This document shows, piece after piece, positions 1 to 64,000 of a stretch of 64,000 nt of DNA. Position 1 is the first letter of the stretch, and the number at the start of each line of letters is the position of its first letter. The DNA comes from an uncultured delta proteobacterium (lineage in GTDB: Bacteria > Desulfobacterota > Desulfobacteria > Desulfobacterales > JAHEIW01): the NCBI GenBank assembly GCA_963706575.1, contig CAVPNL010000006.1, positions 320,001 to 384,000 on the forward strand. The letters run 5' to 3'. The position numbers and the translations under genes are program-made. The notes under the pieces are model-generated. The model did no database searches and was not told the origin of the DNA. It saw only the letters and a list, made by a program, of their open reading frames with translations.

Positions 1-738
1 TTTCAGGTCTTTTTCTACCAGGCCTACGATTTTATAGCCGCTTTCTTTGGCCAGCCATATGCGCTCAGAAAAAACAGCAGGGGCGCTGCCATTAAACGGC
101 AGGGACATGCCCAGCGCTTCAGACAGGTTATTCATGGTGTTGGCCGTAAACATCCCCGAACACGAACCGGCGCCGGGACAGGCGGCGCATTCGAATGTAT
201 CCAGTTCTTCGCGGGAGATTTTTCCGCTCTTGAAGCGGCCGACAGCCTCAAAAACCTTATCCAGTCCCGTATCTTTTCCATAAACTTTGCCCGGCAACAT
301 CGGACCTCCGGACAGAAAAATAGAGGGAATGTTGAGTCGGGCAGCCGCAATCAGCATCCCCGGAATAATTTTGTCACAGGATGCCAGCAGAACCAGGCCG
401 TCAAAGGGATGGGCAACTGCCATGGTTTCAACGGTATCGGCAATGAGCTCCCTGCTGGGGAGTGAATATTTCATGCCTTCATGGTTCATGGCGATTCCGT
501 CGCAGATGCCGATGGTATTGAAAACCAGCGGGGTGCCACCGGCAGCATAAACACCGGCTTTGACGGCATCGACCAGTTTGTCCAGATGCATGTGCCCCGG
601 TATGATTTCATTAAACGAATTGGCAATACCGATGATCGGACGGTTCAGCTCCCAGTCCGTGAAGCCATCTGCTCTTAACAGCGAGCGATGCGGTGCTCTT
701 TCAGGCCCCTTGGTCATTAAATCGCTTCGTTTCGTCAT
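1..738 (-). CDS. ilvD: Dihydroxy-acid dehydratase, N-terminal part (runs off the window's left edge)
   Basis: Manual translation from ATG at 738: [21 protein letters not shown]...PGHMHL...[23 protein letters not shown]...CDKIIPGM...[16 protein letters not shown], which are IlvD/Edd motifs. Not in the ORF track because it is truncated. Confidence 0.93.
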
Positions 739-755
739 TTTAATTCTTCCTTGTG

Positions 756-1154
756 TTAAGGTTCGGATAGTTCAATCGTTATCCCGTTTAAGGCGCTGGG
801 TTTGGTCAGGGCAATCTTTTTGCCGCGCAAGCCAATTCTTGGCTTTTGATCCAGCATTTCAATTCCGCGCTGCTTAAGGGCTTTAACATCGTCTTCGATA
901 TTGTCCGTCAGCAGGCAGAAATGATGAATGGCGTCTCCTTTTTCTTTGATAAACCGGGCCATCATTCCATCTTCACTTGAATCCTGGATAAACTCCAGGC
1001 TAATTCCGCCCAATTCGACAACAGCGCATTTTATCTTGTTTTCCGGAAACTCTTTCATGGCAGGAGATTGAAAATCTACAATTTTAGATAATGCTTTCAA
1101 ACTTACATCGATATCTTTTACGGCAATTCCGAGATGGCCGACCGCTTTTATCAT
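756..1154 (-). CDS. VOC-family protein, methylmalonyl-CoA epimerase-like
   Basis: HLGIAV, EFIQ, IHHFC and terminal IEL give the His/Glu metal-ligand pattern of VOC/MCE proteins. Confidence 0.8.
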
Positions 1155-1175
1155 GTCAATTCTCCTTTAGACGGC

Positions 1176-2138
1176 TTATTTTTCACCAACAGGCTTCAGC
1201 AGTTTTTCCACAAATACCGGCACGGGGATAAGCTTCTGGGACAGCATGATTTCTTCGGTTTGTCTCCAGGCGGCCGGATCAATTTTCCCGAATTCAAAAT
1301 CCGGTGTCGGCATCATCAGGATGCGGGTTGCCGGCAGTTGCTGGCGTACAATTTCCTCGGGCGTTTCTTTGTTGTATTTTAAAACGGTATCAATCGCTTT
1401 TTGTTCATTAGCGGGCTTCAGGACTTCCCGCCAGCCTTGCAGCAGTGCCCGGGTGAAATTTTTAACCGTTTCGGGGCGTTCCTCAAGCATTTTGCGGGTG
1501 GTGACCACCGAGTTGGCAACAAAGCGGATGCCCATTTTGCTGGGATCCATCAGGTCAAAGCGTTCTCCGGCTTTTTGCAGCTTGGCACCGATAATAGGGG
1601 CCTGGGCATTGCGATAAAGGGGCCAGAGATCGACTTTACCCTGGTAAAAAGGGGTATAATCGTAGCGCACACTGAAAAGATTCACCTCGCTTTCTCGGAT
1701 ATCATATTTTGCCAGCAGCGCACGCATGATGGTCTCATCATTCCCTCCGTGGGTGATGCCGATGGTTTTGCCTTTCAGGTCCTGCGGTGTTTTGAGCGGT
1801 GTTTTATCCGGTCGATAAATCCAGTGCAGGGGATTGATCTGAAAAAGCTGGGCGATGACAACAATCGGAGCTCCCTTGGAAACCGCTCGAATCACCTGAT
1901 CGGCGGATGCCACCCCAAACTGAGCGTGGCCTAATTCCAGTTCTTTGATGGCATCTTTTTCAGGGCCGCCCGGTTTGACGGTTACCTTAAGGCCATTTTT
2001 AGCAAATAACCCGCTGTCATGGGCATAAAGATCCCCGACCACACTAATATTAAAAAGCCACTTGAGGCGGTAGCTCACTTCTTCCAGAGGTTTTTCGTCA
2101 TCCCGGGCACACCCCGCCAGAACTAGGGTAAGAATCAT
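1176..2138 (-). CDS. ABC transporter substrate-binding lipoprotein, NMT1/THI5/SsuA type
   Basis: Lipobox LAGC; RLKW, GLFAKNGL, PQDLKGKTIG and F.RALLQGW motifs. The start may lie further upstream. Confidence 0.85.
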   Translation of the reverse strand: MILTLVLAGCARDDEKPLEEVSYRLKWLFNISVVGDLYAHDSGLFAKNGLKVTVKPGGPEKDAIKELELGHAQFGVASADQVIRAVSKGAPIVVIAQLFQINPLHWIYRPDKTPLKTPQDLKGKTIGITHGGNDETIMRALLAKYDIRESEVNLFSVRYDYTPFYQGKVDLWPLYRNAQAPIIGAKLQKAGERFDLMDPSKMGIRFVANSVVTTRKMLEERPETVKNFTRALLQGWREVLKPANEQKAIDTVLKYNKETPEEIVRQQLPATRILMMPTPDFEFGKIDPAAWRQTEEIMLSQKLIPVPVFVEKLLKPVGEK

Positions 2139-2266
2139 CGCGATCCCAGCAAACCGATTTTTTGAAGAAGTTTTCGCTGCATGAATTACCCCCTTAGGTT
2201 GTTCCAGCCAAAACCAAATCCTACGCTACTTTTTTCATTCCGGCATGGCTGGCGGAATAAAAGTTC

Positions 2267-2387
2267 AAGTGACTAAAGTGAACTAAAGTTGGGAGTGCCT
2301 AAAGTTTGGAAGCGCCTCTGCGCCATCAATTTTAAAATTGACAGAATACCAAACTTTAGCACTCAACTTTAGTCACTTTAGTCACTT
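2267..2387. repeat. Family A palindromic element, copy 1 (arms of CTAAAGTG-type 9-10 bp units)
   Basis: Left arm AAGTGACTAAAGTGAACTAAAGTTGGGAGTGCCTAAAGTTTGG is inverted in CCAAACTTTAGCACTCAACTTTAGTCACTTTAGTCACTT. Homologous to copies at 6130, 7672 and 62582. Confidence 0.9.
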
Positions 2388-2430
2388 TTAGCCAGGCCCG
2401 TTGTATCCGAGCCGGGTTTAATCATAGGCG

Positions 2431-3120
2431 TTAAATACTGCCGAATCGTTTCTTAATAAACCATCCGATCCATTCAAGAAAAACCAGGTATATAGACGTG
2501 CATATACCGATTAAAAAAAGCGCCACCAGTATTTTCGCCAGATCACTTTGATAAAGGGCGATACGAATACTGTATCCGATACCGGCATTGGCTGCAATAA
2601 ATTCTGCCACAATCGTGCCCACCATGGCCAGAGTGGCGCTTCCGACAATAACCGTAATCAGTTTGTGGATATTTTCAAATGCCCGGATTTTGACCTGCAG
2701 ACGCCAGTTCATCCTGAGGGTGGATTCAAAGAAGTGCTCGATTTCCTTGACAGGCTCGGACAATATGCCGATGAAAGAGAGCAGTAAAGGAAAATAGCAG
2801 ATCATCGCCGCAATGAGCAGCCGTGAGGAAAGTCCGTCCCCCAGCAATATAAATATGATCGGTGCCACGGCCACAATCGGGTAGGCTTGAATATTATAAG
2901 CTGCCACCCGGATAAACGAACCGATCCAGATGGTCAGTCGGCCGATAATTCCCACTACAGTTGCCATACAGATGGACAACAGATGGCCCAGGATCGCCAC
3001 ACACAGGGTATTGAGCACTGCCAGCAGGTATAATCCGAAATAGCGACGACAGGTGGTCCAGATTTCTGTAACACCGGGTATGGTGTAATCAGACAGGTTG
3101 AGGCTATATTTCACCAGCAT
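2431..3120 (-). CDS. ABC transporter permease (NitT/TauT type); natural start probably at 3181, separated by a +1 frameshift
   Basis: Hydrophobic protein with QAYPIVAVAP and IVAEFIAANAGIGY permease motifs; flanked by the ATPase and SBP genes. Confidence 0.85.
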   Translation of the reverse strand: MLVKYSLNLSDYTIPGVTEIWTTCRRYFGLYLLAVLNTLCVAILGHLLSICMATVVGIIGRLTIWIGSFIRVAAYNIQAYPIVAVAPIIFILLGDGLSSRLLIAAMICYFPLLLSFIGILSEPVKEIEHFFESTLRMNWRLQVKIRAFENIHKLITVIVGSATLAMVGTIVAEFIAANAGIGYSIRIALYQSDLAKILVALFLIGICTSIYLVFLEWIGWFIKKRFGSI

Positions 3121-3170
3121 CAGGGCGCCTAAGGCCGATGAAATAGATTATCAAAAATTGATAAACACGC

Positions 3171-3863
3171 CTATGAAGCATTGACGATTTCCAGCATACT
3201 TTGTTCAAGATCCTTTTCTTTCAATACCCGCTGGTCATTAAAATTCTGACCTTGAAGCGACACGGCCTGCGGGGCCTTATAGAGGCTGCGCAACACAAGG
3301 ATCTGTTTGCAAAATTTTGAAACCTCAACCACATTATGGGAGATATACAGGAAACAGCGTTCGGGAAACAGGGATTTGATTTTTAAAATTATTTTTTCTT
3401 TAGTGATTTCATCTACGTTGGCCAGGCTTTCATCCATAATCAGTAAATCAAAGTCCTGTAGCAGGTAGCGGGCTAAATTGGTCCGGTTCTGCTGACCCAG
3501 GGAGAGTTGGGCGAAGCGTGAGTCCAAACAGGGCTGAAGCCCAAATGAATCCACCAGATCTTCCAGACGCTTTAAGTTCGATTGGGGCGTGATCGATTCC
3601 AGGTGCTCACGAATACAGCACCAACCCGGAAGTCTTTCGAGATTATAGGTGTAGAGGACCTGATGGATGTGATGCAGATTAATTTCACCGGCAAAGCCTC
3701 TGATATCGCCGGCAATCATTTTTGCCAGGGTCGTCTTGCCGACCCCCGAAGGTCCGAAGAGGGCGTGGAAGCCCGGTTCGGTCACCTGACAGTTCAGCTG
3801 TCGGAATACATCGCCGACGGATCCTGGATACTTGTAATTTAATTCCTTTAGTTCGAGTCGCAT
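3171..3863 (-). CDS. ABC transporter ATP-binding protein
   Basis: Walker A GPSGVGKTT, signature LSLGQQ, Walker B LLIMDE, H-loop ISHN. Confidence 0.9.
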   Translation of the reverse strand: MRLELKELNYKYPGSVGDVFRQLNCQVTEPGFHALFGPSGVGKTTLAKMIAGDIRGFAGEINLHHIHQVLYTYNLERLPGWCCIREHLESITPQSNLKRLEDLVDSFGLQPCLDSRFAQLSLGQQNRTNLARYLLQDFDLLIMDESLANVDEITKEKIILKIKSLFPERCFLYISHNVVEVSKFCKQILVLRSLYKAPQAVSLQGQNFNDQRVLKEKDLEQSMLEIVNAS

Positions 3864-3990
3864 CTGTTTTCGTCAAATCGGATCTGCTTCGTTTTACAGG
3901 CGTTTAGCCAGATCCTTTTGGGTTTTCTGAAATTTATTCGCCATCGCCGCTGATTTCCCGGTTGTGATTGCATTGAGGGGGCGGGGAAAT

Positions 3991-5178
3991 TCATATTTGA
4001 ATTAAAGTCTGTTCGGTTCGGGTCAGTCTTTTTAAACCATTTGATGTTACCAGGTAGTCATCTTCCAGCCCCACTACCCCTTTTTGCGGAAAGACAAATT
4101 TAGGCTCCAGCGCCAAAACCATGTCTTTTTCTAAAACGGCATCAAAATGCGGTGAAATGACGGGATACTCATCGATTTCCAGGCCAATTCCATGGCCGAT
4201 GAATTTAACCTGCCCCTCGCCGTATCCCATAAAAAAATCCCCCAGGCCTTCTTCGTTGGCCTTTGCCACCGCCGCAGCATATAGCTCGGCGCATGAAACT
4301 CCCGCATGGGCTTTATCAGTTAAAAGGGAAAGAATATCCCGGGCGCAGGCGTACGCCTTTTTCAAAGGGTCAGAAAGATCGCCGATGACATAGGTTCTAA
4401 ATTGATCGCCGACATAACCATTAATCGCCACGCCGTAGTCAATACCGATGGGTTCATTTTTCTTTATCCTGCGAAAACCGGCACCCTGGGCCATGGCCGG
4501 CGTGTTGCCGGTGCCGCCTTGGGGACTGTTTAACAGTGAGACAGCAGAACCGCTGTCACCGGACAGCACATGCGCGTAGGTCATTTCCTGGTTCCAGCCT
4601 CGCATTCGCAAGGTGCCCATATGCCCTTCGCGGCGGGCGATCATGGCCAGATGGCCGTCGATTTCCAGTTCGGTTATCCCTTCGCGAATTACGCTTTTGA
4701 TTTGGGTTAATCCGGTGTGCAAAATAGCAGTGGCTTTTTCAATCTGTTCAATTTCATATTCCGACTTCAGCATGCGCAGTTTGCGGATGATGCCGGATAC
4801 ATCTGTCCAGCGGCATTGCGAAAGGGTTCGCTGAAACCAGAGGTAAAGATTGGCCGGCAGGACATCCATTTCGAGTCCGGCCGTCGCTATTTGATCAAAT
4901 TTAAAATCATTGAGAACCTGAGGAATTCGATTTTTGTTTTTAACCGCAATAACCTGGTTTAACGAAGATTCAAGCTGTGCGCGTTCGTGGTTCTTTTGCA
5001 CCATCAGGATGGGATCGCCATTGGCAGGCACGAACAAGACGGCGGTTTGAATGGTACCGGTAAAGTAGAATAGATCTGCGTTCTGCAGAATAAAGGCGCC
5101 ATCCAGTTTGGCGACAGCCAGCTCGGCCTGGAACCTGCTGATGCGCTTATCGATTTCCTCTTTTGGTACGGTTTCCAT
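3991..5178 (-). CDS. Xaa-Pro peptidase family (M24) protein
   Basis: Creatinase-like N-domain; GIDYG...GYVGD.FRT, GHGIGLEIDE, LEP, GLEDD. Confidence 0.9.
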   Translation of the reverse strand: METVPKEEIDKRISRFQAELAVAKLDGAFILQNADLFYFTGTIQTAVLFVPANGDPILMVQKNHERAQLESSLNQVIAVKNKNRIPQVLNDFKFDQIATAGLEMDVLPANLYLWFQRTLSQCRWTDVSGIIRKLRMLKSEYEIEQIEKATAILHTGLTQIKSVIREGITELEIDGHLAMIARREGHMGTLRMRGWNQEMTYAHVLSGDSGSAVSLLNSPQGGTGNTPAMAQGAGFRRIKKNEPIGIDYGVAINGYVGDQFRTYVIGDLSDPLKKAYACARDILSLLTDKAHAGVSCAELYAAAVAKANEEGLGDFFMGYGEGQVKFIGHGIGLEIDEYPVISPHFDAVLEKDMVLALEPKFVFPQKGVVGLEDDYLVTSNGLKRLTRTEQTLIQI

Positions 5179-5208
5179 TCTTTACACTGCCAGTAATTTC
5201 AAACCATT

Positions 5209-6042
5209 CTATTTCTTCTTTAAATAAAAATACAGGCCAATTCCACCGGCGATCATGATCGCACAAAGTATCTGTCCCATGGAAAATGAGGATAAAACAA
5301 AACCCAGATGCGCATCGGGCTCCCGGAAGTATTCGATGAAAAACCGGACCGTTCCGTAGCCGATAATATATAAAGCCAGCATGGCGCCTTGCGGCACACT
5401 CTTTTTGCGGATACACCATAGAATGACAAAAAGAAAAACCCCCTCGAAGACGGCCTCATAGAGCTGGGATGGATGCCGCAGCGCTTTTTCTGGTGCCTGT
5501 GGAAAATACATACCGATCGGTGAGGTGGTTGCTCGGCCGAATAATTCTCCGTTTATAAAATTTCCGATCCGCCCGAAGGTATAGCCCAGCGGCACCACCG
5601 GCACATATAAATCCATCACTTCCCAGTAGTTAATTTTGGCTTTGCGGACATACCAGGAGACGGCCAGTAATATCCCGATAAGGCCACCATGGTATGACAT
5701 GCCCGAGATGCCGGTAAAGGTAAAGCCGTTTGAAAACGAAAAGGGGAGAAAAATTTCGAGCGGATGGCGCAGGTAATAGGATAAATTGTAGAACAATACA
5801 TAGCCGAGCCGTGCGCCGATAATAAGGCCCACAATGGCATAGGTGGTTAAATCATTAATCTGATTTTTCGAGAACCCAAACCGCTTTTCGTGTTTGATGC
5901 GATAGAGCACCAGAAAATAGGTGAAGGCAAAAGCGACGATATACATCAGCCCGTAATACTGTAGCCTGAACCAGCCGATTTCAAATATAACCGGGCTAAT
6001 GTGTTGCGGTATATGCTGCCACCAGTCCCAGAACGCACTCAT
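5209..6042 (-). CDS. lgt: Prolipoprotein diacylglyceryl transferase
   Basis: YYGLMY, GARLGYV, GMSYHGG, GRIGNFINGELFGR, RHPSQLYE, RFFIEYFREPD. ATG at 6042 follows a GGAGG RBS. Confidence 0.96.
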   Translation of the reverse strand: MSAFWDWWQHIPQHISPVIFEIGWFRLQYYGLMYIVAFAFTYFLVLYRIKHEKRFGFSKNQINDLTTYAIVGLIIGARLGYVLFYNLSYYLRHPLEIFLPFSFSNGFTFTGISGMSYHGGLIGILLAVSWYVRKAKINYWEVMDLYVPVVPLGYTFGRIGNFINGELFGRATTSPIGMYFPQAPEKALRHPSQLYEAVFEGVFLFVILWCIRKKSVPQGAMLALYIIGYGTVRFFIEYFREPDAHLGFVLSSFSMGQILCAIMIAGGIGLYFYLKKK

Positions 6043-6129
6043 AAAAACTTTCCTCCCACTCCTTTCAATAAGGTCGGTCAATCATAGGGTATTCTGTTTT
6101 TTATGTCAAAGAGAGGTAGTGTCTCCACC

Positions 6130-6289
6130 AAATGAGCTAAAATTTAAAATGATCTAAAATGCCTAAAATTATAGTTTCGCTCGCACAGCGCAAACGCTTG
6201 CTCCTCGTGGCGCTTCATCTTTTATCATAAAAATGATAGAATACCTAAACTTTAGGCATTTTAGCTCATTTTAGTCATTTTAGGCACTT
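6130..6289. repeat. Family A palindromic element, copy 2 (CTAAAATG variant, longer core)
   Basis: AAATGAGCTAAAAT...GCCTAAAATT paired with AACTTTAGGCATTTTAGCTCATTTTAGTCATTTTAGGCACTT; core GCGCTTCATC...AAAAATGATAGAAT shared with the other copies. Confidence 0.85.
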
Positions 6290-6465
6290 CTGATTTTAGG
6301 GCCCTCGGGATCTGTCTTAGAAGATGAACTACTAATTATGAGACAGCGTGCAGATGGCAGCCGTTAATTTTTAGTTGATATATTTTGCCAGTATGGAATA
6401 CTAGTGTTGTGTCCCAGAAATATTGTCTAAATATTATTAAGAAGTACCGAGGCGTGTTACCCATC

Positions 6466-6527
6466 TGTCATTCCCGCGCAGAGCCTGCCCCCGTCTAGAT
6501 GGGGGCAGGCTCTGCGCGGGAGTGACA
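6466..6527. repeat. 62-bp near-perfect palindrome with GTCATTCCCGCG ends
   Basis: TGTCATTCCCGCGCAGAGCCTGCCCCCGTCT/AGATGGGGGCAGGCTCTGCGCGGGAGTGACA, two mismatches. Confidence 0.9.
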
Positions 6528-6643
6528 ATCATTTTGTAACTTATTTTTAGATTTGTGGCCGGCGGCGCTTGCTGGCGGACGTCCTATCCTTTTTCATTCC
6601 TTCCAAAAAAGTCACTGCAACCGGTATGGCGGGATAAGCTTTA

Positions 6644-7666
6644 ATGACCTCATTTGAAAATGCCTCACATTTATTCGATGCATCTGTTGAACGCGTTGCT
6701 GAGGCCACCGTGCGCATCAGCTGGAAAACCCACTTCAAAGACCTTCAGGTTTCAATTTACCATGGCAACTCACCTGAAGCCATGCAGCGCAGCGCGCCCT
6801 TATACCGGATTAAAGGCGAAACCGCTGTCGAAATTTCCGGCCTGAATTCGAATATGCCACACTACTTCGAAATCGCACCGGATAAGGGTAGCGCCAGGGT
6901 TATCAGTGAGCGACGCGTGCCGCTGCAGGGCGCCGTAAATTTCAGAGACCTTGGCGGCTATGCAACCACCACAGGGCAACGCCTAAGGTGGGGCAAGGTT
7001 TTCCGCTCGGATCATCTGTCCAACCTGACGGAGCGCGACATTGATTTTCTGCAGCGCATGAAACTTCATTGTGTTTGCGATTTTCGGACATCGACTGAAG
7101 CCCAACGCAGGCCTGATCGATTTCCGGGAGATGGGCCCGGTGAGCACCTTCACCTGCCGATCGACAATCTAAAATTTGATCCCACCGATTTATTCCAAAA
7201 GCTTAAAAGAGGGGATACGAGCTGGTTGACCAAAGAATTTTTAATTGAGGGTTATATTTTAAATATCGAAGAATTCGCCCCTGTCTGGGGCGAGGTGTTC
7301 AAACGTCTGGCGGACCCCGGTCATCTGCCGCTGGTTTTTCACTGCACCGGCGGCAAGGACAGGGCCGGCACCTGTGCAGCGCTGATTTTGCTTGCTTTGG
7401 GGGTTTCGGAAAAGACGGTCATCTACGACCATGGCCTTTCCAATATTTTTATTCGCGATATGGTCGATGGGATCTATGCGAAATTTGATGCCGCCGGCAT
7501 TGATCGGGAAAAAATCTCACCCTATTTCTCAGCGCCGCGGTACTGTATAGAGGCCCTGCTGGCGCATCTGCGCGAAAAATATGGTTCCCCCGTCGCGTAC
7601 CTCAAATCAAAAGCGGGCGTGACGGAAAAGATGCTGGGACGGATCAGAGAAGAATTGTTGGAATAG
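6644..7666 (+). CDS. Tyrosine-protein phosphatase (PtpB/IphP-like) with N-terminal extension
   Basis: GAVNFRDLGGY, VFRSD, CDFR and P-loop HCTGGKDRAG (CX5R). Confidence 0.92.
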   Translation: MTSFENASHLFDASVERVAEATVRISWKTHFKDLQVSIYHGNSPEAMQRSAPLYRIKGETAVEISGLNSNMPHYFEIAPDKGSARVISERRVPLQGAVNFRDLGGYATTTGQRLRWGKVFRSDHLSNLTERDIDFLQRMKLHCVCDFRTSTEAQRRPDRFPGDGPGEHLHLPIDNLKFDPTDLFQKLKRGDTSWLTKEFLIEGYILNIEEFAPVWGEVFKRLADPGHLPLVFHCTGGKDRAGTCAALILLALGVSEKTVIYDHGLSNIFIRDMVDGIYAKFDAAGIDREKISPYFSAPRYCIEALLAHLREKYGSPVAYLKSKAGVTEKMLGRIREELLE

Positions 7667-7671
7667 AAGCC

Positions 7672-7801
7672 AAAGTGACTAAAGTGAACTAAAGTTGGAA
7701 GTGCCTAAAGTTTCGGTGTCGCGCTGCTCCATCTTTATAAAAATGACAGAATGCTTTAACTTTAGGCATTTTAGATCACTTTAGTCACTTTAGCTCACTT
7801 T
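7672..7801. repeat. Family A palindromic element, copy 3
   Basis: AAAGTGACTAAAGTGAACTAAAGTTGGAAGTGCCTAAAGTT...AACTTTAGGCATTTTAGATCACTTTAGTCACTTTAGCTCACTTT; starts 6 nt after the phosphatase stop. Confidence 0.9.
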
Positions 7802-7923
7802 CATTAATTGACATTGTTAGAAATTTACTTTATTATTGATTTTATTATGTAAAACAGACGATTGGCATACCTGAGCGGCATTCCAATTTGGCGGTCTAAT
7901 ACAATGACTAAAGGATCTCGGTA

Positions 7924-8328
7924 ATGGAATCTTCCGATAACCATTCAAAAGAGCCGAACATTTCTGTTGTAACCGCCCGATTGTTTGAAATCATTTTAGA
8001 TATGCCCTTCAAAAGCCGCCGCATCCTATTAAAAGATCTCGAAGCAAAGCATTCACAGGGAAGAAGAAGATTCGCCCGCAAGCCCTATTTTTCGCCGGTG
8101 GATTTTGCAACTCCGGATCGTGCCTTCAGCGGTTTTATTCAAAATATCAGTTCAGGCGGTTTATTGATTGAAACCCGTGAAACTCTTCCCGTCGGCCAAC
8201 AGGTCACCTTATCATTCATGCGACCAAAATCCAGAGATTATGTCAAGGTGGGCGGTGAAGTTGTCCGAAAGATACCCGACGGTTTCGGCGTTAAATTTCA
8301 TGCGCAAGTTGAAGGTATTTCTACCTAA
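7924..8328 (+). CDS. PilZ domain protein
   Basis: RRRFAR (RxxxR) and NISSGG ([D/N]xSxxG) c-di-GMP-binding motifs; GEVVR...GFGVKF. Confidence 0.88.
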   Translation: MESSDNHSKEPNISVVTARLFEIILDMPFKSRRILLKDLEAKHSQGRRRFARKPYFSPVDFATPDRAFSGFIQNISSGGLLIETRETLPVGQQVTLSFMRPKSRDYVKVGGEVVRKIPDGFGVKFHAQVEGIST

Positions 8329-8342
8329 ATTGAGCGTTTCAA

Positions 8343-8732
8343 ATGAAAAAGAGAATACTGGTTGTTGATGACGAGGATTTTCAGAGAGACCTTTTAAACA
8401 AGCTTCTTTCCAAAGCTGGTTATGAGGTGGCTGAGGCCGAATCTCCGGAAGTGGCACTTGCCATGATGAAAAAGGAGGACTTTCCGGTGATTATTACGGA
8501 TCTGATTATGCTCGATATGGACGGCGTTGAGTTCTGCCAGCGAATTAGAGAAAGAAACTCACAATCGGTCATCATTGCACTAACCGGGTATGCGGATCTT
8601 TACGATCTGGAGAAGCTAAAACAGGTGGGATTTGATAATTACCTGACCAAGCCGATAAAACTGAATAAAATACAACCGGTGGTTGAGGCGGGGTTTGAAA
8701 AACTAAAGCAAAGAAAGAAATCCCGTCGTTAA
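8343..8732 (+). CDS. Single-domain response regulator
   Basis: ILVVDD, ITDLIM...DG, ALTG, YLTKP. Confidence 0.92.
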   Translation: MKKRILVVDDEDFQRDLLNKLLSKAGYEVAEAESPEVALAMMKKEDFPVIITDLIMLDMDGVEFCQRIRERNSQSVIIALTGYADLYDLEKLKQVGFDNYLTKPIKLNKIQPVVEAGFEKLKQRKKSRR

Positions 8733-9808
8733 TCGTTAATCTCATTAGCAAACGGCCCACTGACGACTTTGTCCCTCCCCGAGTTCTTTGCCTGGTAAAG
8801 ATATTGATCCGCCATTTCGATCAGGTCATCCGGCGAAAAATCCTCGCCGGGCATGTGCTTATCGAAGCCGGTTACCCCGAAGCTGGCGGTGATCGTTATT
8901 TTCTCCCCTTCCCATTTAAATACTTTTTTAGAAATTTGTCTGCGAAGCCTTTCTGCCAGACCGCCGGCATTTTTAAAAGTGGTTTCGGGCAGGACCAGCA
9001 AAAATTCTTCGCCGCCATAACGTGCCAGCCAGTCCATGTCGGAGCGGATCAGAGACATGAGGCGTCTTACAAATTCTTTGAGGACCATATCACCGCATAG
9101 ATGCCCGAAGTTGTCATTGACCCGTTTGAAATGATCGATGTCACATAAAGCCACCGAGAAGGGATGATGATACCTGAAAGCACGCTTAATTTCGTGTTGA
9201 AGGTGTTCATTGAGATAGCCGCGATTGTAACAGCCGGTCAGTGAATCTTTTCTGGATAAAAGCCTGATTTCGCCGTTGGCTTTTTCCAGTGATTTATGCT
9301 TCTTTTTTAAGCGATCATACAGCAGCGTATTTTCCAGCACCAGCGAATACTGTTTGGCCAGCATGGTCAAAAGCTTCATGTTTTCATGGGTCATAGAGCT
9401 TTCTTTAATAGGCGTCTTGACCATGACCGCACCCAGGGTTCTTTTAATCGTGGAAAGCGGCAACATGACGATTGATTTTTCGTTTTCAAAGGCCAGGGCA
9501 GGAATTAAGGCCGGTTGTCTTCTGTTGATTATCCAGGAAAAGATACCGCATTCGATTTGATATTCGATTTCCTTTTTGCAGATGGCTTTTTTATCATCGG
9601 GGTAGACATACTCTAAAACAAATTCATGAGAATCGTCATCAACGACAAAAAGGGCGCAAACTTCAATTTCGATTAAATTTCGGACATCATCTAAAAAGAC
9701 CTCCCATATCTGCCCAATGGATGTCGGGAAATCGATGCGGTCCTGAAATTGTCCCAGATGCTCTATTTTATCAATGAGTTCCAAAAGTGCCGTTTTTTGT
9801 TCGGTCAT
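8729..9808 (-). CDS. GAF-like + GGDEF diguanylate cyclase
   Basis: DSLTGCYNR, DIDHFKRVNDNFGH, ARYGGEEF, TASFGV, ADQYLYQAK. Confidence 0.92.
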   Translation of the reverse strand: MTEQKTALLELIDKIEHLGQFQDRIDFPTSIGQIWEVFLDDVRNLIEIEVCALFVVDDDSHEFVLEYVYPDDKKAICKKEIEYQIECGIFSWIINRRQPALIPALAFENEKSIVMLPLSTIKRTLGAVMVKTPIKESSMTHENMKLLTMLAKQYSLVLENTLLYDRLKKKHKSLEKANGEIRLLSRKDSLTGCYNRGYLNEHLQHEIKRAFRYHHPFSVALCDIDHFKRVNDNFGHLCGDMVLKEFVRRLMSLIRSDMDWLARYGGEEFLLVLPETTFKNAGGLAERLRRQISKKVFKWEGEKITITASFGVTGFDKHMPGEDFSPDDLIEMADQYLYQAKNSGRDKVVSGPFANEIND

Positions 9809-9980
9809 TGCGATATTCTCCTAACTGTTGAATATCTTACCAGAAATAATTTTTATAGCAAGCCTTACACACCAGATTGAAAATCGGTTCACAGTCCATT
9901 CCGTTGTAATTTTACACTGGATTTTTTTGGGCGTTCATTATAGCTTTCGAATCAAATTTCCGTTTTTCTCATTTTAGTCT

Positions 9981-10086
9981 ATTTACCACAGAGGCCACAG
10001 AGAGCACAGAGATTGAATATGGCGGGAACAGAGGATTGATTTTTTTTATGGTTATCTCTGTGTGCTCTGAGTGCTCTGTGGTGAAT
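9981..10086. repeat. Inverted tandem-repeat element, CACAGAG-NN (9-bp) unit
   Basis: ACCACAGAGGCCACAGAGAGCACAGAGAT ... ATCTCTGTGTGCTCTGAGTGCTCTGTGGT. Confidence 0.88.
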
Positions 10087-10117
10087 AAAGAATTCAAAAC
10101 TTGCTGGAAAATCCAAA

Positions 10118-10846
10118 ATGAGTCACAAGCAGACGGTTACTTTATTTATCCAGTGCCTGGTTGACACCATATATCCCGAGGTGGCCGAAGCCATGGTGGG
10201 TGTTTTACGTCGGTTGGGCATCTCATTAACCTGTCCAACCGATCAAACCTGTTGCGGGCAGCCGGCCTTTAATTCCGGCTATCGCCGGCAGGCCCGTTTT
10301 GCCGCCCAACATTTCATTGACGTCTTCGAAGATTCAGAAATAATTGTCTGTCCGTCGGGTTCCTGCGTAAACATGGTGCGTCACCATTATGAGGATTTGT
10401 TTGAAAACAATTCTGAATGGTTGCGGCGGGCGCGGGATCTTGCAAATCGCACCTATGAATTCAGTGAATATCTGGTGGACGTTCTGGGCGTTGATGAAGT
10501 GGGCGCACACTTTGAGGGCCGGCTAACCTATCATGATTCCTGCCATTTGCTACGCGGTATCGGTGTCAGGCAACAACCGCGCAAACTGCTTCACAAGGTT
10601 TCCGGCGCTGATTTTATCGAAATGCGGGATTCGGATTATTGCTGCGGATTCGGCGGCTCGTTTTCGGTGAAATATTCCGATATCTCGAATGCCATGGTGA
10701 CGGATAAAGTCAAAAACATTATGGATACCGGAGCGGACGTGGTGGTGGGCTGTGATATGGGCTGCTTGATGAACATCCAGGGCAAGCTCAGCCGCATGGG
10801 ATCCGATATTAAGGTCATGCATATCGCCCAAATCCTTGCCTCTTAG
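10118..10846 (+). CDS. lutA: Lactate utilization protein A (CCG-domain Fe-S protein)
   Basis: QTCCGQPAFNSG, PSGSC, TYHDSCH, CCGFGGSF, DMGCLMNI; first gene of the LUD trio. Confidence 0.9.
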   Translation: MSHKQTVTLFIQCLVDTIYPEVAEAMVGVLRRLGISLTCPTDQTCCGQPAFNSGYRRQARFAAQHFIDVFEDSEIIVCPSGSCVNMVRHHYEDLFENNSEWLRRARDLANRTYEFSEYLVDVLGVDEVGAHFEGRLTYHDSCHLLRGIGVRQQPRKLLHKVSGADFIEMRDSDYCCGFGGSFSVKYSDISNAMVTDKVKNIMDTGADVVVGCDMGCLMNIQGKLSRMGSDIKVMHIAQILAS

Positions 10847-10882
10847 TGCTCAGCTGAATGTAGTGGAACTCATGAATAATTT

Positions 10883-10954
10883 ACCACGAAAGCACGAAAT
10901 TACGAAAACACGGAAAAAATATTTCGTGCTTTTAATCTTTCGTGTTTTCGTGGT
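10883..10954. repeat. Inverted tandem-repeat element, CACGAAAN (8-bp) unit
   Basis: ACCACGAAAGCACGAAATTACGAAAACACGG ... TTTCGTGCTTTTAATCTTTCGTGTTTTCGTGGT, between lutA and lutB. Confidence 0.85.
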
Positions 10955-11002
10955 TTTACTTCAAATATTTTCATCTTATTCGGTTAATTACAAAATTACA
11001 AA

Positions 11003-12433
11003 ATGACAAAAATAACCACCGAAAATTACGTGGCTGAGGCGCGAAAGGCCATCAAAAACCAGGTGCTGCAAAGGGCGCTGGCTGATTTGCAGAATCGCTT
11101 CGGTCGGGGCACCGCCGAGTGCTATCGCCGGCTGCCTGAAGGACCGGGCCTGCGCTTAAAAGCCCATGAAGTCCGGATGCAAACTGTCGAAAATCTGGAT
11201 GTTGTACTGGAAACACTGGCTGCCAATATTCGCAAAAACGGTGGTCAGGTGTTTTTTGCCGAAGACGGCCAGGCGGCAGTCAATTATTGCCTGGAAGTCG
11301 CGCAGCGGCATAAGGTCAGCCGGGTGGTTAAGGGCAAGTCCATGGTGAGTGAAGAAATCGGTTTAAACGATGCGCTCATCGATAGCGGCATCGATGTATC
11401 TGAAACCGATCTGGGCGAATATATCATTCAACTGGCCGGTGAAACCCCTTCTCACATCATTGCACCTGCGATTCACAAAACCCGCGCTGATGTTGGCAGT
11501 CTGTTTGCCGACAAACTCGATATTCCTTATGAAACGGATCCCCCGCGATTGACCTGGATTGCCAGGAAGGCCCTGCGCGAAAAATTTCTGGCTGCCGATA
11601 TGGGCACTTCGGGCTGCAATATCGCCTGCGCTGAAACCGGCCATATTACCACCGTTTCCAACGAAGGCAATATCCGGATGTCCACGACCCTGCCGAGGGT
11701 CCATATCGCCATCATGGGGATGGAGCGTGTCGCCGCCCGGCTGGAAGATCACGACATGCTTCTAAGGCTTCTATGCCGCGGTGCGGCCGCACAGAATATG
11801 GCGACCTATGTCAGTTATATCGGCGGGCCCCGCTCCGCCCATCAGGCCGACGGCCCGCAGGAATTTCACCTGGTTATTCTAGATAATGGGCGCAGCCGGA
11901 TTCTGGCGGATGAACAATTCCGTGAGATGCTGTGCTGCATCCGGTGTGCGGCCTGTCTGAACGTCTGCCCGGTTTACGCTAAGATCGGCGGGCATTCATA
12001 CGGATATGCCTATTCCGGACCGGTGGGCGCGGTGGTCACGCCGTTGCTGGTGGGGATCAATCGGGCCAAGGATCTGTGCCAGGGAGAAACCCTCTGCGGC
12101 GCCTGTCAGGATATATGCCCGGTCAATATCAATCTGCCGCGGATGCTGCTGGCGTTGCGGACAAAACTGGCTGAAGGCGACACGGCCTGGGGGGTGACAC
12201 CGGCGGACCGCAAGGAAAAGTTCTTATTTCAGGCCTGGTCATGGATGATTCGCAATCGAGGATTGTATGATGTCGCCGTTAAACTTGCAGCAACGGGACA
12301 GAAGCTTTTGACTCAAAAAGACGGCATGATACGCCGTTTGCCGCCACCGATGCATGGCTGGACAAAAGAGCGTGATATAAGGCCCCTGGCGGCGCAATCT
12401 TTCATCAGTCGTTGGAAAAAAGGTACAAAATGA
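11003..12433 (+). CDS. lutB: Lactate utilization protein B (LUD + 4Fe-4S)
   Basis: KGKSMVSEE, ETDLGEYIIQL, PSHIIAPAIH, NEGN, LDNGRS, CIRCAACLNVCP, CGACQDICP. Confidence 0.93.
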   Translation: MTKITTENYVAEARKAIKNQVLQRALADLQNRFGRGTAECYRRLPEGPGLRLKAHEVRMQTVENLDVVLETLAANIRKNGGQVFFAEDGQAAVNYCLEVAQRHKVSRVVKGKSMVSEEIGLNDALIDSGIDVSETDLGEYIIQLAGETPSHIIAPAIHKTRADVGSLFADKLDIPYETDPPRLTWIARKALREKFLAADMGTSGCNIACAETGHITTVSNEGNIRMSTTLPRVHIAIMGMERVAARLEDHDMLLRLLCRGAAAQNMATYVSYIGGPRSAHQADGPQEFHLVILDNGRSRILADEQFREMLCCIRCAACLNVCPVYAKIGGHSYGYAYSGPVGAVVTPLLVGINRAKDLCQGETLCGACQDICPVNINLPRMLLALRTKLAEGDTAWGVTPADRKEKFLFQAWSWMIRNRGLYDVAVKLAATGQKLLTQKDGMIRRLPPPMHGWTKERDIRPLAAQSFISRWKKGTK

Positions 12434-13185
12434 GCACAGCCAACCAGGAAGAATTTATAAACCGCATAAAACTGGCTTTGGGAAAACCGTTTTCAGAGTC
12501 CCGCCAAAAGGTGGACTTGTTCAGCCGCGAGATGTCCGCTGAAACCAGCGCCATTCTGGAGGGCATCAAAAACCGAACCGCTGAGGAAAGAAAAGAACTG
12601 CTCGAAACCCTGATCGAAGCCGCCGGCCCGATCCATTTAACGGTTAGGACGTGTGTGGATATCAACGCGGTCACCGACGCAATTGCTGAAGTTGTGCGGG
12701 ATAAAGATCCTGAATGGGGGGATAAAAAGCGTGTGGTGGCCTGGCAGCACCCGCTGATCGAAAGCCTGAATCTGCCCGACGCCCTGTCTGAACAGGGAGT
12801 GCCGGTGTTTTATACTGATTTGCAAAAGACCGATGAAGCAAGTCTGCGCCAGGGCATCATCGATTCCTATATCGGAATCACTTCAGCTGATTTTTGCATG
12901 GCGGACACGGCCACCCTGGTCATGCGAACGCGGCCGGGCCAGGCGCGTTCGGTTTCGCTGGTGCCGGCAATCCACATTGCTGTAGTCGAACTCAACCGGA
13001 TCATCGCCGATTTGAAAGAACTTTACGCCCTGTTAAAATGGGATCCGCAGGAGAGCAAAGAAGGTGTAACCAATTGCATGACATTCATATCCGGTCCCAG
13101 TAAAACCGCCGATATCGAGGCCACCATGGTTCACGGCGCGCATGGTCCCCGGGAAGTCTATATTTTTGTAATTACCGCCGAATAG
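12430..13185 (+). CDS. lutC: Lactate utilization protein C (LUD domain)
   Basis: RSVSLVP.IH and ISGPSKTADIE...VHGAHGP; ATGA overlap with the lutB stop. Confidence 0.9.
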   Translation: MSTANQEEFINRIKLALGKPFSESRQKVDLFSREMSAETSAILEGIKNRTAEERKELLETLIEAAGPIHLTVRTCVDINAVTDAIAEVVRDKDPEWGDKKRVVAWQHPLIESLNLPDALSEQGVPVFYTDLQKTDEASLRQGIIDSYIGITSADFCMADTATLVMRTRPGQARSVSLVPAIHIAVVELNRIIADLKELYALLKWDPQESKEGVTNCMTFISGPSKTADIEATMVHGAHGPREVYIFVITAE

Positions 13186-13448
13186 TGAAAATCGACTTAA
13201 AAGAAAAAAAATTAATTTGAAGCTTTACAATTTTTTAAATTATTGTCATTTATGCTGTGATAAGCGAGGATCTCTAATAGAAGCCGATCTGATGTTTCTC
13301 TTTCCAACTTAGCGAACCGCTGTTTCCGTTTAGAACATGACACAGAGCCTGTTGCCGTGATGCCTCAAGCTGTAACCGAACTTCAAAAAGAACAAGTTCT
13401 TCTTCGAATTTTCGGTTTAAGCCTTTTGGTTTAAAGAGATTCCATTCC

Positions 13449-13462
13449 TTGATCTAAGTCAA
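13449..13462. promoter_or_regulatory. Crp/Fnr-family (FNR/DNR/HcpR-like) box
   Basis: TTGAT-CTAA-GTCAA, one mismatch to TTGAT-N4-ATCAA, about 90 bp upstream of the qNOR start. Confidence 0.65.
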
Positions 13463-13554
13463 ACCGCTTTTCGCTGTGGGGGAATATTTAAGATTGCATC
13501 TGAGGGGTGCGTAAATTTTTCAAACCACTGTTAAAACCAAAAGAGGAGGTGTAA

Positions 13555-15828
13555 ATGTCACTTAAAACATTAAAATGGGCAGCAATTCTGTGTTTTGTTG
13601 TTGCCATGGCCGTCCTGCTGGTCGGCGGCGTCGCCATGAAAAATGACCTGCCGCCTTATCCCGCAAAGGTCGTCGACGCCGGCGGCAACGTACTTTTTGA
13701 GCGCTCGGATATCATTGCCGGTCAGGACGTCTATCAGCGCTTCGGCCTGATGGATCATGGGGCGGTATGGGGTCACGGTTCCCAGAGGGGGTCGGAGTTT
13801 TCGGCCACATCGCTGCACATCGTGGCCGAGGCCATTGGCGATTATCTGGCCCTGGCGGATTACGGTAAAAATTATGCCCAGCTCGATGATCTGCAAAAAG
13901 AGATCATCGATGTTAAGACCAGGGCTGAGATCAAACCCAACCGCTATGATGCCGACAGCGATACGCTCAAACTCACCGACGCTCAGGTCAAAGGTCTTGA
14001 GCGCGTCATGCAACACTGGGAAAAAACCTTTAAAGACGGTGAAATCCGCTATGGTTTTCTTCCCAACACGGTTCCCGAGCAACAGCAGCGTATGCAGATA
14101 TCACGCTTTTTCTTCTGGACGGCATGGGTGGCCTCAACGCTTCGTCCGGGAGAAGACTACTCTTACACCAACAACTGGCCCCCGGACACCCGGGTGGGCA
14201 ACGTCCCGAGTACCGACGCCTTTTTCTATTCCATCGCCGGCGTTCTGGCCCTGCTGGTTGTCCTGGCGCTGTTTGTCTACTGCATTCACCGTTACGGCTT
14301 ATGGTATGGACAAGCCAAAGGGACGGCCCTGGCTGAAAAATTGATCGATATGCCCTTGACCCGCAGCCAGTTTCAAGCCGCCAAATTTTTTGTGGTGGTG
14401 ATTCTGTTATTTTTGCTCCAGACCAGCTTCGGCGGGTTGCTGGCGCATTACACGATTCATCCAGGCAGCTTTTTCTTACCCATCGTAGCAAACCTGATCC
14501 CTTATAGCTGGGCCAAAACCTGGCATTTGCAGCTGATGGTTTTCTGGATTGCCACCACCTGGTTGGCGTCCGCCATCTATCTGGCGCCAATCATCGGCGG
14601 CAAAGAACCGGCCAAGCAGAGCCTTCTGGTTAAGTTGCTTTTCGCTGCTGTCCTGCTTGTGGCTGTGGGCAGCCTGACCGGAGAGGTTCTGGGTATCAAG
14701 GGGATGCTGGGGAATTTATGGTTCTGGCTGGGCCATCAGGGCTGGGAATTTCTGGAGCTGGGCCGTATCTGGCAAATCCTGCTGTTTGTGGGTCTGATTT
14801 TCTGGCTGCTGATCGTGTACCGGGCCGTTGGCGGTCATCTGAAGCGCCACAAGGATGAATTCAGCGCCTTGGTCTGGTTTTACGTGTTCAGCGCCGTGAT
14901 GGTGGTCGGCTTTTTTGGTTTCGGGCTTTTTTACGGCCAGGGCTCGCACCTGACCATGGCGGACTACTGGCGCTGGTTCGTGGTTCACCTCTGGGTGGAA
15001 AGCATCTTCGAGTTTTTCGGTATTGCGGTCATTGCACTGCTGATGGTGGCCATGGGGCTGGCCACGGCCAAGGCCGCTTTAAGGGTGGCTTATTTTACCG
15101 CGGCCCTTACTTTTCTCAGTGGGATTATCGGAACCGCCCATCACTATTACTGGTACGGCGGGGCTGCTTTCTGGATTGGCTGGGGGTCGATATTCTCTTC
15201 GATGGAGCCGGTGCCGTTATTGACGCTGGTGGTGCGCGGTTTAATGGAGTACCGCGAGATCCGTAAAGAGGGCAGGGAGTTCTCTTACAAGTGGCCCCTG
15301 TATTTTCTGGTGGCCGCTTCCTTCTGGAACTTTCTGGGCGCCGGAATCTTTGGCTTCCTGATCAATTTGCCGATTATCAATTTTTTTGAACACGGGACCT
15401 ACCTGACCATGCACCACGGTCATACGGCCATGTTCGGAACCTACGGCATGCTTTCCGTCGCTTTGCTGCTGTTCTCCTGGCGCGGTCTGGTCGACAAGGC
15501 CCACTGGAAAGATGGAATCCTGAAGCTTTCCTTCTGGGGTCTCAACGGCGGGTTGTTTCTGATGGCGTTTGCCACCCTGCTGCCGATCGGGGCCATGCAG
15601 GCCTGGATCTCTTTTAAAGACGGCCTCTGGGTGGCCCGCAGTGCGGATTTCTTCGAGAAGGGCGCCGTCGTCTGGCTCGGAACCTTTCGCGCCCTCCCCG
15701 ACACCATCATCATCGTGCTGGGGGTCCTGCCGCTGGCCTACTTTCTCATCACAACGTATCCGCACCTAAAAGCTGCGGAAATCAAAGACAATGAGTCCGT
15801 GTGGGAACGGCTGGGGATTGAACTCTAA
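13555..15828 (+). CDS. norB: Quinol-dependent nitric oxide reductase (qNOR, NorZ/long NorB)
   Basis: GAVWGHG, SYTNNWP, TWHLQ, QGWEFLELGR, WRWFVVHLWVESIFE, GTAHHYYW, SSMEP, HHGHTAMFG; 757 aa; GGAGG RBS. Confidence 0.95.
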   Translation: MSLKTLKWAAILCFVVAMAVLLVGGVAMKNDLPPYPAKVVDAGGNVLFERSDIIAGQDVYQRFGLMDHGAVWGHGSQRGSEFSATSLHIVAEAIGDYLALADYGKNYAQLDDLQKEIIDVKTRAEIKPNRYDADSDTLKLTDAQVKGLERVMQHWEKTFKDGEIRYGFLPNTVPEQQQRMQISRFFFWTAWVASTLRPGEDYSYTNNWPPDTRVGNVPSTDAFFYSIAGVLALLVVLALFVYCIHRYGLWYGQAKGTALAEKLIDMPLTRSQFQAAKFFVVVILLFLLQTSFGGLLAHYTIHPGSFFLPIVANLIPYSWAKTWHLQLMVFWIATTWLASAIYLAPIIGGKEPAKQSLLVKLLFAAVLLVAVGSLTGEVLGIKGMLGNLWFWLGHQGWEFLELGRIWQILLFVGLIFWLLIVYRAVGGHLKRHKDEFSALVWFYVFSAVMVVGFFGFGLFYGQGSHLTMADYWRWFVVHLWVESIFEFFGIAVIALLMVAMGLATAKAALRVAYFTAALTFLSGIIGTAHHYYWYGGAAFWIGWGSIFSSMEPVPLLTLVVRGLMEYREIRKEGREFSYKWPLYFLVAASFWNFLGAGIFGFLINLPIINFFEHGTYLTMHHGHTAMFGTYGMLSVALLLFSWRGLVDKAHWKDGILKLSFWGLNGGLFLMAFATLLPIGAMQAWISFKDGLWVARSADFFEKGAVVWLGTFRALPDTIIIVLGVLPLAYFLITTYPHLKAAEIKDNESVWERLGIEL

Positions 15829-15852
15829 TCTGAATTTCAAGATCTAAAAACC

Positions 15853-15888
15853 AAAAGGCCCGGTTCAAATCGAACCGGGCCTTTTTTT
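15853..15888 (+). terminator. Rho-independent terminator of the qNOR gene
   Basis: AAAAGGCCCGGTTC-AAATC-GAACCGGGCC followed by T7. Confidence 0.9.
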
Positions 15889-16208
15889 CACAACCGATAG
15901 AGGTACCTCAAGACGGTCCGAGTCTTTGAATGAACCACCGTTTTTTCAAGAATCACGTTGGCTGTTTTGTGAAATTGACACTGGTCTGCTTCGCACCTAT
16001 TTTTTCCGAATTCCTTGCATAAATCAGGACTCAACCGACTTTCATTTTCGGATATAAACCGTTTGACCAACCTGATCGGATCATCCTATAAATGTCTTTA
16101 AGGTATATGTTGAAGGCCCAATTAACCTTGAAGAAGATTGAGTCGAGAAGAAAGCCAGGGTCCGGTACATCGCACATGTTTAGATAAATATCGTTGGAGG
16201 GACTAAAA

Positions 16209-18665
16209 TTGCGAAGAGAAGAAGTGGTTAAACTCAGTTTCGGTGATCGCAGCAGCCGAAAATCTCTGCGGGGTCACTTCTTTCGAGTGGCAAGCCCGAT
16301 CGGGTTTGTCGTTGTCATGCTGGCTGCGTTGCTGGCGATTACCGGTTACTCCTACTTTAGCAATCGACGGGATGCGCTGGCGCTGTCGAATGAAGTGCTG
16401 GGGGCGATTGAACGGCGCATCGCCGGAGAACTACAGGCTTTTATTACGCCCGTAGAAGATACGGTTCGGCTCACGGCTAATTTCTTAGAAAATACATCAT
16501 TTGATATTCAAAATCGGGCTTTATTGGAGCCGCTTGCTTTCAGGGTTTTGGGCAATCTTTCGCAGGTTACCAATTTCATTGTTGCTGATCCCCGGGGCAA
16601 TTTTTTAATGATAGCCCGCATGCCGGACGGATCCCTGCACACCAAAATCATCGAGCGCTCCGCGGCAGCGACACAGGTAACCTGGATCCGTCGCGATACA
16701 GAAGGCAACGTGGTTGATGAGCAAACATCCGTTGATGATTCTTACGATCCGCGGAATCGGCCCTGGTACACGGGGGCTGTAAACAGAGAAAAGCCAAACT
16801 GGTCGGATTTCTACATATTTTTTACCAGCCAGACCCACGGCGTGACGATCTCACTGCCGGTTATGGAAAAAAACGATGAACGCCTGGGTGTATTCGGCCT
16901 GGATATTGAATTGAAAGAGATCAGCGCGTTTCTGGAGACCTTAAAAATCGGCCAGAACGGTGAGGCCATTATTATCAATGAAGACGGTTATATCGTTGCC
17001 CATCCGGAGATCAAAAAAATGGTGAAAAGGGAAGGCGATGTATACAAACCCATCCGGGTGGAAGAACTGGGAAACCCGGTTTTAAATCGTGCATACAACC
17101 GCTTTCGCATCGATGGGTATGGTCATCGAGATTTGATCGTTGACGGTCAGCGCTATCTCAGTGCTGCTTTCATGCTTCCCCAAGAAACCGGACTCGATTT
17201 ATCGGTATTTGTTTTTGTTCCGGAAGAGGACTTTGTCGGCTTTGTTTCACGCAACAATCGTACCATTTTGCTGATGTCCTGCGGCATAGTCGTCCTGGCA
17301 GCAATTATGGCTGGTCTGCTGGTTTTCCAGGGGCTGCGGGCGGAACGCAATGCCCAGCAGGTGCTCGATCGCCAGCATGAACTCGAGGCCCAGAGCCGGG
17401 CCTTTTCCGAGCTGTCATCTAAAGCAGCCGTGTTTGATGCCGAGGATACGGAATCGTTTGGACAGTTAACCGAGGTTGTTGCCGATGCCATCAATTTAAG
17501 ACGTAACAGCCTGTGGAATTTTGATGATGGCGGCCAATTCTTGAAGTGTATCGACAGTTACGATCGCGAAAGCGATGGCCATACGCAGGGGACTGTTCTT
17601 GCGCGGGCCGACTTTGCTCCGTTGTTCGATCTGTTGCAGAACGGCCAAGAGATCAGTGCCCCTGATGCGCAAACCGATGATCGATTGACCGAGCTGTATC
17701 GGGTGTACTTGCAACCGCTGGGCTGTGAATCATTGTTGGCGGTACCGATTCGTTATCATGATTGGACAGCGGGGGCCCTGTGGTTCGAGCACGAGCGACG
17801 GCCCCACGCCTGGTCGACCGAAGAAATTTCTTTTGCCAACGCCATTGCCAACATGCTGGCATTACGGTTTTCAGCGGATCGAAAATCAATGCCCGCGCCT
17901 GCATATCTGAAAGACGAGGCAGACAGCGCCGAAGGTTCCGCTGCCCCAGGGGCGGGAGCAGGCACCGCTGACAGCGATGCTCGGCCCGAACGATCTCCGG
18001 AGAAGACCGATCGTGATGCACGGCAAACGACTGTTGTTTCTGCGGACAGAACAGGCCATTACACTTCGTTTTTGGATCGTCTGGCAGCCGCTGGCATTGA
18101 TCCTGACCAAATGGCTGCTGATGTTTTTACGGATACGACGGTCCTGGCCCTCCGATTTACAAATCCCATATCGCTTGCCGTGCGTATTACGGATACCGAA
18201 TCAACGACGATGGTTGAGCTCATGGTCGGCTATCTGGAAGAGCTGGTTGCATCCCGGGGCATCGAATATATGAAAATTATGGGGGATGAGATCGTCTGTG
18301 CGGCAGGAATCGATCCCGGCGCTAAAGACCATGCCCGTTTGATTGCCGACCTGGCGCTTAACCTCCAGAATCGCTGTACCGGCTTGTTTGCATCAATGAA
18401 CACCCCTATGGAGTTCCGCATCGGAATCGACACCGGGGCCGTTATGGGCAGTTCGGTGGGTCGCGAAGTGAAAACATACAATATCTGGGGCGAGGCCGTT
18501 CGTTTTGCATCAAAGATGGCAGAATCCGGCATAGCGGGTGGAATCCAGGTTTCGCAAACCACCTATCGACGTCTGCGAGCCGATTACCTTTTTCAGATGC
18601 GCGGCAGCTATTATTTGCCCAGCATCGGTGAGACGTCAACCTATCTTCTGACAGGACGAATATGA
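16209..18665 (+). CDS. Membrane protein TM-dCache-TM-GAF-class III nucleotide cyclase domain, catalytically degenerate
   Basis: YDPRNRPWY (dCache), SLLAVPI...GALWFE...WSTEE (GAF), YMKIMGD, FRIGIDTG, YNIWGEAV (cyclase fold). TTG at 16209 follows GGAGG; the ORF track starts at 16194. Confidence 0.85.
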   Translation: MRREEVVKLSFGDRSSRKSLRGHFFRVASPIGFVVVMLAALLAITGYSYFSNRRDALALSNEVLGAIERRIAGELQAFITPVEDTVRLTANFLENTSFDIQNRALLEPLAFRVLGNLSQVTNFIVADPRGNFLMIARMPDGSLHTKIIERSAAATQVTWIRRDTEGNVVDEQTSVDDSYDPRNRPWYTGAVNREKPNWSDFYIFFTSQTHGVTISLPVMEKNDERLGVFGLDIELKEISAFLETLKIGQNGEAIIINEDGYIVAHPEIKKMVKREGDVYKPIRVEELGNPVLNRAYNRFRIDGYGHRDLIVDGQRYLSAAFMLPQETGLDLSVFVFVPEEDFVGFVSRNNRTILLMSCGIVVLAAIMAGLLVFQGLRAERNAQQVLDRQHELEAQSRAFSELSSKAAVFDAEDTESFGQLTEVVADAINLRRNSLWNFDDGGQFLKCIDSYDRESDGHTQGTVLARADFAPLFDLLQNGQEISAPDAQTDDRLTELYRVYLQPLGCESLLAVPIRYHDWTAGALWFEHERRPHAWSTEEISFANAIANMLALRFSADRKSMPAPAYLKDEADSAEGSAAPGAGAGTADSDARPERSPEKTDRDARQTTVVSADRTGHYTSFLDRLAAAGIDPDQMAADVFTDTTVLALRFTNPISLAVRITDTESTTMVELMVGYLEELVASRGIEYMKIMGDEIVCAAGIDPGAKDHARLIADLALNLQNRCTGLFASMNTPMEFRIGIDTGAVMGSSVGREVKTYNIWGEAVRFASKMAESGIAGGIQVSQTTYRRLRADYLFQMRGSYYLPSIGETSTYLLTGRI

Positions 18666-19510
18666 ACGACGAACCCGTCATACCATCAGAAAAAGATGAT
18701 ACCTTGTATACGGCGCCAAAGCTGAGGCGTTTGCTGGCAACCACCGGTCGGTGGACCATTGGCCTATGGCAATGGCCGGTTACATTTATCAGCGATGCCG
18801 TGGCCGTCATCTGGCAAAGTTGCCGCCCGATCACCTGGCGACGTTCGATCCGCATCGAGTTTATGCGCCAGTGTTATCAGGTCGGGGCACAGGCTGTGCC
18901 GTTTATTCTGGTGAGCGGGATCTTCGTGGGATTTGGCATCGTCGCCCAGGCGCTCCATTGGCTAAAGGTCTTTGGCAGTACGGCATTGTTCGGCGGATTT
19001 CTGTCCACTGTTCTGGTACGTGAAATCGCGCCGGTGCTGGTCGGCCTGATTGTGATCGGACGCAGCGGATCAACCCTGTTGGTCGAGTTGGGCACAATGA
19101 AGACCGAAGGCCAGGTTCACATGCTGGATGCCCAGGGCATCGATCCGTTTCTTTATCTGGTGGTGCCGCGGGTTCTGGCATTTTGCGTTTGTATGTTTTC
19201 TCTGACGACGGCTTTTGTGGCGGTGGCCCTGTTAGCGGGATTTGCTTCAGGCAAGCTGTTCGGCTTGATACAATTCACTTTTTTTGATTTTATTAATCGC
19301 GCCATCGGTTCAATGGGCCGGCAGACATATTTATTGTTTACCCTGAAGACCGTTACCATTGGTTTTGTGGTTGCGCTGATATCCTGTAAGACGGCGCTGT
19401 CGCTCACCGATGTTTCGGCCAGGGTACTGGATATCATGCCGCGGGGGTTTGCCAAATCGGCGCTGGCTACCTTGATCATATCTATTGCACTGACAATTTT
19501 ATTGAAATGA
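18662..19510 (+). CDS. MlaE-family ABC permease
   Basis: VREIAPVLVGLIVIGRSGS...ELGTMK...LDAQGIDP..YLVVPR; ATGA overlap with the cyclase gene. Confidence 0.9.
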   Translation: MNDEPVIPSEKDDTLYTAPKLRRLLATTGRWTIGLWQWPVTFISDAVAVIWQSCRPITWRRSIRIEFMRQCYQVGAQAVPFILVSGIFVGFGIVAQALHWLKVFGSTALFGGFLSTVLVREIAPVLVGLIVIGRSGSTLLVELGTMKTEGQVHMLDAQGIDPFLYLVVPRVLAFCVCMFSLTTAFVAVALLAGFASGKLFGLIQFTFFDFINRAIGSMGRQTYLLFTLKTVTIGFVVALISCKTALSLTDVSARVLDIMPRGFAKSALATLIISIALTILLK

Positions 19511-19522
19511 AAGCTAAATCGG

Positions 19523-20230
19523 ATGGCGGTGATTCTTCAAAAGCAACGCGTGATTTTACGGTTCGATGATACGGTTTTCGCAAGCACAACCCATGGCCCC
19601 GCTAAGTCTAATGAAGTCGGCCTGAGTGTTTGCAGCGGGGAACTGTTTCTGATCCGTCTGGCGCGCTTTGAGCAAACTGCGACATTTGCAGACGCATGCG
19701 CCGGAATCCTCCAGCCGATCAGCGGCAAGGTATATTTTCTGGGAAGAAACTGGCCGGAGTTGCCTCCCGACCAGGCCAATGCGCTGCGGGGGCGGATCGG
19801 CCGTGTATTCAGGACGGCAAACTGGATCAACCACTTATCGCTGATGGAAAATATATTGCTTTCACAACTTCACCATACCCGCAGGTCTGTCCGCCGATTT
19901 CGTGATGAAGCCGGGAAGCTGGCACAGCAATTTGGTCTTCCGGGACTGCCCCTGGGGCTGCCGGGCGATTTTACACCTGCCGACCTGCGACGCGCTGCCT
20001 GTGTGCGGGCATTTTTGGGTCGACCCCTGCTGATTCTTTTAGAAGAGCCAACTTCCGGAATTTACGCTGAAATCATATCTGCATTGATGACCGCCGTTCG
20101 AGCGGCGCGTGAGCGCGGAGCTGCTGTCATCTGGCTGACACAAAAAAATTTGATCTGGCGTGATCCGACCCTGCCGGTAACCCAGCGATATCGACTGGTC
20201 GCCGGGAAGCTGATGGAGGTGACAATGTGA
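19523..20230 (+). CDS. MlaF-like ABC ATPase, degenerate
   Basis: ABC-fold remnants (PISGKVYFLG, LRGRIGRVF, LSLMENILL, LILLEEPT) but no Walker A or LSGGQ. Confidence 0.8.
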   Translation: MAVILQKQRVILRFDDTVFASTTHGPAKSNEVGLSVCSGELFLIRLARFEQTATFADACAGILQPISGKVYFLGRNWPELPPDQANALRGRIGRVFRTANWINHLSLMENILLSQLHHTRRSVRRFRDEAGKLAQQFGLPGLPLGLPGDFTPADLRRAACVRAFLGRPLLILLEEPTSGIYAEIISALMTAVRAARERGAAVIWLTQKNLIWRDPTLPVTQRYRLVAGKLMEVTM

Positions 20231-21273
20231 AAGAGACGCTGAGGCAACCAAAGTTCCGCTATACGAATGAAACGGTCGGGTTGTTTGTATTGATCACCCT
20301 GCTGATTTTTGTCGCCGGACTGATTTATTCCGGTCAGGTTCGAAAGTGGTTTAACCCCGGGGAAACGCTCAAGGTGGTGCTGCCTGATGAAGGGCTTTTC
20401 GGCCTGACGGAAGGTTCGACAGTCGAGATTCTGGGAACCAAAGCCGGGGAGGTCCGGGATATCGTCATCAATCCCGATCAGAAGATACACGCGAATGTAC
20501 GAATTGATAGCGACATGGCGGTATTCGTTCGCAGCGATTCAAAAGCGACGATACGCAAGACGTTCGGCATTGCCGGTGATGCCTACCTTGAAATTACCCG
20601 GGGCACCGGGGCGCCGCTTGATTGGGAATATGCCGTATTAACCGTCGCGTCGGATCGCAAGACATCCGACACGCTGGCTGAATTGATCGATGAGCTGCGG
20701 GCCAAGGTTTTACCGGTTGTCGACGATGCCCACAAAGCAATCCTTATGCTGACGGCCGTTGCCAAGGATCTGCAGGATCCCGACAAGGGGGTTCAGCAGC
20801 TGATGGCAAATCTGAATTCCATCGCCGATCGGATCGATCGGGGGGAAGGGGCGATCGGGCGCTTGCTCACCGAAGATAAACTTATAAAGGATCTGGAAGC
20901 CCTGATCACCCGGATGGGCCCGATTTTTGACGATCTGGAAAAAATGATTCAAAACGTTTCGGAATTCTCCAAAGAATTCGATATCGAAACCGGTGATATT
21001 CCGCAGATTACCCGAAATCTCAAGAAGACCCTGGCGTCTATGGAAGAGGTGATGAAGGACCTTAGCCAGACCACACCTCAACTACCGCAGATTGCCAAAA
21101 ATGTTGGCGACACCACCGATTCGGTTCCGATACTCGTTTTGCAGGTGCAACAGGTGATGATCGAACTGGAACGTTTGATCCAGCAACTTCAGTCTCACTG
21201 GCTGCTGGGAGGCGGCTCCGGCCAACCGTCGCAGACAGCTACCCGAATATCGCCGCTGGAGGTGAACCCATGA
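20227..21273 (+). CDS. MlaD/MCE-family protein with long helical C-terminus
   Basis: N-terminal TM; GLTEGSTVEILGTKAGEV, GIAGDAYLEITRG; IDRGEGAIGRLL; GTGA overlap. Confidence 0.9.
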   Translation: MKETLRQPKFRYTNETVGLFVLITLLIFVAGLIYSGQVRKWFNPGETLKVVLPDEGLFGLTEGSTVEILGTKAGEVRDIVINPDQKIHANVRIDSDMAVFVRSDSKATIRKTFGIAGDAYLEITRGTGAPLDWEYAVLTVASDRKTSDTLAELIDELRAKVLPVVDDAHKAILMLTAVAKDLQDPDKGVQQLMANLNSIADRIDRGEGAIGRLLTEDKLIKDLEALITRMGPIFDDLEKMIQNVSEFSKEFDIETGDIPQITRNLKKTLASMEEVMKDLSQTTPQLPQIAKNVGDTTDSVPILVLQVQQVMIELERLIQQLQSHWLLGGGSGQPSQTATRISPLEVNP

Positions 21274-22250
21274 TCTCTTATCTTCGCACGCGTTATTGGG
21301 TTGGGCCCATCGGGTTAATCCTGGCTGCTGTCATTTTGACTGTGAGCGGTTGCGGATCTTCACCACCGAAGCAAAAGGGCCCGGCCATCGATGCGGATCT
21401 TGAACGGTTTAATCGGGCAGGGCGACTGGCCTTTGACAAGGGTCGACTGCAGCAGGCTGCCAGTTTTTACCGCAAGGCGCTGGACCGTGCCTATGTGCGT
21501 GACGATACGGCAGCGATCCTTGACGCCCAATACAATCTGGCATTATGTTTAATGAATTTGCAATCCTACGAGGAGGCGCTGCGTGTGGTTCAGGACGCCA
21601 ACAGCGAGATGGCGCGAGCGGGTCGTGGCAATTCGCTGGATTTTCTTCTCCTGGAAGCCACCATCCTTCACCGCCGTGGGAATTTGGAAAAAGCCTGGAA
21701 GATTACAGACCAAATCCTATCGCCTGCGACCAAGGCTTCTGAGGTTGTTAAGAGCAAAACTCACTTCTTGCGGGGATTGATAGCAAGCGAACAGGACGAT
21801 GTTGATCAGTTGCACACGGCAATCGCCTCCCTCGGACAACCGGAACAACCCCGGCTGCGCGCAGATCGTCAGGAGTTGGTGGGGCATCTGGCCATGGCAG
21901 AATATAACTGGGATGCTGCCATGGAAGCATTTGACACAGCGGCGAAACTGCGCCGTGAAGCGCTTAACTATCGAGGTATGGTGAAAGTTCTGGCTCTGGC
22001 AGGCCAAGCCAGCGAAAAGGCGGGACGCCCAAAGGAAGCTTCGATCCGTTACCTTAGAGCCGGGCGTAGCGCCATGTTGCAGGGCCTGTTCGATGACGCC
22101 CGGAAATGGCTGAATCTATCCCTGCAACTTGCAAACAACGCTGGAGAAGATAAAATAAATCAGGAGGCGCGCAGCTTTTTGCTGCAGATAGAAGCGCTAA
22201 CCGCAGGGGCACCGGACAGCTCCGGTGACGAGGCGACTTTGTTAGAATAA
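21270..22250 (+). CDS. TPR-repeat lipoprotein
   Basis: Lipobox VSGC; TPR-like repeats (GRLQQAASFYRKAL, AQYNLALC); ATGA overlap. Confidence 0.75.
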   Translation: MISYLRTRYWVGPIGLILAAVILTVSGCGSSPPKQKGPAIDADLERFNRAGRLAFDKGRLQQAASFYRKALDRAYVRDDTAAILDAQYNLALCLMNLQSYEEALRVVQDANSEMARAGRGNSLDFLLLEATILHRRGNLEKAWKITDQILSPATKASEVVKSKTHFLRGLIASEQDDVDQLHTAIASLGQPEQPRLRADRQELVGHLAMAEYNWDAAMEAFDTAAKLRREALNYRGMVKVLALAGQASEKAGRPKEASIRYLRAGRSAMLQGLFDDARKWLNLSLQLANNAGEDKINQEARSFLLQIEALTAGAPDSSGDEATLLE

Positions 22251-22279
22251 ATATAAATTGCCGGCTCAACGGTTTTCGG

Positions 22280-25200
22280 TTATTGAGCCAATTTATCTGC
22301 TAATTTTAATATCCCATCGAAATCGAAGTCTTCGGTCATTTGAATGAAGCTCTCAGCGATCGGCGCAAATGCCTCGGAGTTGGATTGGAAATTTTCTGCA
22401 ATTGTTTTGATGCGGATGACGTCTCCCATTTCGGCCGCTTCCCGGATACGATCGGCAGCCTGTTTGGCCAGTTCCGGAGGTATTTCCCCTAACGCTGCGG
22501 CAGACGGTTTGGCGGGTTTTTCAGGAGCAGGATGACCCAGAACCCGGACGGATTTGAGGGCCGCCTGGAGTGCTTTTTTCAGTTCGACGAATATCTGATT
22601 CAGCTTCTGTTTGGATAATCCCTTTTTCGGACCGCCTTTTACCTGTTTTTCCATTTCAATCGCCGCCGCCTGAAGATCGGTGGCCGCCAGATTTCCGGCC
22701 AGACCTTTGAGATTGTGAACCAGGCTGTGGGCCTGCTCAAAATCTTTGGCCTCCAGCGCTTGCCGGATTTCATCTGCGGCGCCGGCATATTTGACACCAA
22801 AGTCCAGCAGCAGTTTGCGATAAAGTTTTTCATTCCATTGCAGGCGTTTGAGCCCGTCTTCCAGGTCAAATCCCGGCAGGGAGTTCGGAAATTTTTCGGC
22901 GTCTGGCTCAGATACACCCGTGGCGATTGCTTCTGTGGAAACTTTCGGTTGCTCAGTATGAATTCTCTCTTTATCGGGTTTGATCCATTTCTGCAGAGTT
23001 GAAAACAGCTGGTCCGGGTCAATCGGTTTGGTGACATGGTCGCTCATGCCGGCCGCTATACTTTTTTCCGCATCTCCGGCCATGGCGTGTGCCGTCATCG
23101 CTATGATCGGCACATTTCGGATTTCGGATTTCAGATTTCGGATTTCCCGCGTAGCGGTGTATCCATCCATTACCGGCATCTGAACATCCATGAGCACCGC
23201 ATCATATTCATTTTTATTGATGGCATCGATGGCTTCCTGACCGTTGTTGGCCAGGCTGACGTTGAGCCCGGCACCTTCAAGAATCTCTCGTGCCACCTGC
23301 TGGTTAATTTCGTTGTCTTCCACCAGCAGCACGTGGGCGCCCTGGATGTGCTTCAATACATCGGCTTCTTTTTGCCCTCTGCGGCCAACCCGTGATTTCT
23401 GAGGTACGGCTTCGCCAAATGCCTGCATGGTGGCGTCAAAAAGCACCGAGGGGCTGACAGGCTTGAGCAGAAAGCCGTCCAGCCCCACCTGCTCGGCCTG
23501 TTGCATCACTTCTTCGCGGCCGTAGGCGGTCACCAGGATAATGGCCGGGATTTTTATCAACCCGGGGTGATTTTTGATCCATCGGGAGGCCTCGATGCCG
23601 TCCATCTCGGGCATCTTCCAGTCCATGACCACCAGCTCGAAAGGCTGATCTTGCGGCGCGCTCTCCAGCGCGCTGATCCCCTCGGCTCCGGAGGCGGCCA
23701 CGGTGACCTTGAAGGTAAAGGATTCGAGCATGCCTTTTAAAATCTCTCTGGAAGTGACGTTGTCGTCCACCACCAGGACTTTTGTGCCCCGCAAATCCGG
23801 CAAAGTCACAAAGCGCTTTTCCGCGCGTTCTTTGCCGAGGCCAAAGTTAACGGTGAAACTGAAGGTGGTTCCCTGGCCGTATTCGCTTTCCACCCAGATC
23901 TCGCCGCCCATCATGTTCACCAGTTTTTTGCTGATGGCCAAGCCCAGTCCGGTACCGCCGTATTTGCGGGTGGTGGAGGTGTCGGCCTGGGTAAAGGACT
24001 GAAACAATTTGCCGGTCTGTTCCTCGGTCAGCCCGATACCGGTGTCTCTAACTGAAAATTTCAAAGTGACCCGGTCCTGATTGTGTTCGAGCAGCTCACT
24101 GGACACCACGATTTCACCGGAATCGGTGAATTTGACCGCATTGTTGGCCAGATTGATCAGCACCTGGCCCAGTCTTAACGGATCCCCCACCAGAAAGCGG
24201 GGCACCTCCCAGTTGATATTGAACAGCACCTCCAGGTCTTCTTTTTCCTGGGCTTTGACCGTGACCAGGTTGGCCAGATTGTCCATGACATTTTCCAGGT
24301 TGAAATCGACGGTCTCGATATCCATTTTGCCGGCTTCAATCTTCGAAAAATCCAAAATGTCATTGATGATGCCCAAAAGCGCATCGGCTGATGACTGGAT
24401 TTTTTTCAGATAGTCACGCTGTTTGGGAGATAAATCGGTTTTTAGCGCCAGGTGCGCCATGCCGATGACCGCATTCATGGGCGTGCGGATCTCGTGGCTC
24501 ATATTGGCCAAAAAATCACCCTTTGCTTTGTTGGCCTCGTCGGCGGCGCGCCTGGCACGGATGAGTTCTTCCTCCATCTGCTTGCGCTCGGTGATATCCT
24601 GTTTGACCGCCACGAAATGGGTAATTTCAGCTTCATTGTTTTTTATCGGTGAAATCGAAGCGCTTTCCCAGTATTCCTCGCCGGTTTTCTTTTTGTTAAT
24701 AAAATCGCCCCGCCAGGTTTTGTCGGAAAGAATGGTATCCCACAGATTTTTGTAAAATGATTCTGGAAGATTGCCGGACTTTAAGACCCTGGGGTTGTTT
24801 CCAATGGCCTCTTCTAAGGTATAACCGGTGACTTTGCAAAAAGTGGGGTTGACATATTCAATGGTGCCGTCTTTGGCGGTAATCACAACCGAAGCCGGGC
24901 TGTTCTCGGTTGCCCGTGACAGCTTACGGGCTTGCTCTTGCGCGTTTCGGCCTTCGGTAATATCGACGATGGAACCGGCCATGCGGTAAGCTCGGCCGCT
25001 GTCATCCCACAGCGCCTGACCCATGGTGCGGTACCAACGGTATTCGCCGGATTTGCATCTTAGCCGAATCACTTCATTGAAGGGGGCACGATTGTCCAGG
25101 TGGTTTTGTAATTTGGCGACAATTGCATCGTGGTCAGCGGGGTGCAGGCTGTTTTCCCAGCCGGGAAATGAATCTTCACTTTCATCGCCGGAATAGCCCA

Positions 25201-26692
25201 GTAATTCCTTGAAGCGCTCCGAATACCAGGTTTTGCCGGTCTGCGGCTCTAAATCCCAGAGACCGCCGCCGGCGGCTTTTACGGCCAGCGAAAACCTTTC
25301 TTCACTTTCAGAAAGTTTAGCGGTTCTTTCCTCAACGCGAATTTCCAGCTCATCGTGGGATTTCTGCAATGCACGGCTGGCGCGCTCTTCGATGACCACA
25401 GCAAACACCAGTGAGCCCAGTGCCAGCAAAACCGTGATTGCCAACACCGTCAGGATCACCGTGCGCGTGGTATAATAGGGGCCGAGGGCATCGGCTTCAT
25501 CGATTTCGGTGGTCAGCCCGATTTGCAGCTGATGATCCCATAACCAGGCGCCGTATGCCCGCACGCCCCGGTAGTCCCGGTATCCTGCCACATTCAGGCC
25601 GGATTTTCCCTGGGTTGCTTCCCGGGCCATGAGAGTCAGCGGTTGCTGGTATCTGGGAACCGACGGCCTGAAACCTTTGGTCATATCTCCGCCGGGATCC
25701 CGCACGCTGATGGATAAAATGCTCTTTTCGCCCTCACTGATCAGCCCGATTTTAAGTAGATCTTTATCAAAACGGCTTTCAGAAAGTAGTTTGCCGTAGC
25801 GGTTAAACGCATACGTTTCACCGCTTTTGCCGATTCTTCCCAGCTGAATGATCCGGCTAAAATCCTTGGAGGGATCGACCCGCTGGGCGATAACGGCGAT
25901 AATCTCTTCTTGTTTATTTTTTATCGGAGCGGCGAAGAACATGCTGGCAGAGGCCCTGGGTTTATCTTCAGAAGATGGGCTTAAAGCGACATCAGACCAT
26001 AGGGGCGGCACCATGACGGTCTCACCCTGAAATGCCCGGTTAAGAAGATCCAATGCCTGGCTGGCGATCAGGTTTTTGTTCCCTATAGTATGGTTGCGCA
26101 TGGAGGCGATATTAACAAAATCCGGAGAGATGACAAAAAATCCGGTTAGTCCAGCCCGGTCTCTATTGCGCCTGAAAAAGGCGCGTAATTCCACAAAAGC
26201 TTTACTTTCAAACAAAGATGTTTTGTTGCGGGGGATGCGCAAAAGATTTTCAGTTAGAGAAACCAACTGCGGATCCTCGGCAAGACGGGTCAGCTGAAAC
26301 TTGTTGGATTCGACCCACAGGTTCAGCGATTCCTGAGTGGTTTGCAAAACGATTTGCAGGGCGTTGCCCACCTCGGCTTGAATTTTCTCTTTGACCTTAT
26401 CAAGGGCGAACCAGGCCAGAGCGGACACCAGCAGCATAAAACAGCCGACTAAAATAATTAAAATGCTTAATTTTTGAGTCGATCCGTGCTCTGATGAAAG
26501 CAGATCGCCTCTGGCCCGCTTTAAGCGCCGGAGCAAAAAAACCAGCAGACCCCCGATAATTATTGCGGCAACAATCATCGAAAGCAAAAACATGAAACTG
26601 GTGTCGTTATGCACCAACGTGTCCGCCCAGGCGTTTGGCAGAATTAATAAAAATATTGTCAGGGTGATGAAACCACCCATCCATCGCGGCAT
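22280..26692 (-). CDS. Hybrid sensor histidine kinase (Cache-like, 2x PAS, HisKA, HATPase, 2x REC, Hpt)
   Basis: [50 protein letters not shown], Hpt [11 protein letters not shown]. Confidence 0.95.
23114..23146. repeat. In-frame heptamer tandem repeat (ATTTCGG) inside the kinase REC2 domain
   Basis: ATTTCGG ATTTCGG ATTTCAG ATTTCGG ATTTC, read on the minus strand as [11 protein letters not shown]. Confidence 0.85.
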
Positions 26693-26814
26693 GCTATACC
26701 TCTTTCATAACGTATTTAGAAATCAAAATAAGTCTTCATATAAAATATTGCAATGATCGATACAAGTTGATTATATTCCGATTTAAAACGAGCCCGCTTT
26801 TCGAGGATTCTGCC

Positions 26815-27966
26815 ATGAACAAAGAAGCGATTAATAAATGGGTATTGTTGCTGCTGGTATTTTTTATTTCAGCGCTTTTTTTGTCGATGATCCGCCAGTT
26901 TCTGATGGCCATTTTCATGGCCGGTATTTTCTCGGCGCTGTCCTATCCTTTGTACCGGCGGTTTGAACGCTGGTTTAAAGGCCGGCGCACCCTGGCCTCC
27001 CTTGCGACCCTTGTTCTGATTATCGTTGTTGTTATTTTACCGCTGGGTGGGTTGCTGGGGATCGTTACCGGCCAGGCGATTAAGGTCGGCGAAGCCGTTA
27101 CACCCTGGGTGTCACGGCAACTCTCCCAACCGGATGCGATATCTGATGCGCTGAAATCTCTTCCGTTTTATGATAAAGTTGAGCCTTACCGCAATCTGAT
27201 TTTAACCAAAGCCGGAGAGTTGGTCGGCCATATCAGCGGCTTTTTAATCAACCGTCTTCGATCCGCTACCCTCGGTACGGTCAACTTCATATTTATGCTG
27301 TTCATCATGCTGTATACGATGTTCTTTTTTTTCATGGACGGCCCAAAATTGATCGATAAAATCCTCTATTACCTGCCGTTAGAGGATCACGATGAGCGCC
27401 TCATGCTGAACAAATTCACCTCGGTCACCCGCGCCACGCTTAAAGGCACGGCGGTCATCGGCATTTTGCAGGGTACATTGGCCGGAGCGGCCTTTGCCGT
27501 GGTGGGGATTGACAGTGCGGTGTTTTGGGGCACCATCATGGCGGTGCTGTCCTTTATCCCCGGCATTGGTACCGCTCTGGTATGGGTGCCGGCGGTAATT
27601 ATTCTGGCCGCCACCGGACACCCGGCCAAAGCCATCGGGCTAGGGGTGTTCTGTGCGGCGGTGGTCGGCAGCATTGATAATCTGCTGCGCCCCATTCTGG
27701 TGGGCAGAGACACCCAGATGCACGAATTAATGATCCTTTTCGGGACGCTGGGCGGCATTATCATGTTCGGTGTGCTGGGCATCATTATCGGCCCGATCAT
27801 CGCGGCCCTGTTTCTAACGGTATGGGAGATCTATGGTGTGGCGTTTCAGGATGTTTTGCCCACTGCGGCCGTCTCCGGGTCAGATGGTAAACCAAAGAAC
27901 TCAGGTGCTGAAATACTTTCCGATGATGTTGACGCTGATGCGGACGCTCCGCCGGAAGACCTTTAA
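26815..27966 (+). CDS. AI-2E family (PerM/YdiK) transporter
   Basis: LSYPLY, FFFMDG, SFIPGIGTALVWVP, IDNLLRPIL, FGVLGIIIGP; ATG at 26815 follows GAGG. Confidence 0.9.
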   Translation: MNKEAINKWVLLLLVFFISALFLSMIRQFLMAIFMAGIFSALSYPLYRRFERWFKGRRTLASLATLVLIIVVVILPLGGLLGIVTGQAIKVGEAVTPWVSRQLSQPDAISDALKSLPFYDKVEPYRNLILTKAGELVGHISGFLINRLRSATLGTVNFIFMLFIMLYTMFFFFMDGPKLIDKILYYLPLEDHDERLMLNKFTSVTRATLKGTAVIGILQGTLAGAAFAVVGIDSAVFWGTIMAVLSFIPGIGTALVWVPAVIILAATGHPAKAIGLGVFCAAVVGSIDNLLRPILVGRDTQMHELMILFGTLGGIIMFGVLGIIIGPIIAALFLTVWEIYGVAFQDVLPTAAVSGSDGKPKNSGAEILSDDVDADADAPPEDL

Positions 27967-28346
27967 ACATATGCCGTGGCTGTAATTTCCACCCGAGTGC
28001 CGAAAGGCAGACTGCCCGCCTGGATACAGGTTCGCGCCGGGCGGTTTTCTTTAAAATATTTTTTATAGACTTCGTTAAAGCGGGCGTACTCTTCGATGTC
28101 GAGTAGATAAACGGTAACCGTTAAAACCTTGTCCAGCGAAGATCCGGCCTCTTCTAAAATAATCCGCAGGTTTTCCAACCCCAGTTCGGCTTCTTCTTCC
28201 ACTGTACCCAGTTTGATTTCATTGGTCTGCGGATCGACCGCTCCCAGACCGGACAAATAAATGATTCCGTTGTGTATGATGGCCTGGGAATAGGGCCCGC
28301 CCGTCACCGCCGCCTTATCGGTTTGAAAAACTATTTTCTCTTCCAT
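27963..28346 (-). CDS. RidA/YjgF family enamine deaminase
   Basis: GPYSQA, LSG, NEVY..YF...PART, LP...VEI; ATG at 28346 follows AGGAG. Confidence 0.92.
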   Translation of the reverse strand: MEEKIVFQTDKAAVTGGPYSQAIIHNGIIYLSGLGAVDPQTNEIKLGTVEEEAELGLENLRIILEEAGSSLDKVLTVTVYLLDIEEYARFNEVYKKYFKENRPARTCIQAGSLPFGTRVEITATAYV

Positions 28347-28404
28347 CTTTCTCCTATTCATTATTCATCGCAATGCTTTTCGTTTCATCCCCCAAATAGA
28401 GTAT

Positions 28405-28427
28405 GTGGGAGCGGCATTTTGCCGCGA
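28405..28427 (+). repeat. Single GTGG-type REP-like sequence
   Basis: GTGG-GA-GCGGCA-TTT-TGCCGC-GA: tetranucleotide foot plus short GC-rich hairpin. Confidence 0.6.
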
Positions 28428-28430
28428 TAT

Positions 28431-28580
28431 ACTAGAGTTCATCTCAAAAATGTCTTTTGTCCCAATATCTTTGTTGGAGCCTCGTTTTAAATCCTCGACA
28501 TACAACAGTATGCCTGCGGTTTAAAGCTCGGCCCCGCCGCGATCTTGAACCAAAATCCTATTTTTGAGATGGGTTCTAGT
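28431..28580. mobile_element. MITE-like element, family B copy 1 (150 bp)
   Basis: Terminal inverted repeats ACTAGAGTTCATCTCAAAAA and TTTTTGAGATGGGTTCTAGT (17/20), CTAG at both ends, no ORF; second copy at 60845. Confidence 0.8.
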
Positions 28581-28595
28581 ATTTTGAACCGAGTT

Positions 28596-29291
28596 TTAGA
28601 TGCCGCAGATACGCCTGACCTCGTCATTGTCGATCAACTCTTCAACAGGTCCCTCGTAACAAATCCTGCCGTTGTCGATAATGTAGCCGTAGTCGCTTAA
28701 GGCCAGGGTGAATTTAAAGTTTTGTTCGGCGAGCAAAACGGTTAAGCCGACCTCTTTAAGCTTTTGGATGCGTTCTCCCAGAGTTTTCACCAGCACCGGC
28801 GCCAGCCCTTCGGTGGGTTCATCCAGCAAGAGAAACTGCGGATTGGTCATCAAGGCCCGTCCGACGGCCAGCATTTTTTGCTCGCCACCGCTCAGCAGTC
28901 CTCCCTTGCGGCTATCCATTTCTTTTAAGGCGGGAAATAAATCATAGACTTTTTGTTTATCCCATTGTTCGCCCGCGGCGCTGGCGCGTTCGGCAATTTC
29001 CAGATTCTCGCCGACGGTCAGGTCGGCAAAGATGCGGCGGTCATCCGGCACCCAGCCCATTCCTTGGCGGACGAGTTTATACGGCGGAGTCCCGGTTACA
29101 TCTGCATCATTAAACCGGATTTGACCCTGGGCGGGCGGATTTAAACCCATGATGCTTCTAAATGTGGTGGTCTTGCCGGCGCCGTTTCGTCCCAGCAGAC
29201 AGACGACCTGCCTCTTTTTGACTTTTAAAGACACATCAAAAAGAATGTGGCTCAAGCCGTAATAGGTGTGAATTCCTTCAACCTCGAGCAT
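28596..29291 (-). CDS. livF: Branched-chain amino acid-type ABC transporter ATPase
   Basis: GRNGAGKTT, LSGGEQKML, LLDEPTEGLAP, LAEQN. Confidence 0.9.
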   Translation of the reverse strand: MLEVEGIHTYYGLSHILFDVSLKVKKRQVVCLLGRNGAGKTTTFRSIMGLNPPAQGQIRFNDADVTGTPPYKLVRQGMGWVPDDRRIFADLTVGENLEIAERASAAGEQWDKQKVYDLFPALKEMDSRKGGLLSGGEQKMLAVGRALMTNPQFLLLDEPTEGLAPVLVKTLGERIQKLKEVGLTVLLAEQNFKFTLALSDYGYIIDNGRICYEGPVEELIDNDEVRRICGI

Positions 29292-30025
29292 TATTCGTCT
29301 CCCAGGTAGGCTTGCTGGACTTCGGTGTTCTGTTTCACGGTTTGCGGGTCGCCCTGGACGATGGTGCGGCCCTGCTGCATGACCATGATGCTTTGAGCCG
29401 TGCCAAAAACCACCTCCATGTCATGTTCGCAAAATAAAATCGTCAAGCCATGGTCTGCGGCCAAACGCTGTATCAGCGCCATGGTGGTGGCAGTTTCCTC
29501 CGGCGACATGCCGGCGGTGGGTTCGTCCAAAATCAGCAAGTGCGGTTCATTTCCCAGGGCAATGGCAATCTCCAGGGTGCGCTTGTCTCCGTGGGACAAC
29601 GAACCGGCCACATCCATTTTTTTATCCAATAGACCGACACTTTCCAGAATACGGTGGGTTTCTTCCACCACCAGTTGGGCCGCCGGCTGAAACAACTTAT
29701 CGCTGAGCTTCTGCTGGGAAAGAACCGAGATCTGCACATTGCGAAAGACTGAAAGCCGCGGGAAAACATTGGCAATCTGAAATGAGCGGGCGACGCCTTT
29801 GCGGCAGATGACATGCGGTGGCAATTTGCCGATATCTTCATCGTTTAACAGGATCTTGCCGCTGTCGGGCCGCAACTGCCCGGTAATCAGGTTGAACAAT
29901 GTGGTTTTACCGGCCCCGTTGGGCCCGATCACGGCCACCAGTTGTCCCTTTTCTACGGTTAAATGCGCAGCGTTTACGGCTTTAAAGTCATCAAATGATT
30001 TATGCAAATCCTCAACGTGCAGCAT
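29291..30025 (-). CDS. livG: Branched-chain amino acid-type ABC transporter ATPase
   Basis: GPNGAGKTT, ARSFQ, LSHGDKR, LDEPTAGM, EHDM, VQQAYLG. Confidence 0.9.
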   Translation of the reverse strand: MLHVEDLHKSFDDFKAVNAAHLTVEKGQLVAVIGPNGAGKTTLFNLITGQLRPDSGKILLNDEDIGKLPPHVICRKGVARSFQIANVFPRLSVFRNVQISVLSQQKLSDKLFQPAAQLVVEETHRILESVGLLDKKMDVAGSLSHGDKRTLEIAIALGNEPHLLILDEPTAGMSPEETATTMALIQRLAADHGLTILFCEHDMEVVFGTAQSIMVMQQGRTIVQGDPQTVKQNTEVQQAYLGDE

Positions 30026-30029
30026 TTAT

Positions 30030-31028
30030 TTACTCCATCTGGCCTTCGCTTGCATATTTCGCGCGGGACCGAAAAAGTTGTCGGTAATTATAGCCCATGA
30101 TGCCTTCGGGCAGAAAGAAAATCAGTAAAATTAAAATGATTCCCATAATGAGGGTCCAATATTCTCCGACGTTCTCTATCGGTCCGATATTCTGTATCAT
30201 ACCAACGAAGGTACGCAAGGAGACAATGATGACGGCGCCCAAAATGGGACCGGCAAATGTAAACCAGCCGCCCAGCAGACACATGATGAATATTTCAAGG
30301 GACAATACCCAGAACAGCAGATCCGGAAAAATCGATCCCTCCACCACCACAAAGAGGACGCCGGCAACGCCCCCGAAGAATGTAGCGATGACAATGGCCT
30401 TGAGCTGGTGGCGGCGCACATGGATGCCCACGGCGGCACAGCGCTCCGGGTTGTCGCGGATAGCCTCCAGTGTTGAGCCGAAAGGTGATTTTAAAATCAA
30501 ATACATCAGGACCAAACAAATTCCCAGGACAATCAACACAAAATAATAAGAACTGGTTGTGGATGCGATAAAATCAGGGATCGGGATGCCGTGAATCCCG
30601 TCATCGCCGCCGGTGAGGTCGTACCAACGAAATGCGATGGCCCAGATCAAGGATCCCAGCGAGATCTGCAGCATGCCGAAATACAATCTGTTCAAACGGA
30701 TACAGAATATGCCGATCAGCAAGCCGGCAAAAGCGGCCGCCAGAGGCCCGGCCATAAAAGCGATCCACCATGGCAGAGACGTCTTGGCCAATAACAGGCC
30801 GGCCGTATAGGCACCGACACCGTAAAAGACCCCGTGGTGGAATTGAAATATCATCCCATGGCCCACGCATAAATTTAAGCTCATGGCCAGCAGCACCGTA
30901 ACAAAGATGACGGCCAGAAAATAAATGTAGAATCTCGGCAGGAATGAGGGCGCCAGAAGCAGGATTGCAATAATAGCGACACTTACGCCGAAAGGCTTTT
31001 GCCGGATCATCTCACTAAACAATGCCAA
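30030..31028 (-). CDS. livM: Branched-chain amino acid-type ABC permease
   Basis: FYGVGAY, LTGGDDG, SPFG..LEAIRDN, LLGG...F.GPILGA. Confidence 0.9.
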   Translation of the reverse strand: MALFSEMIRQKPFGVSVAIIAILLLAPSFLPRFYIYFLAVIFVTVLLAMSLNLCVGHGMIFQFHHGVFYGVGAYTAGLLLAKTSLPWWIAFMAGPLAAAFAGLLIGIFCIRLNRLYFGMLQISLGSLIWAIAFRWYDLTGGDDGIHGIPIPDFIASTTSSYYFVLIVLGICLVLMYLILKSPFGSTLEAIRDNPERCAAVGIHVRRHQLKAIVIATFFGGVAGVLFVVVEGSIFPDLLFWVLSLEIFIMCLLGGWFTFAGPILGAVIIVSLRTFVGMIQNIGPIENVGEYWTLIMGIILILLIFFLPEGIMGYNYRQLFRSRAKYASEGQME

Positions 31029-31035
31029 TTCCTTT

Positions 31036-31932
31036 CTACCATACCGATTTCAGCATGCCGGTTGGTTTCAAAGTCAAAACAATCACCACCGCAAGGTATG
31101 GAAAGACAATGGCAAATTGCGGCCAGAATAACACACCAAAGGCTTGGGTGATGCCGAATATCAGGGAACCGACCAGGGCGCCCCACATGTTTCCCAGTCC
31201 ACCGATGGTGACGATCAGAAAGGCTTCAATGATGATGTCGTGGTCCATTCCCAGAGTAACACTGGTTATCGGTGAAACCAGGGCACCTCCCAGTCCGGCC
31301 AGCAAACAGCCTAAAACAAATGCGAAGGCAAACACCCAGCTGACATTGATGCCGATGGCACCGACCATTTCCATGTCAACGGCTGCAGCCCGGGCGATTT
31401 TGCCTATTTTGGTCTTACTTGAAAACAACCAGAGGCCGATGGCGACCAGCGGGCCGATGATCAACAGAAACAAATTGTATTTCGGAAAAGGCGATCCAAA
31501 AACAGACACAGATCCCTGGAGCATGGTTGGCGGCATAATCGATCTGTAATCTGCACCCCAGACCATTTTGGTTAAATCCCCCAGGATCAGCATCAGGGCA
31601 AATGTGAACAGCAGCAGCATGAGGTGTTCGCGCTGGTAAAGATGGCAGAACAACGACCGTTCGGCGACCAGGCTGATGAGAGCAACGACGAGTGGCGCAA
31701 AAATCAGGGCCAGCCAGAAGCCGACTGAACCCCCTCCGAACAGCATAGAGATACTGTAGGCCGCAAAAGCGCCGATCATATAAAGGGAGCCATGCGCCAC
31801 ATTGGGAACCCGCAGCACACCGAGCACAAAACTGAGCCCGGAGGTGACAATAAATAAAATCATGGCGCGACTCAGACCGACCAGAAATGTGATGCTCAAA
31901 GCCGATAGAGTTATTGCCTGTCCGCCTTCCAT
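31036..31932 (-). CDS. livH: Branched-chain amino acid-type ABC permease
   Basis: NVAHGSLYMIGA, TKIGKIARA, IGGLGN..GA, KPTG. Confidence 0.9.
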   Translation of the reverse strand: MEGGQAITLSALSITFLVGLSRAMILFIVTSGLSFVLGVLRVPNVAHGSLYMIGAFAAYSISMLFGGGSVGFWLALIFAPLVVALISLVAERSLFCHLYQREHLMLLLFTFALMLILGDLTKMVWGADYRSIMPPTMLQGSVSVFGSPFPKYNLFLLIIGPLVAIGLWLFSSKTKIGKIARAAAVDMEMVGAIGINVSWVFAFAFVLGCLLAGLGGALVSPITSVTLGMDHDIIIEAFLIVTIGGLGNMWGALVGSLIFGITQAFGVLFWPQFAIVFPYLAVVIVLTLKPTGMLKSVW

Positions 31933-32008
31933 GGTGAAGCTTCCTTAAATCAATTTAAATTAGAAGTATTCATTTAGCTGAATTGAAAATCAATGAAGGA
32001 TCCAGACG

Positions 32009-32113
32009 GGAATGTTGGAATGCTGGAATAATGGAATATTACATGAAAAGTGACCAAATCCTTTTTGGGGATGTTCTTTTCTTATCCCATCATTCCAAAA
32101 TTCCATTATTCCA
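32009..32113. repeat. Inverted tandem-repeat element, GGAATRNT (8-bp) unit
   Basis: GGAATGTT GGAATGCT GGAATAAT GGAATATT ... CCATCATTCCAAAATTCCATTATTCCA, between the SBP gene and livH. Confidence 0.85.
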
Positions 32114-32265
32114 AACCAAGACAGCTTGCCCGTCGGTGCCGGGCCGGGCAACAGCTTGCTCAGCGGGCAGGTGCAAAACCCCGCTGAGCAGGAACAGCCC
32201 GTTATACGGCGACAGGGCCCGCAGCGCTGCAGGTCCAGCGGACAGGCGGGCAGACCGAATCAATT

Positions 32266-33483
32266 TTATTGACCGCGGGCCTCCATAATTTCCTTGCAGG
32301 AAGGCATGACCTCCGCTCCCCGCAAGGTAACGATATCTGTGGCAATGGCAAAACCCATCTCGGGCGATATCTTGGTTACACCAAAATTCATTGGCAGAAT
32401 GGCCTGGTGATCGCAGGCGCGCATTTCGATCCTGCCCACCGGGCTTTGAATCTGTAAGCCTTCGAGGGCATCAATAAATTTTTCCGTATTCAGGGAACCG
32501 GCTTTTTTGTAAGCCTCGGCAATGAATAGGGCCGTGATATAGGCCTGAAAGGCAGGAAACCCGGGCGGATGCCCGTAAGCCTTTTTAAAGGCATTGACAA
32601 AACGTTTGTTGGCCGAAAGCTCCGGATAATAAAAATTATAATCGATGGTTCCCATAACCCCTTCGGGTGCATGAATGCCCAATGGGTTTAAGACCGCATG
32701 ATCGGTGGCGCTGTGAATATAGATGGCGACTTTGTCAGTCATTCCGGTGGCCTTGATGGCTTTCATAATATTGGTCATGCTGCGGCCGCCGGTGGCAAAG
32801 ATCACCGCATCCGGTTTGGCGGCCAAAATGGATGTAATGTAGGGACTCAGATCGGGCTCGCCCGGTTTCCACCAGGATTTACCGATCAGCTGCACCTCGG
32901 GTTTGTTTTCCTTGAGGTTTCTCCAGGCCGCATCCGCAATCGCATGGCCGTATTCATAATCATCTCCGGCAATCCAATATTTGACGTAGGGTTTGGTGGA
33001 AAGCGCCACCCCGCCGGATTTACCGGCCATGGCCGTATTTTCGCCGGCAGAGAACACGTAGCGGTGACCTTTTTTGCCGGTGATATTTTCACTTTTTGAG
33101 ATCCAGGCAATAAACGGTACCTTTTCTCTCTTGGCTACCGCTTCGGAAACGGCCAGTGCTGCTCCGCTGTTAATCGTGCCGACCAGAATATCGACATCTT
33201 CCCGTAATACCAGTTCTTTGGCGAAATTCAGCGCCAGATCCACCTTAAACTTCGTATCGCGGGTGGTAAACTCAATCTTTTTGCCCAAAACCCCCTTTGC
33301 ATTTATTTCTTCCAGGGCCAGCTTAAAACCATTGAGGGCATCCTTTCCAAAAACTGCCGCAGGACCGCTATAGCAATCAATTACCCCCACTTTGATGTTC
33401 TTTGCCGCGGCATGTACCGGCATCAGAATAAGGGAGATGGTAAACAGGCCCACCAGCATTGCGATAAAGGCATTTTTTTTCAT
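32266..33483 (-). CDS. Branched-chain amino acid-type ABC substrate-binding protein (LivK-like)
   Basis: Signal peptide; SGPAA..G, EEINAKG, RDT, DDYEYGH, RACDHQ; ATG at 33483 follows GGAGG. Confidence 0.88.
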   Translation of the reverse strand: MKKNAFIAMLVGLFTISLILMPVHAAAKNIKVGVIDCYSGPAAVFGKDALNGFKLALEEINAKGVLGKKIEFTTRDTKFKVDLALNFAKELVLREDVDILVGTINSGAALAVSEAVAKREKVPFIAWISKSENITGKKGHRYVFSAGENTAMAGKSGGVALSTKPYVKYWIAGDDYEYGHAIADAAWRNLKENKPEVQLIGKSWWKPGEPDLSPYITSILAAKPDAVIFATGGRSMTNIMKAIKATGMTDKVAIYIHSATDHAVLNPLGIHAPEGVMGTIDYNFYYPELSANKRFVNAFKKAYGHPPGFPAFQAYITALFIAEAYKKAGSLNTEKFIDALEGLQIQSPVGRIEMRACDHQAILPMNFGVTKISPEMGFAIATDIVTLRGAEVMPSCKEIMEARGQ

Positions 33484-33803
33484 TTTGACCCTCCTTCCAC
33501 TTATGGGTTGAGCGTTAACAGATATATCGGTTTCGTATATTGCTGAAATATTTATCCCTTTCAAGGTTGGACTGAATATGATTCATTTTCTATTCTGATA
33601 TTCTTTCCTATATAGGATACGGATTGAAGTCAAGACTTATTCATTTGGGCGAATACTTCTGAATCTGTCTCTCTTTCTGCAGGAGGGTTATCATAAAATT
33701 TAGTTCTTTTCCTATCTTGACCTAAATAAGCGCATCATGTATTAAAAAAGATTGCATTGATCGATATCTAAAATTCGGCAGTTGCCGAGAGGAATGATGC
33801 AAA

Positions 33804-34889
33804 ATGGAGTATCAGCTTGAGCTTATCAATGTCTCCAAACTATTCGGAGATGTAAGAGCGGTTGATAACGTCTCTTTGCGAATCCAGCACGGAGAGTTTC
33901 TCACACTCCTGGGTCCGAGCGGATCCGGCAAGACCACCACCTTGAATATGATCGCCGGTTTTGAGATTCCTTCCAGGGGCGATATCCTGCTGGAGGATGA
34001 TGATATCACCACGGTTGCGCCGAATAATCGCGGCATCGGCATGGTCTTTCAAAACTATGCGCTCTTCCCCCACATGACCGTATCTGACAATATTGCCTTT
34101 CCGTTAAAGATGCGCAAAATCCCCGGCAACAAAATTCGTCAATCGATTAAGGAAGCACTGGAACTGGTCAAACTTCCCGGATTTGAAGAACGCTATCCTC
34201 ACCAGCTAAGTGGCGGACAGCAGCAGCGGATTGCGTTGGCCCGTGCGCTTGTCTTTGAACCGAAAATTCTGCTGATGGATGAGCCGCTGGGTGCGCTGGA
34301 CAAGAAACTTCGCGACCATATGCGGCTGGAGATTAAACATCTGCATGAGTCGCTAAATATCACCGTGATCTATGTTACCCACGATCAGGAAGAAGCCCTG
34401 ACCATGTCGGATCGTATCGCCATTATGAACGAAGGTAAAATCATTCAGCTGGACATACCGGTGGAGTTGTACGAGTCCCCGGCAAGTCTTTTCGTTGCCG
34501 ACTTCATTGGTGAATCTAATTTTTTAAAGGGATGTGTGACTGAAACCGCCGATGATAAAACTGCCGTTGAGACCGCCGATGGTCTAAAAGTTTGGGTCAA
34601 GAAATTCAACCAGGCGAATCCCGGCGAAGAAGTTTCGGTCGCCATCCGACCGGAAAAAATTCAAATACTTGCTGGAAATGCGGATGATTCGAGTGATATC
34701 ATTAACCGTTTTACGGGTAGAATTGAAGAGATTATTTACGTCGGTGAAGCCAGAATTTATCGGATCAGTCTGGCTGCGGAGACAATTGTCGATGTAAAAG
34801 TGCAAAGCGGACCCAGTGCACAAAACTTCAAGATCGGAGGTGATATTAACCTTGGTTGGCGAACTCGCCACGGCCTTGCTTTGAAGTAA
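33804..34889 (+). CDS. Polyamine-type ABC transporter ATPase (PotA-like)
   Basis: GPSGSGKTT, VFQNYALFPH, LSGGQQQR, MDEPLGALD, VTHDQEEA, TOBE tail. Confidence 0.92.
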   Translation: MEYQLELINVSKLFGDVRAVDNVSLRIQHGEFLTLLGPSGSGKTTTLNMIAGFEIPSRGDILLEDDDITTVAPNNRGIGMVFQNYALFPHMTVSDNIAFPLKMRKIPGNKIRQSIKEALELVKLPGFEERYPHQLSGGQQQRIALARALVFEPKILLMDEPLGALDKKLRDHMRLEIKHLHESLNITVIYVTHDQEEALTMSDRIAIMNEGKIIQLDIPVELYESPASLFVADFIGESNFLKGCVTETADDKTAVETADGLKVWVKKFNQANPGEEVSVAIRPEKIQILAGNADDSSDIINRFTGRIEEIIYVGEARIYRISLAAETIVDVKVQSGPSAQNFKIGGDINLGWRTRHGLALK

Positions 34890-34930
34890 GGCAAATCCTG
34901 CCATAAATCAAACAGACAAGGAGGTGTGGA

Positions 34931-36028
34931 ATGAAAAAGAAAAAGGAAACTCAAAACCACAAAGGCATGACCCGCCGTGAATTTATTGTTACCACCGGCG
35001 CGGCGACGGGCGCAGCTTTGGTAACGGCGTCCGTGGGACCATTTGTGCACACCACCATGGCCAAGGGCGGTACCCTGAAAGTCTGCTCCTACGGCGGTTC
35101 CTATCAAGAATCACAACGGAAAGCGCTCATCCAGCCTTTTGCCGACAAATTCGGCGTGAAAATCATTGAAGAATCCGGTCCGGACATTGCCAAAGTTAAA
35201 GCGCAGGTAGACAATAAATCCTATGAATGGGATGTGGTGGATCTGGAAACCCGTCATATTGCCCGCGGCGAACTGGAAAACTTGCTAGAGCCCATTGATA
35301 CCAATGTCGTTAACCTCGACGGAATCGACAAAAAGGCCATCCGCAAGGCCGCCATCGGCAATATTTTCTGGACCACTTCTTTGGCATACAACAAGAAAGC
35401 ACTCGGTGGTAAGAAACCCTGCGCCAGCTGGGCTGATTTCTGGGATGTGAAGAATTTCCCCGGACCCAGAGCACTTCAAGATCAGGCAGCGTTTAATCTG
35501 GAGTTTGCCCTGCTGGCCGATGGCGTGCCCAAGAACAAGATCTATCCGATTGATGTCCCCAGAGCCTTCAAAAAAATGGATGAGATCAGAGATCACATCG
35601 CCGTCTGGTGGAAGAGCGGCGCCGAGCAAATCCAACTGCTGACCAGTGCCGAAGCGCATTACGCATCCGCCTGGAACGGCCGCGTCAACGTTGCCCAGGG
35701 TAAGGGGGTGCCTTTAGAGATTGTATGGGAGGGGGGCATCCTCGATCTGGATTGGTGGGCCATCCCCAGGGGGAACCCGAATAAAGATCTTGCCATGAAG
35801 TTCATCGATTTTGCCATAAAAGCAGAGCGACAGGGTGAGCAGATGCAGAAATACATTGCCTATGGTCCGACCAACCTCGGTGCTTTCAAATACATCACCG
35901 CTGAGCGGGCCAAGGACTTGCCGTCTTATCCGGAAAACCTCAAAAAACAGTTTGTGCAGGATGCAGACTACTGGGGTCCGAATCTGGCGCCGTTGACGGA
36001 GCAGTGGAAGACCTGGATCATTTCTTAG
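34931..36028 (+). CDS. Polyamine-type ABC substrate-binding protein (PotD-like), Tat signal
   Basis: TRREFI Tat motif; YGGSY, WDVVD, SWADFWD...FPGPR, ALLADGV, WNGR. Confidence 0.88.
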   Translation: MKKKKETQNHKGMTRREFIVTTGAATGAALVTASVGPFVHTTMAKGGTLKVCSYGGSYQESQRKALIQPFADKFGVKIIEESGPDIAKVKAQVDNKSYEWDVVDLETRHIARGELENLLEPIDTNVVNLDGIDKKAIRKAAIGNIFWTTSLAYNKKALGGKKPCASWADFWDVKNFPGPRALQDQAAFNLEFALLADGVPKNKIYPIDVPRAFKKMDEIRDHIAVWWKSGAEQIQLLTSAEAHYASAWNGRVNVAQGKGVPLEIVWEGGILDLDWWAIPRGNPNKDLAMKFIDFAIKAERQGEQMQKYIAYGPTNLGAFKYITAERAKDLPSYPENLKKQFVQDADYWGPNLAPLTEQWKTWIIS

Positions 36029-36190
36029 AATCGGATTGGTTTTAATGCCGCATTGAACGGTTCAATCCAGCCGGGGGAGGCATCCTGCTTCCCCCGGCCA
36101 AACCCTGATCGAAATTTTGCATGAAAATGGAAGCCTCCGACTTGTCCGCCTCTGGAGGACTCGTGCAAAATTTAGATATGGTATCATAAA

Positions 36191-37081
36191 TTGGAAGCAG
36201 CCACCCATATCAAGCCGGATAAAGAAGCTTCTGCCAGCCTCTGGCAGCAGCGGGGTTTCAGGCAATTTATGCTGGTGGTTCCGGCCTTGCTGGCGCTTTT
36301 TATGCTTTTTGTCTACCCAATTTCAAGTGTCCTGCTGCGAAGTCTTTTTAGCCCGGATTTTACGCTGGAGCACTATCTCTATTTTTTTAAAACGCCCCTG
36401 TATTCGCGAGTTTTGTGGATTACATTTCAAATTAGCATTTTATCCACCTTATCCGCTCTGATCGTTGGGTATCCCATTGCCTATGTGCTGCGTCGCGCCA
36501 GACCCGGCATTCGCAATTTTTTCTTACTGGCGATAACCCTCTCCTTTATGATCAGCCTTTTGGTGCGCAATTATTCCTGGATAATCGTCTTGCAGCGCAG
36601 CGGTGTGATCAACACGGTGTTCACCTACTTCGGGCTGATCGACACGCCTGTTAAGCTTCTGCATAACAAATTGGGCGTGATGGTCGGTATGACGCATATA
36701 TTCGTGCCCTACATTGTATTTCCAATTTACAGTGTCATGATGGGAATTGATTTAAACCTCGAGAAGGCTGCCCGCAACCTAGGCGCGACGCGATGGCAGA
36801 CATTCTGGCGGGTGTCATTTCCCCTCAGCCTGCCCGGCATCGGTGCCGGTGCCCTGCTGGTCTTTATTATGGCGCTGGGCTTTTTCATTACGCCGGCGCT
36901 ATTGGGTGGGCGCAAAGAGCAGATGCTTTCCAACTTAATTCAGATTCAGATTGTTGACCTGCTGAACTGGCCGTTTGCTTCGGCCATGTCGGTCATCCTG
37001 TTGATCGCAACGCTGATTGTTTTTTCGATTTACAACCGATATTTAGGAGTGGAACGCCTGTGGGGAGGGGTAAAAACATGA
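36191..37081 (+). CDS. Polyamine-type ABC permease (PotB-like)
   Basis: GYPIAY, LVRNYSW, LEKAARNLGA, GFFITPALLGG, NWPFASA. Confidence 0.9.
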   Translation: MEAATHIKPDKEASASLWQQRGFRQFMLVVPALLALFMLFVYPISSVLLRSLFSPDFTLEHYLYFFKTPLYSRVLWITFQISILSTLSALIVGYPIAYVLRRARPGIRNFFLLAITLSFMISLLVRNYSWIIVLQRSGVINTVFTYFGLIDTPVKLLHNKLGVMVGMTHIFVPYIVFPIYSVMMGIDLNLEKAARNLGATRWQTFWRVSFPLSLPGIGAGALLVFIMALGFFITPALLGGRKEQMLSNLIQIQIVDLLNWPFASAMSVILLIATLIVFSIYNRYLGVERLWGGVKT

Positions 37082-37911
37082 GCAAACGGTCGCGTAAAAG
37101 GGCGGCACGCTTCGACCCGCTGCACATTGGCTGGCCGCTTTGGATTGTTTCGGGATCGGCGATTTTGTTTCTCATCGCTCCGGTATTGTTGCTGATACCC
37201 ATGTCCCTGGGCTCGGCTGAAATTATCGAATTTCCGCCCAGCAAAATCGGTTTTGATCAATATCACAAATTTTTCAACCATCCGGCCTGGCAAAGCGCCG
37301 TTTTGAATTCTTTGCAGGTATCGGCCATGACAGCCGTGTTTTCTACTTTTCTCGGGGTCCTGGCCTCACTGGGGCTGGTCTGGGGCCGCTTCAAGGGCAA
37401 AGGCCTCATCAACGCTTTTATCATTTCGCCGATGATTGTCCCCCTGATTGTCATGGCATTGGCTTTTTACATTAGCCTGGCCAAATTCGGGCTGCTGGGG
37501 ACCAAGCTGGGACTCGTGCTGGCATACACACCATTAACCTTGCCCTTTACGGTTTTGCCTATCTCTGCCACGCTGCGCGGATTTGATCGCAGTCTCGAAC
37601 ATGCTGCCCGCATATTAGGCGCCAATCGATTCCAGACGTTTACGAAAGTCACCTTTCCGATCATCAGGCCCGGGGTTTTGACCGGGGCCATCTTTGCTTT
37701 TATGATTGCCTTTGATGAAGTCGTTATTGCCCTGTTTATTTGCGGTTCAACTGCGGTAACCCTTCCCAAAAAGATGTGGGATGTCATCCGCTATGAGATC
37801 GAACCCATGCTGCCGGCCATATCCACGCTGCTTTTTCTTCTGGCAACCCTGATTCTGGTGCTTGTTGGTTTTCTACAGCAGCGCCTTGCCCGACGCATGA
37901 CCGCTGGCTGA
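37078..37911 (+). CDS. Polyamine-type ABC permease (PotC-like)
   Basis: SPMIVP, LEHAARILGA, AFDEV, TLPKKMW; ATGA overlap. Confidence 0.9.
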   Translation: MSKRSRKRAARFDPLHIGWPLWIVSGSAILFLIAPVLLLIPMSLGSAEIIEFPPSKIGFDQYHKFFNHPAWQSAVLNSLQVSAMTAVFSTFLGVLASLGLVWGRFKGKGLINAFIISPMIVPLIVMALAFYISLAKFGLLGTKLGLVLAYTPLTLPFTVLPISATLRGFDRSLEHAARILGANRFQTFTKVTFPIIRPGVLTGAIFAFMIAFDEVVIALFICGSTAVTLPKKMWDVIRYEIEPMLPAISTLLFLLATLILVLVGFLQQRLARRMTAG

Positions 37912-37985
37912 GCTGCCCCGCTTTTCGACAGTTGTGCTGAATTACCACCCAGGGGAAACCACTTCTAAATAGACTGAGGGAAATC

Positions 37986-38639
37986 ATGTTTCCGAAATTT
38001 TCTATATCGGCCAAATACCAGGAACGGTATCCGGGTGTCGGCTTTGGGCTGACACTGATAACCGGCTGTCAAAATCATGAGAATCCGCCAGGGTTTGATC
38101 AGCATAAGCGCAAACGGCTGCGCAAGATGAGAAAGCGCGAAACCCTGGCCGAGATTAGCGCACGGATCGGCACCTATGCCGATTTCTTTCAAAGTTTCGG
38201 CTTTGAGTGTCCGCTAACCCAGCATCTGAAGCGAACGATTAACAGCGGTTTTCCGCGTTATGATCTGATCGTGGATGCGCACTTCATGGCTGAAATGTGT
38301 GCCGGGATTCTGGTGGCGGTGACGGATTATGATCGTTTTGACGGCAATCTGACCTTGGATACTACCGTTGAGGGAGAAGTTTGTGCGGGCATGGGTGGTC
38401 GCGAGTTTATTACCAAAGAAGATGAGATTGTGCTGCGGGATGAAAAAGAAATTGTCTGTGTTTTGTGCCAGGGGGCGGACGAAAAGACCCGGGCACACGA
38501 GGATACGAGTAATGTTCTTTTTTATGCCTATGCGGTTCCCGGCATTGACAGCCAATACTTAAAAGACGGGCTGACGGTTGCAGCCGAAACCATGGCTGAA
38601 TTCGGCGGGGGCAAGGTTGAAGGAATAGAGGTTTATTAA
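37986..38639 (+). CDS. B3/B4 domain protein (PheT editing-domain-like)
   Basis: Y..FF..FG, FPR...IVD, DYDR..G.L, EIVLRDE, YAVPG resemble standalone B3/4 proteins. Confidence 0.7.
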   Translation: MFPKFSISAKYQERYPGVGFGLTLITGCQNHENPPGFDQHKRKRLRKMRKRETLAEISARIGTYADFFQSFGFECPLTQHLKRTINSGFPRYDLIVDAHFMAEMCAGILVAVTDYDRFDGNLTLDTTVEGEVCAGMGGREFITKEDEIVLRDEKEIVCVLCQGADEKTRAHEDTSNVLFYAYAVPGIDSQYLKDGLTVAAETMAEFGGGKVEGIEVY

Positions 38640-38688
38640 TCGGTTATGCGCTTAATGGGAATATTTGTTCTTTTCGTTGCATTTTTTC

Positions 38689-38772
38689 ACCACGAAGGAC
38701 ACGAAGCTCACAAAGGGAATTAAAAGTAATAATCTGATTGCTTTACTTTTTGTTCTTCGTGATCTTCGTGGT
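38689..38772. repeat. Inverted tandem-repeat element, CACGAAG-NN (9-bp) unit
   Basis: ACCACGAAGGACACGAAGCTCACAAAG ... GTTCTTCGTGATCTTCGTGGT, between convergent genes. Confidence 0.82.
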
Positions 38773-38838
38773 TGCTGTCAGTTTATTTGTGGCACCTTCT
38801 GCTTGTGGAGTTCTCAGCTGATTTCAACTTGCCGGTTT

Positions 38839-39375
38839 TTAGGATTCGATTCGCTCCTCAAATTTTTCCAATGCTTCCCGCAGCAACTGGCGAATGAACA
38901 CCTCCTTATCTCTGATAACAAGTTTCTGGTAGGCCTCATGTCCCGGATGGGACGATGCCAGCCCCGGCGGGTTGTCTTTGAATCGGTGGCGCATTTGCTC
39001 GTAGGTCTGGACCATTGAGATCATCGTGAAGTTCTGGCAGGGCAGGGATTCAAGCCATTCCAGGCGGCGCATCATTTCAAACCGCATCTGATCGGCCAAA
39101 AACAGGTGGATATCCACCACCCGCATCTGCTGCTCACTGGCCAGATAGTTGAACTTGGTGGCCGGCCCGAAGTCCAGAACCCCCATTATCATTTCATAAT
39201 ACGCCATCGAGCTGTCTTCGCCGGGCTGGGCCAGAAAATAAAGTGTCTTGTCGGTTAGATCCGTCAGGCAGGTGTTTGCATCGTAGGCTTCGCCGAAACG
39301 TTTCTGCCAGGGGCCGAAGGCCCGCTGTTCAACTACTTTGGTGCGATAATGATGAAGGTCAACGACTTTTGTCAT
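38839..39375 (-). CDS. Hypothetical protein
   Basis: 178-aa ORF with natural composition filling the gap; no family recognised. Confidence 0.7.
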   Translation of the reverse strand: MTKVVDLHHYRTKVVEQRAFGPWQKRFGEAYDANTCLTDLTDKTLYFLAQPGEDSSMAYYEMIMGVLDFGPATKFNYLASEQQMRVVDIHLFLADQMRFEMMRRLEWLESLPCQNFTMISMVQTYEQMRHRFKDNPPGLASSHPGHEAYQKLVIRDKEVFIRQLLREALEKFEERIES

Positions 39376-39466
39376 GGTTGAGAAGTATAAAGAAATGCGA
39401 ATTCGGTGTCAATCTAAGTTGATCGGTTGTTGTGTAATGCGAAGCTAATTAACCGAAATTTGAGCT

Positions 39467-41539
39467 TTATTTTTTTTTAATGAGCTGTTCGAAAATATTC
39501 TGGACCCCTTTCTCAAGGGATTTTTGGAGAGCCTGTTCCGCCAGGCCGGCGGTGGCCTTTTGCATGCTGCTTTCGTCAATATCCGGGTTTTTCGAGTTAC
39601 CGCGGATGGGGACATCGATGGTGACGCCTTCAAGAAACCGGTAGGCTTTATCTCCAACCAGTTTGGGGGTAATCGGCAATTTGGCGATATAATCAAGACT
39701 TTTATCAAAACCCACCGAACCGCGCAGCTCGATGGGATAGCCGTCGATTTCAAACCGGATGGGAGAGGTCTCAATCCGTCCGTTGCGGGCCACAAAATCT
39801 ATATCCAGATCCCCAAAATCCATTTCATTTCCGCGAACCCCGATCAAAGCCAGCAGCCCTGAAAGCAGGTTGGTGGAATTTATTCGAACTCCCTTTAAGC
39901 GCAAAGTACCGGCAAATGAGGTTTTATCCCGGTCCTTTTTATCCAGTGCCCAATTGAAATGCTGCATATACAGATCAACGTGTCCTTGAGCCTGGAGCGA
40001 ACCCTGGAAAACCGGATGAATTTTAGACATTAAACCTTCGGCCATGGCGTCGGTGATTTCAACATCTTTTAGGATGGTTGAATCCGGTGGCAGGGTTAGC
40101 ATATAGGGTTCTTTTTTCAGATCGATTTTAGGCTCCAGATTCAACTGGCCGCCGTTGGCGGTTGCTGCCAATTTGGCGACGGCGGATTCATTGGCAACGC
40201 GTAATGGAATTTCGGTGGCGGAGATATCCAGACCGAAGGCGTCAATGGAATCTGCGCGAATGGCCCCGTTAAAGTCTGTCTGTTTGAGTGCATCCGTCCA
40301 GCGAGTTCTGCCGGAGACCATTTTGAGTTTAAAGGGATTGTCGCCTTTGCCCGTTATGGTGATCTGGGGGCCGGCAATTTTCTGAAGGTAAGGGGACAGC
40401 ATCTTCAAATCTAAATTGATGTTGCCGCTGGCATCCAGCTTTTTTTCGTTACCGGTCTGATCCAGATTTCCGGTCGCCGAAAGGGACAAGGGGGTGGAGT
40501 TTAGCTGGATGTTTTCGATCGTAAGCGCCTTTCCGTCCGGGCTGCGTTTTAATTTCGCCTGCAGCTTGACGTGATCCTCGGAAATCGGGGGCAGGGTATC
40601 AGAGGTTAACTTGAAAGGAGAAAGATCGGCATCGACGTTTAAAAACTGGGCATTCGGAGATGAAAAGTCCAAATCGAGATCAAATGTTCCTTTACCTGCA
40701 ATTTGGGTTTTTTCCGGCAATTGGATGAAATCACCGTAGGACTGGATCAGTTTAGCCAGGTCAAGCTGGGCCTTTGCCCTTGCTTTCATGTCTTTTTGGA
40801 GGTCCGACCAATCGTTGATCGTTAATTCAGGTATGGTGATCGTGCCCGCTGAGCCGTCGATGTCAATGGGAGCAAACCGGGCGGATTTCGTTTCGAAATT
40901 GAGCTTTCCTTTGGTTTCCAGAGTCAAACGGTCATCGTGCAGTGTTTTTTGTCCGTCGTGATAACGAAAATTATGGGTAGCGACCCGCGTGCTGTTTAGC
41001 ACCAGAAGCTGTGCGTCCATTGATCCGCTGGATTGAATATGAGCGGTTCCCGCCAGACGGGTGTTATGGGGAAGTTTTTTAAAATTTCGCAGCAGGTCTG
41101 AAATCTGCTGCAAATTAAAGTTGCCGTCGATTGATAAATTGTCGGCCGTGGGCAGACTTCCCGCGGGATTTAACTGAAAACGGGTGGCGCTGAATTTTCC
41201 CCGGGCCATCGATGACTGAATGGTTAACTTTGGCTGTTGAAATTGACTGACGGTTAAACCTTCGCCTTTGTGGACCGTGGCGCTGAAATCGGCTTTGACA
41301 TCCTGCTTCGGAAGAATGGGCGCCCCGTTGCGGTTCAAAGCCAGATTACGAATATCCAAATTTACGGCTGCAGCGCCTATATTGGGCGCGGTTTCATTGA
41401 CCTGAAGCTTGGCAAACAGTTTGCCGGAACCGTCCCATTCGCTGACATCGAGAAATTTTTTTAATTCTCTAAGCGCTGCCGCCATGTCCGCTGAAAGCGT
41501 GACCCGCATGTTGCTGAAATCTCCACTGTCCGTCTCCAT
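39467..41539 (-). CDS. AsmA-like protein, C-terminal fragment (downstream of frameshift)
   Basis: Beta-rich repeats and C-terminal LRGSVGFDKSLDY...VPIRGNSKNP.ID typical of AsmA-like proteins; no convincing independent start. Confidence 0.7.
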   Translation of the reverse strand: METDSGDFSNMRVTLSADMAAALRELKKFLDVSEWDGSGKLFAKLQVNETAPNIGAAAVNLDIRNLALNRNGAPILPKQDVKADFSATVHKGEGLTVSQFQQPKLTIQSSMARGKFSATRFQLNPAGSLPTADNLSIDGNFNLQQISDLLRNFKKLPHNTRLAGTAHIQSSGSMDAQLLVLNSTRVATHNFRYHDGQKTLHDDRLTLETKGKLNFETKSARFAPIDIDGSAGTITIPELTINDWSDLQKDMKARAKAQLDLAKLIQSYGDFIQLPEKTQIAGKGTFDLDLDFSSPNAQFLNVDADLSPFKLTSDTLPPISEDHVKLQAKLKRSPDGKALTIENIQLNSTPLSLSATGNLDQTGNEKKLDASGNINLDLKMLSPYLQKIAGPQITITGKGDNPFKLKMVSGRTRWTDALKQTDFNGAIRADSIDAFGLDISATEIPLRVANESAVAKLAATANGGQLNLEPKIDLKKEPYMLTLPPDSTILKDVEITDAMAEGLMSKIHPVFQGSLQAQGHVDLYMQHFNWALDKKDRDKTSFAGTLRLKGVRINSTNLLSGLLALIGVRGNEMDFGDLDIDFVARNGRIETSPIRFEIDGYPIELRGSVGFDKSLDYIAKLPITPKLVGDKAYRFLEGVTIDVPIRGNSKNPDIDESSMQKATAGLAEQALQKSLEKGVQNIFEQLIKKK

Positions 41540-42809
41540 TCAGAAAGGAGGAGCGCAGCGATAAGGTGTCTATGCGGATTCCCTGAGAGCTTCTCTCGCC
41601 GCGGGCTTTTACTGATATTGGCTGATTCCAGGCAACGGGTTTGCCTTTGCTGAGGCCCTTTAATTGATCGATGCGAGCGCTGCTTTCAAATGCGGTGACG
41701 TCCTCTGTCGATTTGACGTTGGCAGACAGTGTGAGTTTGCCCTCAGACAGTGTCAGGTCTTGGCGCAGCTTTAAGGTGCCGGGCAGCTGAGAAAAAACTT
41801 CGGCCAGGCTGATAGCGGCCGAACCCTGTAATTGATTTTGGCCCCGGCCGGAAAACTGTCCCCGGACGGTTCCATTCGCCAGAGAGGATTGTAACTTCAG
41901 TTGGTTTAGCGACAGGACATCCTGGCTTATGGTGGCGTCTATTTCGGTGGTGATACCCTTAATCCGGGGATGATCCGCACCCAGCGGCCCGCCCCAGAGC
42001 TCCAGCCGGTTCAAGGACAATTTTCCTTTGATGTCCAAGGCCTTCGCCGCGCTGCCCTGTAAGGCAAGATCGACGTTTAAACGTCCTTTGCCTGATGGAA
42101 AATTACCCCGGGAAGCCATTATCGCCAGTATATCTTCAAGCTCCCAGTTGGTGATTTTCAAGCGGGCATCGGATTGAATTGCCTTCAGGTCAAGGGGATT
42201 GTTCGCAGAAAGGGTCAGGTTGCCTTCGCCGGACAAGGTACCGACGGTGTCGCCCGATGTCAGGAAAACCTGGTAGGCGATGGGTTTTTCGATGTCGGAT
42301 ATATCCAGAAAAAGATCCAGGTCTTTGACCACTGTTTTTTCACTACCGGCCGTGTTTACGGTACGGATGGCGCCGTCGGTAATTTTGAGCAGCCCTGAAA
42401 AGGTCGGAAAAACGCCGGATTGGGGGGGAGCCGTTTTTTCAGATACATCAGATGGCTGTTTATCCGGGAGATAAAAAGCCACTTGCGGCTTAACGACTTC
42501 AATTCCTCCCAGATTGCCGGTATCGGCCAGCAATTGAAACAGTCCGCGATATCCTTTCAGCTCGGCGACTTCAATGAAAAGGTTTTCCTGTCGATGGTCG
42601 TAGATGATGCCTTTGGCTTCAATACCGCTGAACCATTTAAACGTCCATTCTGCGACCTGTAGCTGTCCGGGTAAATGCCGGTTGACGCTTTCCAGTATGT
42701 GCGGCTTCAGCAGGTTGCTGGATAAGATTGCAGGCAAAAACACCAGTCCGATAAAAATCACGAAAAACAACGAAATCCCCGTCCAAAGCAACACCGGTTT
42801 TGTTTTCAT
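41469..42809 (-). CDS. AsmA-like protein, N-terminal fragment (upstream of frameshift)
   Basis: N-terminal TM anchor followed by LPAILSS and beta-rich sequence; last about 20 aa are out-of-frame read-through. Confidence 0.7.
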   Translation of the reverse strand: MKTKPVLLWTGISLFFVIFIGLVFLPAILSSNLLKPHILESVNRHLPGQLQVAEWTFKWFSGIEAKGIIYDHRQENLFIEVAELKGYRGLFQLLADTGNLGGIEVVKPQVAFYLPDKQPSDVSEKTAPPQSGVFPTFSGLLKITDGAIRTVNTAGSEKTVVKDLDLFLDISDIEKPIAYQVFLTSGDTVGTLSGEGNLTLSANNPLDLKAIQSDARLKITNWELEDILAIMASRGNFPSGKGRLNVDLALQGSAAKALDIKGKLSLNRLELWGGPLGADHPRIKGITTEIDATISQDVLSLNQLKLQSSLANGTVRGQFSGRGQNQLQGSAAISLAEVFSQLPGTLKLRQDLTLSEGKLTLSANVKSTEDVTAFESSARIDQLKGLSKGKPVAWNQPISVKARGERSSQGIRIDTLSLRSSFLNGDGQWRFQQHAGHAFSGHGGSA

Positions 42810-43294
42810 TTTGCTCCCTCAGAGATCACTTGCTCAGATCTTCGTCCTTTCAAATACTATTTTTTTTGTCTGAGTTTCGGAATTTTAACCGCGCAACCGG
42901 CCAATGTGAAACCGGCACCCAGATAAAAGACGCTTCATTTAACAGATCATTACGGATTCTGCTAATAGATAGGATGTACCCGTACCATTAGCAAGATAAT
43001 ACATAACGCTGATAATCAAAATCGAAGCTTTTTCTAACCAGGTGCATCTTGGCCGATATGTTAAACCTGATTATGCGGTCAGCTGTGATACACTTGATCA
43101 TGGGCATGGCGATTGACGAATGCAGCTAAAAAATGCCGGTGCCTATTGGCGTTTGTCATTTGATGATTAATGTATGCTCTATCCGGATGACAATTTTCAC
43201 CGGAATTTTAAGCGCGCCTGAGGCTTTCATTTTCTCATTAACTTGAATGCGAGGTTCAGGTAAATGGGTATGTTGATCGATAAATGCCGTAAGG

Positions 43295-44497
43295 ATGAAT
43301 ATGGTTTGGTTTTTTCTCATATTTTTTGCCATTTCCGGTCTGCTGGCAACTTACATCACCTGGCGACTTTTTAGCAAAGCTGCCTTGCGGCGCCGCTGGA
43401 AGATTTTGATTGCACTGGGGATCGTTGTGGCAATGTTTACGCCCGTTTTGACGATTATGCTGCACCGATCCGGATTCGACAACCTGGGCCTCCATCTCCT
43501 CACCTGGGCCGGCTATCTGGCGGTGGGTTTTTTGAGTTTTGTATTTTCCTATTTGGTTATTCGAGATCTGGTGTGGGCGCCGCTTGCCGGGTTTAAGATG
43601 ATTCAGGCGCGGATATCGAAAGCGGCCCCAAACGCTGCAGGATCCCGCCAAATCGACAACCCTTCTCGCAGGGGATTTCTTGTAAACTCAGTAAATTATG
43701 GGGTTGTGGCGGCCGCGGCCCTTTCTACCGGATACGGTATTGCAGAAGCCAAACAGACGCCCCAGGTGAAACACGTGCCGATAAAAATCGACCATTTGCC
43801 GCCGGAACTGGAAGGTTTCAGAATCGTCCAAATCACCGACATCCACGTTAACCCCACTTTTCGACGCGCTGCTGTGGAAGACATCGTGGGTGTGGTGAAC
43901 ACGCTCGATGCCGATATTGTTGTCTTAACCGGCGACCTGGTGGACGGCTCGGTTGCTCAGCTGGGATTTGACGTGGCGCCTTTGAAGCAGATTAACTCGG
44001 TTTCGGGGAATTTTTTTGTTACCGGAAATCACGAATATTATTCCGGTGTGATCGAATGGATCGAAGAAGTCAAGCGCCTGGGCTTCACCGTGCTGTTGAA
44101 TGAACATCAGGTTATTTCCCGCGGCCAGGCCAGAATGGCGCTGGCCGGCGTGACCGACTATCGCGGTGGTAATTTTTTGACCAGTCACCGCTCGGATCCG
44201 CAAAAAGCTTTAAATGGCGCGCCGCCGGCAGACGTTAAAATCCTTTTAGCGCACCAGCCCAAAAATATTTTTGATGCCGCCAAAGCCGGATACGACCTGC
44301 AGATTTCGGGCCATACCCACGGCGGCCAGTTTTTCCCATGGAATTTGCTGGTGGGCTTTGCCCAGCCGTATGTATCCGGTTTGCACACCCACCAAAATAC
44401 CCGGATTTATGTCAGTCGGGGTACCGGTTACTGGGGCCCGCCGTTGCGTGTGGGCTCTCCCTCCGAAATCACCTTAATCAACCTGACTGCCGGCTAG
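43295..44497 (+). CDS. Membrane-anchored metallophosphoesterase (YkuE/YaeI-like)
   Basis: TDIH, TGDLVD, GNHEY, LAHQP, SGHTHGGQ, SRGTG.WGPP.R. Confidence 0.92.
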   Translation: MNMVWFFLIFFAISGLLATYITWRLFSKAALRRRWKILIALGIVVAMFTPVLTIMLHRSGFDNLGLHLLTWAGYLAVGFLSFVFSYLVIRDLVWAPLAGFKMIQARISKAAPNAAGSRQIDNPSRRGFLVNSVNYGVVAAAALSTGYGIAEAKQTPQVKHVPIKIDHLPPELEGFRIVQITDIHVNPTFRRAAVEDIVGVVNTLDADIVVLTGDLVDGSVAQLGFDVAPLKQINSVSGNFFVTGNHEYYSGVIEWIEEVKRLGFTVLLNEHQVISRGQARMALAGVTDYRGGNFLTSHRSDPQKALNGAPPADVKILLAHQPKNIFDAAKAGYDLQISGHTHGGQFFPWNLLVGFAQPYVSGLHTHQNTRIYVSRGTGYWGPPLRVGSPSEITLINLTAG

Positions 44498-44527
44498 GAC
44501 CCAGCGGCATCGACACCACAACCGCAC

Positions 44528-44986
44528 TTAATTATCCGCTTCGCCCTTCGGTGGTCGGACGACATACACCGAACAGGGAGCATCGCGGATAACCTGTGCA
44601 GTTATATTTTTTTTGAAAAAACGGATCCAACCCTTGCGGTCCCGGGAAGCGATCACGATAACATCCACGCCGAACTGTCTGGCCTTTTCAACGATCACCC
44701 GATAAACGGGAATTCCAGTCACCTGAATTTCTTCGACTGGGATTGAATTTTTTAACGCCATGGGAATCACTTTGGTCAGATCAGCGCGCTCTTTTTTCAT
44801 GAGGTGTTTCTGGACGTCTTCTAAAGATCCGGCCACGATCCGGCCGTGAAGCGGAAATGGCGCTTTGACATGGAGCACATAGAGCCGGGCATTATGTGTT
44901 TGGGCCAGAGATGCCGCGTATCTGGCGGCATACAGCGAGGATTCTGTAAAATCCACCGGGACCATGATATTTTGGATAGGGGTCAT
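44528..44986 (-). CDS. Universal stress protein
   Basis: IMVPVDFTESS, LHV, DVIVIAS, VIRDAPCSVYVV. Confidence 0.9.
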   Translation of the reverse strand: MTPIQNIMVPVDFTESSLYAARYAASLAQTHNARLYVLHVKAPFPLHGRIVAGSLEDVQKHLMKKERADLTKVIPMALKNSIPVEEIQVTGIPVYRVIVEKARQFGVDVIVIASRDRKGWIRFFKKNITAQVIRDAPCSVYVVRPPKGEADN

Positions 44987-45189
44987 CCCATTCTTTTTTA
45001 ATTGACGATTTGAGTCTTAGGTGTCAATTGGTTAATGGTTATTAGAATTCAATGACAAGCTTATCTTATGTTCCTATAATGGTTGAGATATCAAATTAGA
45101 TATCATTCCTTTTAACGAATAACGAAAAAACGATAACACCCAATTGGATTTTAACTCAATCGGGGTTTTACCGGAAGGTATGATCCGTC

Positions 45190-45975
45190 ATGGACAAAGA
45201 AGACATCAAGAATCTGGCCAAGAACAAAAATTTTATCTCCGGAATTTACAATTATTGTGATCGCTGGTGTGAGCGCTGTCCGTTCACATCTCGCTGCATG
45301 AATTTCGCAATGACCCGGGAGTATTCGGACGATCCTGAAGCCAGTGATATAACCAATGAAAAGTTTTGGCAAAGCCTTTCTGAAATTTTTGAAGTGACGC
45401 GGGAAATGCTGGAAGAATCCGCCGAGGAGATGGGGATAGACCTTGATTCCATCGATTTTGAGGAAACATCCCGGGACGAAGGCGTCAAAGACAAAATAGT
45501 TAAAAACCATGCGTGCTGCCGGGCCGCAGAAAAATATTATGAAATGGTGGACGAATTTTTTGAATCTGAATATATCCCTTCACTGCATCTCGTTGATAAA
45601 TCGGACGGAGGGAATGCACCCAAATTGAAGAAAATCGATATGCTGGATGGGCCGGTCACCCTCGATGAACTGGTAGAAATTATTTACTGGTATCATCATT
45701 TTATTTACGTCAAGCTGATGCGATCTGTTCGAGGCATTCTGGGAGATACATCAGAGATATTGGAAGAATTTCCGAAAGATTCAGATGGCTCTGCCAAAGT
45801 GGCGTTGATTGCCATTGACCGTTCCATGGCGGCCTGGGGACATATGCACAACTATTTTTCTTCTCATCGGGATCAAATTCTCTCGATAATTAAGCACCTT
45901 GACGGTCTTCGCCAAAGGGTGGAGATCGTATTTCCGGAAGCGCGGGATTTTGTTCGCCCCGGATTCGATGAATAA
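45190..45975 (+). CDS. Hypothetical acidic protein with N-terminal CxxxCxxC...C motif
   Basis: IYNYCDRWCERCPFTSRC; C-terminal DSDGSAKVALI and FVRPGFDE. Confidence 0.75.
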   Translation: MDKEDIKNLAKNKNFISGIYNYCDRWCERCPFTSRCMNFAMTREYSDDPEASDITNEKFWQSLSEIFEVTREMLEESAEEMGIDLDSIDFEETSRDEGVKDKIVKNHACCRAAEKYYEMVDEFFESEYIPSLHLVDKSDGGNAPKLKKIDMLDGPVTLDELVEIIYWYHHFIYVKLMRSVRGILGDTSEILEEFPKDSDGSAKVALIAIDRSMAAWGHMHNYFSSHRDQILSIIKHLDGLRQRVEIVFPEARDFVRPGFDE

Positions 45976-46438
45976 ATTACAGGTCTATACTTGATTCAGC
46001 GATTGTAATGCCAGCTTGCTTGCCTCCGTGCGACTTGCCCCTTATACCGCAATTCCGTAACTGGGAACATTATTATGGCAAGCGGTTTAACCTCGCGGTA
46101 AACATTTCTTTCTGCCAAACAAGAAGTACAAAAAGTGTTAAATTTAGCTGCCAGTTCATCTTTACGTCTTCATTTTTAAACACTCAAAAAAGTATAAAAT
46201 AATGATGCCACCCTTTTTTTTGAAAAAAGATAGACAAAATCGATATGCGGCATTATTTTACTCTAATTTGTTTTGTCTTCGGTTTTCTAATCGTTCTAAT
46301 AATTTCAAAAGTAGACAAAAAATTACATTGCTAATGAACCTTGAAGAAGACTTTCCTTGTTTGGGTTCTTAGGATTTAAAATACCAACTTTTATATAATG
46401 CTTGAGCGATACATACATTTAGTGAAGGAGGTGCAGTT

Positions 46439-47527
46439 ATGAACTTTAAAATAACAGTTTTACCAATGGCGATCGGAATTTTGTTGGTCGGATTATTTGC
46501 CAGCACGCTTCCAGCTGCCGAGATTATCACGGAAACAGATATTGTCGAAAAAGTAGTTCAGAAAGAAGATTTTATACGGACAGCAGACAACTTTATCATT
46601 CTATTCGATTCTTCCAGCTCGATGAAAGAAATTCTTAACAAGAGCACCAGAGAAACAAAATATGATGCCGTCAGAAATATCCTTGAAGAGCGGCAAAAGG
46701 TGCTGCCGGATCTGGGTTACAATGCCGGGTTATACCTCTATACACCCTTTCAAGAGGTCTACCCCATGGGGCCCTATGATCCAGCAAAGTTTGCCGCTGC
46801 CATTGACAGCCTGCCGGCAGAGCCCAAAGGACGAACCCCTTTACCGACCGGAATTCGTGAAATGGGGCCGTTATTGGAAAAGCTGTCCGGTAAAACCGCC
46901 GTGTTCATCTTTAGTGATGGCACTTTCGACCAATTGACGGATTTCAAACTGCCGGAGGATTACACCCGGGAATTTGCCGAACAGCATAATGTTTGTTTCT
47001 ACATGATCAGCAGCGCCACGAAATGGTACGCTGAAAAGCGCTTAGCCGATATGGCAGAGGCCAACGCCTGCTCGCGGGTTATTCCCATAGAGGCATTTAT
47101 CAACAATCCGGAGTACATGGCCGGAGCGTTGTATACGGTCAAGGCATCTGCGTTCGTGGAAACGACCACCGAGGCAAGAATTGCCGGCCTCAAAGCGCAG
47201 GATGGTAATTTTGATTTCAATAAATCCGATATCCGTTCGGAGTTTCAAAGTGAACTGGATGAGGTTGGAACATTTTTGCAGAATCACCCGGATGCTTATG
47301 TTATGCTGGTCGGATACACCGACAGTATCGGAAGCGAAGAATACAATCTGGATCTGTCCCTTCGCAGAGCCAACAGTGCCGCAAATTATTTAACATCCAA
47401 CCACAATATTGATCGGGACCGCATCGTGGTGAACTATTACGGCGAAGCCAATCCGATTGCGAGCAACGATACGGAGGAAGGCCGGTCACAAAACCGGCGC
47501 GTTGAAGTTGCAGTGGGTGGCTTATAA
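46439..47527 (+). CDS. vWA + OmpA-like peptidoglycan-binding protein
   Basis: Signal peptide; MIDAS-like LFDSSSSM, TPL, FSDG; OmpA FDFNKS, GYTD.IGSEEYN..LS.RRA, NRRVE. Confidence 0.9.
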   Translation: MNFKITVLPMAIGILLVGLFASTLPAAEIITETDIVEKVVQKEDFIRTADNFIILFDSSSSMKEILNKSTRETKYDAVRNILEERQKVLPDLGYNAGLYLYTPFQEVYPMGPYDPAKFAAAIDSLPAEPKGRTPLPTGIREMGPLLEKLSGKTAVFIFSDGTFDQLTDFKLPEDYTREFAEQHNVCFYMISSATKWYAEKRLADMAEANACSRVIPIEAFINNPEYMAGALYTVKASAFVETTTEARIAGLKAQDGNFDFNKSDIRSEFQSELDEVGTFLQNHPDAYVMLVGYTDSIGSEEYNLDLSLRRANSAANYLTSNHNIDRDRIVVNYYGEANPIASNDTEEGRSQNRRVEVAVGGL

Positions 47528-47545
47528 TAGAACAAAATAATCAGC

Positions 47546-47581
47546 CAGGGGAGAGGACTTCGCTGTCCTCCCCCTGTTTTT
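47546..47581 (+). terminator. Rho-independent terminator after the OmpA gene
   Basis: CAGGGGAGAGGAC-loop-GTCCTCCCCCTG followed by T5. Confidence 0.75.
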
Positions 47582-47675
47582 AAAACGTTTGATTTCACCC
47601 CCCAGTCTTTGCCCATCCTTTCACCTCCAGTTATCCGTCCATTTAATATGTGCGACGGGTGATGCTGTTGACGCG

Positions 47676-48029
47676 TCAATCATTCTTTTCGTTACGCTTT
47701 CCCGGCATCACGAAACAAGCGTCATCCAAACGGTTGCAGATATAGGCATTGATGATTTTTTCAAGCTCGCCCGCAATACCGCTAACTAAAGCAATGTTCT
47801 TGCCGGCCAGAAATCTGCACATGACGTCACTGACGCCGGCGCAGATAATTTTGCGAATTCCCCAGCGGGCCATCACCTCAATACGTTCGTGGATGGACAT
47901 TTTTTCAAGGGTCAGCTCCTGTCTGCGGATTTCCTGGCCCTTTTCAATGTCAACGACCACCATACGGTGACATGAGTCCAAAACAGGAGAAACGCGCGAT
48001 TCAAATACCGGAATAGCCACTCTTTCCAT
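47676..48029 (-). CDS. NifB/NifX-family (FeMo-co binding / ORP-like) protein
   Basis: VAIPVFESRVSPVLD, IICAGVS, SGIAGE, F.MPG. Confidence 0.8.
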   Translation of the reverse strand: MERVAIPVFESRVSPVLDSCHRMVVVDIEKGQEIRRQELTLEKMSIHERIEVMARWGIRKIICAGVSDVMCRFLAGKNIALVSGIAGELEKIINAYICNRLDDACFVMPGKRNEKND

Positions 48030-48994
48030 TATTCAGTTTCAAACGCGTGATGTTCGTGATCCTCACAACCGCAGGTGGATGCGAGTTCAGATTTTAAATC
48101 AGCATGTGCAAGGTCCCACCAGAGGGAATTGATGACAACTTGCGGAAGTTCGTCTGCCGCAACGTGGTCGCAAGCCGAATGCGAGCATGCGTGTTCAAAA
48201 ACGATCTTTTCTTCGGGATCCAAATGCGCGCGCCAGTTCATATCGACCAGGTCCCCGGTATCGGTTGCGTTTGAAAACAGCACGCTTGTTGAGTACTGCT
48301 GAGTTTCATCGCTAACCCAACTCTCCGAGGTTTGATGGGTATCGACAATACATTCAAACCCCGGAGATCGGGTTGCGCCGATAAATGCGGGTGACTGTTT
48401 TGAATAAAACGCATACAGGCTGATCAAGCGGTCAAACAGGGGATAGCCGATCTGCCAGGCGGGTATATTGCGAATGACGCTTTTTCCATGGGCATCATTC
48501 AGACCATTTCGTTGACCGGTTTTTACGGTTATCATCGACCACTTCAGGAAATCGAGACTGTCAAATGTAAGCATCGCAACGGTTTCGGCAGCATTTAACA
48601 TAAACGATAGGCTGCCAACCGTAAAAAATGTCTCGGGTACACGCTGCCTGGCTTCCAGCCGGGGGGTATGGGTGTGGTCGAACAGTTCACCGGTGACCAT
48701 TTCCCGTTCCTGGGGGGAAAAGGAATCAAACACACTGGCTGTGACATAGGGATAGCATTTGACCACAAACTGTCCCACATTCAGGGTTTGGTCTGTGGCT
48801 GCGGTGGTTCCGCCCTCCTCAAAGACCAGAGCATAAACCCCCGGAGCACCGTCAATCCAGATATACCACTCCGGTCGGTCGCCCCAGACCTGGCTGACAC
48901 CCGTAAGGTCGAGCATTTTTTGGACCTGCTCAACCCAGGAAGCGCTAATCAACATGCTTTCAACCTTATTGCGAAAAAAGCTGTCAAAATCCAT
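48029..48994 (-). CDS. Hypothetical protein with Cys/His-rich C-terminus
   Basis: Likely start MDFDSFF at 48994, overlapping the upstream stop; ends HACSHSACDH...TCGCEDHEHH. Confidence 0.7.
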   Translation of the reverse strand: MDFDSFFRNKVESMLISASWVEQVQKMLDLTGVSQVWGDRPEWYIWIDGAPGVYALVFEEGGTTAATDQTLNVGQFVVKCYPYVTASVFDSFSPQEREMVTGELFDHTHTPRLEARQRVPETFFTVGSLSFMLNAAETVAMLTFDSLDFLKWSMITVKTGQRNGLNDAHGKSVIRNIPAWQIGYPLFDRLISLYAFYSKQSPAFIGATRSPGFECIVDTHQTSESWVSDETQQYSTSVLFSNATDTGDLVDMNWRAHLDPEEKIVFEHACSHSACDHVAADELPQVVINSLWWDLAHADLKSELASTCGCEDHEHHAFETE

Positions 48995-49268
48995 ACGCTT
49001 CACCACCGTGCTTTTTGAAAAGCTCCTTGACGATTTCGTTTTTTTCGCGCCCTTCGGTTTCGATGCCGTGCTGCCGGGCGGTTTCCAATAAAAGATCATC
49101 CGGATAGGCAAGGGTTAGCGCATAACTGGAATCGTAAGTTTCAAAATAACGGTCAAAAGCGCTTTCCTGCTCAACTTCCTGCACGCCTTCCTGGAAACCG
49201 GAAACAATTTCTCCCACCTGGCGCAGCCAACCGCGCCTGAAAAAAAAACGTTTGTTTTGATCAACCAT
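48984..49268 (-). CDS. Small hypothetical protein
   Basis: ATG at 49268 follows GGAG; tightly packed between co-oriented neighbours. Confidence 0.65.
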   Translation of the reverse strand: MVDQNKRFFFRRGWLRQVGEIVSGFQEGVQEVEQESAFDRYFETYDSSYALTLAYPDDLLLETARQHGIETEGREKNEIVKELFKKHGGEAYGF

Positions 49269-49269
49269 T

Positions 49270-50496
49270 TTAATCTCCATGCTTTCTCAAGGGCCAACCT
49301 TCGAAAAAGTCACTCTGAATCATGATGATACTCAAAAACAACAGGATCCAAACCAGCGGTGTATCTCCTGGTTGAGCGACACCGGGCACTTTGGCCAGGA
49401 AAAATGTGGCCAGGGGCGAATAATAGAAAGCATAAAACAATAGCCCGCCGGCGATGGCGATAGCGGTGCGAATGATCGCACGGGCCCAGATATTGGCCAT
49501 ATTGGGAAAATTGCCAAAATAATTCTCGAGAATAAATGCGGCCAAAATGAAAAAGCCGGCCATTTCACCGGCATGGATAAACCGAAAATCGGGCCCATCG
49601 GTGTATTGACCGCCCATAAACGGTTCATCCCAGACCACGGTAAAGATTTTCAACAGGATCCACATCATAATTAATCCCATGATGAGCGTGGCCGCAAAGG
49701 TGACAATCCCTTTGGCGAAGGTGCCTTCGCCGTTCTTGTTCATCAGCTTCCAGGGATTGCCTTCCCAGAGCTTATCCGAGGCCACAATCCAGAATAAAGA
49801 AGACAGCACCAGCCCCAGTCCGACAAAAGCACTGCCGGTCTCACAAAATCCTTCCCACCAGGGTGACACGCCGGCTTTGGATTGGGCCGGATAGAATAAA
49901 TGACACACATGGGGATGGAATAAGATGATGTAAATGAGGCTGGCAAAAAACAGAATGGCAAACAGACGCGACCACGCCAGAGCGCCGCGCCCCACATTTT
50001 GCCAGGGCCAGCTCCCAAAGCCCAGATTCCAAAAGAGCGCGATCCACAGAAAGGCGGTAAAGAAATAGACAATTGCCGTCGAGGCGTTTTCACGCGCTAC
50101 GAACGGCTCGGCCCCGATGCCCCCCGATGCGACAATGGACTGGGGGCTGAAATAGGCGACGCCCAGTTTTCCGATAAAATACCAGAATATCACATAATGG
50201 ATAAACAGCATCAGAATGAAGGCCACCACGGTCAACAAAATACCACGGCCGACCCGGTTGCCGCCAGCCGAGGGTTCCGTAAAAGGAAAATAGCCGGCAA
50301 CATTGGCGATCAGCACAATCGACGATACCAGCACCACCAGCAAGGCAAAACCATACATGGGGGTGTAAAGCTTCATGACCGTGTTCGGATTCATAAATAT
50401 GTACCACAAAAACCATACAATCCCGAACACCACCACAAAATTAATGAGCCCAAATGGATAATTAAATTTTTTCTCTGCGTTTATTGCGGTATTCAT
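49270..50496 (-). CDS. Polytopic membrane protein of unknown function (possible transporter)
   Basis: About 10-11 hydrophobic segments with recurring F/W.G.PW-like loops; ATG at 50496 follows AGGTG. Confidence 0.75.
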   Translation of the reverse strand: MNTAINAEKKFNYPFGLINFVVVFGIVWFLWYIFMNPNTVMKLYTPMYGFALLVVLVSSIVLIANVAGYFPFTEPSAGGNRVGRGILLTVVAFILMLFIHYVIFWYFIGKLGVAYFSPQSIVASGGIGAEPFVARENASTAIVYFFTAFLWIALFWNLGFGSWPWQNVGRGALAWSRLFAILFFASLIYIILFHPHVCHLFYPAQSKAGVSPWWEGFCETGSAFVGLGLVLSSLFWIVASDKLWEGNPWKLMNKNGEGTFAKGIVTFAATLIMGLIMMWILLKIFTVVWDEPFMGGQYTDGPDFRFIHAGEMAGFFILAAFILENYFGNFPNMANIWARAIIRTAIAIAGGLLFYAFYYSPLATFFLAKVPGVAQPGDTPLVWILLFLSIIMIQSDFFEGWPLRKHGD

Positions 50497-50592
50497 ATGA
50501 TCACCTATGAATTGTGTTGATGGTAATGAAGAGAAAAGAAACCGCAGTGCCATGCTCCTTTTCTCTTCGCTTCATACGGTGCATGGGATCGT

Positions 50593-51699
50593 TTAAAAGA
50601 CTATATGATCTCCGTTGGTCAGAAAGGCGTTGCTGGCCGTGGCGACGGTAGAGGTTCGCTTGTATTCCTTATATTTATCCGTGCCTTTAACCACCGGCAC
50701 ACCGGCGGCGGCGGCCTTCTCGGCCCATATCCAACCGGTGCAGTGATTGCATGCCAGCTTCTTAATCTTGAATGACTTGACGCCTTTGATGATATCATCG
50801 AATTTGGGCTCCCAGGTTTCAAACAGGGTAATGTGCAGACCGCCATAGCAGCCGTAGGGCTCGTAGCCTTTAAAGTTTTTGCGCGCATATGAGAACAGGG
50901 AAAGGATGCCCGGATGGCAGCATCCGGTGACCGTCACGATTCCTTTATCCTTGACATTGAAATACAAAACATTCTCTCCGCGCACCCGCAACAAAATGGG
51001 GACATCAAACATTCTTGTCGCTACACCGGGCATCAGGCGATAAATGCCCTCGCCTTTTTCACCGGCCGGGTCGCAAAGCACCAATTTGCCCGTATGAGGA
51101 TAATCATTTTTGGCAACGTGTATCATTTCCCCGGTATCTTTGTCCTTGGCTTTGTGGTGAGCCTTTTCTTTTAAAAGCGCCATGTCTTCAGGGTAATAGG
51201 TTTTGGGCGCGTACATGGTGATATCCTGTTTGTGCTTGAGGGTTGATTCGATGCCCCATGTATGGTCCAGATGCCAATGAGAGAGGACAAATGTTTCAAT
51301 TTCGCCTTTTTTGAGCATATTGGCGATATCGTTTTTTTCTTCAAAGATATAGTCCATCCAATCGTTGCTCCATCCGGAGTCCATCAAAATCTTGCGCTCG
51401 TTGCCCTCCAGGGTCGTTACCGTAATCAAGGCCGCATAGCCGCCCGTATTGTCAACGTCCCATGGGATGGTATACTGGTTGGTCATGGCACCGCCGTAAT
51501 CCATCATGTTTTTTTTGAGGATGTCATTATTAAACCAGCTGGTCTCGGACAGGACATCGATGCGTACGCTTTTGATTTCACCGATATCGACTTTTTTAGC
51601 GGCATGCGCCTTACGCGGCAGCATGAAATTGGCCGCACTGCCCACCGAGGCCGCAGCGCCGGTGGCGGCAATTGATTTTAAAAAGGTTCTTCGTTTCAT
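50593..51699 (-). CDS. Tat-exported MBL-fold metallohydrolase (COG1237-like)
   Basis: KRRTFLK Tat motif; MDSG, SHWHLDH (HxHxDH), TGCCHPG, GGLH, NHCTG; GGAGG RBS. Confidence 0.88.
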   Translation of the reverse strand: MKRRTFLKSIAATGAAASVGSAANFMLPRKAHAAKKVDIGEIKSVRIDVLSETSWFNNDILKKNMMDYGGAMTNQYTIPWDVDNTGGYAALITVTTLEGNERKILMDSGWSNDWMDYIFEEKNDIANMLKKGEIETFVLSHWHLDHTWGIESTLKHKQDITMYAPKTYYPEDMALLKEKAHHKAKDKDTGEMIHVAKNDYPHTGKLVLCDPAGEKGEGIYRLMPGVATRMFDVPILLRVRGENVLYFNVKDKGIVTVTGCCHPGILSLFSYARKNFKGYEPYGCYGGLHITLFETWEPKFDDIIKGVKSFKIKKLACNHCTGWIWAEKAAAAGVPVVKGTDKYKEYKRTSTVATASNAFLTNGDHIVF

Positions 51700-51742
51700 T
51701 CGTGCTCCTCCTTATGGTTGGATAATTTAAAGAACAGACCGT

Positions 51743-52093
51743 TTAACCGGCTTCCCTTTCAAGTCCTTTGCGCAGATCGTAGAGCAAGTCGATGATCAGC
51801 TCGCTCTCTTCCATGGAGATGTCCAAACCGTAGCCGTGCATCACATTGACCACCAGATGCCAGTCGTCGCGGGTTCGTCCCGGTTGTTCCGGATTGGCGA
51901 CCGAGTCATGGCAACCCGTGCATTTTTGCTGATAAACTTTGTAAGCTTTGATTCGATCCATGCTTTTGGATTTGGCCTTTTCTCCGGCCACCACGCTCGG
52001 GCTCTGAATAACGAGCAGCACGCCCATTGCGCAGATCAAACAAACGGTCAGCAACCAAAAACGTTTAGATGTGAATAACTTTTTGTTAAGCAA
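51743..52093 (-). CDS. Monoheme c-type cytochrome
   Basis: Signal peptide, CTGCH heme motif, W..VV..M candidate distal Met; TTG start. Confidence 0.82.
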   Translation of the reverse strand: MLNKKLFTSKRFWLLTVCLICAMGVLLVIQSPSVVAGEKAKSKSMDRIKAYKVYQQKCTGCHDSVANPEQPGRTRDDWHLVVNVMHGYGLDISMEESELIIDLLYDLRKGLEREAG

Positions 52094-52223
52094 CCTGAGC
52101 CCCCTTTCTGCTAAATGGTTGGCAATAATGCAGGTGATTCGAACATGGCACCGAGATAAACGCAGTAAACGCGAAAAATCCCCTTTTTTCCGAACCCCCC
52201 ACCTCTTTTTGCGACCTTATTGT

Positions 52224-52240
52224 GGCAATAACCATGCCAG
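52224..52240 (-). promoter_or_regulatory. Sigma-54 (-24/-12) promoter of the cytochrome c/MBL operon
   Basis: Minus strand CTGGCATGGTTATTGCC = TGGCA-N6-TTGC with GG-N10-GC spacing; a divergent sigma-54 activator lies next door. Confidence 0.8.
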
Positions 52241-52313
52241 CAATCAGGCAAGGCAGTAAGTCGCTAATTTTATAGGAGATACGCACTTTCCCGTAATAAT
52301 TTAGATTGACATA

Positions 52314-52383
52314 TGGAACAAAATGCCCTATGAGGGAACAAAACGAATCCATTCTATAAGAATTAAGGGAACAATTCTCACCC
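52314..52383. promoter_or_regulatory. Three 17-bp candidate activator binding sites (UAS)
   Basis: TGGAACAAAATGCCCTA (52314), GGGAACAAAACGAATCC (52334), GGGAACAATTCTCACCC (52367), 75-145 bp upstream of the -24 box. Confidence 0.6.
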
Positions 52384-52411
52384 TCTTTATGTTTTAAAAA
52401 GGAGTGCGGAA

Positions 52412-53758
52412 ATGGATACCCCCGGCCCCTCCAGGCATACGGATTACCAATCCATCCTGAACAGCATCACCGACGGTGTGCTCACCGTTGATCGTGATAT
52501 GATTATCACTTCTTTTAATCGGGCAGCCGAGAAAATCACTCAGGTGAAGCAGGCAGAGGCGATCGGCCGGCATTGCTTTGAAGTCATGCGGGCGGATGTC
52601 TGCGAGTCCGGCTGCCCGATCCAAAAAACGTTTAAGACCGGAAAGCCATGCCGAAACATACCCGTTTTTATCGTGCGTGCCGACAATAAACGCATTCCTA
52701 TCAGCGTAACGACCGGTATTGTGCGGGATGATAAAGGGAGTTTGATCGGGGGCGTGGAAACATTTCGCGATTTATCAGAGCTGAATAAACTTCGCCGCGA
52801 AATTTATAAAAAGCACTCGTTCGAAGATATTGTCAGCAAAAATCATAAGATGCTGCAGTTATTTGCAATTCTGCCGCAGGTGGCCGAGAGCCACAGCACA
52901 CTCCTGATTGAGGGGGCCAGCGGTACCGGAAAAGAGTTGTTTGCCAGAGCCATTCACAATAACAGCCCGAGGCGCGAGGAACCCTTTATGGCAGTAAATT
53001 GCGGCGCATTGCCGGATACGCTGATCGAATCGGAGCTTTTCGGTTACCAGGCCGGTGCATTCACAGATGCCAAACATAATAAACCGGGTCGCTTTGCTCT
53101 GGTCCAAAATGGAACGATTTTTTTGGACGAAATCGGCGATATTTCAACTGCCATGCAGATGCGTCTGCTGCGAGTTTTGGAAAACCGCACGTTTTCGCCT
53201 CTGGGTGCTACGGCGACGTTGCGGATGAAAGCCCGGGTGATCGTCGCCACCCATCGGAATCTTAAAGAAATGATCGGCGAAGGCCAATTTCGTGAAGATT
53301 TGTATTTCCGGATCAATGTTGTACGTTTGTGGTTACCACCGCTGATCGAACGCAAAGAAGATATTCCGCTGCTGGTGGATCACTTCATCGAGCGCTTTAA
53401 CACCATAACCGGCAAACAAATTGTCGGAATATCTCAGGATGCCCTGGCGGCTTTGACGCTTTATGATTGGCCGGGTAACGTGCGCGAGTTGGAAAATGCC
53501 ATCGAACATGCATTTGTTTTGTGCCTCAACGGTATGATTCGCCTGGAACATCTGCCCGAACAGATCCAACCCCGGAGAGAGCCGCTCTACGTGCCTATCG
53601 AAACATCACTCAAGGCCATCGAAAAGCAAGCCATCATTCGTGCATTGACCAAAAACAACTGGCGCAAAATGGCCACCGCCCGTGAGCTGGAGATTGATAA
53701 AAATACCTTGCGCCGCAAAATCCAGCGCTACGACATCCGGATGCCAACTCACCCTTAG
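52412..53758 (+). CDS. PAS-AAA+-HTH sigma-54 activator, OrpR-like
   Basis: PAS with CFEVMRADVCESGC (CX8CX3C); GASGTGKE, GAFTDA, FLDEIG, WPGNVRELEN, Fis-type HTH. Confidence 0.9.
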   Translation: MDTPGPSRHTDYQSILNSITDGVLTVDRDMIITSFNRAAEKITQVKQAEAIGRHCFEVMRADVCESGCPIQKTFKTGKPCRNIPVFIVRADNKRIPISVTTGIVRDDKGSLIGGVETFRDLSELNKLRREIYKKHSFEDIVSKNHKMLQLFAILPQVAESHSTLLIEGASGTGKELFARAIHNNSPRREEPFMAVNCGALPDTLIESELFGYQAGAFTDAKHNKPGRFALVQNGTIFLDEIGDISTAMQMRLLRVLENRTFSPLGATATLRMKARVIVATHRNLKEMIGEGQFREDLYFRINVVRLWLPPLIERKEDIPLLVDHFIERFNTITGKQIVGISQDALAALTLYDWPGNVRELENAIEHAFVLCLNGMIRLEHLPEQIQPRREPLYVPIETSLKAIEKQAIIRALTKNNWRKMATARELEIDKNTLRRKIQRYDIRMPTHP

Positions 53759-53825
53759 TGTGAAAGCGCGATGCCGGCCACCTAATTTTCTTACTTCTAC
53801 TTTTCTCGAATTGATATAAAGAACT

Positions 53826-55361
53826 TTATTTGATTTGCCTGCCGCGGTCCAGGCTGCGGTACTGGATGGCTTCGGAGATGTGCGCGGTGCTGATGTCGTC
53901 AATTTTTTCCAGGTCGGCAATGGTGCGGGCAATCTTTAAAATACGGTTGTAGGCCCTGGCCGAAAGCCCCAGTTTGTCGATGGCCGATTCCAGCAGGCGG
54001 CAGGAAGCATCATCGACGCTGCAGTGTTTTTTGATGTGGCGGCTGCTCATGCGGGCGTTACAGAAGATTTTAGTGCGGGACAATCGTTGGGCCTGAATTT
54101 TGCGGGCGGCGGCCACCCGGCGGCGGATGGTTTCTGAGGCCTCGGCCGCGTGATCTTGCATCAGGTCCTTATAGGGTACCGCCGGAACCTCCACATGCAT
54201 GTCGATGCGGTCTAAAAGCGGACCGGAAATTTTCGAGCGGTAGCGGTGGATCTGCTGTTGAGTGCAGCGGCATTCGTGTTTGGGGTCTGATAAATAGCCG
54301 CAGGGACAGGGGTTCATGGCGGCCACCAGCATAAAGCTGGCGGGATATGTCAGGCTGGACCTGGCCCGGGAGATGGTCACGTTTAGGTCCTCAATGGGCT
54401 GACGCAACACCTCCAGGACGTGTTTTTTAAACTCCGGCATTTCATCTAAAAACAGGACGCCGTTGTGAGCCAGACTGACCTCGCCGGGTCTGGGAATATG
54501 GCCGCCGCCGATCAAACCGGCATCTGAGATGGTGTGATGGGGCGAACGAAAGGGCCGGGTGGTCACCAGTGCCTGGTTCCTGGGCAACAACCCGACGACG
54601 CTGAATATTTTGGTGGTTTCCAACGCTTCATCAAAGGAAATCGGGGGCAGGATAGTGGGCAGCCGTTTGGCGAGCATGGTTTTTCCGGAGCCGGGGGGGC
54701 CGATCATCAGCAGGTTATGACCGCCGGCGGCTGCGATTTCGAGCGCGCGCTTGGCATGTTCCTGGCCCATGACTTCGGCATAATCAATGGCATAGTGACT
54801 GTCGGTTTCGAATAAATTGGTGATATCGGTCCGCTCGGGCGCGATCTGGCTGAACCCTCTTAAAAATCCGACAATCTCAGAAAGCGTTTTTGCCGGTAAA
54901 ACGGCAATGTCTTGAACCACCGCGGCTTCCTGTCTGTTTTCAAAGGGCACCATTATCGCTGAATAACCGGCTGCTTTTGCCGCCAGGGCCATCGGCAAAG
55001 ACCCTTTAACCGGCTTGATGCGGCCGTCTAACGAAAGTTCACCCAATATCAAATAGCGCGAAAGCTGCTCCTGGGGGATAATGCCGGTAGCGGCCAGAAT
55101 GCCCAGCGCGATCGGAAGGTCAAAACCGGTTCCTTCTTTTTTGATATCGGCCGGCGCCAGATTAACCGTAATCCGGTCGGCCGGAAACCGATAGCCTGAG
55201 TTGTTAATGGCCGATTTAACCCGTTCTTTGCTTTCTTTGACAGCGGCTTCCGGCAGACCAACCGTGGTAAAGGTGGGTAGGCCGGAGGTGATGTCCACTT
55301 CCACTTCAACCGGGTAGGCATCGATTCCCATGACGGCACTGCTGAGGACTTTGGCCAGCAA
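53826..55361 (-). CDS. comM: YifB/ComM family Mg-chelatase-like AAA+ ATPase
   Basis: [68 protein letters not shown] at 55361 follows AAGGAG. Confidence 0.92.
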
Positions 55362-55683
55362 GGTCTTCTCCTTGGCTGAGGGTGGCCGGATAAACGGAAG
55401 ATTCGCCGCAGACTGCTGACATCTATAGCAAATTCCTATGTTGCCGACAATCATTTTGTGTCGAAAATTTCCTTCGCCAAGAGATTCCTTCAGGCCCAAA
55501 CCCTGTCGGGCCCGGGGCATGCCTGCCGCTAATCACCAAAATTACTTGCTATTAAAAAAGATTTCAGCTATTTAATAAATCGAAAATGTGTAAACGGAGT
55601 GACCTATAGGTGCCGATTGAAATGTCACGCTGCATTTCCAACGCTCATTTTAGGTGAAATTAAATTAGCGGTCCCTTTATCAC

Positions 55684-56259
55684 ATGATTTCGTTATTAAA
55701 ACGAGCCACATTCTTCGTCATTCTGCTGTTGAGCTTACTTTCCGTTGTGCCCCATGCCGGTTTTGCCCAAAATGCGATTCTGACCAACATCACAGTTTCC
55801 AACACCCGTGATGACCTGCTGCTTTATCTGAATCTTGAGGGTGCCTTCAGGGAAGAGATGAAAAATGCCATTTTAAGCGGTGTGCCTTCAACTTTTTCCT
55901 TTTTTGCTAAATTGAATCGCACACGAAATTTTTGGTTTGATCGGGCGATTGCCGATATCGAGGTAACGCACACAATTATTTACGATAATCTGAAAAAAGA
56001 GTTCACGGTCAAACGTTCCTGGAAAGAGAATAATCCCGAAGTCACTAAGTCATTTAAAGAGGCCAAAAAATGGATGACTGAAATTAATAGCTTAAAACTT
56101 ATTCCATTAAACAGGCTGGAAAAAGGTGAACAATACCAACTCAGAGTTAAGGCTGAAGTTAGCAAAAAGACCCTCCCCTTCTATCTGCATTACATCTTGT
56201 TTTTTGTATCTTTATGGGATTTTGAAACGGATTGGTATGCCATCGATTTTATCTATTAA
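55684..56259 (+). CDS. DUF4390-like exported protein
   Basis: Signal peptide; ILSGVP.TF, ends LWDFETDW; usual position upstream of ntrY. Confidence 0.75.
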   Translation: MISLLKRATFFVILLLSLLSVVPHAGFAQNAILTNITVSNTRDDLLLYLNLEGAFREEMKNAILSGVPSTFSFFAKLNRTRNFWFDRAIADIEVTHTIIYDNLKKEFTVKRSWKENNPEVTKSFKEAKKWMTEINSLKLIPLNRLEKGEQYQLRVKAEVSKKTLPFYLHYILFFVSLWDFETDWYAIDFIY

Positions 56260-56294
56260 TGACAGCCTATTGGTAATCAACCCACCACGGTGCT

Positions 56295-58526
56295 ATGAAA
56301 CGACCCAGATTTAAAAGAAAGTCTTCGCTTTCGATAAAAGAACGCAAACGTCGCAAACGCGAATTTTTTCTCATTTTGATCATTATGTTTGTGGTTGCCC
56401 TTTTGACCTTTATCGAAAGCAGGATCATCCATTTCGGCGCCGATATTGCCGTATCCAACACGGTTTTAATGTTCATCCTGATCAACATCAATTTACTGCT
56501 GCTGGTATTGATGATTTATCTTGTTTTCCGGAATCTGGTAAAACTCATTTATGATCGCAGGCGCAATGTGCTGGGTGCCAAAATTCGGACTAAACTGGTC
56601 ATTGCCTTTGTCTCGTTGACGCTTTTACCCACCATCGTCTTATTTTTTTTCGCGCTAAATTTCATTACCACCAGTATTGAGTTCTGGTTCGATGTGCCGG
56701 TCGAGCAAGCACTTGAAAATTCATTATGGGTCGGCGGGCGCCTATACAGTCGTACAGAGGAAAACAACAAATTCTTCCTTGAAAGAATCTCTTATCAGCT
56801 AAAAGCCAAGAATTTATTGGATCCAAAAAATCCCAAAGCGCTTTCCCATTATATTCGAATTGTGCAAAGAGAATTTAACCTTGACGCTGTTGAGGTGTAT
56901 GCAGCCAACGCTGAGCGTCTGACCTTTGCTCTGGCGCCCAAACTTGAAAACGAATATTTTGGGATTATTTCGGCCGAGGATTTTCAAAAAGACATGCCGG
57001 CAGAAGGGATTCGATCCATTTCGCAGACCATTCCATCCGGTGAGTTTGTCAAAACCATCTCAACGGTTCCGTTTGCGGTGCAACCCGATGAGGCGGCCGG
57101 TTTTGTGGTTGCCACCATGTTGATTCCACCGGATCTTTCAGAAAATCTGCAGTTTATCCGACGCGGATTCGCCGAATACCAGCAAATAAAACTGCTGAAA
57201 AAGCCGATCCAGATAACCTATTATATATCGCTGTCGATTGTGGCGTTGCTGGTTTTATTTTGTGCGGTGTGGTTTGGATTTTATATGGCCAGATCAATCA
57301 GCCTTCCGATTAAGGAGTTGGCTGAAGGAACCCGTCGGGTCGCCGATGGTGAGCTCAACTATATCATTGATCCGGTGGCTGATGATGAATTCGGAAGCCT
57401 GGTAAAATCCTTCAACCAGATGACCCAGGACATTCGTACCAGCCGGGGGCAACTGGAGCTTTCCGCCCGGATGCTGCGCAAGCAGAATATTGAAATTGAA
57501 GAAAAACGACAGTTCATGGAAGTCGTATTAAAAAGTGTTTCCGCCGGTGTCGTAACCCTGGATGCCAAAGGCATCATTTCGACTATGAACAAATCCGCTG
57601 AAAAGATGCTGAATCTTAAATCCGAACAAATCCTGAATAAAAGCTATAAAAATTTACTAAATAGCCCGTTTTTGGAATTGGCCAATGAAATTATGGACAA
57701 CTTGTCTCTTTCGAGCGGAGACACGATTGAATTACCGCTAAAACTCACTATTGAAGGCAGACCCAGAAGCTTTCTTATTTTTGTAAACGCACTGAAGGAC
57801 GATGCCGGGCGACACATGGGAACCCTGATGGTATTTGACGATCTGACCGAATTGGAAAAAGGTCAGCGTATGGCGGCCTGGCGTGAAGTCGCACGGCGAA
57901 TCGCCCATGAGGTTAAAAACCCCTTGACACCGATAGCCCTTTCAGCACAACGACTCAAACGAAAATATGCTCAATTTGTAGATGATACGATATTTGAGGA
58001 GTGTACCGAGACCATCATCAGCCAGGTGGAGTTGATTCGCAATCTGGTGAATGAATTTTCCTCTTTTGCACGTTTTCCCAGCGCGAATCCGGTTCCCTGC
58101 CATCTGATGCCTATTATTGAAGAAACCATCGCGCTTTATCGAGAAGGGCACCCGAGCGTCAATTTTAAGATAAACAACACCAGTGACATTCCCATCCTAA
58201 ATCTTGATCGGCAGCAGATGAAGCAGGCGTTAATTAACCTGATTGACAATGCGATTAGTGCGATTAAAGGCTCTGGCAATATTACGATTGGTGTGGCCTA
58301 TGACCCGATTTTAAAAAAGGTTCGAATGGAAGTTGCCGATGACGGCCAGGGCATTTCAAATGAAGACAAGACTCGATTGTTTCAACCCAATTTTTCCACC
58401 AAAAAGGCGGGAATGGGTCTGGGCCTGACGATAGTAAACACCATCATTGCCGATCACAACGGGATGATTAATGTTCAGGATAACACGCCCCGGGGCGCAA
58501 AATTCGTTATCGAGCTGCCGGTGTAA
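56295..58526 (+). CDS. ntrY: NtrY-like sensor histidine kinase (HAMP-PAS-HisKA-HATPase)
   Basis: SIEFWF, HAMP SFNQMT, AWREVARRIAHEVKNPLTPIALSAQRL, FSTK..G.GLGL. Confidence 0.9.
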   Translation: MKRPRFKRKSSLSIKERKRRKREFFLILIIMFVVALLTFIESRIIHFGADIAVSNTVLMFILININLLLLVLMIYLVFRNLVKLIYDRRRNVLGAKIRTKLVIAFVSLTLLPTIVLFFFALNFITTSIEFWFDVPVEQALENSLWVGGRLYSRTEENNKFFLERISYQLKAKNLLDPKNPKALSHYIRIVQREFNLDAVEVYAANAERLTFALAPKLENEYFGIISAEDFQKDMPAEGIRSISQTIPSGEFVKTISTVPFAVQPDEAAGFVVATMLIPPDLSENLQFIRRGFAEYQQIKLLKKPIQITYYISLSIVALLVLFCAVWFGFYMARSISLPIKELAEGTRRVADGELNYIIDPVADDEFGSLVKSFNQMTQDIRTSRGQLELSARMLRKQNIEIEEKRQFMEVVLKSVSAGVVTLDAKGIISTMNKSAEKMLNLKSEQILNKSYKNLLNSPFLELANEIMDNLSLSSGDTIELPLKLTIEGRPRSFLIFVNALKDDAGRHMGTLMVFDDLTELEKGQRMAAWREVARRIAHEVKNPLTPIALSAQRLKRKYAQFVDDTIFEECTETIISQVELIRNLVNEFSSFARFPSANPVPCHLMPIIEETIALYREGHPSVNFKINNTSDIPILNLDRQQMKQALINLIDNAISAIKGSGNITIGVAYDPILKKVRMEVADDGQGISNEDKTRLFQPNFSTKKAGMGLGLTIVNTIIADHNGMINVQDNTPRGAKFVIELPV

Positions 58527-58528
58527 CC

Positions 58529-58616
58529 GCGCATAGTGCATAGCGCAGAGCGCAAAGCGTAAACGATTCGGGGTTGGGATTTTTAACGCTATGCGCCATG
58601 CTCTATGCGCTTTGCC
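58529..58616. repeat. Inverted tandem-repeat element, GCGCATA (7-bp) unit
   Basis: GCGCATA GTGCATA GCGCAGA GCGCAAA GCGT ... ACGC TATGCGC CATGCTC TATGCGC TTTGC; starts 3 nt after the ntrY stop. Confidence 0.88.
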
Positions 58617-58691
58617 CAGGCTTAAAACCTGCTGCCTGGTGGACCCAACCCATTGAGTTAAATCTTAATAAAAGAGTGGGAGTAAGGACTT

Positions 58692-60050
58692 ATGTTACCA
58701 TCCGTGTTAATCGTTGATGATGAACAGTCGATCGTTCAATCTTTAAGTGGCTTGCTTTCCGATGAAGGTTTTGAGGTTTCAACCGCCGTCAACGGTTATG
58801 AGGCTTTAAAAGTTATTGATTCTGAATCACCGGATGTGGTTTTGCTAGATATCTGGATGCCGGGGATTGATGGGATTGAAACGTTGAAGGAAATCAAAAA
58901 GTACAATCCCCACATCCAGGTCATCATTATTACCGGCCACGGAACGATCGAAACAGCAGTTAAAGCAACCAAACTGGGGGCTTTTGATCTGGTTGAAAAG
59001 CCGCTTTCGATCGACAAGATTATTTTGGCAATCAACAATGCCTTAAATTTCAGACGCCTTGAAGAAGAAAACAAATATCTTCGCACCAAGACTCTGGAGA
59101 AACATTCAATTGACGGAGATTCCGAAAGGACAAAGGAATTAAGAAGGAATATTGAAGTCGCGGCTCCCACGGATACCTGGATACTGATTAGCGGAGAAAA
59201 TGGTACCGGTAAAGAACTGGTGGCCCGCACCATCCATCGGCTCAGCCCCAGAGCCGAACAGCCGCTGATTGATGTCAGTTGCGCGGCGATCAGCGACGAG
59301 TTCATGGAAAGTGAAATGTTCGGCCATGAAAAAGGCGCATTTGCAGGTGCCACTGCAAAAAAAGTTGGGAAATTTGAGCTGGCCAATAACGGCACCATAT
59401 TTCTGGATGAAATCGGGGATATGAGCTTGAGCTCTCAGGCAAAAATATTGCGGGTGTTGCAGGAACAAACAATCCAGCGGGTTGGCGGAAGCCGACCGAT
59501 CAGTTTTAATGCCAGAGTAATCGCTACAACCAATAAACATCTGGAAAAAGAAATAGAAAAGAAAACATTCAGAGAAGACCTTTTTTATCGTCTAAATGTG
59601 ATTCCCATCCAGGTTCCACCGTTAAGAGATCGTATCGAAGATCTACCATTACTGGTCGAGGCTTTTTTAGAAGAGTTTGCTGTTCAAAATCGAAGTAAAC
59701 GCAAATTGATGAGTCCGGCTGCCATAAGCATATTGAGCAATTATGCCTGGCCGGGAAATGTTAGGGAATTACGCAATCTTGTCGAACGGCTGGCTATCAT
59801 TGTCGCGAAAGATGCTATTGACCCTGAGGATATACCGGAGTCCTATCGGCCCGGCGGTTTAAGCAACCGCTCCCGCGCGGTTTCGGCGCCCTTTATGAAA
59901 TTAGATAATTTTAAAGAAGCCCGCAGAGCGTTTGAAAAAGAATTTATAAAAATAAAGCTGATACAAAACGAAAACAATATTACCAAAACCGCCAAGACTA
60001 TGAAAGTGGGGAGGAGTTATCTGCACAAAAAAATCAAGAGCCTTAGTTAG
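58692..60050 (+). CDS. ntrX: NtrX-like response regulator (REC-AAA+-HTH)
   Basis: LLDIWMP, GENGTGKE, GAFAGA, FLDEIGDM, WPGNVREL. Confidence 0.88.
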   Translation: MLPSVLIVDDEQSIVQSLSGLLSDEGFEVSTAVNGYEALKVIDSESPDVVLLDIWMPGIDGIETLKEIKKYNPHIQVIIITGHGTIETAVKATKLGAFDLVEKPLSIDKIILAINNALNFRRLEEENKYLRTKTLEKHSIDGDSERTKELRRNIEVAAPTDTWILISGENGTGKELVARTIHRLSPRAEQPLIDVSCAAISDEFMESEMFGHEKGAFAGATAKKVGKFELANNGTIFLDEIGDMSLSSQAKILRVLQEQTIQRVGGSRPISFNARVIATTNKHLEKEIEKKTFREDLFYRLNVIPIQVPPLRDRIEDLPLLVEAFLEEFAVQNRSKRKLMSPAAISILSNYAWPGNVRELRNLVERLAIIVAKDAIDPEDIPESYRPGGLSNRSRAVSAPFMKLDNFKEARRAFEKEFIKIKLIQNENNITKTAKTMKVGRSYLHKKIKSLS

Positions 60051-60052
60051 TA

Positions 60053-60198
60053 AGGTGTCAGGTGTCGGGTTTCAGGTCTTTGCCGCGTGGTACGGCTGCA
60101 GCCGGGCCGGCGGGTGTCAGTGCTTTGGCCGATGGTTTCATTGTTGAGCATCTGAACTTGCGATGTTTCAGCTTGATCAATGCTGACACCCGAAACCT
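60053..60198. repeat. Inverted tandem-repeat element, AGGTGTC (7-bp) unit
   Basis: AGGTGTC AGGTGTC GGGTTTC AGGT ... CTGACACCCGAAACCT; starts 3 nt after the ntrX stop. Confidence 0.8.
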
Positions 60199-60253
60199 AA
60201 AATAAAACCGCGTTTATAAATTGGGAACTTGCCATTTTAATACCGATTAAATT

Positions 60254-60814
60254 ATGACCATACGGATTATTGGCGGGGAGTTGAAGGGTCGAAAACTGGT
60301 AACCGTGCGCGGCTTAAAAACGCGGCCGACGGCTGATCGGGTACGTGAATCCATTTTTAATATTCTCGGAAATAGCGTTCGGGGTGCACGGGTTCTGGAT
60401 CTGTATGCGGGAACCGGGGCGATGGGTATCGAAGCCTTAAGCCGGGGTGCTGAATCCGCTTTATTTGCAGACGATCATAAAGCCGCATTGACAGCCTTAG
60501 AAAAAAATATAAAAATGTGTTCACTGCAGAGCAGGACCAACACGATCAAATGGAACATATTCAACAATTTAAATGTCATCCGCTCATACAGACCCGCCTT
60601 CAATCTTGTTTTTTTAGATCCTCCCTACAATAAAAATATGATCCAGCCGACCTTGTCAAATCTTGATACGAGTCGATGCCTGGAAAACAATTCCCGGTTG
60701 GCACTCGAACACTCGCCATTGGAGCCGATCCCAGAAACACAGCCCGCATTCAAAATTTCCGACCAGCGGAGGTACGGAAAAACGCTTGTCTCTTTTTTGA
60801 TTTATATGGTATGA
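60254..60814 (+). CDS. rsmD: 16S rRNA m2G966 methyltransferase
   Basis: RIIGG..KGR, TRPT.DRVRESIFN, DLYAGTG, EALSRGA, LDPPY, RRYG; upstream of coaD. Confidence 0.95.
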   Translation: MTIRIIGGELKGRKLVTVRGLKTRPTADRVRESIFNILGNSVRGARVLDLYAGTGAMGIEALSRGAESALFADDHKAALTALEKNIKMCSLQSRTNTIKWNIFNNLNVIRSYRPAFNLVFLDPPYNKNMIQPTLSNLDTSRCLENNSRLALEHSPLEPIPETQPAFKISDQRRYGKTLVSFLIYMV

Positions 60815-60844
60815 ATCCAAAATATCAATAGGTTGCATTATTAT

Positions 60845-60956
60845 ATGAATCCATCTCAAAAATAGGATTTTGGTTCAAGATTGCGGCGGGGCCGAGCTTT
60901 CTAGCGGGGCACCAACAAAAATATTGGGCCAAAAGACATTTTTGAGATGGGTTCAT
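60845..60956. mobile_element. MITE-like element, family B copy 2 (inverted, internally deleted)
   Basis: TIRs ATGAATCCATCTCAAAAA and TTTTTGAGATGGGTTCAT (17/18); matches the reverse complement of 28431-28580 minus about 38 central bp. Confidence 0.8.
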
Positions 60957-61018
60957 CTTATCTGTTTTGAAGGGATCATTTGTCGTTCCAACACCAACCA
61001 GCAAAGGATTGAGCGAAT

Positions 61019-61519
61019 ATGCCAAAAGTCGCTATTTACCCCGGTTCTTTTGACCCGGTTACCAACGGTCATATTGATATTGTTGAAAGAGGGCTAAAAT
61101 TATTTGATAAGCTTATTGTTTCGATCCTGTATAATCCGAAGAAAGAATATCTTTTTCCCCTCGAAGAACGACTGGAAATGCTCAAAGATTGCTTGAAGAA
61201 GTTTAAAGGCGTTGAAATCGACAGCTTTGACGGCCTTTTAGTGGACTATGCCGCCAGCCGCAAAGCCCATGCGATCCTTCGGGGACTACGCGCGATGTCT
61301 GATTTTGAATATGAATTCCAGATGGCGCTAATGAATCGGCGGTTAAATCGCGAGGTCCAGACGGTGTTTCTGATGACCGGATTGCGCTGGATATTCACGA
61401 GTTCTTCGATCATAAAAGAGGCCATTCAATTCGGAGGCAATATCGACGGTATGGTTCCGAAGTTGGTTCTAGAAAAGCTGAAACGGAAATATGCCCTTGC
61501 GCCTGAAACTCAGCGTTAA
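61019..61519 (+). CDS. coaD: Phosphopantetheine adenylyltransferase
   Basis: YPGSFDPVTNGH, RGLRAMSDFEYE, SSS.IKE. Confidence 0.97.
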   Translation: MPKVAIYPGSFDPVTNGHIDIVERGLKLFDKLIVSILYNPKKEYLFPLEERLEMLKDCLKKFKGVEIDSFDGLLVDYAASRKAHAILRGLRAMSDFEYEFQMALMNRRLNREVQTVFLMTGLRWIFTSSSIIKEAIQFGGNIDGMVPKLVLEKLKRKYALAPETQR

Positions 61520-61524
61520 GCAGG

Positions 61525-61679
61525 GCCTCGATTGAGTTTTAACTCAATCGAGGCGTTAATTGTTATTCGTTATTCGAATCTGATAATTGATGATAAATCA
61601 AAACAGTATTTTTTACTCCTATACAAATAACCAATAACAAATAACGAATAACTCGGATTGAGCGCTTAGCGCTCAACCG
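61525..61679. repeat. Composite: 30-bp palindrome + GTTATTC (7-bp) inverted tandem element + second hairpin
   Basis: GCCTCGATTGAGTT-TT-AACTCAATCGAGGC (61525-61554); GTTAATT GTTATTC GTTATTC ... CAAATAA CCAATAA CAAATAA CGAATAAC (61555-61652); TTGAGCGC-TTA-GCGCTCAA. Confidence 0.85.
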
Positions 61680-61688
61680 GACGATCTG

Positions 61689-62606
61689 ATGGATCTCTGG
61701 CAGCTAAATATTTTCTGCAAGGTTATCGAGCTTAAAAGTTTTTCAAAAGCAGGGAAAGCTATTCGCCTCTCCCAACCCACCATCAGCAGCCACATTAAAG
61801 ATCTGGAAGACCATTTTGACTGTCGGCTGATTGATCGTCTGTCCAAAAAAGCCATTCCCACCAAAGCCGGCGAGTTGTTGTATGGCTATGCAAAAAGAAT
61901 ACTGGCCCTGCGTGATGAAACCGAAACCGCTTTGGCGGAGTACAATGGAAAAATACGGGGGCGCCTTGTTATCGGCGGCAGTACGATACCCGGGACATAT
62001 TTGATGCCGCAACTGATCGGTGATTTTAAAAAAAAGTATCCGGATGTCATCGTCTCTCTAGTTATCGGGGATACGGATCATATTATTGAAAGCATTTTAA
62101 ACGGGAATTTGGAGCTTGGAATTGTCGGCGCGAAAGCAGAGACCCAAAAGATCATTCAAAAGAAATTAATCGAAGATGAGATGCGCCTGATCGTACCGGC
62201 GGATCATCGTTGGGCCGGTGAAGAGCGCGTGTCTTTAAAACGGCTTGTTTCAGAGCCATTCATTATCCGGGAACGCGGATCCGGAACTTTGAAATCACTG
62301 CACCAAAGCCTCATTGAATTAGGGCACAGCATTGAAGATCTAAAGGTTATCGCTGAATTGGGAAGCACCCAGGCAATTTGTCAGGGGATTAAAACCGGCG
62401 CCGGTGTATCGATTATTTCGACACTGGCCGTTGCCGAGGATCTTCAGGCGGGCAAATTCAGTGCACTTGAAGTAGATGGTCTGGACCTTAAGCGCAATTT
62501 TTACCTTACGCAACACCGATATCGCAGCCCCTCACCGTTGTCCGAGGCTTTTGTCAGATTCCTCGAAGAAAAGCTGGAAACAAATGAGCTAAAGTGCCTA
62601 AAGTGA
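61689..62606 (+). CDS. LysR-family regulator (CysL / selenium-metabolism-associated type)
   Basis: SFSKAG...LSQPTISSHI..LE, GGSTIPG.Y, RE.GSGT. Confidence 0.92.
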   Translation: MDLWQLNIFCKVIELKSFSKAGKAIRLSQPTISSHIKDLEDHFDCRLIDRLSKKAIPTKAGELLYGYAKRILALRDETETALAEYNGKIRGRLVIGGSTIPGTYLMPQLIGDFKKKYPDVIVSLVIGDTDHIIESILNGNLELGIVGAKAETQKIIQKKLIEDEMRLIVPADHRWAGEERVSLKRLVSEPFIIRERGSGTLKSLHQSLIELGHSIEDLKVIAELGSTQAICQGIKTGAGVSIISTLAVAEDLQAGKFSALEVDGLDLKRNFYLTQHRYRSPSPLSEAFVRFLEEKLETNELKCLK

Positions 62607-62714
62607 GCTAAAGTGCCTAAAGTTAAGGAATTCTATCATCTTAATATATAAGATGGAGCGCAGCGACACCAAAAACTTTAGTCACTTCCAACTTTAGTTC
62701 ACTTTAGTCACTTT
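62582..62714. repeat. Family A palindromic element, copy 4 (opposite orientation)
   Basis: Reverse complement closely matches 7672-7801 including the core; overlaps the 3' ends of both flanking genes. Confidence 0.9.
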
Positions 62715-63666
62715 CTTTAACCCTGGCCAACCGTTCAATAATCAACACAGCAATAAACCCGCTGATTGCCAGAACCAGCGCCAGTAATACCTCAGCGCTC
62801 ATTTTTTCCGGAATTATGTTGGCACCCCAGATGACATGGGATTTTCCCCGAACGATTTTGGTTTCAAGTATTTCCTTCCACGGCCAGATTTTTGGCATGG
62901 AGCCAACCATCAGGCCGGTGAGAAATGCCATCGTGAGCTGGCGGAAATTTGTTAGTAAAAAATTGAGCAGCCGGGAAAAACTGAGCAGGCCGATCAGGCA
63001 TCCCAGGCAGAATATGATAATGATCATCAGGTTCTGGGGTAAAAAAGGATTTTTTAAAGTGGCGGTGATAAACTCGTATTTGCCTAAAATCAGCAATATA
63101 AACGCACCGCTGATGCCGGGCAGGATCATGGCGCAAATGGCGATGATTCCACACAGTAAAATAAACCAGAGCGCTTCTGGAGTGGTCACCGGCATTAAGT
63201 TTACAATGAAAGCGGCAACAACGGTTCCGACAACCAGGCTGATGCCGGTGCGGGGCTCCCAGGTTGCCACCTGCCGGCTAACGACCAATATGGATGCCGC
63301 AATAAGGCCAAAGAAAAGGCTCCAGGTAAATACCGGATAGTGATTCAGCAGAAAATTCATCAGTCGCGCCAGACTGATGATGGCGATACCGATTCCGACA
63401 AAAAGGGAAAGCAAAAAACGAATGTGAACGCCTGCCAGGGCGCCCTTCAGGTCAAAGGCGAGTGCTTTTTTAACCATTGTGGCGTCGATTGATTTCAGGG
63501 CGCCAATCAGATCTTCATAAATTCCGGTGATCAACGCAATCGTGCCGCCGGAAACACCGGGGATCACATCGGCTGATCCCATGCACAGCCCTTTTAGCGA
63601 TAAGAGCCCGGCTTTTTTGACAGAAGCCGGCCCCGGGCTGGCAAAAAACGCTTCTTTCCAGGTCAA
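62704..63666 (-). CDS. DUF368 family membrane protein
   Basis: KG..MG.ADVIPGVSGGTIA.I.GIY, AMILPGISG, KIWPWK; TTG start follows AAGGAGG. Confidence 0.9.
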   Translation of the reverse strand: MTWKEAFFASPGPASVKKAGLLSLKGLCMGSADVIPGVSGGTIALITGIYEDLIGALKSIDATMVKKALAFDLKGALAGVHIRFLLSLFVGIGIAIISLARLMNFLLNHYPVFTWSLFFGLIAASILVVSRQVATWEPRTGISLVVGTVVAAFIVNLMPVTTPEALWFILLCGIIAICAMILPGISGAFILLILGKYEFITATLKNPFLPQNLMIIIIFCLGCLIGLLSFSRLLNFLLTNFRQLTMAFLTGLMVGSMPKIWPWKEILETKIVRGKSHVIWGANIIPEKMSAEVLLALVLAISGFIAVLIIERLARVKESD

Positions 63667-63719
63667 TTGTTTTTTGTCCTCCTTGAGCCCAAATCGGATA
63701 GAAATTCAACTTAGGGGCT

Positions 63720-64000
63720 TTATCTGTTTTCTTTCCAGCCGTGTGCCCCGATGAGTTTAACAAAGCGGCATCCTCCCAGGCTGGATTTATGGATACCCGC
63801 TTTATCCTTTGTAAACTTTATAAGATCCTGGGAGTACTGATTACCTACCGGCACCACAAGGCGTCCCCCTTCCGCCAGTTGTTTCAATAGCTTTTCAGGA
63901 ACCTCAGGAGCTCCTGCCGTCACAATAATAGCGTCAAATGGGCTTTCATCTTGCCACCCTGCAGTGCCGTCGCTGCAACGCATGACAACGTTGTGATAAT
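63720..64000 (-). CDS. pcm: Protein-L-isoaspartate O-methyltransferase, C-terminal part (start beyond window)
   Basis: DGTAGW...PFDAIIVTAG...P..L..QL..GGRLVVPVG, CRFVKLIG..GW. Confidence 0.92.
   Translation of the reverse strand, partial: YHNVVMRCSDGTAGWQDESPFDAIIVTAGAPEVPEKLLKQLAEGGRLVVPVGNQYSQDLIKFTKDKAGIHKSSLGGCRFVKLIGAHGWKENR

Follow-up and report, generated by a model that had tools for sequence, protein, structure and literature searches.

Operon organization

The locus raises the question of what an MlaE-type MCE system does when its ABC subunit and the cyclase encoded beside it both lack catalytic residues. Such systems are held to be ATP-driven, with energy use and direction debated (PMC7790496, in the part available), and a naturally occurring ATP-less form is a direct test of how the chassis behaves when no hydrolysis takes place.

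ORF analysis of the window, the whole 64,000-nucleotide stretch of DNA studied, identified five intact, tightly coupled genes, all on the + strand (Table 1). Their junctions are, in gene order, an ATGA overlap, a 12-nt gap, a GTGA overlap and an ATGA overlap. Pfam assigned dCache_1, GAF and Guanylate_cyc domains to the first product, MlaE to the second, ABC_tran to the third (weakly, 29.5 bits), MlaD to the fourth and TPR to the fifth; neither STAS nor PF03886 (PqiC-like) was detected by Pfam among the five proteins. The original prediction of five co-oriented, full-length genes with these junctions and products was borne out by the ORF and Pfam analyses. The receptor start is a TTG behind GGAGG. 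A further in-frame TTG lies upstream at 16194, and the 818-aa start is preferred because close orthologues are likewise 818 aa. Promoter and terminator scans gave no excess over shuffles. RNA-library contigs of relatives (85–99% identity, four runs from four studies) span all five genes, such contigs being no proof of transcription, as DNA may be present.

Table 1. Positions of the operon genes and of the motifs discussed, numbered from the first nucleotide of the window.
Feature	Position	Strand	Remarks
Two-TM receptor: periplasmic dCache_1, cytoplasmic GAF, C-terminal class III pseudo-cyclase	16209..18665	+	818 aa; Pfam, AF2, catalytic residues
dCache pocket (Y179, R184, W186, Y202, D232)	16743..16904	+	resembles amino-acid-sensor motif
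RG-x-[FY]-[FYW] stretch in pseudo-cyclase C-terminal beta hairpin; predicted docking arm	18600..18620	+	family-specific
MlaE-type permease	18662..19510	+	282 aa; without STAS domain; PF02405 E 3.9e-42
ABC-NBD-fold subunit	19523..20230	+	235 aa; without ATP motifs and C-terminal extension
FGLPGLPLG loop (residues 137-145) in helical subdomain; predicted pseudo-cyclase docking site	19931..19957	+	
MlaD/MCE protein with long amphipathic helical tail	20227..21273	+	348 aa; PF02470
TPR lipoprotein	21270..22250	+	326 aa; TPR Pfams

The MlaE protein scored 144.7 bits against PF02405, under the NCBIfam MlaE cut-offs. It retains the canonical GRxG, E142, DP and PR positions, and its N-terminal region and coupling-helix region show residues specific to the family. 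MlaD has a single MCE domain and a tail whose hydrophobic moment peaks near 103 degrees; a conserved W-L-L-G-type motif ends this tail in 59/69 cases. Cys28 of the lipoprotein was found in 65/66 aligned rows, and a lipobox pattern matched 54/65. The TPR lipoprotein is likely an outer-membrane cap in place of PqiC/MpcA.

Loss of catalytic residues

Analysis of the ABC-fold protein of the window showed LARFEQTAT at the Walker A position and FTPAD at the signature, with the Q-loop Gln replaced by Arg, the Walker B Asp by Glu, the D-loop Asp by Tyr and the switch His by Gln. The Walker A pattern was found in none of 59 locus copies and none of 150 independent representatives at 50% identity. The latter, diverse ABC-fold relatives from profile hits, were used for a conservation recount, since an ANALRGRIG motif in the locus-copy set was biased, having served as the search pattern. 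Across the family the Walker A region varies freely, whereas 125/150 relatives have a conserved Glu in place of the Walker B Asp. The subunit has invariant residues of its own (W77, R89, W101 and H118). Conservation of G138-P143 was 0.67–0.98 among the 150 relatives, and the pattern GL-x-G-x-P occurred in 106/150 family members vs 5/38 non-family ABC domains. The fold is retained, with an AF2 model at pLDDT 88.7 and TM of about 0.8 against MlaF, LolD, FtsE and YbbA. Databases annotate the dead subunit as an ATP-binding protein. Its top profile matches within its own genome were MlaF-clade proteins, and many weak matches adjoin mlaE. Quick trees, in which long branches meet and one of which had an unrelated row labelled as family, put the family on a long branch outside MlaF and did not place its origin. 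The name 'MlaF-like' reflects gene position and top profile matches.

Class III cyclases employ two metal-binding Asp, an Asn, an Arg and a beta7-beta8 Lys (PMC2576301, in the part available). In the window cyclase, the first Asp is replaced by Arg, the Asn by Arg, the Arg by Lys and the beta7-beta8 Lys by Pro, while the second Asp and the base-selecting Lys are kept. At least three of the four catalytic residues were found in 0/64 family cyclases, as against all four in 11/11 active controls. Asn and Arg occurred together in none of the 64 domains, and both Asp only in three, all receiver-type; 61/64 were without both catalytic halves. Metal-binding and transition-state residues vary without pattern in the family. 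Of the 64 domains, 46 keep the base-selecting Lys, and all have Asn or Asp at the second base-selecting position. The last 195 aa of the receptor were modelled by AF2 at pLDDT 88.6, and the best Foldseek match was Rv1625c (E 1.3e-18). An RGxFY hairpin motif, strand 170-180 of this model, was present in all 64 family domains vs 0/11 active class III domains. Residue by residue, these data confirm that both nucleotide-handling proteins are degenerate yet uninterrupted.

Input modules of the receptor

The dCache pocket reads YRWYD in 26/45 aligned receptors, including that of the window, and FRWYD in seven; the motif is absent or altered in 19/45, mainly in acetic acid bacteria. Amine sensors share part of this pocket motif. 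The Arg occupies what we take to be the Arg position of the dCache amino-acid-sensor motif. The corresponding pocket residues of PctA are Y121, W128, Y144 and D173 (PMC11245519, in the part available). From its pocket residues, the receptor possibly binds amino acids or amines.

In one branch, a receiver domain takes the place of Cache-GAF on the same pseudo-cyclase, and this variant sits downstream of a hybrid kinase wherever upstream DNA was covered. A dCache-GAF or receiver domain was present wherever the N-terminus of the pseudo-cyclase was covered. The receptor has no output domain, and both interchangeable N-termini are input modules. An apparent stand-alone receptor in genome G023 was traced to an assembly gap: the ATGA overlap with mlaE enters Ns, and a further stretch of Ns at another place precedes the mlaD tail and the TPR gene.

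Distribution, linkage and selection

Seventy-two loci were collected, many of them near-relatives, so that counts overstate independence. The cyclase gene precedes mlaE in 61/61 loci with enough upstream DNA; in the remaining 11, the sequence stops no more than 1.2 kb before the dead-subunit gene. Linked loci span Desulfobacterota, Alphaproteobacteria and Gammaproteobacteria, and neighbourhood comparison found no additional neighbour gene recurring across these groups. Carriers include cultured Gluconobacter, Acetobacter, Bombella and Azospirillum. The dead subunit occurs in 90/151 genomes of the order of Gluconobacter, and the operon is retained in genomes of 1.7–2 Mb in that order. In one small genome (G1116/L166), the operon is broken by frameshifts from mlaE onward; single frameshifts in MAG loci L041, L043, L050, L051 and L067 are possibly assembly errors. 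TGA recoding, hinted at by seven rows with one TGA each, was discarded, the two inspected being natural stops. No plasmid copy was found at E 1e-20. Atlas taxa hint at members in Verrucomicrobiota and Planctomycetota.

Values of dN/dS were 0.10–0.27 between the window and five orthologous loci, and 0.00–0.41 over 13 other pairs, two values being not computable. The catalytic losses are family-wide and the genes are under purifying selection, by which lineage-specific decay is rejected. Two checks set out with the original prediction, whether orthologues share the losses at dN/dS below 1 and whether the cyclase gene is linked to MCE genes in other genomes, did not refute it: the losses are shared and the linkage is kept.

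Five intact MlaF-clade ATPases are encoded by the host and could work in trans; two of these are orphans (looked for in this host only). The host also has three other Mla operons and several active class III cyclases, and a separate Mpc-type operon (G000:C4) is present. Further MlaE genes were present in 5/5 other carriers tested. A second dead-ATPase MCE and TPR lineage, seen in two close genomes only, has a subunit without the loop in a genome without this pseudo-cyclase, a joint absence that favours the predicted docking. Because this lineage persists without the cyclase, gating is possibly dispensable, and the dead-ATPase chassis may also run ungated.

Predicted contact between the two dead domains

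A 1:1 complex prediction placed the RGxFY hairpin on the GLPGLP loop with a score of 0.73; the best control scored 0.00. The score mark was reached by 116/157 solved and 2/215 mismatched pairs, a rough guide here since our own alignments were used. Docking runs agreed in at least 98% of contacts, with partner pLDDT of at least 79. The interface involves cyclase chain residues 175-181, the lowest-error contacts lie at the GLPGLP loop, and the interface core consists of the two motifs already picked out by conservation. Averaged over the 22 residues of the predicted interface, conservation was 0.48, equal to the protein mean of 0.48, and only the 138-143 core and D154 stand out. The model predicts that the two dead domains touch directly; complex modelling was among the checks set out with the original prediction. 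In MlaF, this subdomain is the one bound by MlaB, and its rotation alters the coupling-helix cleft; according to the available part of the paper, MlaB is the only partner seen near that site in an ABC structure (PMC7367683).

A proposed receptor-switched conduit and its alternatives

The original prediction had offered two interpretations. That of a repurposed trans-envelope complex is supported, while that of heteromers with active partners encoded elsewhere is disfavoured. The ABC-fold subunit lacks both Walker-side and signature-side motifs, so that, by ABC architecture, a mixed dimer would have no complete composite site; and none of the 64 cyclases has the Asn and Arg half, only three having both Asp.

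We propose, with a probability of about 0.5, that an Mpc-like passive lipid conduit is switched by the receptor instead of by ATP, its cargo, direction and gating being putative. The proposal builds on gene content and order, catalytic losses, purifying selection, retained folds and exchange of input modules. Two dead subunits would sit on the MlaE coupling helices, bridged by a pseudo-cyclase dimer acting as a clamp in place of ATP and of the MlaF C-terminal handshake. Binding of the dCache ligand, or phosphorylation of the receiver, would shift the cyclase dimer, and the shifted dimer would rotate the helical subdomains and so gate MlaE. Lipid or other hydrophobic cargo could then run down-gradient through the MlaD needle, with the TPR lipoprotein as cap. 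The existence of the receiver/kinase variant suggests that the MCE complex would be an output of signalling rather than a sensor.

It is somewhat unlikely that the complex is instead a constitutive passive conduit or inner-to-outer membrane tether, on which the pseudo-cyclase, hardly under the control of signals, serves as an MlaB-like structural subunit that keeps the dead NBD stably on MlaE. MlaB, on the same subdomain, is required for MlaF–MlaE association (PMC7367683, in the part available), the second dead-ATPase lineage has no cyclase, and retention of the operon in 1.7–2 Mb genomes would be expected of a housekeeping part. However, wherever its N-terminus is covered, the pseudo-cyclase retains either the complete dCache-GAF receptor or a receiver domain next to a hybrid kinase, and the ligand-pocket motif is conserved in most receptors.

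Signalling in the reverse direction, from an MCE bridge that senses envelope state or captured lipid through the dead NBD to the pseudo-cyclase, and onward through a partner or by sequestration of active cyclases, seems distinctly unlikely. The three receiver-type copies with both Asp could form half of a mixed dimer, and the host does encode active cyclases, but the receptor is without an output domain, the N-termini exchanged on it are both input modules, and the other 61 copies lack both catalytic halves.

More doubtful still is ordinary ATP-driven transport that borrows an ATPase in trans, in which case the dead subunit would be a placeholder or inhibitor removed or kept in place by the receptor. 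Mycobacterial MceG acts in trans, and the other Mla operons, the two orphan ATPases and the further MlaE genes of other carriers are consistent with borrowing; the family-specific MlaE residues and invariant dead-subunit residues are, however, as expected of a dedicated pair. Retained non-canonical nucleotide binding or turnover, such as ATP or cAMP as an allosteric ligand of the pseudo-cyclase, is very improbable; the kept base-selecting positions and the conserved Walker B Glu speak for it, the variable Walker A region and the patternless metal-binding and transition-state residues against it. Nucleotide binding without turnover would fit the receptor-switch explanation too.

Tentatively, the receptor-switched conduit may represent a new class of signalling output, in which the dead cyclase dimer of a transmembrane receptor would hold a dead ABC motor in a clamp and directly gate an envelope-spanning MCE lipid tunnel without ATP or second messenger. 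Acetic acid bacteria, among them bee associates with small genomes, would commonly have this class, which would take Cache or two-component inputs. If so, the cyclase fold, as a mechanical arm, would be a second kind of partner on the MlaB-bound ABC subdomain. The operon is testable now, because cultured genera carry it. No prior description was found in the literature covered, chiefly the main text of freely available papers; the cluster may appear in the neighbourhood tables of PMC5561183.

Comparison with known systems

The comparisons below follow the available parts of the cited papers. Brucella abortus MpcEFDA, a Mla-Pqi chimera in which the ABC ATPase MpcF is reported to be well conserved, likewise combines in one operon MlaE, an ABC-fold subunit, a long helical MlaD (331 aa vs 348 here) and an outer-membrane lipoprotein, without an MlaC shuttle (PMC12436622). 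It differs in that MpcE carries STAS and the lipoprotein is PqiC-like, whereas here the NBD is dead, STAS is absent, the lipoprotein is of TPR type and a receptor gene leads the operon. E. coli MlaFEDB/MlaFB shares the MlaE and MCE core and a partner on the NBD helical subdomain (PMC7367683, PMC7790496). MlaF, however, has intact motifs, a C-terminal handshake and a STAS partner, in contrast to the predicted class III cyclase-fold partner here. Rv1625c-type class III adenylate cyclases resemble the pseudo-cyclase in fold, receptor architecture and about 30% identity, but the Asp/Asn/Arg set and beta7-beta8 Lys are lost here, and the RGxFY hairpin is found instead. PqiABC and LetAB also form MCE tunnels with no ABC ATPase in the operon (PMC5561183); their components are the membrane proteins PqiA/LetA and rings of several MCE domains, whereas the present system has MlaE, a dead NBD and a receptor.

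The operon and its surroundings

The five open reading frames, their overlapping junctions and the 12-nt gap proved to be as originally described, and Pfam profile searches matched the named domains in all five proteins: a dCache_1–GAF receptor ending in a pseudo-cyclase, MlaE, an MlaF-like ABC-fold subunit, MlaD and a TPR lipoprotein. A nitric oxide reductase gene lies upstream, followed by a hairpin whose sequence makes it a likely bidirectional terminator, and a convergent hybrid kinase gene lies downstream; neither flanking gene recurred at loci of distant groups. Near relatives carry Desulfobacterales labels.

Coordinates of the operon, its surroundings and related loci
Feature	Location	Details
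Five-gene operon	window 16209-22250 (+)	
Quinol-type nitric oxide reductase gene	window 13555-15828	Pfam NorB cytochrome c-like + COX1
Hairpin after reductase gene	window 15853-15885	15 pairs, T/A runs either side
Second dead-ATPase MCE operon	L169:7233-10549	genome G809
Second dead-ATPase MCE operon	L170:7368-10627	genome G982
Extended MlaF-clade ATPases	G000:C18:141726-142946; C4:475583-476863; C9:160185-161492; C1:375972-377258	host genome
Mpc-type operon	G000:C4:628131-633115	host genome
Broken operon	L166 (G1116:C1:296000-306500)	2 Mb genome
Receptor-like fragment	L036:5672-6448 (-)	Cache+GAF

Degeneracy of the cyclase and the ABC-fold subunit

The original observation that both nucleotide-handling proteins are degenerate held throughout the family. 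By model and structure search the pseudo-cyclase has a class III fold, nearest to Rv1625c. Catalytic roles were taken from PMC2576301; none of the four core residues was kept in 32/64 family domains, one in 25/64 and two in 7/64, and no domain had more. The Asn+Arg pair occurred in 0/64 and both Asp in 3/64, while all four residues were present in 11/11 control cyclases from the host and relatives. The C-terminal hairpin carries RG-x-[FY]-[FYW] in 64/64 family domains versus 0/11 controls, at the place where active enzymes have a phosphate-binding Lys.

The AlphaFold2 model of the ABC-fold subunit showed a whole nucleotide-binding domain (NBD; pLDDT 88.7), with TM ~0.8 to MlaF, LolD, FtsE and YbbA. 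The protein stops at the last strand, without a C-terminal extension, and 135/150 relatives are 220-249 aa long. When 59 locus copies were aligned to the host's own intact MlaF, the Walker A Lys, LSGG-type signature and D-loop Asp were found in none, the Q-loop Gln in 3, and the Walker B Asp and switch His in 1 each. Because these loci had been found by DNA patterns, a recount was made on profile matches (best 150 of 465, E up to 1e-30, library clustered at 50% identity), giving a Walker A pattern in 0/150, an xSGG string in 2/150, Walker B Asp in 14/150 and D-loop Asp in 15/150. The losses are thus common to orthologues. Family-conserved positions are W77, R89, G93, W101, H118 (opposite REHT when aligned to E. 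coli MlaF), the G138-P143 loop, R162, P168 and W204. The family formed a single clade on a long branch in quick trees, which did not place its origin either within or outside MlaF.

Selection, linkage and distribution

Purifying selection and linkage were both borne out. All five genes gave Nei-Gojobori dN/dS values far under 1 in pairs from Desulfobacterales, Azospirillum-like bacteria and acetic acid bacteria, with dS near saturation for some pairs, and the cyclase gene was linked to the MCE genes in 61/61 loci with sufficient upstream DNA. The set was complete in 55/72 loci (several from the same or sister genomes), each missing gene coinciding with a contig end. Carriers include Azospirillum, Skermanella, Elioraea, Gluconobacter, Acetobacter, Ameyamaea, Bombella and one Competibacteraceae MAG.

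Prevalence across the sampled groups is patchy: 17/61 relatives, 2/301 genomes of the host phylum, 4/401 in Azospirillum's phylum (only seven candidates scored per genome) and 1/301 in a gammaproteobacterial class sample. In Gluconobacter's order, 90/151 genomes match the dead subunit at E below 1e-59; five further regions were inspected, four with all five genes and one broken. In the broken one, L166, from the same order, frameshifts disrupt the operon from mlaE through the TPR gene, by either true loss or sequencing error. At L036, an intact operon is followed immediately, on the opposite strand, by the receptor-like fragment.

Signal input and the predicted contact

A second architecture (~40% identity) has a receiver domain instead of Cache-GAF on the pseudo-cyclase; its gene stands behind a membrane hybrid kinase and is followed by the same four MCE-operon genes. 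Since Cache-GAF and receiver are exchanged, the pseudo-cyclase is the constant part and both N-termini are input modules, a pattern that favours signalling in the direction of the MCE complex.

The RGxFY hairpin and the dead subunit's GLPGLP loop had been singled out by conservation ahead of complex modelling. One complex prediction, of dead subunit and pseudo-cyclase domain with an alignment for each, scored 0.72, 0.73 and 0.75 versus 0.00 in three controls; the score mark, reached by 116/157 solved and 2/215 mismatched pairs, is only roughly calibrated here. The runs agreed on at least 98% of contacts, with partner pLDDT no lower than 79, and the lowest-error pairs joined loop residues 139-144 with hairpin residues 176-181. 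The model lends support to a putative binding of the pseudo-cyclase to the dead subunit through this contact. The predicted interface overall, however, was no better conserved than the dead-subunit average. No solved structure of a cyclase-NBD complex is known that the prediction could echo. In E. coli, the helical subdomain, site of the predicted contact, binds MlaB, and its rotation reshapes the coupling-helix cleft (PMC7367683).

A related operon without a cyclase

Two close gammaproteobacterial genomes, G809 and G982, hold a different operon of TPR lipoprotein, MlaE, dead NBD and long MlaD, the last sharing an HWLLGG tail with the window family; the next gene downstream presumably resembles the acyltransferase/acyl-ACP synthetase Aas. 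Its NBD lacks a GLPGLP-type loop, no cyclase gene adjoins, and the best cyclase-profile matches in these genomes (58 and 57 bits) are far under family scores. For these two close genomes, the sequences fit a loop and cyclase that would occur as a pair, and show that a dead-ATPase MCE chassis can persist without the receptor.

Mechanism

We favour, at a probability of about one half, a passive conduit that would be gated by the receptor. A constitutive conduit or tether, compatible with the receptor-free chassis, is a distinctly weaker candidate. Reverse sensing, opposite in direction to the flow argued from the input swap, appears unlikely. Slightly less probable still is a borrowed ATPase, for which the intact ATPases of the host's other three Mla operons would be candidates. 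For the NBD, whose composite site has lost both its halves, the related suggestion of heteromers with active partners is unlikely. Residual activity is very improbable. With those intact host operons and further MlaE genes in 5/5 other carriers, this operon is therefore an extra system beside ordinary lipid homeostasis.

Comparison with known systems

Four host MlaF-clade ATPases with intact motifs, two within Mla operons and two orphans, carry a C-terminal extension, which is GGDEF by Pfam in the two tested, with no GGDEF motif visible. As GGDEF is a cyclase-related fold, these form a second pairing of Mla NBD and degenerate cyclase-like domain. The host also has an Mpc-type operon (STAS-MlaE, intact MlaF, long MlaD, PqiC-like); 3 nt before it, a gene read by eye as a putative cyclic-nucleotide-binding and PAS membrane protein may be a further cAMP-MCE link.

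The chassis of the window operon resembles Brucella Mpc (PMC12436622) but differs in its ATPase, STAS and PqiC features, and was therefore not classed as Mpc. The main text of an MCE neighbourhood survey (PMC5561183) nowhere contains 'cyclase' or 'TPR', and no description of such an operon was found in the literature searched, where most subscription papers lay outside coverage. The parts are known; the proposed receptor output, pseudo-cyclase onto pseudo-ATPase, matches no system found.
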